Notes under the pieces: model-generated | What the model saw: only the letters and a program-made list of their open reading frames with translations | Told to the model about the DNA's origin: nothing | Database searches by the model: none | Position numbers and translations under genes: made by a program | Assembly (NCBI GenBank): GCA_010093605.1 | Contig: MU004181.1 | Location: forward strand, 3,100,001-3,164,000 | From: Lophium mytilinum | Lineage: Eukaryota | Direction: 5' to 3' | DNA length: 64,000 nucleotides | Shown: piece by piece, positions 1 through 64,000 of the stretch | Position numbering within the stretch: position 1 is the stretch's first letter | Layout: each line of letters starts with the position of its first letter

Positions 1-592
1 TCTTCTTCACAGAAAAGCTGTAAAAAGATGGTTTTGCGAGGACATCGTTTTCCGCAAGTGGGTGTTTCGCGTTCTTCTCGCCACCGTGAACATGGTTTTT
101 TAAGGTCCATGCTGCCTTGAACTCCGGGTTCGTCTTCCCAGAGAAGCCGTAAGTAGATGTGCTTGCGAGAACATCGTTTTCCGCAGGGTGGTGTTTCGCG
201 TTCTTCTCGGACTGCATCATAGGCTTAGGTTCGCTGGGTATGACAGAGTCAACGGACATAGTATCACTCCCAGAGTCGTCGTTCTTTTCCATCTTGGTAT
301 CGATTCGAACTGAATTGACCTGAGCGGGTGTGACTTCCGTAGTGTCTACTAGAGTGTTGACTTGAGCAGTGTCACGCTGAGCGGCGTCGACTGAAGGTTG
401 AGGAGGAAGTCGAGGTATCACCACCTGCGGTGAAGGTCCGCGGCGTGGATTTCTAGGATCGGCGTCAAGGGGACCGCTGGGCGAAGTGAATGGCAACTTT
501 CTCTTTCTGTCTTTGGTTCCGGATCTGAGGTTATCCGCAACCTTACGCTCGTCGCCGGCGCTGAAGCTGTTGTTATCCTCAGCCTCTACCAT
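1..592 (-). CDS. Hypothetical low-complexity protein with internal 43-aa repeat (5' part; runs off window start)
   Basis: ATG at 592 (MVEAEDNNSFS...) opens a stop-free frame down to base 1. It contains two copies of EKNAKH.xAENDVLA...Y.FS.K spaced 129 nt apart. Missing from the ORF track because no stop lies inside the window. Confidence 0.55.
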   Translation of the reverse strand, partial: MVEAEDNNSFSAGDERKVADNLRSGTKDRKRKLPFTSPSGPLDADPRNPRRGPSPQVVIPRLPPQPSVDAAQRDTAQVNTLVDTTEVTPAQVNSVRIDTKMEKNDDSGSDTMSVDSVIPSEPKPMMQSEKNAKHHPAENDVLASTSTYGFSGKTNPEFKAAWTLKNHVHGGEKNAKHPLAENDVLAKPSFYSFSVKK

Positions 593-1226
593 GATGCTTG
601 GTTGACTGTTGATTGTAGAAGGTTGAAGGACTACTAGTCGTCCAAGAGTTGGAGAAGTAGAAGTGAAATAGTCAAATCAAGCAGTTACGTGAGCGGTACT
701 TGGTGTAGTTCGATTCAAGTGAGGAAATATGAACACTCATCCCTAATATGAGATTGGCCTGACCCCAGGAATAGGCCAGTGAACGGTGTCAAGGTAACCT
801 AGAAGTTTCAGAACGGGCGGGACGTTACTTCACAAGACCTGTCGAGGAAACGCCCTGTTTGACGACCAGATACGTAATCACCGAAAGTGCTTGATAGCAA
901 GCTGATCATGGTAAGAATGTAGAACAGGAGTAACTCGAAATCTTTTAGTCTTAATTGACTTTTATGACGAGAAAAGCCGTATCCATGAGCTTGAAGCTCG
1001 ATAGCGCCTACCTCTATGCTGGTCATATACGCCCGATGACCATCGAGGGCCGTTACGCATTCCTTGTCATACCGCCATGCCTCTGTCCTATGTACCGCCT
1101 CATAATCGTAACCAGCTAATCCAAGCCCTACCCCTTGCTCGCCTATAAGGAGAATAAAGGTAAAGGGAAGCTACTAGTTACATACCTTCTGATGCAGAGT
1201 ACTGGAGATCAAAGTACCTGGAGATT

Positions 1227-2598
1227 CTACGCATCTGCCTCGACAACTCCACCCTCGTCGCTCGCGCTCTCGTCTTCGTCACCGCTGATCTCCTCGTTCT
1301 CGCGAGCTCGCTTCTCCATCAATGCCTGCAGTTCTGCGTCATCGTTTTCGGTAACTGCCTTGGGCGCCATCTTGACGATGAGGTTACCACCAGCTTTTGT
1401 GATGTTCTCCTCAATTTCCTTGATAGCATCTGTGAGAGTGGTGATGCCGACATTCTTGTCGAGACATTGGCTAGTCTGTGGCACGCTCGTTAGATGGTTG
1501 TTTCAACGAGGCCAGGGGTGTGATGGGTCATAGAGAGCAAAGTCCGAATACTTACCAAGACATATAGGGGCGGGCTGACGAGCTTGACTTTAACATGGTT
1601 GTCTGGCGTATTCTTGGCTTCTGCGCAGCGGAGAGCAGTTTTGACGGCGTCGATGCCTTCGTAGCCAAAGCATGTGACCTCAACATCGGAGCGGACCTTG
1701 GTTGGTTGAGGCGTCAATCGCTTTCCTATGTAGCTTTGTAGCTCGTCCTTGACTACGTCATTGGTGAATTCGCTAGAAGAGATTAGCGTTAATATCAACA
1801 CTTCGTAGCGGAAGTACTCACATGCCGGACCACACTTCTGGGTTCGTGATGGACTAATTGCAAGGTTAACACTACAGTTTATAGCAATCTATAAGGACAA
1901 AGTCGCTCACGAGCTTGAACGCATCAACTGCGTGGCCGTACTTCTTGTTGAGTGGCCATCCAATGGTAGAGTAAAGCTCCTCAATCGGGGTGTTCGTCTT
2001 CTCAGCCTAGAATCGCACGCGATTAGCAACTATCGTCCCGCCTAGTTCCAAAACGGGGCGTCTCTGCTTACAACGTGTCGCATGATCGAATGCACCATCT
2101 TGCTCTTGTTGTACCTGTCGTCACATCAGCATTGTGCACCTCTGGACTTCCACTGCTCCACCATTTCCATGCCCACACTCTCCGCAAATTCCACCATTCT
2201 CCCCATCCTCCGCGATGTAGAACTTAGAACAGACTGACCGTTCCTCGCATTTGACGATATCCTCGGGCGACACTCTCCGCTTCGACAGATCAATGTATCC
2301 CTTCTCTTTGTCCACCCTCAGCACGACAACGACCTCATTCCGGCCCACGCGAATCAACTTCTGGATACTCCTGATACGTCGGCGCGAGAGTTCGGAGAGC
2401 AGAATCATGCCGTCGATGTTGTCGTATTCGAGGAGTTTCACGTAGGCGCCCATTTCCGCGATCTAGGGATTTTGTCAGTCGATCTCGAAACCCTTTATTT
2501 GAATCTTCGGATTGTCCTACCTGCTTGACGTTCACCATCACGAAGGACTCGACCTCGGGGTACTTCTCCTCGTAGAAGCGGCAATTTGTGAGAGACAT
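1227..2598 (-). CDS. SUI2: Translation initiation factor eIF2 alpha subunit
   Basis: [15 protein letters not shown]... and [14 protein letters not shown] (Ser51 site). Seven exons: 2598-2521, 2462-2239, 2114-2072, 2006-1911, 1853-1822, 1772-1556, 1475-1227, with GT-AG introns that keep the frame. Confidence 0.97.
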
Positions 2599-2895
2599 GG
2601 CTGTGGTAGTAGGAAGGCTTTTCGCCTTAGTCGGGGGTGATTGATTTGTGTGCCTTCTGCGGCGAGAGGGGCAGCGGGGTGAAAACGGGATCTGGCGCGG
2701 GTCGGTGGCTCGCGAAGTGATGTGGGTTTCCTAGGTATTCCTTTCTGGAGAAATACGGAGAGGTGTATGTAGTCTGTAGGCCTCGAGGCGTATGGATTGC
2801 TGTGGCGGGTGAGGTGTAGTGGTGCAGTCCTAAGCAGAGCGGGAGTCACAAGAAAGAAATTGTGGGGCTTCCCGCCGCAAATGCCAAGACCCCGC

Positions 2896-3390
2896 ATTTG
2901 TCGAATTCAATTTAGCAGAGAACGCTTGGCGCTTTTTTCTCGGCGTTCCTCACCAAAATTTGTATGAGAATCGCGAGGAGCACCACCTAATTAAATGTTA
3001 ACCTCTTAACAGCCCTTAGATAACATAAAGGAAGGTTATGTATGCGTGCTTAAGGGCCATTTACTAATATTTTCTAGTATCTAGCATTCTAAGCCTTGCG
3101 CAGGAGCTCCCCCGGGCCTGTAATACTTGAATGTTGCGGTACTTAGAACCTATCTACAGGTAGAATAGGTAGCAGGTGTCTAAGACAGTTATTCTAGGGC
3201 ACTAGAGTACTAAAAATCCTGCTAAATAGCTATATATTATGCCCGAGGAGCCTTACTTATAATTATCTAGCGAACGTTAAAAGGTTGACATTCAATTAGG
3301 TGGTATTCCCCGCGGCTCTCATACAAATTTTGGTGAGGAACGCCGAGAAAAAAGCGCCAAGCGTTCTCTGCTAAATTGAATTCGACAAAT
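2896..3390. mobile_element. Foldback/MITE-like inverted-repeat element (~495 bp)
   Basis: 2896-2969 is the exact reverse complement of 3317-3390 (74 bp). Imperfect pairing continues about 65 bp inward. The interior is TpA-rich and non-coding. No clear TSD. Confidence 0.75.
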
Positions 3391-3751
3391 CCAGTTTCGA
3401 CGTCGTCCCATCCATTCTTGCAACAACAGCTTCTAATTTCCATCTTCCAATTTGAACCGTGAACGAAACGCTCATTGGTGTTTGTCATCAATTGAGGTGA
3501 ATGGAGGCTACTTAATTTCGGATCTAGACCGATCCGCTCGTTCCTATGATAGAACTATCGCACAGAATGAATGGATTCGATATATCTGGTCTACGACAGA
3601 CATCATATTAAGCCATAACGATAGCATCGATCTGCACTCGGGGGAGTTGCTTAGGCTATGAAATGCCGTGGGTTTCGTGACAAGAGCAATTACAATACTT
3701 TATTCCTACGGATGTTACCCGCTCAAAGCTCCCGATCTCTCCAGTCAGCTA

Positions 3752-6003
3752 TTAGACCAGCGTGACTTCAATTTCATCCGGCTTTGCGTACTCCCAAGCA
3801 TCAGAGTGGATCTGACTAATTGCTAGACGTTCAGAGACGCCATTCTCCTTAGAAACCAGAAGGATGTCCAATAGTGGCCACGGCTTGTCGAGATCGTACG
3901 CATTATATTGAAGGTTGAGGTCTACGGGCACACCCTTCCCCTGGAACCGTCCGGTATCTCTACGATCCCATATCCACCCTGCTGTGGTAGCCGATAGGAG
4001 TACTAGATATAAGTCATCCCGAGAAAAAAGACCTAACGCAAGGTCGTCGGTACCATGGAGCGCTCCACACATCCTTCCCCTTTCATCCTCAATCAAACTT
4101 GCCGAATAGGTTGGCTTGGCCGCTGAGGCGCGGCTTGCGTATGTGTGGTGCATCCCACTACACCCGGCATGGAATTTGAATGAGCTAACCCCTAAGACAG
4201 ATGCCTTGAACTTCAGTGTTCCTGGACCCTTTTGACTTGACTCTGCAGAGGGGGAAGATAAGGCCATAGAGTTGTAGTTGTACATCCAGGGAAAGCAATC
4301 AGCAAAAACATGTTGCACTCTACCCTCAAGATGGATCGTATCGGATGTGTCTTCAAGGCGAACTGAGTGTATCCTCGTCTGTATGTCCTTTTTCTCTACT
4401 ACCAGCTTGTAGTCCACTACACCGTTCCAACCAATCCAGGACCAACTGGGGAAAACCTCTGTATCACCATCAGACGGGGTTGAGCTGCTTCGGATTGTGC
4501 CTGCTGCAGGTATCCAGAGTAAGGCAAGGTCGATAAGCGCGACTGGCACACCCTGCACAAATCTCAATCCAATTCCTCTAGCAAGAACGTCGAGGATGCC
4601 CATAAATGCATTGAGCCTGTCGGATGAAAAGGATAGGTGTTTTGCGCTGTAGTTGACAATGAAATCGGCTATGTAAGCGAAAACGCTGGCCCAATCGCCT
4701 TGTTCTGCGCTTGCCCGTGTCTGAGATAAGTGTAAAAAGGGGTTGGCATATCTGCTTCTTGCCTGAAGAAGCTCATCGTGGATGTATTCATACTCGCAGT
4801 AGTGATTGGTCTGGCATTCGAAACGCACAAAATCTTTCGCGAAATACAGACATCGTTTGGAAAGGAGCTGCTCCTGGTAAGTCCAAGCCCTGGAGTAATA
4901 CTTTGTGTCGACTCTGTTGTCGCCAATGGTCTCTATTCTCTGATTCAAGCGAACACCTGGGGCGACTAGATATCCACATTCTGTTCTTTTCATTGGACTA
5001 ATGCCAGCCAGCCCAGCGCCTGCATCTTCTCCGGCCGATGCGATTATGGTTACGGAAGCAGACGAGTATATGCTAGCCATCTGCGAGATCTGCTCATGCT
5101 TCTGAGCATCATCGTCATGAACAACGCACCTACAATAATGGATGAGCAAGGTGACGTGCTTCAATATAGAAAGGGTGTTGATGTTCGTTTAAAACTGGGA
5201 AGAGATAGAGAAAGGACTAACAGTGTATCTACCCATAACAATAATCCTCCAAGCACCCTCGTAGTCTCAATAGCATCCTTGATTGTTTTTGGGATCAGAT
5301 GGGCAAGAGTGTCTAAGGAAGAGTCCACCATAAGTTCTGGCAATGTGGCTTTGAATGTTCGGAACTGTGGAGTACGACCCCAAACATAGGACAGCGCAAA
5401 GTAGTGCACGTTGGATGTGCGTTCGACCAAGCATCTTCTCTTGACATCAATGAGAAGGAGTTTTGATATAGCCCTCGAGGGTCCAATATGTTTAGTACAC
5501 CTGGGATGATGTTGAGCGCACTCATTCAAGCATTTCCATATCCAATCGAAATCAGCCTGGTTCGAAACGACCACCCGAGTGCCGCTTGACTGAAGTGGGT
5601 CAGCAGTATCGGCTTTTAACTTCAGTGGAGCAGGCGATGTGCTCCCTGGCACCGCGAAACTGATTTCGTTCGCATGAAGATGAAGATCTTTGAGTCTCCA
5701 AGCGTCAACGAATACGACTGCGCCGCCAAACCAGTTCATCAACGTCGCTGTCGGAGGCTTGCTTCCAAAGCTGATGAGGCCGCCTAATAAACAGCAGTAT
5801 ATTTGCCTGTCTGGCCAACGCTTGAATTGTTGAAATAGCTCAATCCATCGAATGGCACGAAGATCCACAAGCTTGGAGAGTTTGACAGCCTGAATGCAAG
5901 CGGAGCAAGCTGAACGGAACGCGAACGACACTTTGTTGTTGGGATCTGAGCTAACAGCACCTTGCTCAAAAGTAAGTGCATATTCGGTCGGGGCTGGATC
6001 CAT
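3752..6003 (-). CDS. Heterokaryon incompatibility (HET) domain protein
   Basis: HET motifs YFALSYVWG, PKTIKDAI, LWVDTLC..DD, QMASIYSSA, SRAWTYQE. One 92-nt intron (5221-5130, GTTAGT...TAG) joins the two ORFs in frame. Confidence 0.9.
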
Positions 6004-6415
6004 GATCTAAGCGGTGGGACACAATAATGAAAGGTATCGGCATTGATAGATGTGTTCAGTGGGTGTCCATTCAGCCTCGCAGGTATCTTGTAAGCCTAGA
6101 AGCTAACTTGATTTGGCCCGTCCACGTGACACAAATGTAACAAACACAGCCGCGGATGAACCAGCAAATTATATGCATATACTAAAATCAGCCGCGTCCC
6201 CAAGCCTTATTCAGGACGATGGTATCTGGCAAACGCCTCCAACGCCTTTCCCTCCAACTCGCCAGCTATACCTAGGTATGTTCATGCACCAGTCCAATAC
6301 ACGAGCAGAAGAAAACTAATACCAAAGCCATTTACCCGTTGTCAACATCCAGTCGTGGTCATCCTCGTCATATTCTCCTAGCTTCACCCAATGGTGTCAA
6401 ACCAAGCGTTCGTAT

Positions 6416-7575
6416 TTACTTCTTCAAGGCAGCATCATACAAGGCCGCGAGCACACCCACACCTGCTCCGATCAAAAGACCTGCCGGCCCTCCAGGGACG
6501 GATTTGCTGATAGTAGTGACAGTGTCGGAGCTGAATGGTCCCCAGGCTGGGACGACATATTCAGCGACTGGGACCGGAGGAAATCCTTTCTCCTTCGCCA
6601 CGGCAACCAGCGGGTAGATGGTGTAGGCCAACAATGCCTTGACAATGTTAAAGGTCAAAGGATCGGCGGTGTAGGTCTTTTTGTTGGTCTTGTGTTGTGT
6701 GTTGGAGCGCAGAGTCAGGTTGACGAAGTAAGACGCGACGAGTGGAAGGAAAATGCTCGTGAGGGACCACAGTGTCGCAGGTGCCCAGAAATCGCTGGTT
6801 AGAAGGAGCCACAAGTTGGGAAATGGAAATTCTCGCGACTTGAGACCCAAGCTGGCAAGTGCAGGCGTTTTGGGATGTGACCATTCAAGGGTACTGTACT
6901 GGAGGCCGGCGGCCTCGATGATCGAGACGAAGCTCTGAACAGCAACCACGGAGCTGAAATTCTCGCGTAAGAACTCAACGACTTCCTCGGTCCTGGTTTT
7001 TTGGAGCTTCCAGAGGTCGCGCGCTTTCTTATCGATCGCGGTGCCGGCCTGCTCAGCTACGTTCGCGAGTTGCGATGGCGACGCGGGGATGTCAATTGCC
7101 GACGTGATTCGGGACACAGTCCGTGGGGTTCGCGTCGCGAGTGCCTTCCGTGGCGTGGCCTCCTCCCTAGAGGCGTTACAGGTCAGTATAGGCGCGTATA
7201 TGGGACGCGTTTCATGTAAACAATAAACGTACTGGGAGTCCTCGCGCTCAATGAGCTTGGTTTGGCGTCTTCTCGGCTTGCTGACCACAACGGTGCCGGC
7301 ATCAGGAGGCGACGGGCGCTCGCGCTTCAAGGGCGATCCAGTGCGCTTGTAGTAGTCACTGAAGACTGGGTTCTTGCTATACGTGCTCTGGTTCTGCGCA
7401 AGTCGTGTCTCCAGAGCGGTAATGAGATCCTCCTTCAAGAGGCCCTCGCTGTTGCATGTCCCGTTAGACAATTGCGCGTTGCGATTTGGAAGATGGGAAC
7501 GTACTCGGGAACGTTGGCTTGCGAGGCAAGCTCTTGCAGCTCGCCCTTGCGTTTCTTGTGAAGCCAAGATGACAT
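6416..7575 (-). CDS. Conserved fungal membrane protein, probably Gtt3-like (short N-terminal helical domain, C-terminal hydrophobic segments)
   Basis: ATG at 7575 (MSSWLHKKRKGELQELA...), two GTACGT introns (near 7503-7450, and 7232-7167), several hydrophobic C-terminal helices. The family assignment is from recall and unverified. Confidence 0.75.
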
Positions 7576-8141
7576 AGTTCTAAGAGTAGAATATAGTGGG
7601 TCGCGGAGTCGATGCGATCCGCAATATTGGTATGCAAAGCTAGTTAAGGTTGTGGGAAGGAATGCTGTGTGGTGGTGCAGTGAGCGCGACTCGGGATAGA
7701 AGGCGGAGAGGCGGGACAACAGCGCTTGGATTTATGGTGTTGTTTACATTTATGCCAAGACGTCTCACGTGAGCGTCGACGAAAGCGCTAATTCTAGATT
7801 GACGCAACAGGCCAGGCCGCCTCGAGATGCCGCGCAGGATTATTTTGGCAATTGGATGAGCTGTGCTATGTGTGCAGCAGTTGAGTTGGGACCCCTCATT
7901 CCTCGCTCCAAAAGTTCTCAGATCGAGCTCTGGTCCATTCGCCGTCGGTCTCTCGGCTCTAGCAGCAGGCCAGCATATCGCCAGAAAAAACCGGAGATCA
8001 ACCTTCGTCCGATCCCATCGCCTTTCTGACGCTCCTTATCACCCCCTCCTCTCGTATTTCTGTGACTCGCAGGCGTCGCTCGTTCGCCGTACATACTCTC
8101 CCGACTCATTGCGGCCCTCCGCAGCATTTTCTGGCGTCTCC

Positions 8142-9518
8142 ATGGTTCTAGCCCGTGTGGCTAACTTCTTCTCAACGAGCGATTCGAAGACGCAGTTCGT
8201 AGATGATGGACGGGAGGGCAGCGCGCTCACAATGGAAGCCGTGGAAACCATGCAGGACGCACTGGAGAGGGAGGAGGTAGACCTGGAGGCTGTTCGGCCG
8301 CCCTTCATTCATGTAAGGATCACGAAATGCGCAGAAAGTCGCGCATCGAGTCCTGCATGTACTGACATGGCGGTGCCTAGGCGATGTTGGCTGGCGGTCT
8401 AGGAGGGACGACTGGAGACATGCTGATGCACTCTTTGGACACGGTCAAAACGAGGCAACAGGGCGATCCGCACATGCCCCCGAAGTACACATCCATGGGG
8501 TCGACATATTACACAATCTGGCGGCAAGAAGGAATAAGAAAAGGTCTATATGGAGGCGTGAAGCCAGCCTTCCTAGGTTCCTTCTCTGGAACGGTGATAT
8601 TCTTCGGGACGTATGAGTGGAGTAAAAGGCATCTGATAGACATGGGCGTTGCGCCATCGATATCTTATTTTACGGCTGGTATGTCAAAGTCCTCGGGGAA
8701 TTGGTCTCCCATTCAACCACTAGAAGAGACAGAAGCTAACGTTCTAAACAGGCCTCGTCGCAGATCTAGCAGCAGCCCCCGTTTACGTTCCATCTGAAGT
8801 CCTCAAGACCCGTCTCCAACTCCAAGGCCGACACAACAACCCTTACTTCAATTCAGGCTACAATTACCGATCCACTATTCATGCCGCTAAGACAATCGCA
8901 AGGACTGAAGGCTTCTCAGCCCTCTTCTACGGATACAAGGCGACACTATGGCGGGACCTCCCATTTTCAGCCCTACAGTTCGCCTTCTATGAGCAAGAGC
9001 AAAAATGGGCCAAAGCATACGTTGGGTCAAAAACAATAGGATTGCCCCTGGAAATCCTGACAGCGGCTAGCGCTGGTGGTATGGCTGGTGTGATAACATG
9101 CCCCCTGGATGTCGTGAAAACCCGCATCCAAACTCAGCACAACCCAGACACCCTCCCTACGGGTGCGACAACGTCGACAGTGATTTCACAAAAACCGGCC
9201 TCGCCTCATGTGCCCTCAAAACACCAAACGCCAGCGCATAACAAACCACCTCCGCACCAGCACAGTCGGCCCATTTCAACATCTTCTCCATCCACGGCGC
9301 TCAGGAACCACTCGGCTGTAACCTTGGACACTTCGTCAGTATTGACCGGACTGAAAGTAATCTATAAAACGGAGGGTTTCGCCGGATGGTTCCGTGGTGT
9401 CGGCCCTCGTTTGGTCTGGACGAGCGTGCAAAGTGGCACCATGCTCGTGCTATATCAAACCCTTCTACGGTTCTTCGACGACCATCCCCTAGTTTCAAAG
9501 GACGACGCTTCGCTATAG
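8142..9518 (+). CDS. Mitochondrial carrier family protein, Mme1/YMR166C-like
   Basis: Carrier signature repeats [31 protein letters not shown]. Introns at about 8312-8381 and 8679-8751. Confidence 0.9.
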
Positions 9519-9980
9519 AACGAAAGACGGTGGTTAAGAGTTTATGTTTGTTGCTATCATGACGGAGGCTGCGACTGTGTACACTGTATAATACTAAGGG
9601 CGACTACGGATCGTACGCCATGCATTAGTGGCGTTTTAATATACGGGCGATCACCACGTCGCTCATTGATCTGGCGTTTGGGATAGACTAGACTTTTGGG
9701 CATCCATTTGAAATCTCATACTCTTAGACTTCTGCACTTACGCCTTGGCATCCAGCCGCTTTGTATGACGCTACATAGGTAAGCAGACTTGTGGTGTTGC
9801 GGAACGCCTGAGCGAGCCAGCTAGGAGATGTTCCCTCTTACGGAGATCTTCAACATTCACCGCACTTTGAAATGGAGCATCGCCTGCTCTTCACAATCAT
9901 CATATGGCATAACAGCAAAGGTGAATCTATCAAGGATATATTCATCTTTCCATACTAATACATAGGCTGTACCCACATGT

Positions 9981-11721
9981 TCAGGTAGGCAGCGGTGCAC
10001 ACGATCCATTAGCACAACAGCTCGGATCCCCAGCCGCACACCCACTCTCTCCACAATGACACGTGCAACTCCCATCCGCACAGCACGGCATGCTATCCGC
10101 CGAGCACCCACTCTCGCCACAGTTGCAATTGAAATCGGTAGGAACCGGCGTGCTGGTAGGCACAGACGCAGACGGCGTGCTCGTAGGAATAGCGACGAGT
10201 TCCGGAGACAGGGCTGCAGCCGCATTCTCAACATTATCATTGCAATCGGGGGTGGTCACGTTGAGGGGCCCGTCACTACCTGCGTCACTGCAGCTGAAGG
10301 CGTCATTGAGGTACACGTTGTAGGCGTCCGAGGGGGCAACGCCGAGGGCTTCGCCCAGCTTGACGGGGTCGTCGGTCTGACTGATGATGCCGGCGTTGTC
10401 GAGGGTTCCAAAGGGCTCTTCCGTGGGTTGCTCGCTGACGATAGGGTACCGTGGGTATTCTCCGATCTGGCCAGTAACCCACATGGCGAGTGCGTACTGC
10501 GCGAGATTATCGGCTGTTGTGATGTTGTTAGAACAACTCAAGAAGAAGGGTTCTGTGCTGGAGAGTTGCTTACCATTGGTGGCAACCCACCATCCCGTGT
10601 TTTTCGACCATCGGGCTATGGTTTTGGTGTATTCACCTCCGTATGCCTGTACCGTGACCACCCTATTGAAAGCGGGAGACCAGATCTGGATTTTACGATC
10701 ATAGACGTGTTTGATGCGGTATGCAACATTATTCACCATTCTATTGATGTGAAAGAGCTCGTGTAGTGCTACATACCCTATAGACAGCGTTAGTATTACT
10801 CAGAATTCCAAGGGCCATCTAGATAACTAACCACGGCATTCATAGTTGCGCAGAAGAAGTCTATCCCTCTCGCCAGTAATCGGTTTCATACTTGCGATCC
10901 TATCCGGGCAAGAGCCCAAAGCAAAGAAGCTCGGACAGAAATTTATTGTAGCTACAGCAGTACCGTCATGGTTACTGGTATAAGCTGCCGCACGAGGGAC
11001 CCATGAAGAAACAACGTCGTTCCCACTTGAGTCCTTCTGGGTTATCGCTCTCCAGCATCTGCTGTTGCCTGCTCATATGTCAGTCTTCCCTGTGCTTACA
11101 TGGACACAAATAGGCGTCAAGTACTAACATTTGTCCACGTCCCCGGGTTGTGTGCCTAGGGGACATGCTAGGTCTTTCCGCTGTAGGTAGTCGTCACAGC
11201 GAGCTTCGAGTTGCCATGCTAGTATTGTTCCATCGTTGTGCCAGGTTTGAATGTTCTTCATTATAGCTACATTAATGGTCAGTTAGCGCAGTCAACTATT
11301 TCCTTAAAAGGTCTTTTTACGTACCATTAATCTCAGCTTGATAGTCTTGGTTGTTATCCGGAGAGCCCAGAAAGTCACCGGCTTGCTGATCTTTGTTAGA
11401 TTCTGGTCAGAGAAGGAAATTCTGAGTGACACTATTCTTACGTCGCTAGTGAAGTCTATGTCACTCGAGACCGACTGGCCAATCTCTAGAAGCTCACCCC
11501 ACGCACTCTCAATGACCGAGGACCAGTCTGGATGATCATCCGTGTTGCAGCCGTCCCATCCCCAGAAATAAAAGGCGCTAGCACTGACGTCCTGTCTTGA
11601 CGTGAGGTTTACTGGCGAATCGTCCAGAACAGTTGCATCGTGGGCAGCTGGAAAAGCGCAAGTGTGCAACCAAGAGAACAATTGTCACAGTAGCTGCCAG
11701 GGAGCAATATTTTGCTGCCAT
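9981..11721 (-). pseudogene. Secreted HEXXH zinc metalloprotease-like (M35/aspzincin-like) gene with Cys-rich C-terminal repeats; one frameshift near the signal-peptide end
   Basis: The spliced product has AAYT, INFCPSFF, HELFH, AYG and NADN motifs, with five in-phase GT-AG introns. ATG 11721 encodes a signal peptide that is out of frame with the mature region. Either a pseudogene or an assembly indel. Confidence 0.7.
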
Positions 11722-13518
11722 TGTTCGACTTGGTCTGAGCTGATAGAACCGAAGGCGATGAATGGTTTGGTTCTTAGTTGATGGAAGTTATGAGAGTCTT
11801 ATAGTGGTTGTATCTCGGTTCTGATCACGCTTCTAGCAGCCCCCAAGATAGAGAGATTTCAGTGTCGTACCAAGCACCGCCCGTGGAGAGTTGCACAGTG
11901 GGAGCTTGATCCATGATTCTCGGAACTAAAGCTACTGGACATGATGATCTCTGCCGACCGCAGCGTAGTTGGCAGCTGAGTCGCATTCTGCCGTTGATTT
12001 GAGATCACATTTGGGCTATATTTGTGAGATCGGATCTTAGGAATGCCTTCTTGGTAGCCCAGGGCAAGCAATGAGCTCGAATGCGGAGAATAGGCGAGAA
12101 GCGAGAATCCGAAAGGGGCATCGAGTACGATCACAAGGCGTATACAGGTGTTGGTGGCGGCGAATCGACTGGCACCTATTGCTTCGTCCTATTAGACCTC
12201 TGCAGCCTCCTCGTTAAGCCCTCCAACATGGTTAGCTCAACGTATTCCTGATTGGCCTGGTCGTTCAATCTTGGGAAAACCCCACCACTCTATTTAGGGG
12301 TAATTAAAACACCTCGTGTCATCTCTGGTGGATCATGCGGTGTTCTTCATTAAGTTGAAACGCACTCTAAAATTCAGAAGAGGTAATATCGCAAGGCTGC
12401 CGATCTGCAGGGGCAAATATGGTATTTCGAGTGAGACTGAGAGTTCTAACACGCGAGGCGACAAAGCATCCCCAATCTACTTAGTTTGGTGAAGAGATGA
12501 GTGAACTCAAGAACTTACCGAAGTCAAGAATTTACCGTGAGTAAGAGTCCGTCTTGACCTCTTTTAATCGCGTTGAAATTACGCGGGATTTCTATTTTGT
12601 AGTCCAGTGACCACCAGATGTAAAGGAAGACGGCCGTGGCAGGCAGAGCTGTTACAGGTCATACGTTCGAGGTGACAAAACGGCAACGGCTTGAAATCTG
12701 AGAGGAAATGATAGATATCTCGAGCTATACGTTTTTTGAGCTAAGAAAGACTAGATGAATGCGATCTACATTAATATGCTTATAGAAAAGGCGTGAAGTA
12801 GTAGGCGCTCCGTAGAACTACGGCTGCTATATGCAATATGATGACACTGGAGAAATAACTTGATAGTAAGAAAACCAAGTTATCCAACACCTATTGGCGG
12901 TTCAATGACGGGACGCAGTTTCGCGGTTACTCAATCGTAAGCCCTTACTCCAACGACATAGGAAAATTCGGACCCAGTGATGCGCGTCGAAGAGTGGCCG
13001 TTTCACACGGGTGGACGGAGCTCCTTTGTCCACGAGGGATGTCTCCTAGAATCCTGAGGTCCCCGCAGCTGGAATCTATCGGGCACCTAGGAGGTAGGAC
13101 CAAGGGCGAAGATGCAAGTCGGGAGCGTCACAATGTCGGATGAGAGTTGAGGCTCAAGGGATCGTCAGGGTCTAAGGTGCAGCAGAAGAGGCAGAGATAT
13201 GTATCTCGGTTCTCCCTATCACGGAGAGCCAGAAGCGGTAGCACTGCCGAGCTGCGAGGGTTGATGAACCGGGGCGTTGCAGATCTGGTGCGTCATGCAT
13301 CGCCAAATTTTCCAAGCTTTGGAGCAGTTCCCCGCCGGCGGTCCAAGCTTCCAAGCCAACTTTCGCTGTGTGCCAACCTCCACACCAACCTCTCCTCTTC
13401 ATTTCTTACTCTATCCCTATCGTATTCACTCAATCAATTGCCTCATACTTCTGTCCTAGATTGTCTCAGTCATTGTAAATCACTGCAGTTGCAGCTTGCG
13501 TGCAGCTCCGCCGTCAAG

Positions 13519-15560
13519 ATGGTTCAATGGGGAAAGCTCTTCAACATGGACCACGATACGCGTGTTGGCTTTCATGATGAGATACGCGCACGTCCGTGGC
13601 ACCTTTTCGATTATTGTCATTGTTTGCTTCTTCCATTTGAAGAACGCTCGCTCACGATTCCTCGTAGTACTCCCAACCCGCCGCGACGAAATACCTCCTT
13701 CTCCCATACCTTCTAAAGAAGTCACAAAGGTCGCGTTGCGTCTAAAATACCAAATAGAACAAGTCATACCCTGTGAGCTGGAGGAATGGAAGATCACCAA
13801 GGCCCACAGTTCTGTCATAACGCCCGCCGTGATCAAGGCCGCCAAGGACGCAGGAGGAGACGAATACAAAGGCTGTGTCGTCTACTGTCTGCTCGTGGTC
13901 AAGAAATGGTTCAGACGTCAGGCCATCCTAGAGCTCTGGGACTCAGACTTGCACGATGTCCGCGCTGTTGCCTGCGAGGTCATGGCGAAGGCCATCATAG
14001 AGGAAGAAGAGGACATGACCTATCTACTTGAGGAGGTCCTACTCAAGCGGTATTCTATCATGATCAACGGCAAGGACTCGCTACCTGCGAATGCCATTGA
14101 ACGAGCTGTCGATCTCCACGCCCTTCGGGTAATTGGATCTTCGGGCTATCAAAAGTGTATATCCTTCCTCTGGCGCGGTTGGCTAGTTCAAGACGACGAA
14201 GACCCTTCACGATTTGTCGACTATAAGGAGAAGACAAACACCAGCTACTGGGTACATTTTGATCCTGACAGGATGCGCGTTCCTGTGTATCAGAACACTG
14301 TTCAGATCGCTATGTCCCTCATCTTCCTGGGACTGTACACAGGAGCAGTCAACACGATAAACCCTACCGGTGACCTGGACGTCGTTGAAGGATTGCTCTA
14401 CCTCTTCACCCTGGGCTTCATGTGCGACGAGTTCGCGAAATTCTGGAAAATTGGTCGTTACTACATTGGATTCTGGAACATATTTAACAGCACGCTGTAC
14501 GGCTTGTTGACAGTATCTTTCGTCACGCGCATGATTGCCCTCTCGCATCCTACACACCACGAAAAGCGCAGGGAATTCAACGAACTATCGTACAACTTCT
14601 TAGCATTCTCTGCTCCTATGTTCTGGATGCGACTGTTACTCTACCTCGATACCTACCGCTTCTTTGGTGCCATGTTAGTCGTCTTGAAGGTAATGATGAA
14701 GGAGTCCCTGATCTTCTTCGCCCTTCTCCTCGTGGTCTTAATCGGATTCCTCCAAGCGTTCCTGGGGCTAGATCAGGTTGACCACGAGTTGGATGATACC
14801 GGCTTCATTGTCGAGGCTATGCTCAAAGCTATCATGCAGAGCCCGGAATTTGAGGGATTCGACAATTTCGCAGTACGTACATCCCAGCTCCTTGGACAAA
14901 TAATCAGCTGCTAACCATTGGTATTATTCAGCCACCTTTCGGTCTTATTCTTTACTACATCTTTACTTTCGTAGTCATGGTTGTTCTCCTGAACATCTTG
15001 ATTGCTCTGTACAACTCTGCATATGAGGACATTACGGAGAATGCCGTTGATGAGTACATGGCTCTAGTAAGTTTGCTCTGTGTTCGACGCTGTGCACACC
15101 CCTGACATACAATTAGTTCGCGCAAAAGACCATGCAATTCGTTCGTGCTCCCGACGAGAACGTATTCATCGCTCCCTTCAACCTCATCGAGATTTTCTTG
15201 CTCGTCATTCCCTTCGAATGGTGGATGCCCTACGAAACGTATCAAAGACTGAACAACTACGTCATGGGGTTCATCTACTCGCCCCTCTTACTTATCACCT
15301 CATTCCTTGAAACGAAGCAGGCACACGTTGTTAAGTACAACCGGAGGAGAGGGGAGGAGGACGATGACACCGTTGAAGAGTGGGAGCAGCTGAATGACGA
15401 GTGCGATTTCGAGGCCGATGGGTGGACTAAGAAAGTGGAAGACTCGAAGCCAAACGTGGAGACCGATGCTGCGATTTTGGAGCTGAGGAAATTGAGGAAG
15501 GATGTAGGCGAGCTGAAGGAGTTGATCGAGGGCCTCAAGGGATCAGTGAATGGATCGTAG
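13519..15560 (+). CDS. YVC1: Vacuolar TRP-family cation/calcium channel Yvc1
   Basis: ATG in CCGTCAAG context. Motifs KVALRLKYQIEQVIPCE, RMRVPVYQN, FGAMLVVLKVMMKES, RAPDENVFIAPFNL. Three introns (first donor GTCCGT). Confidence 0.95.
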
Positions 15561-16065
15561 GACCACCAATTCTATACTCGGACCCTCGACATAAAATTCT
15601 CTGGCACGTCATGTACGTGTGGCTTGTGTAAATTGTCCGGTTGGGTAGGGATAGATCGGTGGCTCAATTTGGGTGGCCAGCGATCGTTTGTCTCGTTTAG
15701 GTCTGTAAATCGTGTCTGTCGTAACCTCTAATCACTATTCATAATCGAGCCATGCCCGCCTTCTTATTATTCGTACCGAGCCCTTATAAAAATGCCTTCA
15801 GGTGATGATGTTTTCAGATTTCCTGCATTCAATCACTCCAGATCTGCTACGGAAAGATACATCAGTAATCTGTGTGAGTTCCAGCTTGATTACTTAAATT
15901 GATCTCTTGAAGATTGATTGAAGATGCTGTTGGTCGTAAGATGTTGAGCTGTCACGTGACTAGATTTCTTGCAACTGGCCTCACTGGTACACTAGACGGA
16001 TTTCAGAGACGAATTGCACGGCCGTAGGAGGGAATTCGCCACGCAAATCGGTGTGATGAGGCTTG

Positions 16066-16566
16066 AGCTACTGCAGGCCCCTGGCTAGCTCGGTATTCAC
16101 AACTTTTCACAAAATGCCCGCTAGTAAGGGGGTCCCTAGTTAGCGGCATACCTAGCGTAAGACCTAAATGCCCGGAGACCTTAGATAAGGTCTCTTCTCG
16201 AGGCAGCTTGTGCAGGCCGTATGCGGTAACGCGCTGCCAAAATAAGGCTGCTAGCTCTATCACGCCTGCCAATCTGTAGATCTTTGCGGGAGCTTCCGAA
16301 CTTCCTCATATTTAGATTGCTTGCCACGTGACCATCTGGGCAGGTCTGCCCCTATGGGGGCCTAAGAAAGGAGTATAGCTAGAGGATTACTTAGTAGAAA
16401 TGTTGTCTATATTATTGGAGGCTATATACTATGCTATTAGAGGTTCCTAAGAGGCTGTAAGCTAATTGCACGTGATTTTAGCATCTTAAAGCCTTACAGC
16501 CTGAACTTGAGGTCCAATTGTTATGAATATCGAGCGTCAGTGGCGGCCAGGGTCCGCTAGGGTAGC
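16066..16566. mobile_element. Degenerate inverted-repeat (MITE-like) remnant with RIP-like TpA-rich interior
   Basis: GCTCGGTATTCACAAC (16088-16103) matches the reverse complement of 16520-16535 at 14/16, both mismatches transitions. A second outer block (16076-16085 vs 16546-16555) also pairs. Ends are approximate. Confidence 0.45.
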
Positions 16567-16785
16567 CCCTGTGCCAGAATATTAGTGTCGCCACCAAAAT
16601 CGGCACACCTCATGCCCCTCTGAGCCTAGGTAAACGCCATGCAGATACTAGCGTGATTCCGTTGAAATCCGTCTACTGGCCACCTCGCTCCTCACTTTGG
16701 AACCGGCTCCAGGCAGCACGATTCCACCACTTTCCACGACATTCCATACACTAATCACTAGCGCCTTGGCTTCATTTCGCCCACG

Positions 16786-16793
16786 TATATAAA
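16786..16793 (+). promoter_or_regulatory. TATA box of the U1 snRNA gene
   Basis: TATATAAA starting 39 nt upstream of the U1 5' end, followed by a pyrimidine tract. Confidence 0.75.
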
Positions 16794-16824
16794 CCCCCTC
16801 CCCCTCTGCACCTTTCTCTTTCTC

Positions 16825-16972
16825 ATACTTACCTTGTTGGGGTGGCCGAGCTCATGAATCCGGTCCACCTGGCAGACTGTCCTGCATTGCACAACGCGGC
16901 GACGGCTGTTATGAATCTCCTTCGGGGGCTTCACCGGCGTAATTTTTGCTGGTCCGCTATCTGCCTTATGGC
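16825..16972 (+). ncRNA. U1: U1 spliceosomal snRNA
   Basis: 5' ATACTTACCT (splice-donor-pairing end); stem-loop I (GGTGG-CCG...CGG-T-CCACC); U1A-binding ATTGCAC at 16886-16892; TTCG-capped stem-loop III; Sm site AATTTTTG at 16941-16948; short 3' hairpin GCCTTATGGC. The 3' end is approximate. Confidence 0.92.
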
Positions 16973-17714
16973 TTTTCATTGATTTACTCGCCTTGTGCGG
17001 GTGGTTGAAGAAGAGTTTTCCGCTTTCTGTGCGGGATGAGGGCTCGCATCACGATGCCTTTCAGGTCTATTGCTGTCAGGTCAGGTCTGGCATCATCACT
17101 TGCGACTGCGCGCTGGGTCGGGTCTCCCATGCCAAATGGAAGAGATCACTTTCATATCCACAATGGTTTTGAGGAAGTTTACGTGGCATCGACGTCTCAT
17201 ACCTAGGCCCTCTTTCTCAGGCCTGTCATCCACTCATATTGAGGCGACAAGACGCCTTCGAAGCGCGGGCACCTATTCGCGACTCGACTTAGACTCCACT
17301 ATGTCCTTGGATTCCCTCGATCTGCGCAACAACGATGCTTACATCGCCTCCTCATTGCCCTCACCAGCCAGGCGTCCACACCACGATCGAGCCTCACATC
17401 GATATCGACAACGCCCTTAACCCGAACCGAACAAATTCGTCGACAACCAATGTTGATCCCTTCAACAAGCCCAGGGGGTCACCTCAAAGCTATCCAGTTG
17501 AGCCTATAAGGAACGACACGTTCACACTTCAAAGGTCAGGAGGAGATTCTGGGGGCTGTGCGTGCTGGGTATCAAGTTATCCTCTTACATCAGTGCATCG
17601 TAGCTATAAGTTCTCCAATTATCGCAGAGGATCGAGCTCCCAGTGAAGTAAGCCGATGGCTTGCCACAGTAATTTCGAGGGGCGCATAGTTGTTTACGCT
17701 AACCTGTAATCTAT

Positions 17715-19393
17715 TCACGAATCTAACACTCGTAGCATATCTTCCACGCTTGTGAACTTCTCCCTCTCCTTGCCCAGCTTTGCACCCTTTTCCTTTTCCA
17801 CCTTATCGATCCTCTTCCAGTCTTTCCAGGAGACAGGCCTCAGACCTTTGTTGCCGATTTCGCGTTTCAGTCCTTCCCACCCGAGACCTGAACTTCCTCC
17901 GGCTTCTGAGTTCAGAAACGACGCCTGCTGCTCCCAATCGAGACTGATCACGTCGGCAGAGGTGAAGGCGTCATCCATCGTACTAGCAATTACTCCAGTA
18001 GGCCCTCGCTTGACCCATCCAGCGCAATACATTCCCGGAACATGGCCTGCCGTGAGGGCTCCTGGCCCAATCTGCGGGTTGATGACTCGGCCATAGGCAT
18101 CGTTAGGAATGATACCCATACTATCATCGAAGGGGACCCCCAGAGCCTCAAGACCGGGGAGCGCCTCCGATTTGTAGCCCACAGATCGAAACGCCAAAGA
18201 TGCGGGCACTGTGAGCGTGCTTCCCGTGGAGTTGACTTTGGCACTACGATCAAAGTGATCGAAGTCTGAAGCAAACTGTGTCTCCTCGAAGTCCATACTT
18301 GAGAGGTTATTTGTATCGCTAGGACATGCATTGAAACTCCTTGGGGACATCAAGAATGAGAGCTCCCATGATTTCGCGGATGAGGAAGGTGGAGACGAAG
18401 AGCCTTTGACGAGAACTTGCGCAATTCGCTTCTGAACCCGCGGGAGCTTGGTAATATCAGGTGGAAATAGCGACGAGTCGATTGGCCAGAAAGATACAGA
18501 AGGTAGATTCATAAGTTCTCTGACCTCTTTGATAGTGAACGCCGCCTGGGTTGAACGGATTAGCAAAGCGTTGTCGCATAACGAAAACCTTCATACCTGC
18601 ATAGGGCCCCTCCGTCCAACTACTTTTACTGACTTCACCCTGCTTCGTGATAGCGTCTCCAAGGCCTGTTCCGTTATATCTGTCTTGCGGAGTGCATCAA
18701 CTCCACTTAGTAGTATTCGAGCCACGTCCAATGCCACATTCCCCTGCCCAATGACTACAGCTTGCTCTCCAGCATCGAGTTGCGGGGCAACATGCGCATA
18801 CTCCGGCAATCCATTATACCACCCCACAAACGCACGTGCCGAGTATACGCCTTGTAGATCTTCCCCAGGTATACCGAGCTTCTTGTCTTTGGACGCACCG
18901 TAAGCGAAGAGGATGGCATCGTAATGAGGCATGAGGGACGCGAGCGGGATGTCGTGGCCGATATTTACGTTTCCAATGAAGTTGAAACGAGGCGATGACG
19001 CGACTTCCTCGAACTTGTCCTGGCAATTCTGTGTATCGCATGAGTATGGTAGGTTGTAGGACGTTGAATTTCTTCGCGTACCTTCACTTCGGGATGATCG
19101 GGGGCAACCCCGAATCGCACCAGTCCATAAGGCACTGGAAGATGCTCATACATATCAACCGTAGCATTCTGGAGCTTCTGCATCACCCGATATGCAGAGT
19201 AGAAGCCGGCAGGGCCGGAGCCGATGATGGCGAGTCTGAACGGCTTCGGCGAGATTGATGCATTGCTGTAGCTGCGGAATGCCTGTTGGGTTACTTTCGA
19301 GGTGTTACGGAGACGTAGTCGGTTCGCCGCATTGATTGAAAGCTTGTGTGTGCAACTGGGGCATATATACGGTGTTCTGCGGAAGATATGCAT
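17715..19393 (-). CDS. ARH1: Mitochondrial NADPH:adrenodoxin (ferredoxin) oxidoreductase
   Basis: IIGSGPAGFY, GLVRFGVAPDHPEVKN, VIGQGNVALDVARIL, GWVKRGPTGVIASTM; basic N-terminal presequence; two introns. Confidence 0.95.
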
Positions 19394-19839
19394 GTTTGAG
19401 ACGAAAGTAGAGGCTGGGAGATTTTGGGGTGACGTTGGAAAACCTCCATCTTTGCGCCAATCAGAACATTCTTTGAAAACTGCAGCTATTAACACCACTC
19501 AACTACCTATCTATATCTGTCACGAAGAGTTCGACTCTTGACTTGAGACCGAAGTAAGTACTTTGTCACTTGTCTTCTTTTCCACCTCATCTCGCACGTC
19601 ATGCATCCCGTTTCACACGCGGCGGCAAGCCTTCGCTCAGCACAGACTAAAAGACGTTGCTATGGAGACGCATTGATTACCTCCGCTCAACATCCCACCA
19701 TGCACCCACACCCTCAGGCATTCCTTCAGTAGCCGAAGCTCACACTCGTTGGACGCTTTGCATTCCTCGCTCTTCTCTCCACGAGCTGCCAAGTCACATT
19801 CTTTTTGCTCTCACTCCCAAGCAGACACGGCAGAGAAAC

Positions 19840-22049
19840 ATGGGCCGCGGGCAGCCCTATCAGTACGGTGCGCCGAAGTCCATCGCCGACGATCCTTTCT
19901 TGTACAATGGCTTCAATCCCAAAGCCGTGACAATGGCAAGTCGCCAGCCTCCACCGCCTCCCAGGCCGAAGCAGGAGGGCCCTCTGATCAACTTCAATCG
20001 CCATCCTGATAGCTACCTGATTCTCCCATACGGCAAGACCGACGCCAAACCGATGAGCCTTAAGACAAAGACAATCATAAAATGGACACGCTGGGTACAG
20101 CTACTGTTGAGAATCTTGCAATTGATTGCCGCAATTGGGATCTTGGTCTGTGTGATTGCCATCCGCGGCACGCAACCGACTGAAGGATGGGTGATTCGGA
20201 TACCGGTATACCACTACACTCTAGTCGTCTGGAGGAAGCAATTGCTCACAACTCTTTAGGCTGGGATTGATATTGCAACCGCGTTGTATGCAATCTACCA
20301 CCTCGTGCGCAGCGCGAAACACCGCACACCAGGAACCTCTGCAAGCTATCACTTCTTTGCTTTGGTAACGACCGTTCATCTCCACACAGAAGCAAGAATG
20401 CTAACCTTTAGTAGATCATAGATGCCGGCCTTATCCCGTTCTACGTATTCACAGCATTACTGTCTAATCGTAATTATCATGAAGCACCGGGGACGTCTGG
20501 CCGATGGAGGACTCTATTCCCTACGGACGACGATGCCGACAAGATCCTCCAAACAACCTGGCTCACCGCGACCGCCATTGGTGGAATGCATTGTTTCTCT
20601 CTAGTCCTAGATCTCTACCTTGTGGTCATATTCCGCAAGATCACTCATCTTCCACCAGACATGAACCCGCTTGAGGACAACCTCACATCTCGGCGCAAGA
20701 CTAAGCACAAGGCGAAGAATTCCTCAATCTCGGCCATGGTACCCTTGACAGCTGATGAGAAGAGAATGAGCGCTCAAAGTAACAGTACTACTTCGCTTTC
20801 GAACCGAGGATCGCAAGCAGACCCGTTGATTCCTATGCCGGATGTCAGCAAGGTGCCATTCTTCCATACAAGAGCAAATTCCGATGTCAGCTACTCGCCG
20901 CATAATCCGACAACAGCTCGTCTGTCGCGTACAGATCTTGCGAACTCGATATATCAGCAACCAGCATCCGTTAGAAATTCTCGTGCCGATCTCCATAGGC
21001 GCGATGACCTCCATCGTAGGGATGATAGCGATGGCGAGACGTTGGCTCAACGCAAATCCTTCCTCGCAGCGCAATCTATCCAGCGTTCACGCCCGAACTC
21101 CTTTGTGTCTGCCCCAGGTGATGAAAAGAGCGCTAGCAACCTCAAAACGGGCACGTCTCAGCGCATTAGCCGGGAGAGCCTTCAATCCGATAACTGGTTT
21201 GTCCACGCTTCTGAGGACGACGATCCGTACACCACTGCTCCGTCCACCAACTCCCGCTCCCACTCTCCGACGAAGAGCAAGTCTGGACCCAGAGCTAGAT
21301 ACAACCCTCTTTCCGGCGACATCTCAGACGACGACAGCGACATCATGGTCCCCCAACCCCTCCGAATGAACCCACCCACTCCCCCTCCCGCAGCCGCCAA
21401 CAACTTCAAATCCTCCCCATCCAACTCCTCCTATCCCTCGCGCCCAGCCACCGGCGCAAGCACAGGCACAAACGGCTACAACAACCCCTACAACCCGCCC
21501 GTGCTCAACACAAACACCGCTCCTCAACTCGCCCGCACGACCACCGTCACCTCGATCAGCACAGACTCGACCTTCATGCGCTCGCCCACCAACCGCCCTC
21601 TGACGCCCTCCAAGAGCCGCTACTACGGCGACCTCAAAGCCGCGAGCCAGGGCATCCGCAACTCGCCCGGCAACACGAGCCCGACGCGCGGCTCGCCGGC
21701 CGCCAGCCCGTCCAAGTACGCGCCGCACAACGCGTATCCGTCGCAGGCGAAGGCGTACACGACCAACGCGTCGCCGACGAAGGTCAAGGGGCATTCGTTC
21801 GCGAGCATCAGACGTACCGGCGAGGCGGGGTATACGCCTGTGACTGCGCAGTCGCCGCGGGTTGTCAGCCGCTCGGGAGTGGATTACGGGTTCGATGGGT
21901 ACGAGGATGGCGATCTGGGGAGTGGACGGAGGCGGGATGTTAGTGGCAAGGTTGCTGAGGAGGGTAGGGGCGGGGTGGGGAATGGTGGGAGGTGGAAGGG
22001 GATGGGGATGGGTGGGCTCAGCTATAGGAAGGTGAGCGGGGTTGCTTAG
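19840..22049 (+). CDS. Conserved fungal membrane protein (about four N-terminal TM helices, MARVEL-like; long Ser/Pro-rich disordered tail)
   Basis: ATG 19840, introns at about 20206-20259 and 20365-20413; motifs GPLINFNRHPDSY and LPPDMNPLEDNLTSR; tail ends RDVSGKVAEEGRG...RKVSGVA. Confidence 0.8.
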
Positions 22050-22546
22050 GTGATTTTGGGGATGGTGTATACATAAATTTGAGCGGATGGTGCTGTGGAT
22101 GGCGTTTTTGGGTTTCTTGGGTTTAATGGTTCTACAGGCTTTGTGTCTACTGCGTGGAGTGGAGTCGGATTGATACACATGGGATATGTTTGGTTCTGAA
22201 AAGGGGCATGCGGCTTGGATGTATAAATGGGCGGATGGGAGTGGACGGGGTTCAGGAAAGGTTCTGGATACGTCTAATGCAATGAGAAATACATCTCTGG
22301 AATGCGTTATTCGACATCATGCTATACTCGAAGAACTCGTTTGATGTGTCTCTGCTTGTCGGAGATGTCTAGACCACGACGGAGTTTGTCTAGAATCAGA
22401 AAAAAGGTTCTCTTTCACAAGAAGCCTTTGCCTATATATACCAGAGCTGCAATTTACTAGCATGCCTTGTTCCTTTCATCGCCAACTCACACTCGGAGCA
22501 CTATCCAGCAGCAAAAGGTTGGCCAGTCTGATTCTTCAGTATGTCT

Positions 22547-23555
22547 TCAAGCATCGGCGTCATCTTTCCACCAAATGTGTTTCATCAACTCAGGATTTTT
22601 CTTCTGAAAAAAGTCCACGATGTCGCGCTGGACCCCTTTAATTTGCAACTTCTTCGCAAGCGAAAAGACGCGGACAAGATCTCTAGGCGTAGACTCATGG
22701 AACACGCCGTGTGCATCCATTGTCTGAAGCCGACCGGTATACAAGGCATGAATGAGGATCTCCACTTCTGGCCGGGCAGTGCCCTCGGGCAGTTCGAATC
22801 GGTCCATGGCGGCATATGCAGCGCTCTCGGGTTGTCCGTCACCGGTGATGTGCTTAAGAAGTCGCTTTTCGATGGCCGCTGCCACTCCATCAACGACGTA
22901 GTTGAGCGTAGCAAGCTCGTTGTTGGCCTCGAGGTCCCACAGGATATTCTTTCCCTTGGGTGGCTTCCAGTCCCAGTTCCTGTTGGCAAGATCGCTGAAG
23001 ACCTGCTCCTTCAGTGAACCGAGGTCCGCCAGAGTGCCCTTGATTTCATCGGCGGCTTGCCCGAACACGTTCTCTGCCAGGTTGCAGATGACCTGAAGGA
23101 GGTTAATGATGGTCTCTTGAAGGGATACTGGGAAGGGTGGACAGGCGCCACTGATAGCGGCAATGGGGTGTCACTCACTCCACAATTGGGATGGCCGTCC
23201 TGACAAGACCACCCACCGGGACTAGCGTTCACGGCCTTGGGCATCGACTTCACGTCCCTGAGCTTTTCCTTGAGTGTCGCCTCGATCTTGGAATGCAGTA
23301 ATGCGAGCTTCAAGTGCTCTGCAATGACGGGGGATTTGCTTGCTAGCAACTCCTTATGAACGGGGAAGGTCATATAAGGTCCGGCCTGGAGGGTGATAAC
23401 GGTTTGGTAAAGATATGGGGGTCTTTAGAGATATCAGATCAGCTTTTTGGACTTCGAGTCTCAACGGGATATCAGCCCACAAACCTGTCATTTGTCGTCG
23501 ATGACAGGTATTCGCAGTTCGTAGCAGCGTCTTCCGCGGGTGCCTGGCGATCCAT
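22547..23555 (-). CDS. BTB/POZ-like domain protein
   Basis: Three exons joining in phase (first intron ends in AAG). BTB-like blocks: VITLQAG..TFPVHKELLASKSPV, FELPE...EILIHALYTG, and LVRVFSLAKKLQI..VQRDIVD. Confidence 0.72.
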
Positions 23556-24150
23556 GGTCGCCACTTCGTCGACTGAAGGGTTTCCTGTGGCGCTAGTAGA
23601 CCTTGAAGAATAAGAAGGATGTAACGGAAGAGAACAAGCTTATATAACACAAATAGAGGACGCAGGCTCTGGTAAAAGGCGCCTGGTTGAGTCTATGAAG
23701 TGGGATACAGGTGAGGTCGAAGTCGTCCAGATTTGATTGGTCTTGGTAGCTAATCAGTCGCACAAGGAAGGTGCTGGTACGCTGCCGGTGGAAAGCAATC
23801 GGGATCGCGACATTAATGCCAACTAGCTTCACGCATTAAATAATGGAAAAGAAGATGAACAATATCAAAAGAGCTCTTTGATAATGCAGAAATCTACGTC
23901 TATCACGCCGAGAGCACAATATTTTAAAAGAAAGAAGAGACAATAGAACATGAGAGCCATAAGCCATGACATGACATAAGACCACCCGGACGCCTTCCCA
24001 ACCCTGCTGGATGCTACATTAAACAATCGTAGGCCAGCATCTAGCCACCCCTCCCATCATTAGGCTTTTGTGTCTTCATCTGCTAGGATTTCCAACAGGA
24101 AGAAATCGGGTATGCAAGCACATCTTCAATCATTTCCATGCAGATAGCAT

Positions 24151-27100
24151 CTAATCCTCGTCGGAGGTGAAGACTTCCTCGCCACGCTGGAGATGATGTT
24201 AGCTTTTGTCAATGTGGAAAGGGTATTGAGGGTGCGTAAACTAACCTTGCGACGGGCCATACGGTCCTTCTTCTTCTTCCGCATCTCAGCGCTAGTGAGC
24301 TTCTTCTTCTTTCCGCCTCCGGTAATCTTGTTACCCATGGCATCGAACTTCTCCTCTTCTTCGCCCTTCTCGGTCAACCGAGGTCCGGCACCCTGACCTT
24401 GCACCCAGTTGTGGCCGGAAGGAGTCATCTTTCCGTCCATGACGGCCCAGACTTCCTCAGTCAGATCGCGAGTGAACTCGGCGGAGTGAGTGATGATGAT
24501 GACACCACCCTCGAAAGCCTTGATGGCCTTGGAGAGCGCTCCAAGGGAGTCACGGTCGAGGTAGTTGGTAGGCTCGTCCAAGACGATCAAATGCGGTCGC
24601 TGCCACGAGCAAGCGGCGAGGACGACCTTGACACGCTGACCACCAGACAGACCACGCATACGGGAATGGGACACAAGCTCAGCATCGAGACCGAAGTTGG
24701 CGCAGTGAGACTCAATCTCCTTTCGGACGAGAGGACGGAACTGACCGCTTGCAAGGGCCTCCTTTTGATCGACCTCAGCAACCATTTTGGCGTGCGAGGC
24801 AAGGATCTCAGTTCGCGGAATCCAGGCGTTGTCAGCAGTCATCATGGGCGTCCAGCGCTCGTTCTTCAACCCAATGTTCTCACCAAGAGCGAACGAACAC
24901 TCATACTCGTAGGAGTTCTTGAACTTCCTACGCGAGTGGATACCGATGACTCGTCGAGGGGTGTTCTCAATCTTGTAAACCTTGTCCATGGCCTTCTCAT
25001 CCTCGTCGGTGATGATCTTGTTGGCACGGTCCATGGTCTCGCGATCCTCACCAGTCTGGAAACGCCACTGGATGTACTCCGAGGGAGTGGAGTCAAGATG
25101 GTGATCGATATGGGCGAAAGCGTGTTGCTTGATGTAGGCGATACGGATGTTCTCGTGCTGATAGACCTCACCCGCTGTTGGGATGAGCTCACCAGTCAAG
25201 ACGTTGACGAGAGTAGATTTGCCAGCACCATTGGGACCGATGACGGCAATACGCGAACCGAGCGAGCACTGGAAGGAGATACCAGAAATCTGGGGTCTTG
25301 GGGTACCCTCGTACTGGAAGCTCATGTTGGTGACACGAATGATGGCCTTCGCCTTGGTCTTGACACCCTCGAGGAAACCGGGTTCGGGGAACTTGAACTC
25401 CATATCGGAAGCGCTGAGCTCATGGTAGGACTTGGCAGATGGAACACGCCTGACGAACTCAGAGAGGTTACCACGATAACGCTTTAGCTTGAAGCGCTCA
25501 TAGTGGATAACATGTTGAACGACGTTGTCCAAGAACTTGCTGTCGTGAGAAATGATGATGGATGTGCAGGGCGAGTTGACGAGGTACTGTTCTAGCCACT
25601 TGACGTTCTTGACATCCAAATGGTTGGTAGGCTCGTCCAGCAACAGAATATCAGGAGATTCGAAGACAGCACGGGCAAGAGCCAACTTCATCTTCCAGCC
25701 ACCAGAGAGCGAAGTGATGGGTCCAGCGTACATCTCCTCGGAGAAACCGAACTCGAGGAGTGTGGCCTCGACATCTTTCTGAGAAGTGTTGATGTTAACG
25801 CTAGCAAGCTTCTTGAGTGTCCACTCAATGACAGTCTGTTCGGTGTCGGCGGAGTCGAGATCGTGCTCGACGTAGACGGTCTTGACCTCGCTCTGCTTGG
25901 GGAAGCCCTCGACCTGCTCGTTGTTGATGGCGCGCATGAGGGTTGTCTTTCCGGAACCGTTGGGTCCTAGAAGGCCGTAGCGCTGGCCACGCTTCAGACG
26001 GAGATGCGTTTGATTTAGCAGAATCTTGGCACCATAAGCCAAGTTGAATGTGCAGTTGCAGAGGTCCTCGCCCTCTTCCTCATCAGGCTCAACCTCGTTC
26101 TCCTCAGCAGCACCAGGAAGGCTCTTCTTGCGGAGGCTGTCGGCAACTTCCTTGGCTACCTCATCACCGGCAACAGCACCAATGTAGGCGATGGTGTTTT
26201 GTTCCCAGCTGTACAGCTCGTGGTCCTTCTCGTCTATAAGCTGGCCACCAATGGCGGCAATGTAAGTAAGAATTGGGTCGAACTTGGCATCGGCCTTGGT
26301 CTTGGAAGGAAGCGACTGCTTCAAGCTAGCAAGAACAGTGGCGATGTCACCAGCTTTTGAAAGCTCGGGGATCTTGCCATCCTTGACGTCTCCGACGCGG
26401 ATGAGGGTGTCTAGACCCTGGCGGGTCTTCTCACGAGCCTCGGGGTCGGCGAGGGTGTCGAAGTTCGATTCGAGCTTGGGCATCAGCTTGGGCAGGAAAG
26501 CGGCAACGATCTGGGGATCCTCGACGAGCTTGCACATGTTGTCGATGATGACGGCGCTCTTTCGCTTGATGGCGGTCTCGCGTTCGACGAGACCACGCTC
26601 GAGAAGAGGCACCATGATAGCCAATGTAGGCTCGTGGACGTCGGTAACGAAAGTAGTGGCACCGAGCAAGTGAACAGTTTCGGGGACGTTCTCTGGCTTG
26701 GCGATACACTTGATCAGCTCGGGAATAAAGCGCTCAATATCTTTGTTGGAAATGAGAGCACAGAGCTTCTCCATGGTAGCGTAGGCGGCCTTCTTGACCT
26801 CGGGCTTTGTGTCCCACATGGCCTCAGAGATAACGGGAATCAGGTCTGGCACGCGGTAAGCCAGCTGAGCCGCAGAAGTCTTGCAGAGGATCTCGATGCA
26901 CTGGAGATCGATCATCTTTTCGGGCCACTTCTGGGTAGTGCGAAGCGAGTTGATAATGGCCGGGATAACGACCTTGACGGCGTATGGGTTCGAAGCCTCG
27001 ACGATGGCCTTGGAGGCAGACTGAGCGGCCACCTTGACGGGGGTCATCTTATCGGCGACAGCGGCCAGCGTGCTGGGGAGCAGGCTGACGAGGTATGGTT

Positions 27101-27507
27101 CGATGGCAGGAGAGACGGTGCCATGCTGGGCAATGTTCTGGATGGCATTGAGAGCGCGTTCCCGGGCGTTGGCATCCTTCTTGCTGGCAAGCTGCTTCTT
27201 CAACAGCTCGACGAACCTGTTATCTGCTGTCAGCGGGGCGTTCCTGCAATATTGCGACGGTGCGGACGAAGCGAGGTCTCCGGAATGTGCGCGTAGGCGG
27301 GAAAACTTACTTGTTGGGCACTTCGCCCTCCTCGATGTCGCCGTTGATGAAGGTGGCCAGGCCCTGCGAGGCAGCGTTCACTTCATCCTGGGTCTTCGAG
27401 ACGGTCAGCTTGGAGAACAGGTCGTCGAGGACCTTGAGCGATTTTGAGTTTTCCGCCTTGACGGTGGCGGGGTTGTGGGGGGCGGCCATGTCTGCTGCTG
27501 GAGCCAT
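24151..27507 (-). CDS. YEF3: Fungal translation elongation factor 3 (eEF3)
   Basis: HEAT region plus two ABC cassettes ([32 protein letters not shown]) and a Lys-rich tail. Introns near 27310-27217 and 24246-24187; the last exon is [11 protein letters not shown]. Confidence 0.97.
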
Positions 27508-27855
27508 GTGTGTGTGTATGGGGGTCGAGTCGAGGGCGTAGTGAAAAAGTTTTGTGCGGGCGATAAGGCTTTTATAGAGGGGCGGCGGGCGGTCAAAGGC
27601 GCTCTGACTTTGAGCGCTCTGATAGTGAAAGAGGGCGCTCTAGTGGGGTATCTCGGACGTGCAGCGACGCGGTGGAGACGCTCTGCGCTCTATGCAAGTG
27701 CAGAGGACAGACGGTCGGGGCAAGGAGAGCAGGCCTGGTGTAGGCACGAGGTGAGGGGAGAGAGGGTGGTGAGAGGGAGAAGGCAAAGGACGAGGGGCTG
27801 GCTTTTTGAACTGCCTGGCGAAAAAAAAGTGGTGCACGGGCCAGGCCAGGACCGT

Positions 27856-27981
27856 GGTAAACTGTCACCAGCTAGGTAAAGCGTCCCATCAGAATCAGAG
27901 CGTCTTTGCAGCCGCCTACGGTAAACTACCAGGCACAGCGCCCATCAGAATCAGAGTATCCGTAGTATCTTTGCAGCCCGC
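27856..27981. repeat. Imperfect tandem duplication (~60 bp unit) upstream of eEF3
   Basis: GGTAAACT...CCCATCAGAATCAGAG...TCTTTGCAGCC occurs twice. Confidence 0.6.
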
Positions 27982-29721
27982 TCCATTCACCATGTCGAAT
28001 TGCACATGACTCCCATGTGAGCCGAGTGTCTAACCGTGGAATGCTTCACCTTTGCGATGATTCGAGGATCCACCAATTACTCGAGGATGATTCGAGAAGT
28101 TATTTCGCCACCTAGAACACCCCCGGGTACTGACCATCCTGCGTGCAAGCTTACGGACGCCATATTGGGGGCTCTGATACGCAGCATGCCGAGCCTCTCC
28201 AGGATCCCGCCTTGAATCCACCAATCCAGCTCAAGCCTCGAGGCATCGCCTGCGAGGGACGAAGCACAGCCGCCGGTGTTGCAACTAGAACCTGTCCATT
28301 TTCGTCTTCTGGAACGGCCCTAAATTCCTCTCTGCACACACATTTCGAAACGGCCCCTCGGTAGGCCAGCTCGAGTCTTCGATCGCATGCCCGGATGTTT
28401 CCCGGATGTTACTCCCTTGGGCATCTGGCCCGGGAGGTACTCGCCGCTCCCAACAAACTACTCTGTGGCAACTAGCTCGCCCTAGCTCGAGCGACCAGGT
28501 CGGCAGCCGCGCCGAAGTCTTCGAGAAGGTCGTGGGAGCGGTGAGCGGAGGCCCAATGGCATCCCCGCCATCAGCCAGATGCATGAAACCTTAGATGTAC
28601 CAGATTCACTATCCGAGGACGAACTAGCTATGCCCGTCTAAGCATGCGATGGATGAATGATTGGGCTAGAAGGGGTGAGACGGTTGGAATTCTGTTGTCC
28701 CAGCAGCTTCTGTTTCCGGCTGCCTCAGTATCATATAGGTTTAAAGTAGTAATTCATTTCTAAAGAACATTCTTCCCATACTCTTCAGTGAACGTGTTTT
28801 CTTGCACCGAGGCTCGAGCCTCTTCTTATGACCGGCCAGCAGGACCTTGACACACGCAATCTAGATCCACGTTACGCACAGATTCGCGTTCCCCGAGCCA
28901 GCCATTTCCCCTGCCCTGGCAATCGTAGCCCTGCAGCCAAAGTCCTCGAATCACCACTCATCACTATTTTGATCACTCTCTCGCTTGATCCGTAGCCTCC
29001 CTCACCGCCCACCGCCAAACAAATCGGCCTATACCAAGGCCATGGTGCACAGATCCTCCCCCAAGTCTACCCGTCGTCCTCGATAAACCCCAGGTTTCCC
29101 CCACATAAGCACGATAAGATACGCACTCCACATCACGCTTGCGCCGATAGCAGCGCTGTGGCGTTCTGCTCGCCGCCTCGAGCGCTTTCGTGTCCAAGGG
29201 CCGGATGCGCCACTCAGGCTAGGGGTATAGAGTACAAAGCCTCGAACATTGGCCTTGTGGTCTTCCTTCAATGATGAAGAGAATCGAATCCTATTATTAT
29301 ACACGCTCTGAACGGCAAGTCCAGACTAGAAGAAAGTGCTTGGCGTCGTTATCATACATGTCGTGTAACTCCCTGATCGCCACGTGATGTATCGTTCATT
29401 GTGTATGGGGCATGTTATAAGACTGAGTGCGTTGCATAAACGATATCGCGTGTCACGAGCATGTGCTTTGCAGGCTTAGATCTGGTAGAGACAAGATTGG
29501 AGGTACTTTACGATACAGACAACACGATCTACACGCGAAGAACGACATCACAGCCCCGACGCTCTACGTGCATGAAGCTACACCCTTGAATTCCAGTCCC
29601 AGCCCAGTTCCAGTCCGAGGCCCAGAGAGTTCCCGTTGTACAAGCGCTGGAAGCAAATAACCCCGTCCTCGTTATCGCCACCTCTTCAACTCCACACTCC
29701 ACATTAATCGCTTTTCATAAT

Positions 29722-31046
29722 TCACGGGTTCGACTTGACAAAGTCAATGCCCTTCTGGATGTTGCCCTTCAAGTCGCCCAAGCAGACATCGAGGAGCTTC
29801 TGTTCGTAGTCGGTGATCTTGCCGACGGGGTGGATCTTCTCCACGCCGTTGGGGCCGAGCTCCACGTTGGAGGCGAAGAATTCGACGCCCTGGTCTTTGT
29901 ACAAAGGCGAGTCAACGAAGGTAGGCTCGATGACGTTCTTCTGGCCCTGGGAAGCCTTGAGCAAGCTCTCGGCGAAGCGGGCACCAGCCATGGCCATGGA
30001 GAGGGTTGCGGAGCCGGCACCGTCCTTGGCCTGGACGACCTCGTCACCACCGAATTGGACGCGGCGGACGTACTCATCGAGAGTAGTGCCGGTGAGGCTG
30101 TAGCCGGATTGCGAGAGGAGAGGAACGATGGTGGCGCCGGAGTGTCCACCGACAACGGTGATGTTCTCGTTGGCCGGATCGGTGTTCTTGAGCTGGGAGA
30201 TGAAGCGGGAAGCGCGGACGACGTCGAGGGTGGTGACACCGAAGAGACGCTTGGGGTTGTACACACCCCGGGCCTTGAAGACCTCGGCGGTGATGGGGAC
30301 GGTGGAGTTGACCTATATACTATGAGTACGGAGTCGTCGGACACGCTTGGAATGGTCGATTGTGCGTACCGGGTTAGAGATGATCAAGATGTTGGCTTCA
30401 GGAGCGTGCTCGGCAGCCGCCTTGGCCAAGTCTCGCACAATCGAGGCATTCGTGTTGAAGAGATCTAGAAACGTAATCAGAGAAATTTGCGCGAGAAATT
30501 GCTTGAGACCTTACCATCACGGGTCATGCCGGGCTTGCGAGGCACACCAGCGGGAATGAGAACGATCTCGCTGCCCCTCAGAGCATCGCCGAGTCCAGAG
30601 GGTGTGGGGTCATATCCTCGAACCTTCGCATGTTAGCCATTGATGCCATTCCACACTATCCTAGCAATCCATACCTCGCTCTTGGTGTTGATGTGTCCAA
30701 TGTCCGCAGCGACACCTGTGTTGTTCCAGCGTCAGACGTGCACACTTGACGACCCGGCCCAAGGGAAGCTGTACCTGGAGCTAGACGGATATCGTAGAGA
30801 GCGAGCTGGGAAACTCTCGGGTTGAGCTTCAATAGCAGCGACAGAGGCTGGCCAATGCCACCGGCAGCACCGAGGACGGTGACCTTGGATGCCTATAAAC
30901 CGAAGAATTAGCTTCAATGCTATGGGTGTTGAGAACCCGGCGGGATGCTCTAAAAGCAATACAAGCCGAGGCCGGCGTACCTGGCGGGTAGAGGCAGAGA
31001 AGGACCGCCTCTGGACGGCTCCGAAGACGTGGCGGGCGGTGAACAT
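29722..31046 (-). CDS. MDH1: Malate dehydrogenase, mitochondrial
   Basis: Presequence [65 protein letters not shown]; five introns. Confidence 0.96.
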
Positions 31047-31245
31047 GATGTAGAGAGTGGAGTTGGAGACGGGATGCAAGAATTGGGCGGTGGGATGGAG
31101 GGATGGAGGTGTAGTCGGAAGTGGTGCTAATTTTTGACGAGCACCTGGCACAGAGACGGGGAGCTATGGGCGCACGGCGGCAGCCGGAGCGAACAAAAAA
31201 GCCTCATAGTCGCGGCACACAACACCACGCCCAGCATCACCACTC

Positions 31246-31359
31246 TGTTAGATTATGACAATCACCCACAGCAATCAATGCTAGTAGCAAACAGGGTCGT
31301 TCCATATACATAATGTAGCGTCCCAACCCAATATTAGATGCTACGGCCTACAATCAACA
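31246..31359 (+). repeat. 5' LTR
   Basis: TGTTAG...ATCAACA, 109/114 identical to 31810-31923. Confidence 0.9.
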
Positions 31360-31809
31360 GGTAATAAGCCCGGCTTTATTTAACGCTGCCGCCTAAGCCT
31401 CAGGTCGTCCGCCTGTTCCCACTGCAGGGTGTTACTAGCAGATCTTTTCCACGTCCACCATTATCAGCATGCTTTCCTAGATGCCTTCTTGGATGCATTC
31501 CTAGATGCACTTCCTAGATGCATATCAGCCATCGTCATTAGATACCGCCATCGCCATAGGATACTAGCCATCACCACAAGATGTTAGTCATCATTACAGG
31601 TTATCAGCCATCATCAATACCGGACGCCTCTCTTCTTCACCATTACATCAATCCTGCCTGCCATCATTATAGGATGCTGCTTCTCTTAGCCATCACACGC
31701 TCTTTGCTGCACTCATCGGCATACGCTCCTTTCTATCTTTTATCACTAGATACTCTCCATCAAGGAGGTTTCCCACCATTATTTCTTGCTGTAAGCGCTT
31801 AAGAGGGGC

Positions 31810-31923
31810 TGTTGGATTATGACAATCACCCACAGCAATTAATGCTAGTAGCAAACAGGGTCGTTCCATGTACATAATGTAGCGTCCCAACCCAATATCA
31901 GATGCTACGGCCTGCAATCAACA
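31810..31923 (+). repeat. 3' LTR
   Basis: TGTTGG...ATCAACA, 109/114 identical to 31246-31359. Confidence 0.9.
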
Positions 31924-32431
31924 CACTCTCATTGTCCATTATTGATTGAGTGAGAGAAATCTAATCGTACCAGTTAGAGGCACCACTGCCCTTTCAAGCT
32001 AGTCAATCTAAGTCCGTAAAGCACTGACCGCAGCAATCGGCTGCCATGCACTTGGCTGCTCCTTATCAGCATTTAGTTAGGCGTATCTTCAAGGTGACAC
32101 TTCTTCGCACAACCTGCTGTTCTTCTATCTTCATTGTTGTGATTCCTGCGGTTTGCCGGCCTTGAAACTTTTCCACAAGCCTTCCCCATACAAGTCGGTA
32201 CCCGGCATACCAAAACACCGGCATCGAGACGGGCTTCGGTAGTGGCGATCCAGCATCCGATATTTCGTGCTTTCATCAACACCACTATAACTCAATCGAA
32301 TCTCGCCAATTGATCGTACTCGCGATCTTCAAACTCATTCCATCTCATTATCTAGCTACGACTTCTTAGGTCTTTGATAACTCATTTTCATCACTCTCTC
32401 TGCGCTCAAAATCTTCATTCGCTCTATCACG

Positions 32432-33109
32432 ATGAACTTCCTCGATTTACCGCGCGAGTTGCGCGACAACATCTACGCTTACGTCCTTACTTCGTCGACC
32501 TCTCTTCGTGCCGAGAAGCCCCCAACCAATTCCGAGTCCGGCCTCTCTCGCACGCGTCTGGACACAGCTATCCTACGCACCTCTCGGCTTATCCACGACG
32601 AATCTAGTGAGGTTCTTTACAAAACCAATAGGTTCCGCCTTGGGAATATCTTCTATACCACGCCTCTGGATAACCTCTTGAAATATTTCTTGTGCACAAA
32701 CACTTACGGGCACCACGTTCGGTCCATCCATGTCTACTACCTGTACGACTGTCTGGTGCCTAGTGATAAGCGTTCCGACACTCCTTCGGGTGTTTGGGAG
32801 CGCATCCGGGCCGACGCTCAGGTCCTCGTGTCCCTCTTCCCTAACCTACGTACTTTGCAAACAACATGGGGCTTTGGGTATCAGATGCAATATTTCCCGT
32901 CCTGCCCATTTCCCAAGAAAGGGACGAAGGGTCATGAAGAGATTGTAGAAGAGACTTTAGGATGGCTAAGGGGGTGTGTGGCAGAAGATGGAGTGTCGTC
33001 GCCAGAGTGCTTGAAGCTTGAGTGGCGATTCTGGAACAGAGCACAGCAGGTTGACCAGGAGGCGTTCGACGAGGCGTTAGAACTACTCAAGAAGGAGGAT
33101 AAGCTTTGA
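32432..33109 (+). CDS. F-box-like domain hypothetical protein
   Basis: Intronless 225-aa ORF beginning FLDLPRELRDNIYAYVL, with LRTSRLIHDESSEVLY..NRF, a common ascomycete F-box-like pattern. Confidence 0.8.
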   Translation: MNFLDLPRELRDNIYAYVLTSSTSLRAEKPPTNSESGLSRTRLDTAILRTSRLIHDESSEVLYKTNRFRLGNIFYTTPLDNLLKYFLCTNTYGHHVRSIHVYYLYDCLVPSDKRSDTPSGVWERIRADAQVLVSLFPNLRTLQTTWGFGYQMQYFPSCPFPKKGTKGHEEIVEETLGWLRGCVAEDGVSSPECLKLEWRFWNRAQQVDQEAFDEALELLKKEDKL

Positions 33110-33442
33110 GAGTTGACGAGTTGATTGAGTGAACTTGGAAAAGACTGTTTGTGAGCTTGTATGCGGTGCGTTTTCGAAGAACTTGATGGTTTATAATGTA
33201 AGTATATTCAATTTTCCCGGCATGGATTTCCAAGTCCCTCTCGCTGAACAACTACTGACAGAGCGTTGAAGTCTGCAAAGGGAGCATCCGCTTTGCTGAG
33301 CCCCTAGCATGCGGCTCTTATTGTAGTGTTCACCGCTTCGTCAACCAATCGGCCGCAGATGATTCGGCCGACGCCTTGACCGAAGCATACACATCAGAAT
33401 AGAAGATTTTTGTGCTGCACTCTGAAACAAGTGGGGAAAGAG

Positions 33443-33842
33443 CCTCGGTCCAGGGAGACGCAAAGCCATGCAAAAAGGAGTATTGGCGGCTAAGTTACCT
33501 AGGTAGATAGAATTCCTTAAGACGAGTAAATAGAGTTCTATTAGCTTAGATTATACATTCTATATAGCTTATCAGATTGTATATATACTCTCTAATTTGT
33601 ACAGTGAGGCTGGTCTGTGCATAATGGCTCTGGCGGGGAGTCAAGTGCCAAGACTCTGGATGGATGGATGCCACCGCCCTGATGAGGGCTAAATACACGG
33701 TGCTTCAGATGACTAGATATAAAAATGGTACAATTCACTCTGCTAAAGGTACATGGCCGGCTCAGCGGCCCAAGCGTGCGAGGGTGATCACGCGTCTCAT
33801 GAACATTTCCGTGGCAGCTGGCGATGATCCGAAGGGCCGAGG
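33443..33842. promoter_or_regulatory. Two candidate FarA/FarB (Ctf1) fatty-acid response motifs upstream of carnitine acetyltransferase
   Basis: CCTCGG at 33443-33448 and CCGAGG at 33837-33842. This is the known Far core motif and fits the gene's function, but hexamers also occur by chance. Confidence 0.45.
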
Positions 33843-33954
33843 TTCAACGTGCTCACTGCCCTCACGTCGCGCGAGCTAATATTTCCCGTGCCTGCGCCTT
33901 CTCGCGGTCTTCGCTCCCTCCCACCCTGCATCGCCCGTCTTGAAAGTATTTAGC

Positions 33955-36222
33955 ATGTTCAATGCAGTAGCCAGAGGCCGAGCAACTGCGTCGTCCCTCT
34001 TCCGTCGCCGCCTCCTACCCCAAACCTCCCCCAAGGTACCGCACCTCACCGCGGCTTACAGACTTCTTAGTTCCTAACCTTATATTGCAGTTCATCACCA
34101 TGGCTCCAGTCAACGCGCGGCAACAGTCTACGCTTCCTGCTGGTAAGTCGATGACAAGGAACCCCCAGCCAGATCATTCACGCGCCGAGACCCCTCCACT
34201 CTGATATATGACGGAATGCTAAGACTCGACAACTCAGGCTACAAGGAAGATCACGCCAAGGGTGCGATGCTTCGCTTTGAGGACTCTCTACCCCGTCTCC
34301 CGGTCCCAACCCTCGAAGAAACCGCAAAACGGTACCTCAAATCCGTGCACCCGCTGCTAAGCAAGCCCGAGTTCGATGCTACCACAAAGGCCGTCAATGA
34401 CTTTGTTGCCCCTGGAGGTCCTGGTGAAACACTACAGAAGCGCTTGATTGCACGGAGGGAGGACCCCAATGTACGAAACTGGATCTTCGAGTGGTGGAAT
34501 GATGCGGCATACATGGCCTACCGGGACCCTGTGGTTCCGTATGTCAGCTACTTCTACTCTCACCGCGACGACCGGAAACGAAGGAACCCCGCCAAGCGCG
34601 CTGCTGCTATCTCAACCGCTGTTCTCGAGTTCAAGAAGTCGGTAGACAGCGGCTCATTGGAGCCTGAGTATATGAAGAAGCTCCCCATGGCCATGAGCTC
34701 GTACGAGTGGATGTTTAACTGCTCTCGTGTGCCAAAGAAGCCTTCGGACACGAGCGTCAAGTATCCAGCCGAGGGCAACGCACACATCTTGGTCATTCGG
34801 AAGAACCAGTTCTGGAAAATTCCACATGAGATAAATGGCCAGCAGCTGAACACAAGCGAGCTGGAGCTGCAATTCCAGCGGATATACGAGAAGGCAGAGA
34901 AGAGCGCACCCATTGGTGTTCTAACATCTCAAAACCGAGATGTCTGGACCGACGTAAGTTGCCTTTTTACCGGTGTCGTAGGACTAGGGTGCTAGGCAGC
35001 ATGTGAATCTAACGATATTTTAGGTATACCAACGTCTCAGCGCCTCGGACGTCAACAAGTCAGCCTTGCAAGCCATCGAATCCGCCTCGTTTGTCGTCTG
35101 CCTAGACGACGCATCTCCGGTCACTCTAGAAGAGCGTGCCCACCAATACTGGCACGGCGACGGCTCTAACCGCTGGTTCGACAAGCCCCTCCAATTCATC
35201 GTAAACGACAACGGCACATCCGGCTTCATGGGAGAGCACTCCATGATGGACGGAACCCCCACGCACCGCCTAAATGACTACACAAACGAGCTCATCTTCA
35301 CAAACGCCCTCGACTTCGACAATCCGAACGTCCGGTCCAGCCTCCCCACGCCAACCCCAATCCGCTTCGAGCTCTCCGCCGAGCTGAAGACCGACGTCGA
35401 GGCCGCGCAGCAGCACTTTGCCCGCCAGATCGGCGCGCACGAGCTCCGCGTCCAGGCCTACCAAGGCTACGGCAAAGGGCTCATTAAGAAATTCAAGTGC
35501 AGCCCAGACGCCTATGTCCAGATGATCATCCAGCTCGCTTACCACAAGTTCTACGGCAAGAACCGCCCCACGTACGAGTCTGCGGCCACGCGGCGCTTCC
35601 AGCAAGGCCGCACCGAGACGTGCCGCACCGTGTCAGACGAGTCCGTCGCCTTCTGCAACGCCATGGCTGACCACTCGGTGGCGCCAGAGCAGGCGCAGAA
35701 GCTGTTCCGTGACGCGCTCAACGCCCACGTCAAGTACATTAGTGACGCTAGTGATGGGCGCGGTGTTGACAGGCATCTGTTTGGCTTGAAGAAGTGCCTG
35801 AAGGAGGGCGAGGACGTTCCGGGGCTGTACAAGGACCCTGCGTACAGCTATTCGAGCTCGTGGTACATCAGCTCGAGTCAGTTGAGCTCGGAGTACTTCA
35901 ACGGCTATGGGTGGAGTCAGGTTATCGATGACGGATGGGGGTGAGTGGACTCCTTTGCCTTGTTTTGTCTGCCTTTTCGTCAGATGGAGTGCTAACCTGA
36001 CATGCAGAATTGCCTACATGATCAACGAGAACAGCCTGCAGTTCAACATCGTGAGCAAGGGCCTTGGATCTGTAAGTTTGCTCTTCTCTATACTGCGAGT
36101 CTATTGAATGTATGTGCTAATTTGCAACACAGGAGCGCATGTCTTTCTACCTCAACGAAGCCGCTGGCGACATCAGAGACCTCATGGTCCCGACGCTCGA
36201 GGCCCCCAAGGCGAAGTTGTAA
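33955..36222 (+). CDS. CAT2: Carnitine O-acetyltransferase, mitochondrial/peroxisomal (AcuJ/Cat2 type)
   Basis: SLPRLPVPTL, NRWFDKPLQF, catalytic EHSMMDG, TYESAATRRF..GRTET; Arg-rich exon 1; C-terminal AKL* (PTS1); five introns. Confidence 0.95.
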
Positions 36223-37072
36223 GCTATCATATCAGGATTGCAGCAAGCGGTAGTCCGTCTGATCCTTTTATTGCGTGTATGTATGATACGGACGGATTCT
36301 GCGTTACGGGAGTGTGACGAAGTAGATGAGCGGTCCTATGTGGGTGACGCTAGATACAGTTCGAAGCGATGGTAGACAAGTGCCACTGCGAAACGACCTA
36401 GCTGTTTGGAGGACTTGATTGATATGATCCATGTGGCCGTGGCCGTAGTGCTTTCTCTACTATGCCATTATGCAGATCATAGACCAGCAGTTACCGAAAC
36501 CTGGCCTTCAATCTACTTGAATTAGAACACTTAAAGCTGTAACCAGACTTGTGGTCAACTAACCCATGTGATTGGTGCTAATTATGCGAGCGTCAGACCG
36601 TAAGCAACATTTCCGAGGACTGTGAGAGGCAGAATGCCACGACCACGTGAGTATGAGTAAGCACATCACGTGCTGTCACGGGACAAGTGTCCAGGTTCGA
36701 GTCTACAGTACCTGTAAAGCTATCTATACCCCGATCTAGCCTCATGGGTCTGCTATCAACGGTACACAAACATCTTCCAACCCAGGAGTTGCGAACCTTA
36801 TCGTGCTTTCACACCTCACTAGGGGCACAGCGCACACGCAAGATGATGGTGGGTACTTCGTGGGGATAGTCAGCCATTGGACCAGTTCCGGAGATGTAAA
36901 GAAGTACTATTAGACATTTGGAAGGGTGTAAGTGGACGCAGTTTGCCCAAACTAGCCTAGAGATGATCCGCCCAACGCATCGTTCTTCACTGACAGCGGG
37001 CATGCCATTCCGACACCCTCCATCATCGTTCCTAGCGTGCCATCACGTCAGATAATAGCCATCCCATCTGTA

Positions 37073-37277
37073 CAACACCTTCTCACGTCCGGTGACCTAG
37101 CATCAAAATGAAGCCACATAATTACCGTATAGGGTAACAATTCCGGACGCCTCTAGGGGGGAAAAACAGCTACCTGGCCAACAAATCTTCAAGTAGGCTC
37201 ACTATTAGCCCGTAAAAGGAGGTTTACAGGGGTCGATTCAGTTTCCACGCTAGGTCACCGGACGTGAGAAGGTGCTG
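37073..37277. mobile_element. Tc1/mariner-type MITE (205 bp)
   Basis: 29-bp TIRs CA(A/G)CACCTTCTCACGTCCGGTGACCTAGC (37073-37101, 37249-37277; one mismatch), flanked by TA on both sides (37071-37072, 37278-37279). Confidence 0.85.
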
Positions 37278-39561
37278 TACAACACCGGAGTCAGACTGAA
37301 GCTAAAGGCGCGGAGATATCGGATCCGAACGGATGACTGAGCACATAACGTCCTCTCCCGGTAAGGTGGTAGTCACTCATTACCCTGGCTAGGACGTTCC
37401 ATAAGATAGCGTGAGGGCTACTGAATGCCTTTGAGATTTTGGCGGTGCTTAAGTATAGTCCACAGGTAGCGGTGGTTGGAGAGAGAGGAGCCGGTGAGGT
37501 GGTTTGAGGCTGAGCAAGCTTATGCGTGCTCAGCGGGAGGGGGGTCAGTGCGCAGTGGCATGCCGCGTGGACGACCGATGGTCGTATTAGCTAGCATACA
37601 TCTAAAATAGAAACGGCTGAGTTGTTCCTTCGCATGGGGAGGATTGAGACTTGGCAGTGCAAAGCCTTTGGTGAGTGGGCTGGCGTGTAGAGAAGGGAAG
37701 AAGAGTTACTGGGACGTTTTGGCGTAGGACCAATGAGTGATGGCTTTGGAGGCCTGAGCTGGGCCTGCTGGTAAGATTCTGCAAGTGTTAATCTTACGCC
37801 CGTCAGAAAGTGAAGCTGATCAATCATTCTGTCTTTCGTATTACTCTCCGCCCTAATTACGCCAAGCCCTGAGGGCATGGAGCACCGAACTCCTCTCTCC
37901 TTTAGACCCCACCCCTCAAAGCTCTGGCACAGAAATCTCACACTTCCGCTTTCTTGGCAGAGGCATTGTTAGCGTAGCATTGATGCGGCGAAGAGAGTAC
38001 GCATCTAAATTCTGATGCTGATTTCATCTGTGCGTGGCACGATTCAATGAGCCCAACCGAATGACTGGAGTTGCGACACGAGATGACAACATCGAGCGGT
38101 AGGCCGATGAATAAAACAGTTCAGCCCTTCCGTCCGTAGCCCGTTGGCTGAAGAAGTAGCCCGGGGTGGACTAACGTGATGGCAAAGTTGTGACGTGGAT
38201 GGCCTAATCGTCGCGAGGCGGAGTACATGAGGCGGGCGAAGATGACTGCAAATTGGACCTGGCTTGGTGGAGGTGTGAAACGCGGTATAAGCAGCGTTGG
38301 AGTAAAGATAGCGGCGGTTATGGATATGGAAGTGTGACGCACGAGGACAATACACTGAAGGAAACAGCGCGTTGCCCAATGAGAAAGACAGTGGTTGCTC
38401 TGTGATCCTTGGCAGCGGCATGGAATCAAATCGTAGGGCTAGTGAGCGGGCCGCATCCCAGGAAGCTGCTGCAGAGCCTAGAGGCAACTTATGCATATTG
38501 TAGAGGTTTGAGGATAGCAGGAAAGCACAAACGGGATCATCCACGTATTTTAGCCTAGTCCATAGCTCGGAACAAACATCATAGAAGCGAATTAGAACGG
38601 TGATTGGTCTAACAAGAAGGCTCCTAAAAGAGTGTGAGGAAAGCGAGGCGAAGCCCCGAGGCCTTGCAGTCTACCATTCATGTGTGCATAGTACAAAGTG
38701 ATACAGTCGTTGGTAACGTCTATAGATAATAAAGGAAAGAACAGCGGTCATGTCAAACTTATTGCCTTTCCCGCCTATATCCTGCCGCCTTGCCCAGTCA
38801 AACACCTCGCCGGATGCAACCATAATATCCCTGCCCGATGCAATGATTTGACGGAAAAAACGCTGCAAAATCACCAGCCGTAATGAGATTTAGATCAACA
38901 AGGAAATATGAGCGAATTATTAGATACGCACTCCCCTCGATAGAGGAGGGACGTAATGTGGCAAAGATGAGTACGAACCGAGAGAAACGCCGCGTAATGC
39001 TGAGGAATCCTATACCTAATCCCGGGGCTGCCTCCGCGGCCTGTTCCTCCTGGGCATCCGCGCGTGCCGCGCTGCCACGTGCTGTCCTGACGCCGTGATA
39101 CGATGATGTGATGCGAAACGAAACGAGATAGAGCAAACGTAGGAGAGAGAAAGAGAGGCACAACAAGGAGCAACCAGCGCCTAACCGCAGGGATGCTGTG
39201 CCGATGCACGTCACCGAGTCGGAGTGCAGTGAGAGGGCTGCCAAGATGCCATGCGCCTTGACGCCAAACAAGAGGATGTCGGTGGCACAGCGCTGCAGGC
39301 AACCGATGGCGCGAGGATGTTTGCGAGGCCTCTCTCCCGTGTGGGGGGCACGCATCGAGGCGTCAAGTCATCGGGTGCGCTTGGCAAGGCGAAATGTAGA
39401 GAGAGGGTGCTGGTGGAGGTCGGATGCCGCTAGAGAGAATGTGGGCTGGCGTTGTCGGGCGCATGATCAGCAGGGCGATCAGCCGGGACGTGCAGCACAC
39501 CCTTTCCACCCTGTCGGCCCCACGCCCAACACCCTCACAACACCCTCGCCCTCGGTGCTGC

Positions 39562-41788
39562 TCATGCGTGTGAAGTCCGCTGACCATATCGCTGATAGGC
39601 CTCGCTGCCCGGTGCATGGCCCGCGTCGGATGCAGAGCCTGGACGTTGCAGTGATTGTGTCGTCGGCAGCGGCGCCGAAGCAGGGCTGTCCAGATACCCG
39701 CCGTACTCCCATGCGCTGCGGCCCGTCGAGTATGGGAAATTGGGTGCTGCATGCGCTACCGGTAGATGCGCGCTTGCCGGCCATGGGCTCAGGCCTTGGA
39801 GGCTCGGCGCCAGCTGGGGAACCGATACTGGCAGCTCCGTCGGCAGGCCACCTGACACGCCCAGGCCTGCTGATGCTTTGCTCTTGGGAGAGTGCAGCTT
39901 TGCCAGCGGCAGGCCCGTCGCGTACGCCAGGGGCCCCGAGGAGCTGGCGACTGAGCGTGGAGACGTGTTGCGATGGAGGTCGTTGGACTCGAGCGCCCCC
40001 GCCGTCGACGAGTAGCTGGCAGACTGTGACGTGTTAGCTGCATGCAGCCCATGAGTCTATTGCACATACATATTTACTGATAATCTTCTTGAGCGCATGC
40101 GCGAGGATCTTCCACGGGAAAACCTTGACGTCCTTCTCAATGTTGCGCGGCTTAGGGTTAGGGAAGCCCATGATGACTTTGAAGAACTCCTCACTGTCCA
40201 CCTTGGTTTTGGACACTGTCGCTGGCCGGAACCCTTCCAAGTTGCGTCGGATGCGATTCTTCTCCTCCACCGTAAACCTCACGCCCACCAGCGATTCGAG
40301 AAGGAAGATGGTGTCCACGCTGGTGATGTAGCACTCATTCTTCTCCTCCCACCAGATGCAGCTGACACAGATGCTGTTGGGCGAGCGTTGTTCTGGTGAT
40401 ACTGGCTCGAACGTTGTCGTTATCGTGCTCCCTGACTGGCTTCTTCGGAACTGAACCAGGCGTCGTTTGGTGTCTCGTTCGTCTAGGCTCCATTTGTCAA
40501 GGTCGCCCATCTTCTCCAAGTCCCCATCGATCTTCAGTATCGCCTTTGAGTTCGGGTACATTAAGTAAGGATTGAAGGCCTGAGGATGCGAAGGCCCCGG
40601 CGTGCCTCTGTTGCTGGGAACCTGGATAGTAGACGTCCGAATCAGTTGCGGGTTCGCGAGGCTAGCAGGAGATGGCATGGCTGGCGTTCTGGCTGGAGTT
40701 GCTGCAAGAGATGCCGGACTACGACGCGGCTGAGTAACGGTAGAGTAGGGACTGTACGAGGGCATGTTCGGCGACTGTGCCTTGATATTCTGCGAGTAGT
40801 TCATTCCTCCTGGATGGATATAAGATTGAGTCTGCTGCGGTTGCACTCTCTCGTAGCCAGTTGAATATAGCCCACTCGGGAGCGAAGGCTGGAGATACGG
40901 CGTGACTGGCGACGGCGAGCCATGTCCAGTAGCGTAGCCTCCGGCGGTCTCCCTAGGTTTCGAATAGAGGCGCTGTGACGAGATGCGCTTCGGCTCTGGT
41001 CTGATGTAGTCTTCCGATTCGCCTGAGTACTTGCGCTTTCGCGGAACGTCTTGCACGGGATTGTACGAGTTGTACGAGGCAGCAAGGTCCGAGTAAGTGA
41101 AATCACCGACTTCAACGACGTCGTACTCGCGGCCATAGGCATCTTCGATCTTCATTTGCAGTCGGACCTGGTTATCGAGAAGGGAATTCGTCGACAACGG
41201 AGGCGATGGAATTTCTGTGGTCGTCGAGTAGAAGTAGTAGTTATCCGATTGCGTAACTTTCATCTGGCTCGTCTCGCACCGCTTGGTGCCAAACATGATG
41301 GTGTAGAAGTAGATGTTGGTCTGGCTGGTGAGTTCCCATCTGCTTCTCAGATTAATGGTGAACTTTTCTCCTGCAACACCTTTAGTAGGATGATACGACG
41401 TAATTTCCGGCGGAGGTCCAGGGAGTTGCAGTGAACGAGATGACGCATCAATAAATGGAAAGGCAGCTGGATAGCTGCTTGAGCCGCGTGACTCGTAGCC
41501 CGAAATGGGAATGTAGGGCATCTCTACGCTCGAGGGCTCATGGGATGCCCTCGCCTGCGCGTCGGTGTATTGCGAGGCGAAAGGCTGTGTAAAGCTAGCA
41601 TAGCTTGGGTCTTGGTTTGGTCGTGTGGCTGCGGCGTCTAAAAGAGGGTGTCAGTCAAACCTAGTCTCACGTGTGCCTGACCCGGGGCCATCCGACCGAA
41701 CGGGGTCTTCTGCCTCGCACACTCGTCATCTGCACCATACATACGTACCGTAGAGATAGGGTTCCTGCGACTTTTCGTAACTAGACAT
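39562..41788 (-). CDS. medA: Medusa/MedA (Ren1/Acr1/ACON-3 family) developmental regulator
   Basis: Conserved core RRLVQFRRSQSGS, ICVSCIWW, TSVDTIFLLE, EEKNRIRRNLEGF, PKPRNIEKDVKVFPW. Introns 41748-41638 and about 40069-40025. AUG form starts at 41788; a probable upstream extension to CTG 42069 is described in findings. Confidence 0.93.
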
Positions 41789-44700
41789 GGACAGTGTGGC
41801 AGACAGCCCGGATAAAGTCAGAGGACCACTTTCGTAGTCTTGACCACACTGCAACAACAACGACTCGGTAGAGTCACAGTCTTCGCCTACAATGAAGGGC
41901 GCTTTCACACTCCTTTCAGGCTGCGGTCCCGACACGAGGTTAGCAGGCAACTTAGTGGTGGCGGCGGCAACGCAGGCAGCAGCATGGTGTATGGGGCGGA
42001 GTGCGGCATTGCCTCTGGTAGGATGGGAACAGCACGTACCTGAAAGCGAGCACTGGCGATGCAGGCCAGCTTGACGGTATTTCGAAGGTTTGAGGTTGTC
42101 GTGAGGCAGTGATGCTCGGACTGCACCGCCTGGACGAAACGTCTCGCGGAGCGCAGTGAACTTGAGAAGGATCCACAAATGTGGGAAACTGTCTCTCGGA
42201 GTAGGAGCAAAGACACACGGCCGGGCAAACTCGACTGCTCCAAGCATACGATGACAGTCTGACTTCAAGATGGTGGGAGAGCACAGTGGGACTCGTGACA
42301 CTTGTAGGTGACGATGAGACCCCGTCGACAGACAGACGAGAGCAGTTCTCACAGTAAAGAATCATTCGGGAGAGATTGCAGGGGCCTTTGAGAGCTCAGG
42401 TTCCTTTGAGGTGAGTCGGCTGTCTCGCGCACAGGATGCTTCCGTCGCGTAGAAATGCGCGGTTTCGGGAAGGCGAGGGACTTCGCCAGTAGAACAAGAT
42501 TGATTCAGCGCAGCAACCTGTCTGGAATGAGAATGATAGATGCAAAGCGGTCTACCGCGCATGGCTGCAGACGCGCCTGGACGTGCTCACCTGGGAAACA
42601 AAGAGTTCAGAAACATTCGCGCTGGGGGCGGGCCGTGGTGGTGAGGCTGGGCGGCAATCTTGCGGGACGGTGGAGCACTAGACCGGTGCGGAGAGAAGTG
42701 TTATTACAGCGGTAGCGTTCCCGGAACTATGGCAGCGCGTGAGATTGGCGGAACCGGATGACGACGATCGGCAGACATGCAAGGAAGTGCAGGCCGACTC
42801 ACCTTTGAGGACCTTCAGACGTCTGGGAGCAGCTCGAACCGTCGGCCTGGTATTCTGGTATTCTGGGGCAGCGGGCAGTGGCAGACGGAGGCCTGAAACT
42901 AAGGACCTGCAGTGTGCAGAGGCTGTGGTGGAGGTGAGGGTTGAGCTCGACCCGGGTCACCGTAAGGCGCAGCGTCAGCGCTCACGGGCCGCAAAGGTCC
43001 CCAGTGGACGCGACCGGGGAAGCGGACAGCTCGCTCTGCCAGTTTGGTTTGGGGGAGAGGCGTCTGCTGGAGAGCGGTGCCTGGCAGGCTGAGGGCTCCC
43101 AGACAGCAACAGAGCGCTGGAACACTAGGCTGGCTCGCGGGCGGTCGAGCAGCAGGCTTCAGCAAGAATGCACACAGAGGCCGGCCACAGCGCTGAGTCA
43201 CAATCCAAGGGCGGCGAGGAGGGCGAGGGCGAGGTTGCAAACGAAGGACGCAGCGGATAGCGAGAGCTACGGCGAAAGCGAGAGTTGGAGGGCCGGCAAG
43301 ACAGCGTGGGAGCAGAAAGGGCAGCCAAACTGGGGCGACGGCGGGGACGAGATATAGAGCCGCAGCGGAAACATCAGCGAGCACTGCTTGCATGGCGGGT
43401 GTGCTTCGCGGCCGTGCAAGACGGTGACGCTGCGCCATTCAGCAGCTGGAGAGGGCGTCTCCGGCGCTGACTGGCCAGGGCCGGAGCCAGTGCACGTCTG
43501 CTAAGCATCTTGGTGCGGTCTGGGGCTTGGGGAGCCTTCGCTGCTTCGGGCAGCATGGCACTGACAGAAAGGGAGAGGCTGCTGAGGTTGCGAGTGCGGC
43601 TGCGAGTGGCAGCCCAGGTGGGCCGAAGCGAATGTGGTGAGCGACGGCCGCGCGGGCCCTAGCGTTGATGGCTGCTATTCTGGGCGTGGCTTGCATGCAA
43701 CCTTAATTCGAGTCCTGGACCCGGGACTACACCACTGCGAATGACGACGCCAGACGACAGCAGCGCAGGCCCAGTATCACCGTGGCCTCACGACTAGCCT
43801 TACGGGGTGGTATAGCGCTCACTTCGACCGCTTTCTCACCACGCCCACACGCTCACGGCATCACGAGTCGCCGCCGTGGCCACGCTGAGCACGCTGCGGC
43901 GGCAAACCAACCACGGCGCGGGCTCCAGCACGCTGGGGCGGGCCGAGAATTAGTTCTGTACGAAGGTACGAGCGCCCCGCTGTGTTTGCTGGCTCCGCTC
44001 TGCCTTCCGCCGGCTTCCTCTCCTCCCGCCGCCTCCCGCCTCCTATCGCAGCCGGGCTGGAGGGCTTCCAAGCTTCCTCTCCACGGCATCCCGGGTGCGC
44101 GTCTCGGGCTGGCCTTGCAGAGGGAGGGGCTGCCGGTCATCGACGCCTGCATGCTGCGACAGCGACGTCGGAAATCCGCCGCCGCTCCACCTACGTCCCT
44201 TGCGCATCAGCACGCACTGTAATGGCCGTCGTTATTCTTAGCAGCTGATGCCGCCGTAGCACGCCGGGTCCCTCCGTGTTGAGGGCGGGCTACGAGGCCG
44301 GTGCGGCTGTGTCGATCGCCCGCCGGGGACGAGGCCTACCTTATGCGCTGGGCGTTTGGCTTGCAGCATCGCCACGCTACCATCTCAGGCCAGGGACATT
44401 TATGCAGCCAGGGCCGCTAATCGGGCAGCGAGATGCATGTCCCTGGGAATCGCGGCTCCGGCCCAGCTTTGGCTTCTTCTACGACTGCTTCTTCGGACGA
44501 GCCTCCTCTGTCTACCCTGGATACATCAGTCTAGAGATGGCTTCCTGGCCCGGACCGTCCTCCTTTCCAATGTCCATGTGTCAACGAAATGTTCGAAACG
44601 CTCCCCTTCCGCCCGTAGCGCCCGCCCTCCAATACCGACCCGATCAGACTGCCCTTATGCAGGCACATCCGCCTCACGCCTCACTCGCCTGATGCCACCC

Positions 44701-47294
44701 GCGCAAACCCCCGCGTGCTCCACCAACACCAGCGCGGCGAGTGAAACGGCGATGCTGCACGCCGCAAATCATAAGAGCCGCTGTCGCCGTCTGGTTTGCC
44801 GCCTCCAACCTCACCTGGTCTTCCCTCCTCGCCGTCCCTCGGCTCTGCGACGCGCTCTCACCACCACGTCGCCGGCAAGCGTCCAAAGAAGTGGAGCACG
44901 AGGCCAAGGCAAGATTCGCAATTGCGAGCCGACTTTGACGACCGATTGAGGTGTGTTCTAGTGTTGGCTGCTGGGTCGCCTCCCGCTTCCGTGCATCACC
45001 TCGGCCACCGTCTCCCTCTCCATTCATTGTGCTTGATAATTCTCTTCCTGCGCGCCGACTTCAGGATCCCCTTCCCAAGTGCGCTTTTCAGCTGTCGTGA
45101 CCGCCCTAAGCGGTCCATCGGTCCTCGTCAATCCCAACGCCCGCGCGCGATCGGGCCCTCTGGGGCCAGTCAGACAAGCCTACAGCACAATCATCTCTAC
45201 GCCTCATGCTGTTACTAACCCCGCGCCGTCGGCTATCGTCGACTCCGGCAGCAGAGTGCATCTGTGGCGTCCGATGGGATGGGTCACTAGCCTCGCGCAC
45301 CCAATCCAGGATTCAACACCATGGATCTGGGATTGTCGTCGCCGCATCAGGGGCAGGCCGTGCATGGGCCGGTATCATCACCTGTGGCTATCCGTTGGCT
45401 GGGAGCTGTAAGTACTGTGGGATTGCATATGCACTCATCGCCCTCGATAATCACGCAGCGATCGATCAATCTATTGCCGTGTGCATGGCCACTACGAGCA
45501 CAGCGCCCTCTGCGGGCGAATCTCTCGTCGTGCCAGCACAAGTGCTTCAGCCTGTGCAACGACGGAGCTTGCAGCCCAGAGGCTTCCCCTTGCGACTGGG
45601 TGTCATACTGGCACATTCTCTCCGTCGCACACACTACCACCACGGCGTCCTCGTACTGTAACGTCGGCGGCCACCCAATCGCCAGCGCCCGCTCGGCGTG
45701 CTCCAGCTTGACATGCGACGCCGTCCTGTCAGGCACTTCTCCTGGAGAGGCGGGGTGCCGTGCGGGAACAGCTTCTGCGCATTGGCATTCTCGTTCACCG
45801 GAGACCATCCGTACGCAGTCCGGGACCACAGCGCCGTCTTTGTGTCGATCCGGGCACCATAGTCCGTCATTTCTCGTCGAGCTCAACAGTACGAAAAGCA
45901 TCAGACAGAGAATTCCTGGTTCTTGGGAAGTCTTGCTGCACCTGCACACTCTTCCGAAAGCATCGCCGATATCGCTCCCCCGTCGATTGCGTAGATATCG
46001 GGCCACTCTCCGCGCAAGACAACCCACCATCACTCATTCCAATGCTACTCACACCAGACTCTCCCGCTCTCTCTGTTGTCAGAAGACGTCTCAAGTGCCA
46101 TCATTCCGCCGTCTGAAGGGCTCGCACGTATCCACTTTGGCTGTGTGCGACGCCCTTGCAACCTGGCTCTTGGGTCCTGGCTGCATATCGTAACACGAGC
46201 GCTGGCCGATTTCTCACTGCACGCAAGGGTCGGAGCCCAGTGACCAGGGTTTGCGAAGCAATCAGCGGACAATCCGCTGTGGGGTCGCCTGGAATGTGAG
46301 ATTAAATCCGTATGAAACGGTGGGTACAACGGCCTGCATGAGCTCCTGGCGATTTTTCCTGGGTAGAGATCCCGAGGCGTTGGATGCAGTGGTTCCCTAC
46401 GGCAAGGTCGTGTATCGTGGGTGCATGTTTCCCGAATCAGGGGCTGTCAGGCTTACGCAATTGCCGGCTCCCGATGCTAGAGAGGAATGTGTAGTGTTCT
46501 GGAACTGCTGACAGCTGGGAGTGTTCACAAAGTGACATGATTGAGGAGAATAGTAAGGCACATGTTGAAGCTGACGAAATTGTGACTGAAAGAAGATACA
46601 TAGTAAGTGTTTCTTTCCAATTCACGGTCATTTCAATCCATCATTTCCAAGCGTGCCGCTCTAAGTTTCATCGTCGTGCAAGTATCCGCACAATGTATCA
46701 GCTAAGATGATCCACAAAAGTAAGTCGGTAACGGTAAATCTTCGAATCTTAGTTGTTTGAACAATCCTAATCTTTGAATGTGGTTTCGGATTCCCTTCCT
46801 GAGCTCCAGCGTTCCACGTTTCACAAATGGAACGCTTTAATTGGAACCTATTTTTTCTGTTGGAGCTCTATCATCTGCTGGTCTTCTACAACCAAATGTA
46901 GTCCTCAAGCACAATCAAAGATCAGTAAGTCATTGTGGGTTGGCCCAGGAGTGTATTAGGGTGACTAAAATGATACAACTGCGCTTGACTTTGTTCTACC
47001 TCGATTTACGAAATTCCGCCAAGGAACTCCATATAGTTGCAGATAGTCTTACATAAGACAAGGACAAGGCGCCGTACACACCGGCATCATAGCATGTTAT
47101 TGGTTTCATCAATTGGCTTGAATTTGCTTTCAAATTTGGTCATTGGGATACTGCAATAGGAAATCGCCTACCCCAATATCAGAATAAGTCTTGTCCACTT
47201 CAGTCTTTCAATCCTCGCTAGATCTCTGACGCATTCATTATTATGTATGGCCTCCATCAGATACCTACAACCATTCCAAATGTCAATATCTTTG

Positions 47295-47969
47295 TCAAAG
47301 CAAATGCCACCAATACCAGTTAAGCCGCCGCCTCCCGAACCTCCTCAACCTCCGGCCCATAACAACCCTACCTAGGTACTCGACTATCACACCCTTTCTA
47401 ACGAATCGCTTCTCCTTGTCCCTCTCCCGCATATCCCTCAGAATCAATAAACCCTCAAGCCTTAGACCGCAAAAACCCCTTCGCCACACCCAACCCCACC
47501 AGCCCACCACCCCCCGCCCCGTCTCTTCACTGGCCACAGCCCCATCCAATCGGAGGCTTGAAGCCCCTTAGCCTCCTCCCTCCTCGCATCCCCCGCACCA
47601 CAAGTCGCCATAACCCGCACCGCATCTGGCCTGACGTCCGGCGCCAAATCCGGCCAGCCACGAGGTCGGAGCGTCGATGATCCGGGCGATCGCTGCACGC
47701 GCTGCACATCGATGCGCGGCATCTACTGGCTGCATTGAGGCGGCTCGGCTATGGTTAGTCACGTCACGCTATTGGAACTGGGCGGGTCTGGCGCTCGATG
47801 CGGTACGCGACGATAACGTGCGAGAGGGATGAGGTGCGAGCGGGTCGGGCCTGCCGATGGGCTCGGGAGGTGGGTGTTGGGAAGGGGAGGACTGGGATTG
47901 TGAGCGATTTGTTAGAGGGAGGAGGGGGTTGGGGGGATTTGGAATGGTTGCCATGTGGGTTTGAGACAT
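47295..47969 (-). CDS. Possible small or degenerate hypothetical gene
   Basis: ATG 47969 in a good context (CACCATG) and a plausible intron GTACCG...CTAAC.ATAG. Downstream Cys/Arg-rich ORF pieces do not join into one convincing frame. Confidence 0.3.
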
Positions 47970-48541
47970 GGTGAGTTTCTAGGATTGCTGATGGCGGCTT
48001 GGTTAGGATGGGTGGTGGATGCTACCATCGTGTTGCCCCTCACGACATGCTTTCAGCTCTCAAAGCCCTCACGGACGCAATAGAAGCCAGTAGGCTCAGA
48101 AGCGAGACTACGCGAACGACACCCTCCAATTATTAGGTAGCTACAGTACACACGGGCATAGCCACAAAGCCGATACCAACCCGCCTTTTCCTATCTATCT
48201 TCAACACCCTCCCCCTTCCTCCCCTCATCTTCCTCCACGGGAGCAAAAGCAATACAAACAAAGAAAAAAGAACGCGAGAGCAGCCAGGCATCCGCCGATA
48301 TTAAAACTCAACGGAGGGTATAAGCCAGACCAAGAGATACCAAGAGAAACAATCCCAACCCATTCCCTCCATTTTCTTTTCCTAACCCCGTCCGATATTT
48401 CGATCGAAGAGGTCAATCCTGACCGTCCCATGCCCGACTAAGAATGTCTTCTTCGGCGCGGCCTTATCCCATCTTATACCATCCCATCCCATCCCACCCC
48501 ACCCCATCCCTAATACCACCCCCTTTCCCGTTCCCAACTCC

Positions 48542-50341
48542 TCAAAACGCAACACCAACCGGACTAACCGGGCTGACAAAGCCCACCTCATCCCCCTCAA
48601 TCCCAACCATCTTCAAATCCACAACTACTCCCATCTCCTTCCCCAACGCTCCCCGCATCTCTCCTCCCGGCGTCTCCGGACTCCCCGGTCCAAACCTAAA
48701 CCGCCCGCTCTCCGCCTCGTCCTCGAACGATGGGCTCGCCGTGCGCGAGCTCAGCGCCGGCGTCGACGGGCACGACAGCAGCGTGACAGTCCCCGTCTCG
48801 GCGCTCGCCTGGCGCGTGTGCGGGCGCGAGAGGAGCGACTGGGTGCCGCTCTCGCTGCCGCTGTGGTGGTGGCTCTGCTGCTGGGTCGGCTGCGGCGTGC
48901 ACTGGTAGAACGGAGTCGGGGTGGAGTGCTGCTGCGGGATCGGGTTCGAGATCTTGTATGCAGCGGCAGACGTGGGTGTGGTGGGGGTTGACGGGATGGA
49001 GCGTTTGAGCCACGCGCCCAGGCGGCCGAGGGGTGTGGTCGGCGTGGGGACGGTGGGCGTGGGCGGGGTGATGGGGTTGGAGTTTAGAGGTCCCTGGCGG
49101 GGTGGGGGAGGGAGGGGAGGGGGGATGAGTTTGAGTTTCTTGGTGCGGGTGGCGAAGAGGGAGGGGGTTGGGGAGGAAGATTGGGAGCGCGAGCGCGCGT
49201 TGGGGAGAGGGGAGCTGGGGAGGGGTTTGGAGACAAAGGGGACGGAGAAGGCGGATCCGATGTCCGAGAGCGTTTCTGAGCGGACGTGCATGCGGAGGGA
49301 GGGTGCGATTGCTGGGACGTGGTGGGAGGGGGATGGCGGAGGGATGTTGGGGAAGGTTGCGGATGGGCCGAGACGGGCATCTGCACGGCGATCCTCTACG
49401 ATGGTGTTGAGCTCGCGGATCTCTCGCTCGACGTCGGTTTTGGCGCGACGGAGACTACCGCGTTTCGTGAGGGAGTGGGGAGCGTCGGTGTATGACCGAG
49501 CACGGGATGGAGATGGGAGGCGTGAGAGAGGGGTGCGGGGAGAGGCGAGGCTGCTCATTGTTCCCGAGCGTTGGAATGTGCTGGGAGACTGGCAGAAGGA
49601 TTCGTTTTGGAGAAGGTGAGTGGAGGTCGGCCTGCTAATGGTACTGCTAATGCTAGACCTGATTGAGCCAACAGGCTTGCGTTGGATGTTGTATGATGTA
49701 TTAGACGATATCGAATCGGTTTTTGATGATGACCTGACGCGTGCCTGCGCGGGGAATTCCAGCCCAGCTGGCAGACTGCTCCATTCGGCCTCGGCGAAGT
49801 CGGGGAGCGGCGAGAGGCGGCCGTTGTCGACGTAGATGGACAGCTCCAATGGCCTGAAGCTTCGTCGTCGACGTACTGGCATTGCCTCTTCTTGGAACGT
49901 GTCGAGTCCTTCAACCCGACGGAAGTCTGTCGGGCCGCTGATGCTCGGACGGCCCTTGGAGTGAGCTACCCACGGCCGTTTGACAGTGGAGGAGTTCGTC
50001 CGTATGGAGGCCCTGGACATGGTGTCGCGGCCGCTCATGACCCATTGAGAGACGTGACGGGACATGGAGTGGCTGGTGACGGGACGGGGGTGCTCCGGCT
50101 CAGCTCGAGGCAGCTCTACTGCTCGCGGTTGGTCGTAGCATATCTGCATCTCGACGGGGCCTGAGAAGGTCGTCAGTCGAGGTCTAGTGTAGTAGTGTCG
50201 ACACCGATTCCACCACTGCGCCATACGCGACTCTCGCACGCATATGACCCTCCAGTTCGTCATGACTCCTCGAGCATTCAATGGTGGTCTACCAGAGCTC
50301 ATGAGACATGGAGATATCGGCCGCGGCGGTTGACCCCGCAT
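48542..50341 (-). CDS. Conserved fungal Ser/Pro-rich hypothetical protein
   Basis: About 600-codon ORF with blocks ISGPTDFRR, RSFRPLELSIY...RLSPLPDF and HVPAIAPSLRMHVRSETLSDIGSAFS. Start uncertain (50341 or 50224). Confidence 0.8.
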   Translation of the reverse strand: MRGQPPRPISPCLMSSGRPPLNARGVMTNWRVICVRESRMAQWWNRCRHYYTRPRLTTFSGPVEMQICYDQPRAVELPRAEPEHPRPVTSHSMSRHVSQWVMSGRDTMSRASIRTNSSTVKRPWVAHSKGRPSISGPTDFRRVEGLDTFQEEAMPVRRRRSFRPLELSIYVDNGRLSPLPDFAEAEWSSLPAGLEFPAQARVRSSSKTDSISSNTSYNIQRKPVGSIRSSISSTISRPTSTHLLQNESFCQSPSTFQRSGTMSSLASPRTPLSRLPSPSRARSYTDAPHSLTKRGSLRRAKTDVEREIRELNTIVEDRRADARLGPSATFPNIPPPSPSHHVPAIAPSLRMHVRSETLSDIGSAFSVPFVSKPLPSSPLPNARSRSQSSSPTPSLFATRTKKLKLIPPPLPPPPRQGPLNSNPITPPTPTVPTPTTPLGRLGAWLKRSIPSTPTTPTSAAAYKISNPIPQQHSTPTPFYQCTPQPTQQQSHHHSGSESGTQSLLSRPHTRQASAETGTVTLLSCPSTPALSSRTASPSFEDEAESGRFRFGPGSPETPGGEMRGALGKEMGVVVDLKMVGIEGDEVGFVSPVSPVGVAF

Positions 50342-51288
50342 AGCATCCACATATCCAAGCTCTTTCGCCGAGAAACAAGAGAAGTGCTACTTACTATTCG
50401 CCCTCAGGGCAGCCTCCTTCTCGTCACGCAGCTCAGCGGATGCACAGCACCCAGCAAAAGATATGGCCAGCCATGGGGATTGCGGTGGTCTAACAGCCAT
50501 AGCGAATGTCCTAAACGAGCCAACGTCTAGATACGCATGTCTCTCTTCTTCTCAATCAGGACCCACACGCGGCGTTAGCGAACAAGAAGACACAAAAGCA
50601 ACAGAGAACGAAAGAACAAGAAAGCACCAAAGGAGAGAGGGGGAAAGAGAGGCAAGCGGCAAGCTCGAAGGGACTCGAGGGAGAAAGAGAGGTCGGGCAG
50701 GCGGGTGGAGGACAGGGAAGCGCCGCTCTTTCAACGCCCATGGAGAGTGCGAATTATGCAGCATATTGCAGCAGGGCCGTTCCAGGACGAATCACGACGC
50801 CATGTCCGCTCTCCACTACCGAACCGGGCTCGAGCGCGCTCTCGTGGCGGGGCTGATTGGGACGCGGGCGCAATGTGGGAGCGTTCCTGGCGAGCTATTG
50901 GGCGCCTCGAGAGCAGCCCTAGAGCAGGCCCCAGTTGGCCGGCGCCTAATGCAATTCTCAACGGTGCCTGACAACCACACGTCGCCGTGCAGCCGCTGGA
51001 GGCTGATGCACGGGGACTGAATCAGCAGCGGCCTTTATTGAAGGGTCACGCCGGATCGTTCGCCAGCTGTTCGAGGCGGGGCGGCGCGCGTTGCAGAGAG
51101 AGAGAAAAAAAGAGCACATGCGACGGGCACGACGGAATCTGAGGGCCGGCACGGCTGCGACAGGGTATACTGCTGTTTCGAAAGTTTCAAACGCCTACTC
51201 CGACCACCATGACCCACCCAGTCCCGAGTATCGCGATACATTTATAAATCTCCGACGCTCCCGTCCCTCTTCGCACAGGCCTAGCGCA

Positions 51289-53636
51289 TCACCGGTCAGA
51301 CCCCCATGCGCTGCGCTCCTCGTGGAAGCTGCCGTACTGCGGACTGCGATCCTTATTGCTGCCCTCGCCATCCTCGCCATCATCGCCGTCCACGGCGTCT
51401 TCGCCATCCGCGCCGTAGTCCCGATGCTCCCACTGCGTAGCTTCGCCTGACTTCAGCGGCGCCTTGTCCTTGCCGCTGTCCTCGTCCTCGTCGCCGTCAC
51501 CCACGGCGAAGGCAGAGTCCAGGTTGTGCGCCTGCTCCGGGTTATGGGGCTCAGGGTTGTCGGGGTCGAACCCTTCCCGCACCTCCTCTGCCTGTCCCTC
51601 TTCAGGGTACGCATGCCTATTTCATAGAGCGTCAGAAACATCCCTTTCTGTCCGTCTGGGGCGGTGACTTACACAAAATGCTTTGGGGCGACCTCGTTCC
51701 ACCCTGAGCCTCCTTCCTTGCGAGCTCGGACACGCTCCACTTCCTCTGCATCGTGATCCTCAACCACCAAGTCCACAAGCTGGCTTTTGTCCGACTTCGC
51801 TGAGCTCGACGACGATGATTCGTGCCGGCCTAAGAGAGGCTTTCGCGACTTCGAGCTCGATGGCTCCTCACTAGCTGTGCTGCTCCGGTGTTTGCCCTTG
51901 CCTATAGAGTGTTGGATCTGCTGAACCTTGCTCTTCCTGCGCCTCCGGTTCTCGCGCGTTGGCTGTAGCAGATTTCGATTTGTTGACGCAGTGATGATAT
52001 TAGGTGTTCCATAGAGTCTATTCTCGCGCGAGGCAGTGTGTGCAGTGATGACAGGGTACTGGCACTGTCAGATGGATGAAACGAAACGCCAGGGACACGT
52101 GGGTGACTTACGTTCCAATCGCCAAACTCCAACGCCCGCGCATTGTCAAATAATCGCTCGTCTTCAGGGTTCAGTGCAGGCTCATCATCGTCACTTGATG
52201 TTGTGCCATATTTGGCCCCATCGAGAGCCCTGCTGGCTCCCGGACTCATGGTACGAGCCCGACTCGATGTCACTTTGGATAGCAAAGGCGAGTGTTCATG
52301 GCTAGGCTTCGGTATCCAGTACTTCCCCTTCCCGCCTCTTTCATATCTCATCCCTTCTTGCATTCGGGCAGCTCGAGAAGCCGACTCTTCGTGGCCCAGG
52401 ACATTATCATTGGCATCGAAATCTCGGTACTCGTAACGTCCTCCGCCGAACGTCTCTTTCGTGTCCTCGATAAGATCTCTGGGCCCGAAAGCGTCTCGCA
52501 GTGCAAACTTCACCGGCATTCGAGCCGCCGAAATCGTGTCGTCTGCGTAGTCGTGCCAGGAGAACGCATACCAATGCGCCGCCGCAAATACCGGCATCTC
52601 GAAACAGATCAATGCGTCTTGAATGGCAGCCGCCAAATTGTCAGGCGTGTATCCGGGAACATCGCTCGGAATTGCGCGCAGCCAGACGAGGATAGATAAG
52701 AAGAACCCTTGCCAATACGACGCGAAGATGATGCCCTTGATGCAGAGAAATTTCGGCATCGGCCTGAATGGTTTCAGGTCTTGCGCCATGCAAACCCAAA
52801 ACATTGCAAGCGCGTACAAACTGACTGTAATACTCAGGTTGTATATGAGACCGCTCCAGAAGTACCCCGAGGTTACTCCGATGTATCCCTCTTTGTAAAC
52901 GCCGGTAGCTTTCATGATGATAGCAGCAATGGCTAGAACTGGTTTCATCCATGTGTATTGCAAGATCCCCCTCTTGACAGCCAAAAACGTATGCGGATCC
53001 GATATGTCGACCTTTGGGAGGACGTGGTTCAGTGGCCAGAGGTGGGGAACAGGCGGCCGACCGTGCATCAAAATGATTAGGGAGCGCTCTCCGCCGATGA
53101 AGTTGATCAGGAGTTGGAAGAAGGTGTAGATAGTGAATGCCTGCGCGTTGTTAGTCGAATACCTGAGAAACTCGCGACGATGACTTACCTCGTATACGTC
53201 ACGAAATGGGGAAATCCAAAACGCAGCTTTCAACGAAATAAGGCTTGCCCAAGAAGACGCCGAGTAGATTGGAACCCTGGATTTACATAAGTTCAATGTC
53301 CAAATACATCCCGTGCTTCACTCACATCAACAATATCCGCACCACATATCTTTGCAGCAGAGGCTTTCGATAGTTCTTGCTATAGAAGACGATTAGAGTT
53401 TGCTGCAGAACTTGTATATGCGGCCTTACGTTTGGAGCCAAATCGACCTATCTGTAGTGTTAGCAGTGGTACAGTAGAAGAGGGGTGGCGAGGGAGAAGA
53501 TCATGGCAACGCACAAGACAGTGACAAGAGTGGCAGCCAAAGCTGCAACACCAGCGCAGATAATAACAGCATGACCAAAGCGGGCTCCACTACCCCTGGG
53601 GATGGTGGGCTCTGTAGGTTCCCTGGGCGCGCCCAT
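51289..53636 (-). CDS. TMEM184/Hfl1 family (OSTalpha-like, DUF300) membrane protein
   Basis: KNYRKPLLQRYVVRILLMVPIY, RDVYEAFTIYTFF, KRGILQY, PKFLCIKGIIFASYWQG; multi-exon; acidic C-terminal tail ending WGSDR*. Confidence 0.92.
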
Positions 53637-54242
53637 GTTTCTCGTGGAAAGTTGGTTGCGCGGCTGCTACCTACAAACGCGCTGGGACTCTGGTCGACGG
53701 GGTGGGCAGAAGCGAAGGAGAATAGGTAGAAGACTGAGAAAGCCCCGCTCTTTGAATACTATCACCACGCGGACATCTTGTCCCGCCGCAGCTTCGAGTG
53801 CTGAGTGTTGGGGTGTGTAGGCGGCAGAAGGCGAACTGCAGCAACCATAGAGCTCGGACTCTGTACGAAGTAAACCGACCACTTGGCATTAGCGCTGGCA
53901 GTGTACCTAGGCCCATGCAGGCAGGCATAAAAAAACTTAGTTGTGCGTGTCTATGTCACTGCTTGGAGTTCTTCAATGCATTTTCGGATATTCAAATGGA
54001 GTCCAAGTTCTTCCTTCTGGGTTCCGAAGAAACTGGTTGAGACACTTCAAACAGTGGTAAACAGGTGCACCTAAAATGTGGTAATGAAGTATTAATATCG
54101 AGTGGCAGTCTATAGTACAGATCCGTGACGTATGTACGCTCGTAAACGCCGGTATACCTGTGGCAAAAGCCCCTAATTCCAACCCTCTGCTATAGTGTCC
54201 AAGGGATTTGACATCACATGCAGCATATTTTGATCGCGACAG

Positions 54243-54740
54243 GCCACCTCAAATGCCACCATTCAGCTGTGAAAACCTCTAAATCGGCCCTCTTCTAATA
54301 CGGAGCCTTGAAACTTTGACATTGTAGGCACGATAAATGTACCTCGATGAGCCACCTCGAATTTTACCGAACAGCTGTTTGAAGACCCTAAACCCACCGG
54401 GTAATATGAAGCCTTGAAACTTATTACATGTCCAAATTTCACACCCCGATAAGCCACCTCAAACACCTCTGAAAACCCTTAAACCCTGCCCCTTCTAATA
54501 CAAAGCTCTTGAAATTTAACATGGTGCCCTCTATATTTACACCCCTACAAGCTACCTCGAACGGTGCTATTGAGCGCGCAAGAGCAAAGCCACGGCACTG
54601 CAATATTAACTTCATAGACCCTTTTGCCCAGAAATGCGATGTCAAAGTAAACACTATAGATATTAAGCTACCTTTTGCCCAATACGCTATATGCTAGTTA
54701 GGCAACCCCTAACGGTGCTATTGAGCGCGCAAGAACAACG
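54243..54740. repeat. Decayed ~105-bp tandem repeat array
   Basis: GCCACCTC-like anchors at 54243, 54351, 54453, 54551; CTTGAAA(C/T)TT near 54307, 54413, 54508; AACGGTGCTATTGAGCGCGCAAGA at 54560 and 54711. Confidence 0.7.
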
Positions 54741-54892
54741 ACCGAGCAGTAGCATATTCATGCTGTTTACAATTACTAGGTGATGTATACTGTGTCAGAA
54801 TTTATTTTCTGTATACGCTTGTCTAGCACAGCTTGAGGTCCTTCAGTATGCTATCGCAATTCACAAATGCCAGCTCTGGCAAGCCCTGATAG

Positions 54893-55393
54893 CTCTTTGG
54901 GCCACCTCAGACAGTGCTGAACTGCTCGAGCGTGCCACTTATTTCCTGCCTAGCGTACTAGGTGGCGTCGTGACGCGCCTTGCCGATCATGGGGGGCATG
55001 AAAAAGGTGGCACACTATTCTGCCTTTCATACATCGGTCTACCGCTGTTTGTGGTGCTTCAATGTAATTTTGGAAATATAAATGAGATAGAAACTCTTAG
55101 CTTTAGACTATTCGGAAACTTGTTGAAGCACTCCAAGCAGCGGCAGACAGCTGCACCTATCTCCTAGGATAGTATAAGACAGCGTTATAGTTCAGTGGCA
55201 GTAAAATGAGCTGTCCATGAATGCGTAGGATATATGCATTATTCCTGTGTACCCCATTTTACCGCCGCCTGGTGTCCTCCAACAGACTATTGCTGTCCAG
55301 GAAATACCAGCTTTCCCAAGCCTAATAACTCTCTGGGCCACCTCAACGGTGTTGAACTGCTGCAGGGGTGCCGCCTTATTCCGGTCTAGCGTG
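54893..55393. repeat. Pair of ~60-bp dispersed direct repeats related to the upstream array
   Basis: TGGGCCACCTCA...GTG.TGAACTGCT...GTGCC..CTTATT.C...CTAGCGT at about 54898-54957 and 55334-55392. Confidence 0.6.
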
Positions 55394-55506
55394 CCGATCA
55401 GTCACTGCGCGTAGTGGACAACACCGCCATACAGCCTCCACCATACACCCCCCCTCCCATCCCAACCCCTCCCCCGCATGACCGCTATTGACGAGCTGTA
55501 GCCCAA

Positions 55507-58500
55507 ATGGCGGCAGAAGGGCTAAGCGCCCAGCCGCTGAACCCGCAGGACGGCTTCAATTGGGTCTTCCTGGTGGAGTTGCTGGTCTGTGGCATTCTGT
55601 ATGTGTTCATTCCCCCAAAGATGCCCTTATTCTAACCCGCATAGGTCCATCTTCTTCCTCTTCTACTTCAATCGAGTGTTCGGAACCCTCGTGTCATACG
55701 CAATTCGAGCCTACACCTGGCACACGTACCAAGCCTATATCGACATTCAAGCGCTGCAGATATCACTGCTCGGAGGCCGCATCTTCTTCAAGGACATCCG
55801 ATATCATGCCCAGAATGAGACTATCCTTGTCCATGGGGGCTATATCACATGGCAATACTGGCTCCGTAAAGTCAAAGATGCGGAAATATTTGCTCAAGAG
55901 GAGGTAGATTCACACCCAGAAGGGGGTTCAGATACGTCAAGCAGTGATGGAGGCCGCCGACGCAATAGACATACAAACTTTGATGAGGAAGCAAAAGGAG
56001 CGCCTCAGAAGAAGAAGTCGCTTCCGTGTCGGATCACTATCAAGGTTTCCGGAGTGGAAGCCTTCATGTATAATCGAAGCGCTGGTTACGATGGAATTGT
56101 CGAAGCTATGCTCGGGAAGCACGACGACGGGCCCGATGGAAAAACGGCTCCCAACCTCGAAAGATCCAGGTCTGGCGCTTCCGCGAAACAGAAAGAAAAT
56201 CACGGAATCAACCTTGTTCATCGGTTCAAGAAAGCTCATACCAATAAAAGTACGGAGCCAGACACCCCTGGAAATTCCGATGGAGCACAAAGCAATACAA
56301 TGCAGAGCAAGAAACCGGAGCTGCCTGCCTTTCTGCGACTACTCCCCGTCCATATTGATTGCAACAAGGGCGCTATCGTGATTGGTAATGAGTTCACTCC
56401 AGCAGTAATCACAGCGCAGTTTGAGAAGGCATCCGGAGACTTCGATGCGGCCGCATCTGGCCCGCTGGATCTGTACCAGCAACTGTTCAAAATCCAGTTC
56501 ACGCATCCTGTTGTTCACATGCGGCCTAATCCAGATTTCAAACGTTCGCAACTGGACAGTGCAGTCCAAATGAAGAAGGATGCTGCAGGGGAAGAGCCCA
56601 CGTTGGAAGAGACGCAAAAAAGCAATCTCTTTTGGAGCAGACTAAGGCCATGGCATGCCTCGTGGAATGTTCCCAGCCTATTCTCTAAATCTTCCGACTC
56701 CATCGAGCGCCCTTCGACACGTCACCCGAAGAAGAAGGTGCAGCCCTCGATGCCATCTGATAACAAGCCGTGGAAAGGCTTAGCGAGATATTTCGACGCC
56801 AGTCAGCTCGATGAGCACGACGAATGGGAAACCATAGAATATGCTAAGACGTCTTTGGTCCTCGATTGTCCTTGCATCAATGTAAGCTTCTACTGGGATG
56901 TACCATGGCGCGTGTGTTCAGGCCTAAGCGATGGATCCTCAACCTTGCCCTTCCGAAAAGGGGATATCAATGGTACGATACCACCCGAATACGGACTAGA
57001 TATAGAGATCTTTGGCGGCACGATCAATTACGGCCCATGGACGGACAGGCACAGAGCCATATTTCAGTCCGTCTTCTTCCCCGCCTCGTATTTTGATGCT
57101 ATTCCGAGCTCTCTACTTAAACCTGGGGAGCTTCGAGTGTTTACGGTTTTCAAAGTCTACCTAAGCATTGAGAAGGACACTTTACTACGGATTCCTTTGC
57201 GAGAGCCATCCAAAGACTGGAAGTGGAAGGGTACTGCAACGAATGTGGCAGGAAACTCGAAAAGTGCAGCAGAGAAGGGGAAGTCGCGCGGGAAAGGAAG
57301 ACGAAAGCCCGCCAGCGGAACCAAGCGTGAGCCTGGAGTGCCAGCCCCCAGTCATCGGCCTTTTGCGTGGCTCGAAATCAAAATTGCCGCCAACTCGACC
57401 GTTAACTACTCGATGGATTTTGTCGCCTCTGAAACGGGATATCAGAACAGCGTGTCCGTGGAATTACGAGGAACGGAAGTGTCTTCAAGCGTCAATCATG
57501 CTTTGCTGTGTAGATCCAGTACGCTATCACTAGAGTGCGACCTGTCTGCCCCGCTTCGGTGGAACGAATTACGAAAATGGTTCTTCAACGTATCGTGTCA
57601 TGATTTGGAACTATTTCTCTTGAGAGACCATCTCTTCTTGATCACAGATCTTGTCAGTGACTGGGGCTCCGGGCCACCATCGGATTACTACACCTTCACG
57701 CCGTTTCAGTACTTCCTAAAGGTTGACTTACAGAACTTCAAGCTATATTTAAACACGAACGATTCTAATATCGTGAACAATCCATCCGATCTCGATGACA
57801 ACAACTTCCTCGTTGTCTTTGGTCAGCACTTACGGGCCAAACTTACCATACCTCTGGATCGGTACCGACCAGACCAAACCGAGATACCTTTTGATGTCAC
57901 CGCCGAGGATGGAGGTCTAGACTTATGCATGCCATCAAAAAGCACGCTCCAGACATTCATACACTCGAACAGAGTTGCCAAACTGGGTGCCCTCACGATA
58001 GCCGGAAGCCACAACTATTTCACTGAAACGTCAACTACCAAGACCGATCGCCTGCATCTCGACATCCACGGCACAAAACTTGCATTGGACCTGTATGGAT
58101 TCTTGATCCGCCACTTCATGAAGATCAAAGACAACTACTTTGGCGAAGACATGCACTTCAAGACGCTGGAAGAGTATCAAGGCCTGCCAACACAGACTCC
58201 TGCCGCAGATGGAGAGGGAAGTGGGCAACATTTCGCAAAGTCAAACGATCTCGATGTCATACTTTGTGTGTCTGTAGACCAAGCGAGCGCCTTCGTTCCA
58301 GCAAATTTATATTCGGCCGAGAGCAGCATCAGGATTGATCTGCCATTCGTTACCGCAGATCTCAGGTTCACAAATTACTACATGGACCTCATGGTAAACT
58401 TCAGCCCCCTGAGCGTGTCTTTGGGTCTTTTAAATGCCAGTCCGGGGGCACGAGGGGAATCCGCTGGCCGAACAGAGATTTTCATCCAATCGGTTGAGAT

Positions 58501-61500
58501 ATATGGACATCGTCTTTTCGGGCTTCCTCCAACGGAACCAACCTACGTCTGCAATTGGGACTTCAACGTGGGAAAGATATCCGGAGAGTGTACAGAAGTT
58601 TTCCTTGAAAAGGCAGTGGGGACTGCGCGGTCCTTCGGTTTCTCGTTCGACGACGATGAAAATGCGCTACCTCTATCTCAGCCTCTGATCATCCACGACG
58701 CCACCTTTCTGCGCTTACGAACGAGCGACATCCATGTATGGCTTCATGTCGCTAAAGAGGTCTTGCTTCTCAGTACTGGTCCAATTACTGTTGAATTTAA
58801 CGATCTTGCCGGTCAAACCTTTTCGCAGCGCTTGAAGGTCCTTGTACCTGACCTAACCATTGCTTGCGTAGATGCAAGGTCCGCGTCTAGGCACCGGACT
58901 AGGGCTGGAGAAAGGGACACCATTAAGACTCATGCCTATATTCAAACGACATTGTCTTTACAGATGCTACAACGAAAACTAGACTTCACAGGTGATAGAG
59001 AGAAACAACAGTCTCATATGCGGGAGCATGACCGGAGGACTAACCGAACACCATTTTTCCTGATAGACGAGATAAGGCTTACACCCGTGGCCCAGCCACC
59101 GGTTATGCCAATTCCTTACCTACCTCATCCGATCTCGGCGCGGACTTCTTCAGAGCTCTCTAACAGATCCACACCAACCCCTAGTATAGCACAGTCGAGC
59201 ACTAGATTTTCATCGCTTCGACGGCAAGATTCGAGGGGGAGACAGCTTCGACCAACCCCACTACGCTCATCTTCGAATGCCTCTATAGCACAGAGCATAC
59301 GAAATGTACATCGCAGCAAAGATCCTCCGCAGCGAGAAAGCTTCAGCCGAAGCCGAACGCTGGTCTCTCGGTCGGTCTCACGACATAATACCAGGGAGTT
59401 AACCCACATTCAGCCAACCGAGGAAGAGAGGGGAAGACGAGGACTGCCTCCATCGTCGGTAGCACTTTCGAGCTCTCTAGCTACTCCATACTTCCCACTC
59501 GATCTCGTAGAGCCAGATCTCTCTGATGTTCCTGTACTCCCTATGGTCTCTACTTACGTCTACGAAACCGAAGACGACATGCTCCTTTTCAAGGATGCCT
59601 CTGCTAAGGAATTCGATGAGAGTTTTGTCCACACCAGTTTCATCGTAAGCGCTGATCCCGGCGTACGAATATATTGTACCCCACAGGCTATCCGGTGCGC
59701 AGCGAACTTAGTCGATATCATCAGCCCACAACAACCAGAGGATATACTCGATGCTTTTCAAGTAGATGTGGTCACATCCATATTGGACATGCAGAAACGC
59801 CGACAAGGAAAGGGCAAGTCGACCGAGATGAGCCTCCGGGTCCCTTTCACACACATAAGGTTTGTTAACGAATTTTCCAAACAATCGGGAGACGAACTTG
59901 AGCTCGAAAAAGACCAATATGATCTGACACTGGACAAATTGAAAGTCGCCGTAAGGACGAAAGAGTTTCCTGGTGATCGAGCGGGTGAGAACTCTCTGTC
60001 CTTGCATACAACTCTTGGCTCCGTCGCCATTGCTATCAAAGAACGAGCCATGGACCTTCCCGGCGACGATGTGGCTATACAAGCACGAGTGGACGATTTG
60101 CTCTTATGGGTTTTAAAAGCTACATCCAGCTCTATAAACGTGTCATTCAGGAACTTTGAGACAGGTGCTGCGAGCAAAAAGGTCGAATACCTCGCATCCC
60201 TTATTCACCGTACCACGTTACTCGGCACAGAATTGGTGGAGCGATTTCAGACTATGAGCGTGGAACAACTACTGCGCCTTCGATTTCTTGCCTGGAAATT
60301 GACTACGTCCCATAATCAAACTCCAGACCCCGCATTTTTGACGAGACCGTCTTACGCTTTGCGTGTGGCGCGCGGCCATATCCGAAACCACGATTCCTGG
60401 AAAATCATATCACGGTTTCGGTTCATTTGGGCAAGCTTACCAGAGCCTGAGAAACAAAAGCTCAAAAACTCCTGCCTAGCGAAGATCACCACCTGCCCGA
60501 TCGATGCAGAAGCCAAGGTCATAGAAATGTGGGATCAATGGCGTACCTGGGATCTGAGCCATGTCAAGAAGAGCCTTGCAATGCGGAGAATCTATGGGTC
60601 GTTGGCGGACATTGAGAAGATTTCCAGCAAGCCAGTTCCAATTTCCCTAAATATCAGATCCATTGGCATCAAGCTGGTGGTCGACCCAGGACCCAAGCAG
60701 AGTGAGGCGTCTATGCATCATGTTGCTCTTGCATTGGCTATGAAACCTCCTCCGGAGCCCACCGGCTTGATGCTCGTAGAGTCCGAAACAGCCATCCAAT
60801 CGACTGTCCTTCAAATCAACTCTAGGGATACAGTGGTACAAATCAGATGGGAAATATGCGACCTTGTTGACAGCCTGCTTAAGCTTTTCATGGAGACCTC
60901 GTCAGCCGAACAGCCACCAGACTCAGCAGGATCCGGACAGAGCATACGGGTCTCACAAAATCCTAGCAACAAGCCAAACATACATGACCTCCACATCGTG
61001 TATGCAACGGATCATGCAAAAATCAGCCTCGATGGCCTCAATCTAAGGAGCGTTTCAATGGGTCAAGGACTGAAGCTGTCTGTCGCTACATCTGAGAAAG
61101 AGCACGAAAACACTATGAGCGTCTTGGTTCACGCTCAGCTTGCGGCGACGGAGGTTCATTCCCGACACCGCTTGCTCTTAATCTCAAGATTAGATCAGCC
61201 GAGTCTGTACCTCTCACGCCGTAAAACTGAGAGGGAGAAACAAGCCGAGGTTATTAAGGTTGTAGGAACGAGCCGGATGAACACCATTGAAGTCAGGGAA
61301 GATGCTCTTGGCTTCATCGAGATCTTTGATTTGGTACTTCGCGATGAGATTGCGTACCTTCATCGCCAAACCGCAGCTTTCAAGAAACCCGAAGAGTCGA
61401 ACTCTTTAGCAGTCGAGAAATCCAATGCTGATCTACCCAACATTACTTTGGCCCTAATAATGGACTCTTACCTGATTCAGGTTGCCCTTCTCCAAAATCT

Positions 61501-64000
61501 CACATGGTCAATCTCTGGGGGCTTTGGTCGAATTTCCGTTGAGCCAACGTTGGGGAAAGTCCAATCTCTCAACATGCACTTCGACCTAGACGTCCACACG
61601 CATAAGATGTACAACAGCACGTCTGAGGGATCTAATGTCATTGCGGCCTTAGACCTACCACCTGTCAACGGTACCATCAGCTTGACCCAAACAAACAGTC
61701 AGACTGTGATCAAAGCCTCGACGATAATCGACTCGATTACATTTCAAGCCTCTGAGATCAATGGCCTCATCACGACGATCAACAAGCCCGAAATATCCAA
61801 CGTTGTTCACGCTGCCCGAGATGATCTAGAGATACTCCAAACGCATTTCCGGGAAATCTTTCCACCAGCCGATGAGCCTCGCCCTAGCAAGATTCCACCA
61901 TCAACTAGAAGCCTTGTCTTTGGTGTCGACTTCACTCTCAACGGGCTGAATGTTCTTGCCAGCGCTCCTGGAAAACTGCCGAGCTCAGCGAATGCGACTC
62001 TTGCCCTGAAACTGGCGTCGGTTCAACTGAAGACGACGAATATGTCCCTCAAAGATGACACGATTCTGTCATTACCAGAGATTACAGCACAACTATCGAA
62101 AGTAAGTGTTGAAATGACTATGCTGGAGGATGGTAATATGCGCCACTGCGGCAACATTGCTTTTGGTGCATCGTTCCATGCTACCTCCCAGGTCGGCCAG
62201 GACAGTACAAGACGAGTGTATCACGTAGAAGTGCCGGGACTGGAAGTCAACCTGTTTGCTGATACTGCATCCGCTGTGGTGGACGTCCTGAATCACCTCC
62301 AAGACAAAATCAAGGACTTAGACCTCTCCAAGGAGAGGAAGTACCTAAGAAGACTTCGTCACACAAAGAGTCGAGGCCTAAAGAAAGATTCAATCGATCA
62401 GAGCAAGGAAAACGACAACAGCGGCGGTGCCCCTGACGCCCTATTTACCTCCACATATTCATTGGAGTTGCGGCGCATACAAATTACCTGGGTTATGGGC
62501 GCCTCTGTCCCGTTGTACTCGATCACTGAGCCAGAAGATCTCGTTCTCTCCTTCCGAAGGATCAACCTATCCACAAGGAAAGACGATGCGGCACGGCTCA
62601 TGATTGAGGACCTGCAATTGCAGATGATTCCCGTCTCAGGTGATAAGCAACAACGATCCCTGAACTCGGCCCTTCTTCCAGAAGTTGTCTTCAATGTTTC
62701 TTACAGCTCGACAAATGAAGTCCGCAAGCTAGCTTTTCAAGCCGCTGGCAAGTCCTTGGATCTTCGCCTGGAATCCCATTTCGTCATTCCCGCAAGCATG
62801 CTTCATCGATCGATGTCCCTCGCAGGACAGAAGTTCCGTGCGGCATCCGCGACTTGGAAAACGACACCGACGTCTAGTGGGACACAACGATCAAGTCCAT
62901 TCGGGAACAAGAAACTGTCTTCTCTGTTAGTTGATGCCGACTTCGCTGGTGCCGTTGTTCATTTATCCGGCGAGCGGGATCAAGACACGAACACACGGCT
63001 GCCACAGAAAGGAAGATACAGCCAGTTTGTAAGCGATGGTACTTCAAACAAGGTGTCTCTTCGGGCACCTGGAGTCGCTTTGAAAGTCCAATACAAGGAT
63101 GACGGACAAGAGCCTGCACTCAATGCCGAGCTGAAAGTTGATGCTTCTAGCAACACTCTTTTTCCAACATTAGTTCCCTTGGTAATGGACATCTCGAACA
63201 GTATCAAAGAGGTAGTGCGAAACGATGACTCTGAAAGTTCGCCGCAAAGCCCACAGTCTAAAACTCCTGGAAAGCTGCTGGACGAAGACAACCTGATTAC
63301 AGCCGATCCCAGTGCCATCTTAGGGAAGACAAAACTCAACCTCGGCGTGCGCATTCGCAAACAGGAATTCAGTCTTAGTTGTCAGCCTATCGCCCGAGTA
63401 GCTGCTACAGCCCGTCTAGACGATCTCTATGTTACAATCAACAGCGTTAAATCCAGGGAGCAGGGCCATTTCTTTGCAGTTTCCGCTGCAATTGAGAAAT
63501 TGCAAGTCGCTGTCCAGCACGTTTATTCCAGAGAGTCCACGTTTGCCTTCGATGTTGACTCTATTGTGCTCTCGTTGATGAACAGCAAGCATCTTAGCGG
63601 TACCAGTGGTATTTCTGCCATTCTAAAGATCAATCCCATGCGGACGCAAATCAACGCACGTCAATTGCAAGACTTCCTACTTTTCCGAGAGATTTGGATT
63701 CCACCAGAGATAAGAAAGGCTTCCAAGCAAACTCAGAGCACTGCAACTACCGAACCACAGGAGTATCTCGTGCAACGCTACCAGAAAGTTGCTGCTACCG
63801 CTGCCTTCCCATGGAATGCAAACGTTGCTATATCAGAAGTCTCCATTGACCTTGATCTTGGCCAATCAATCGGCAAGACCTCGTTAAAGGTGACGAACCT
63901 TTGGGCTTCTTCGAAAAAGAACTCCGACTGGGAACAGAATCTCTGTATCGGTGTGGAGCGGGTTGGCGTCGAAAGCCAGGGCCGGACGAGCGGCTTCATC
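55507..64000 (+). CDS. CSF1: Csf1 / BLTP1 bridge-like lipid transfer protein (5' part; runs off window end)
   Basis: ATG 55507; FNWVFLVELLVCGIL, intron (GTATGT...CTAAC...TAG), then FFLFYFNRVF..., IDIQALQISLLGGRIFFK, YITWQYW, INYGPW. The frame appears open for more than 8.3 kb to the window edge (no terminated ORF in the track). Confidence 0.95.

Follow-up and report, generated by a model that had tools for sequence, protein, structure and literature searches.

A conserved CUG codon as the probable start of an extended MedA protein in Dothideomycetes

MedA times the expression of brlA and abaA in Aspergillus nidulans, and its molecular action is described as unclear in the available text of one study (PMC3563288). 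The medA gene of Lophium mytilinum raises the question of where the protein begins. We addressed this question in a window of 64,000 nucleotides (contig MU004181.1, positions 3,100,001 to 3,164,000), in which medA lies on the minus strand; coordinates are those of the window. The original prediction placed a second, non-AUG start at a CTG upstream of the annotated AUG, joined to it through an intron. Comparison of sequences indicates that CUG initiation of medA in Dothideomycetes is probably real, with a rough probability of 0.85.

The protein carries a DUF7082/PF23305 domain in its C-terminus (E 6e-72), its homologue matches are named medusa or medA, and the gene is single copy (one match in its own genome), all of which it shares with the MedA/ACON-3/Ren1/ACR1 family. 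Sequence and spliced contigs together give a leader that is about 1.5 kb long and interrupted by three introns. The first leader exon (42803..43594) is delimited by spliced contig coverage, its 5' edge being a contig end and not a mapped transcription start, and contains five upstream AUGs. It is followed by a 76-nt GT..AG intron (42727..42802) placed by contig joints, and a 73-nt intron (42518..42590) is placed by sequence and contigs at its canonical cut, the joint being ambiguous by a few bases. The next leader exon (42040..42517) is represented by pieces 42040-42515 in contig X1 and 42040-42495 in contig X3. The CUG occupies 42067..42069, and extension codons 1-10 run from it to the end of this exon (42040..42069). 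A 119-nt phase-0 intron (41921..42039) comes next, with a GTACGT donor at 42039, a CTAAC branch motif and a CAG acceptor at 41921, and the remaining 44 codons (41789..41920) are open down to the AUG at 41788. The positions from the CUG to the AUG hold as originally predicted. The exon of the annotated AUG ends at 41749 (41749..41788) and is followed by a 111-nt intron with conserved internal blocks (41638..41748; contigs and alignment), the main exon (40070..41637) with an Ig-like beta domain, modelled on the orthologue L014, and DUF7082/PF23305 (about 40546-40079), a 46-nt intron (40024..40069; contigs) and the last coding exon (39562..40023; contigs and sequence) with the stop codon at 39564.

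The transcript evidence consists of assembled contigs, from three runs presumed to be RNA. In an RNA-type contig whose best match is Lophium mytilinum, the 119-nt intron is removed, which places the CUG at 42069 in frame with the AUG at 41788 over 54 codons. The joint 42040/41920 is present in contigs from two of the three runs: X1, which has no mismatch across 43594-39300, and X3, which has a few mismatches and comes from a relative. Contig X2 extends from the CUG exon into the intron, to 41991. The spliced orthologous contigs L014 and L017 confirm removal of the homologous intron. NCBI model P0001 starts instead at an upstream AUG (42245..42247) and reads through the 119-nt intron.

On the window alone the extension could be fortuitous. 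Fifty-four open codons have a chance of about 0.11 at the local GC content, and ten further near-cognates stand in frame ahead of the CTG in the leader exon, so that the single-genome observation is not beyond chance; it is the comparative data that make it real. The CTG has the context CCGTCAAG-CTG-G, and CCGTCAAG also stands directly before the ATG at +13519 in the window, the start of a gene which we take to be YVC1.

Among 13 distinct Dothideomycete orthologues, the CTG was found exactly 30 nt ahead of the homologous junction in every one, and in each of the 11 distinct sequences that are unspliced, codons 1-10 span 30 nt. The surrounding columns are nearly fixed (-4C 13/13, -3A 12/13 with G in one, +4G 13/13, +5C 12/13). 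This conserved context (42061..42081) starts near -12, upstream of which columns are mostly shared by 4-8 of 13. Codon controls, run on 12 sequences with L018 dropped, showed that none of 12 invariant Leu columns and none of 63 invariant columns of fourfold or higher degeneracy in the main exon keep a single codon. The predicted conservation of the CUG and its strong context holds. The annotated AUG has U at -3 and U at +4 in the window and a pyrimidine at -3 in 13/13, a conserved poor context.

Could the extension be translated from another start, either a different upstream near-cognate or an AUG-bearing exon spliced upstream of the CTG? The ten near-cognates in the window would allow it, Eurotiales models keep C-N-T-[FVI]-K before the matching Leu, two Logan models begin 11 residues earlier, and Sordariomycetes do begin five codons upstream. 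Two transcription starts are also reported for A. nidulans medA in the available text of PMC3563288. However, in-frame stops lie 5-10 codons upstream of the CTG in 7 of the 13 distinct sequences (8 codons in L001, L005, L007 and L009). L017 and L018 have the stop five codons upstream with no near-cognate between, leaving the CUG as the sole near-cognate start, and L009 likewise has none in the interval. No in-frame ATG was found between the upstream stop and the CTG in any of 20 sequences. Furthermore, the -1 codon varies (AAG, AAA, ACG, GAG), as does the -5 codon (CGA, GGA, TAG and others), and the spliced contigs X1, X3, L014 and L017 show a continuous exon upstream of the CTG. Another start is thus very unlikely.

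Initiation at the CUG also implies that the frame behind it is kept. The extension is open in 12 of the 13 distinct sequences when the homologous acceptor is used; its length is 51-56 codons, its internal indels are multiples of three, and frame 0 is stop-free, in contrast to frame 1, which is interrupted by stops in all 13. With a naive first-YAG acceptor rule, no more than 13 of the 18 genomic loci come out in frame. Four L001-type loci are in frame with the CAG homologous to the contig-proven junction, and not with the TAG right after the branch motif. The exception is L012 (98% to Alternaria conjuncta MedA), which keeps the CTG in a weaker context, out of frame with the homologous acceptor. 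The check for stops and frameshifts in orthologues, by which the prediction could have failed, thus turned up this one case. The check for coding-type substitution gave pN below pS in 75 of 78 pairs with a median pN/pS of 0.70, uncorrected and with pairs that are not independent. Three close pairs gave 0.28-0.30, and the outliers were the window against L012 (1.11) and against L013 (0.97). These values point to modest amino-acid constraint on the extension in Pleosporales; with the near-invariant Eurotiales sequence described below, they support purifying selection on the peptide at moderate strength.

The same data bear on a second alternative, in which the conserved block of 21 nt acts in DNA or RNA, for instance by binding a factor or enhancing splicing, and the open frame is a relic, no longer translated, of an exon that once began with AUG. 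The block adjoins a 5' splice site, medA has other conserved non-coding blocks, the Sordariomycete V-K residues could be the origin of GTCAAG, and the frame is lost in L012. A relic, however, would not keep its frame stop-free and its indels in multiples of three in 12 of 13 lineages, in which identity to the main exon of the window is 51-69%, nor would it remain a near-invariant peptide of 52 residues across Aspergillus and Penicillium. The invariant -4, -3 and +4 are among the positions that define a good initiation context in filamentous fungi, according to the available text of PMC5487733, and the motif occurs at only three places in the 43-Mb genome. We regard an element with an untranslated relic as very improbable. 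Counting against CUG initiation, analysis downstream of the codon gave no support for a conserved hairpin (z below -2 in 2 of 12). A putative stem in the 111-nt intron showed compensatory change in 0 of 13 pairs. Coding read-through of that intron was rejected because stops or a change of frame occur in all 11 sequences.

Beyond the Dothideomycetes the comparison was made at the protein level, and codons there are inferred. The class-wide sample came from an extension-centred profile that grew to full length (737 positions), and so is not a search with the extension. A search for homologues with just the 57-aa exon of the extension returned, among 10 candidates, only the organism's own protein, and was uninformative. 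Of 13 Eurotiales models that include the first exon, 12 have a stretch of 52 residues without Met, running from the Leu (or Val) to the Met; the thirteenth continues into the intron directly after codon 10. Across Aspergillus and Penicillium protein models this segment is near-invariant and in the same register as in Dothideomycetes; two Paecilomyces models have Val at the CUG position. All 56 proteins that carry the FDP motif lack Met within the extension, and the starts annotated for them are heterogeneous or partial. In three Sordariomycete proteins the same segment begins with Met five codons earlier and has Phe at the CUG position. The classes share a motif, P-[FLI]-I-[VL], with Pro at position 18, and models from Xylona, Acarospora, Piccolia, Chaenotheca and Amylocarpus have it too. 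Three classes align here without a gap, with a Fusarium duplospermum orthologue as the Ren1-side comparison, which bears out the suggested resemblance to N-termini of MedA orthologues. By such alignment the extension is old in Pezizomycotina, a CUG at the matching Leu in Aspergillus and Penicillium is probable, and Sordariomycetes appear to start the extension with AUG five codons upstream. Judging from their place beside the acceptor, the annotated Met starts of orthologue models (M-Q-P, M-A-Q-P, M-[IV]-H-T) are likely intronic. Many of the gene annotations seen here overlook or garble this apparent start.

A further alternative accepts the CUG as a start but places its effect in initiating or elongating as such, through total MedA dose or shielding of the weak AUG, the peptide being neutral. 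Divergence of the extension is rapid in Pleosporales, it has no Pfam match, and a structure model predicts it to be disordered (pLDDT 37-44). That model and a fold search suggested no function for the extension, the top matches being generic Ig folds. In A. fumigatus, the C-terminal domain alone (residues 346-557) complements the phenotypes tested, as given in the available text of PMC3503810. Against neutrality stand the near-invariant sequence in Eurotiales, the Pro-18 motif, which aligns without gaps in three classes, and a length that stays within 51-56 codons. We consider a neutral peptide somewhat doubtful; it would be compatible with the CUG as a start site.

How might the CUG be reached? 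Some 300 nt ahead of the CUG stands an upstream AUG in poor context (42363..42365, -3 pyrimidine). In the window its uORF is out of frame, has 113 codons and extends over the CUG. This AUG is present in 12 of 13 distinct sequences, always with a -3 pyrimidine and upstream of the CUG, in variable frame and with uORFs of 45-148 codons; a conserved uORF peptide was rejected because frames and lengths differ between species. The AUG at 42245..42247 is also out of frame and in poor context. The leader thus presents in order a weak conserved upstream AUG, the CUG in near-optimal context, 54 codons with an intron, and an AUG in poor context. By leaky scanning past the weak upstream AUG, part of the ribosomes would initiate at the CUG and part at the AUG, giving a 743-aa MedA, whose N-terminal tail is acidic and probably disordered, and a 689-aa MedA. 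Since every start in the leader is suboptimal, MedA output and the ratio of long to short forms should follow start-codon stringency, as set by the eIF1/eIF5 balance, stress or development. Regulated switching between the isoforms would fit the conserved poor AUG context, and we rate it a little below an even prospect.

The medA CUG would be an addition to the fungal non-AUG starts described for cpc-1 and idi-4, and starts of similar conservation depth are few in the fungal literature covered (these same two). Like medA, cpc-1 of Neurospora crassa and Pezizomycotina (Ivanov et al. 2017, PMC5487733, available text) encodes a fungal regulator behind a long leader with upstream AUGs, and has a conserved near-cognate with -3A/+4G in frame with a main AUG of weaker context. 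Unlike medA, it has two conserved upstream AUGs in optimal context, and several near-cognates precede its inhibitory uORF2. In medA there is a single CUG, which follows a poor-context upstream AUG of variable frame, and an intron splits the short extension of about 54 aa. The cpc-1/GCN4-type reinitiation layout (a conserved short uORF1 and an inhibitory uORF2 in optimal context, with near-cognates upstream of uORF2) is absent from medA. IDI-4 of Podospora anserina (Dementhon et al. 2004, as cited in the available text of PMC5487733) is likewise a fungal regulator with a proposed conserved CUG start, but this bZIP protein is proposed to use CUG in place of AUG; in medA a conserved AUG remains in frame downstream, so that two isoforms are expected. 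Human non-AUG N-terminal extensions (Ivanov et al. 2011, PMC3105428, available text) show the diagnostic pattern found for medA: the frame is open, some species have stops upstream, codon and context are conserved, the median length is 51 codons, and in some clades the extension begins with AUG at or near the same place. They belong to another kingdom and other genes, with no medA relative among them.

The available texts of PMC3503810 and PMC3563288 treat A. fumigatus MedA as a single 683-aa protein and make no mention of isoforms or non-AUG starts. We found no report of non-AUG initiation at medA in the literature covered, to which the first descriptions of medA, acon-3 and REN1, and supplements, did not belong; these could bear on novelty. 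If the N-terminus of MedA starts at the conserved CUG, many database models, with their heterogeneous starts, are truncated or invented, and constructs built from the annotated AUG would be without the long form. Tentatively, and with less confidence than for switching itself, medA in much of Pezizomycotina including the Aspergillus models may be a three-step stringency sensor (weak upstream AUG, strong-context CUG, weak-context AUG) that sets the dose and N-terminus of a regulator of conidiation timing. The long acidic-tailed MedA would then be functionally distinct, a form not addressed in published Aspergillus MedA work, and Sordariomycetes would have fixed it with an AUG. With the CUG as the start, a developmental switch would be open to study as translation-level control, and the apparent exchange of AUG and CUG between fungal classes is a natural experiment on start-codon evolution.

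The minus-strand gene is medA: its product carries DUF7082 (Pfam, E 6e-72), its best protein match is from Lophium mytilinum (99%), further matches bear the name medusa, and the 43-Mb genome holds a single medA match. Re-examination of the window returned the medA AUG (41788), the 119-nt intron (42039-41921) and the upstream CTG (42069) of the original prediction, all correctly placed. An open extension in a single genome is a weak observation; 54 consecutive open codons are expected by chance with p ~0.11 at this locus. Transcript evidence came from contigs of three sequencing runs (X1, X2 and X3), whose RNA nature is the tool's guess. One X1 contig spans 43594 to 39300 with 0 mismatches and skips five introns, including 42039-41921, and X3, from a close relative, has the same joint, which bears out the proposed splicing in two of the three runs. 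A low-depth X2 contig passes from exon into this intron, which indicates intron retention or DNA in that run. The spliced leader up to the AUG is 1538 nt long; none of its 8 upstream AUGs feeds the medA main frame, and the nearest in-frame stop upstream lies at 42267. The NCBI model P0001 (842 aa, 39564-42247, minus strand) takes an out-of-frame upstream AUG, 42247, as its start and translates the 119-nt intron as coding sequence, in conflict with the spliced contig. The product would be 689 aa long if started at the AUG and 743 aa if started at the CUG.

A metagenome scan reduced 173 candidate stretches to 19 medA loci, which together with the window, minus seven near-duplicates (L002, L006, L008, L010, L011, L016 and L019), gave 13 distinct sequences. 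The nearest named proteins are from Cenococcum, Lentithecium, Kalmusia, Plenodomus, Paraphoma, Alternaria, Pyrenophora and Didymellaceae, plus one distant form, and the main exons are 51-69% identical to that of the window. Because the CTG was first found by a context pattern, a gap-free alignment on the exon junction was added, and the CTG position was identical in 13/13. Conservation of the CUG, which had been sought across Pezizomycotina, thus holds in every Dothideomycete sequence, mostly in strong context (-4C and +4G in 13/13, -3A and +5C in 12/13); upstream of -12, most columns are conserved in just 4-8 of the 13. In filamentous fungi, start context depends chiefly on A at -3 and G at +4 (PMC5487733). 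In the main exon of 12 sequences (L018, whose frame ended at 308 aa, was left out), a single codon was kept at 0/12 invariant Leu columns and at 0/63 invariant columns of fourfold or higher degeneracy. Since no invariant Leu column keeps one codon, the codon CUG itself is conserved, beyond leucine alone.

The context was also said to match that of another gene in the window, and it does: CCGTCAAG-ATG-G lies at 13511-13521 (+) before a spliced membrane-protein gene at 13519, presumably YVC1. A further CCGTCAAG-CTG occurs at 10356-10366 (-), with its CTG at 10366.

The extension carries a coding signal. When the acceptor is chosen by homology to the contig-proven junction, it is in frame, stop-free and 51-56 codons long in 12/13, so that the expected lack of stops and frameshifts stood except in L012, which is out of frame; frame 1 has stops in 13/13. 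Internal gaps in a frame-blind DNA alignment are 3, 6 and 12 nt. pN was below pS in 75/78 pairs (median ratio 0.70; uncorrected, pairs non-independent, L012 forced into frame), and pN/pS was 0.28-0.30 in three close pairs. A naive first-YAG rule put 13/18 loci in frame; four L001-type loci fail because TAG directly follows their branch motif. The Alternaria-like L012 (417-701) combines its frame break with a decayed, weaker CUG context; a lineage loss of the extension is possible, and the frame break may also be a sequencing error.

Within Dothideomycetes, no start other than the CUG fits the extension on the aligned sequences. An in-frame TAG lies 5 codons upstream of the CTG in L018 and the spliced contig L017, and an in-frame stop 8 codons upstream in L009; none of the three has a near-cognate codon in between, and the codon directly preceding the CTG varies (AAG, AAA, ACG, GAG).

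The likeness to orthologue N-termini, part of the original prediction, was found in protein sequences of Eurotiomycetes and Sordariomycetes. M-S-A-[VA]-K-F opens three Sordariomycete proteins (Colletotrichum, Xylaria and Fusarium clusters), its F opposite the CUG-Leu in an ungapped alignment, and Pro-18 is in register in all three classes. Among the matches listed, 30 of 120 Eurotiales proteins begin at the second Met, 42 have upstream residues and 48 were without the anchor pattern used. Their upstream part is near-invariant, but starts are annotated at very different places, and three of the NCBI models are incomplete. The 13 Eurotiales models with the first exon have K-L in 11 and V at the position in two Paecilomyces; in 12/13 the second Met is preceded by exactly 52 Met-free residues, and in the other, which is unspliced, codon 10 is followed directly by V (GT donor). 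The extension there probably starts at CUG as well, or may start a few codons further upstream. Its exon-2 part also occurs in Xylona, Acarospora, Piccolia, Chaenotheca, Amylocarpus, Dothistroma and Botryosphaeriales models. We infer an old extension that Sordariomycetes start with AUG and Dothideomycetes with CUG.

Other conserved blocks were observed around medA. The intron after the AUG exon, 41638-41748 (-), keeps TCA-NN-TGAC, CGG(A/C)TG and CCACGTGAG across 11 Dothideomycetes from the window and L001-L018. These blocks may serve as factor sites or as an internal 5' splice site, or may form a stem; the consensus fold of the intron had compensatory change in 0/13 pairs. A GCTGCCT-type motif (41960-41985, minus strand) lies in the extension intron, ~30-40 nt upstream of the branch point, in most of 11 unspliced sequences. 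A ~33-nt block at 43675-43710 (-), kept in L001, L003, L005, L007 and L018, lies 80-115 nt further upstream than the spliced contig reaches and is likely a promoter element. Inside leader exon 1, L001 and the distant L014 share a TGACTCA-containing block (43183-43206, minus strand), which we take to be an AP-1/Gcn4-like site; a shorter transcript could arise from it, or it could tie medA to a bZIP regulator. In a model of the spliced contig L014 (1100-3322), an Ig-like beta domain besides DUF7082 is confidently modelled at residues 142-251 (Foldseek returned Ig folds, with the NFAT TIG domain at rank 46), and the extension is predicted to be disordered (pLDDT 37-44).

The conserved extension is a real feature, and we put the predicted CUG initiation in Dothideomycetes at roughly 85%. 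Judged by the comparative criteria of PMC3105428, it belongs with conserved non-AUG extensions. It resembles cpc-1 and idi-4 (PMC5487733), although medA is without the uORF1/uORF2 layout of cpc-1. No report of a non-AUG start in medA was found in the part of the literature searched. The annotated AUG has U at -3 in 12 sequences and C in 1, with U at +4 in 13/13; the Ser codon before it may partly explain this poor context. An upstream AUG ~300 nt before the CUG, with a pyrimidine at -3, is kept in 12/13, its frame and length not. These three successive suboptimal starts would form a substrate for leaky scanning and stringency control, which may act on medA. An essential role of the extension is not indicated. 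In A. fumigatus, PMC3503810 describes faster MedA-GFP accumulation after N-terminal deletions and complementation of the tested phenotypes by the C-terminal domain alone, results that make a role in stability or activation plausible.
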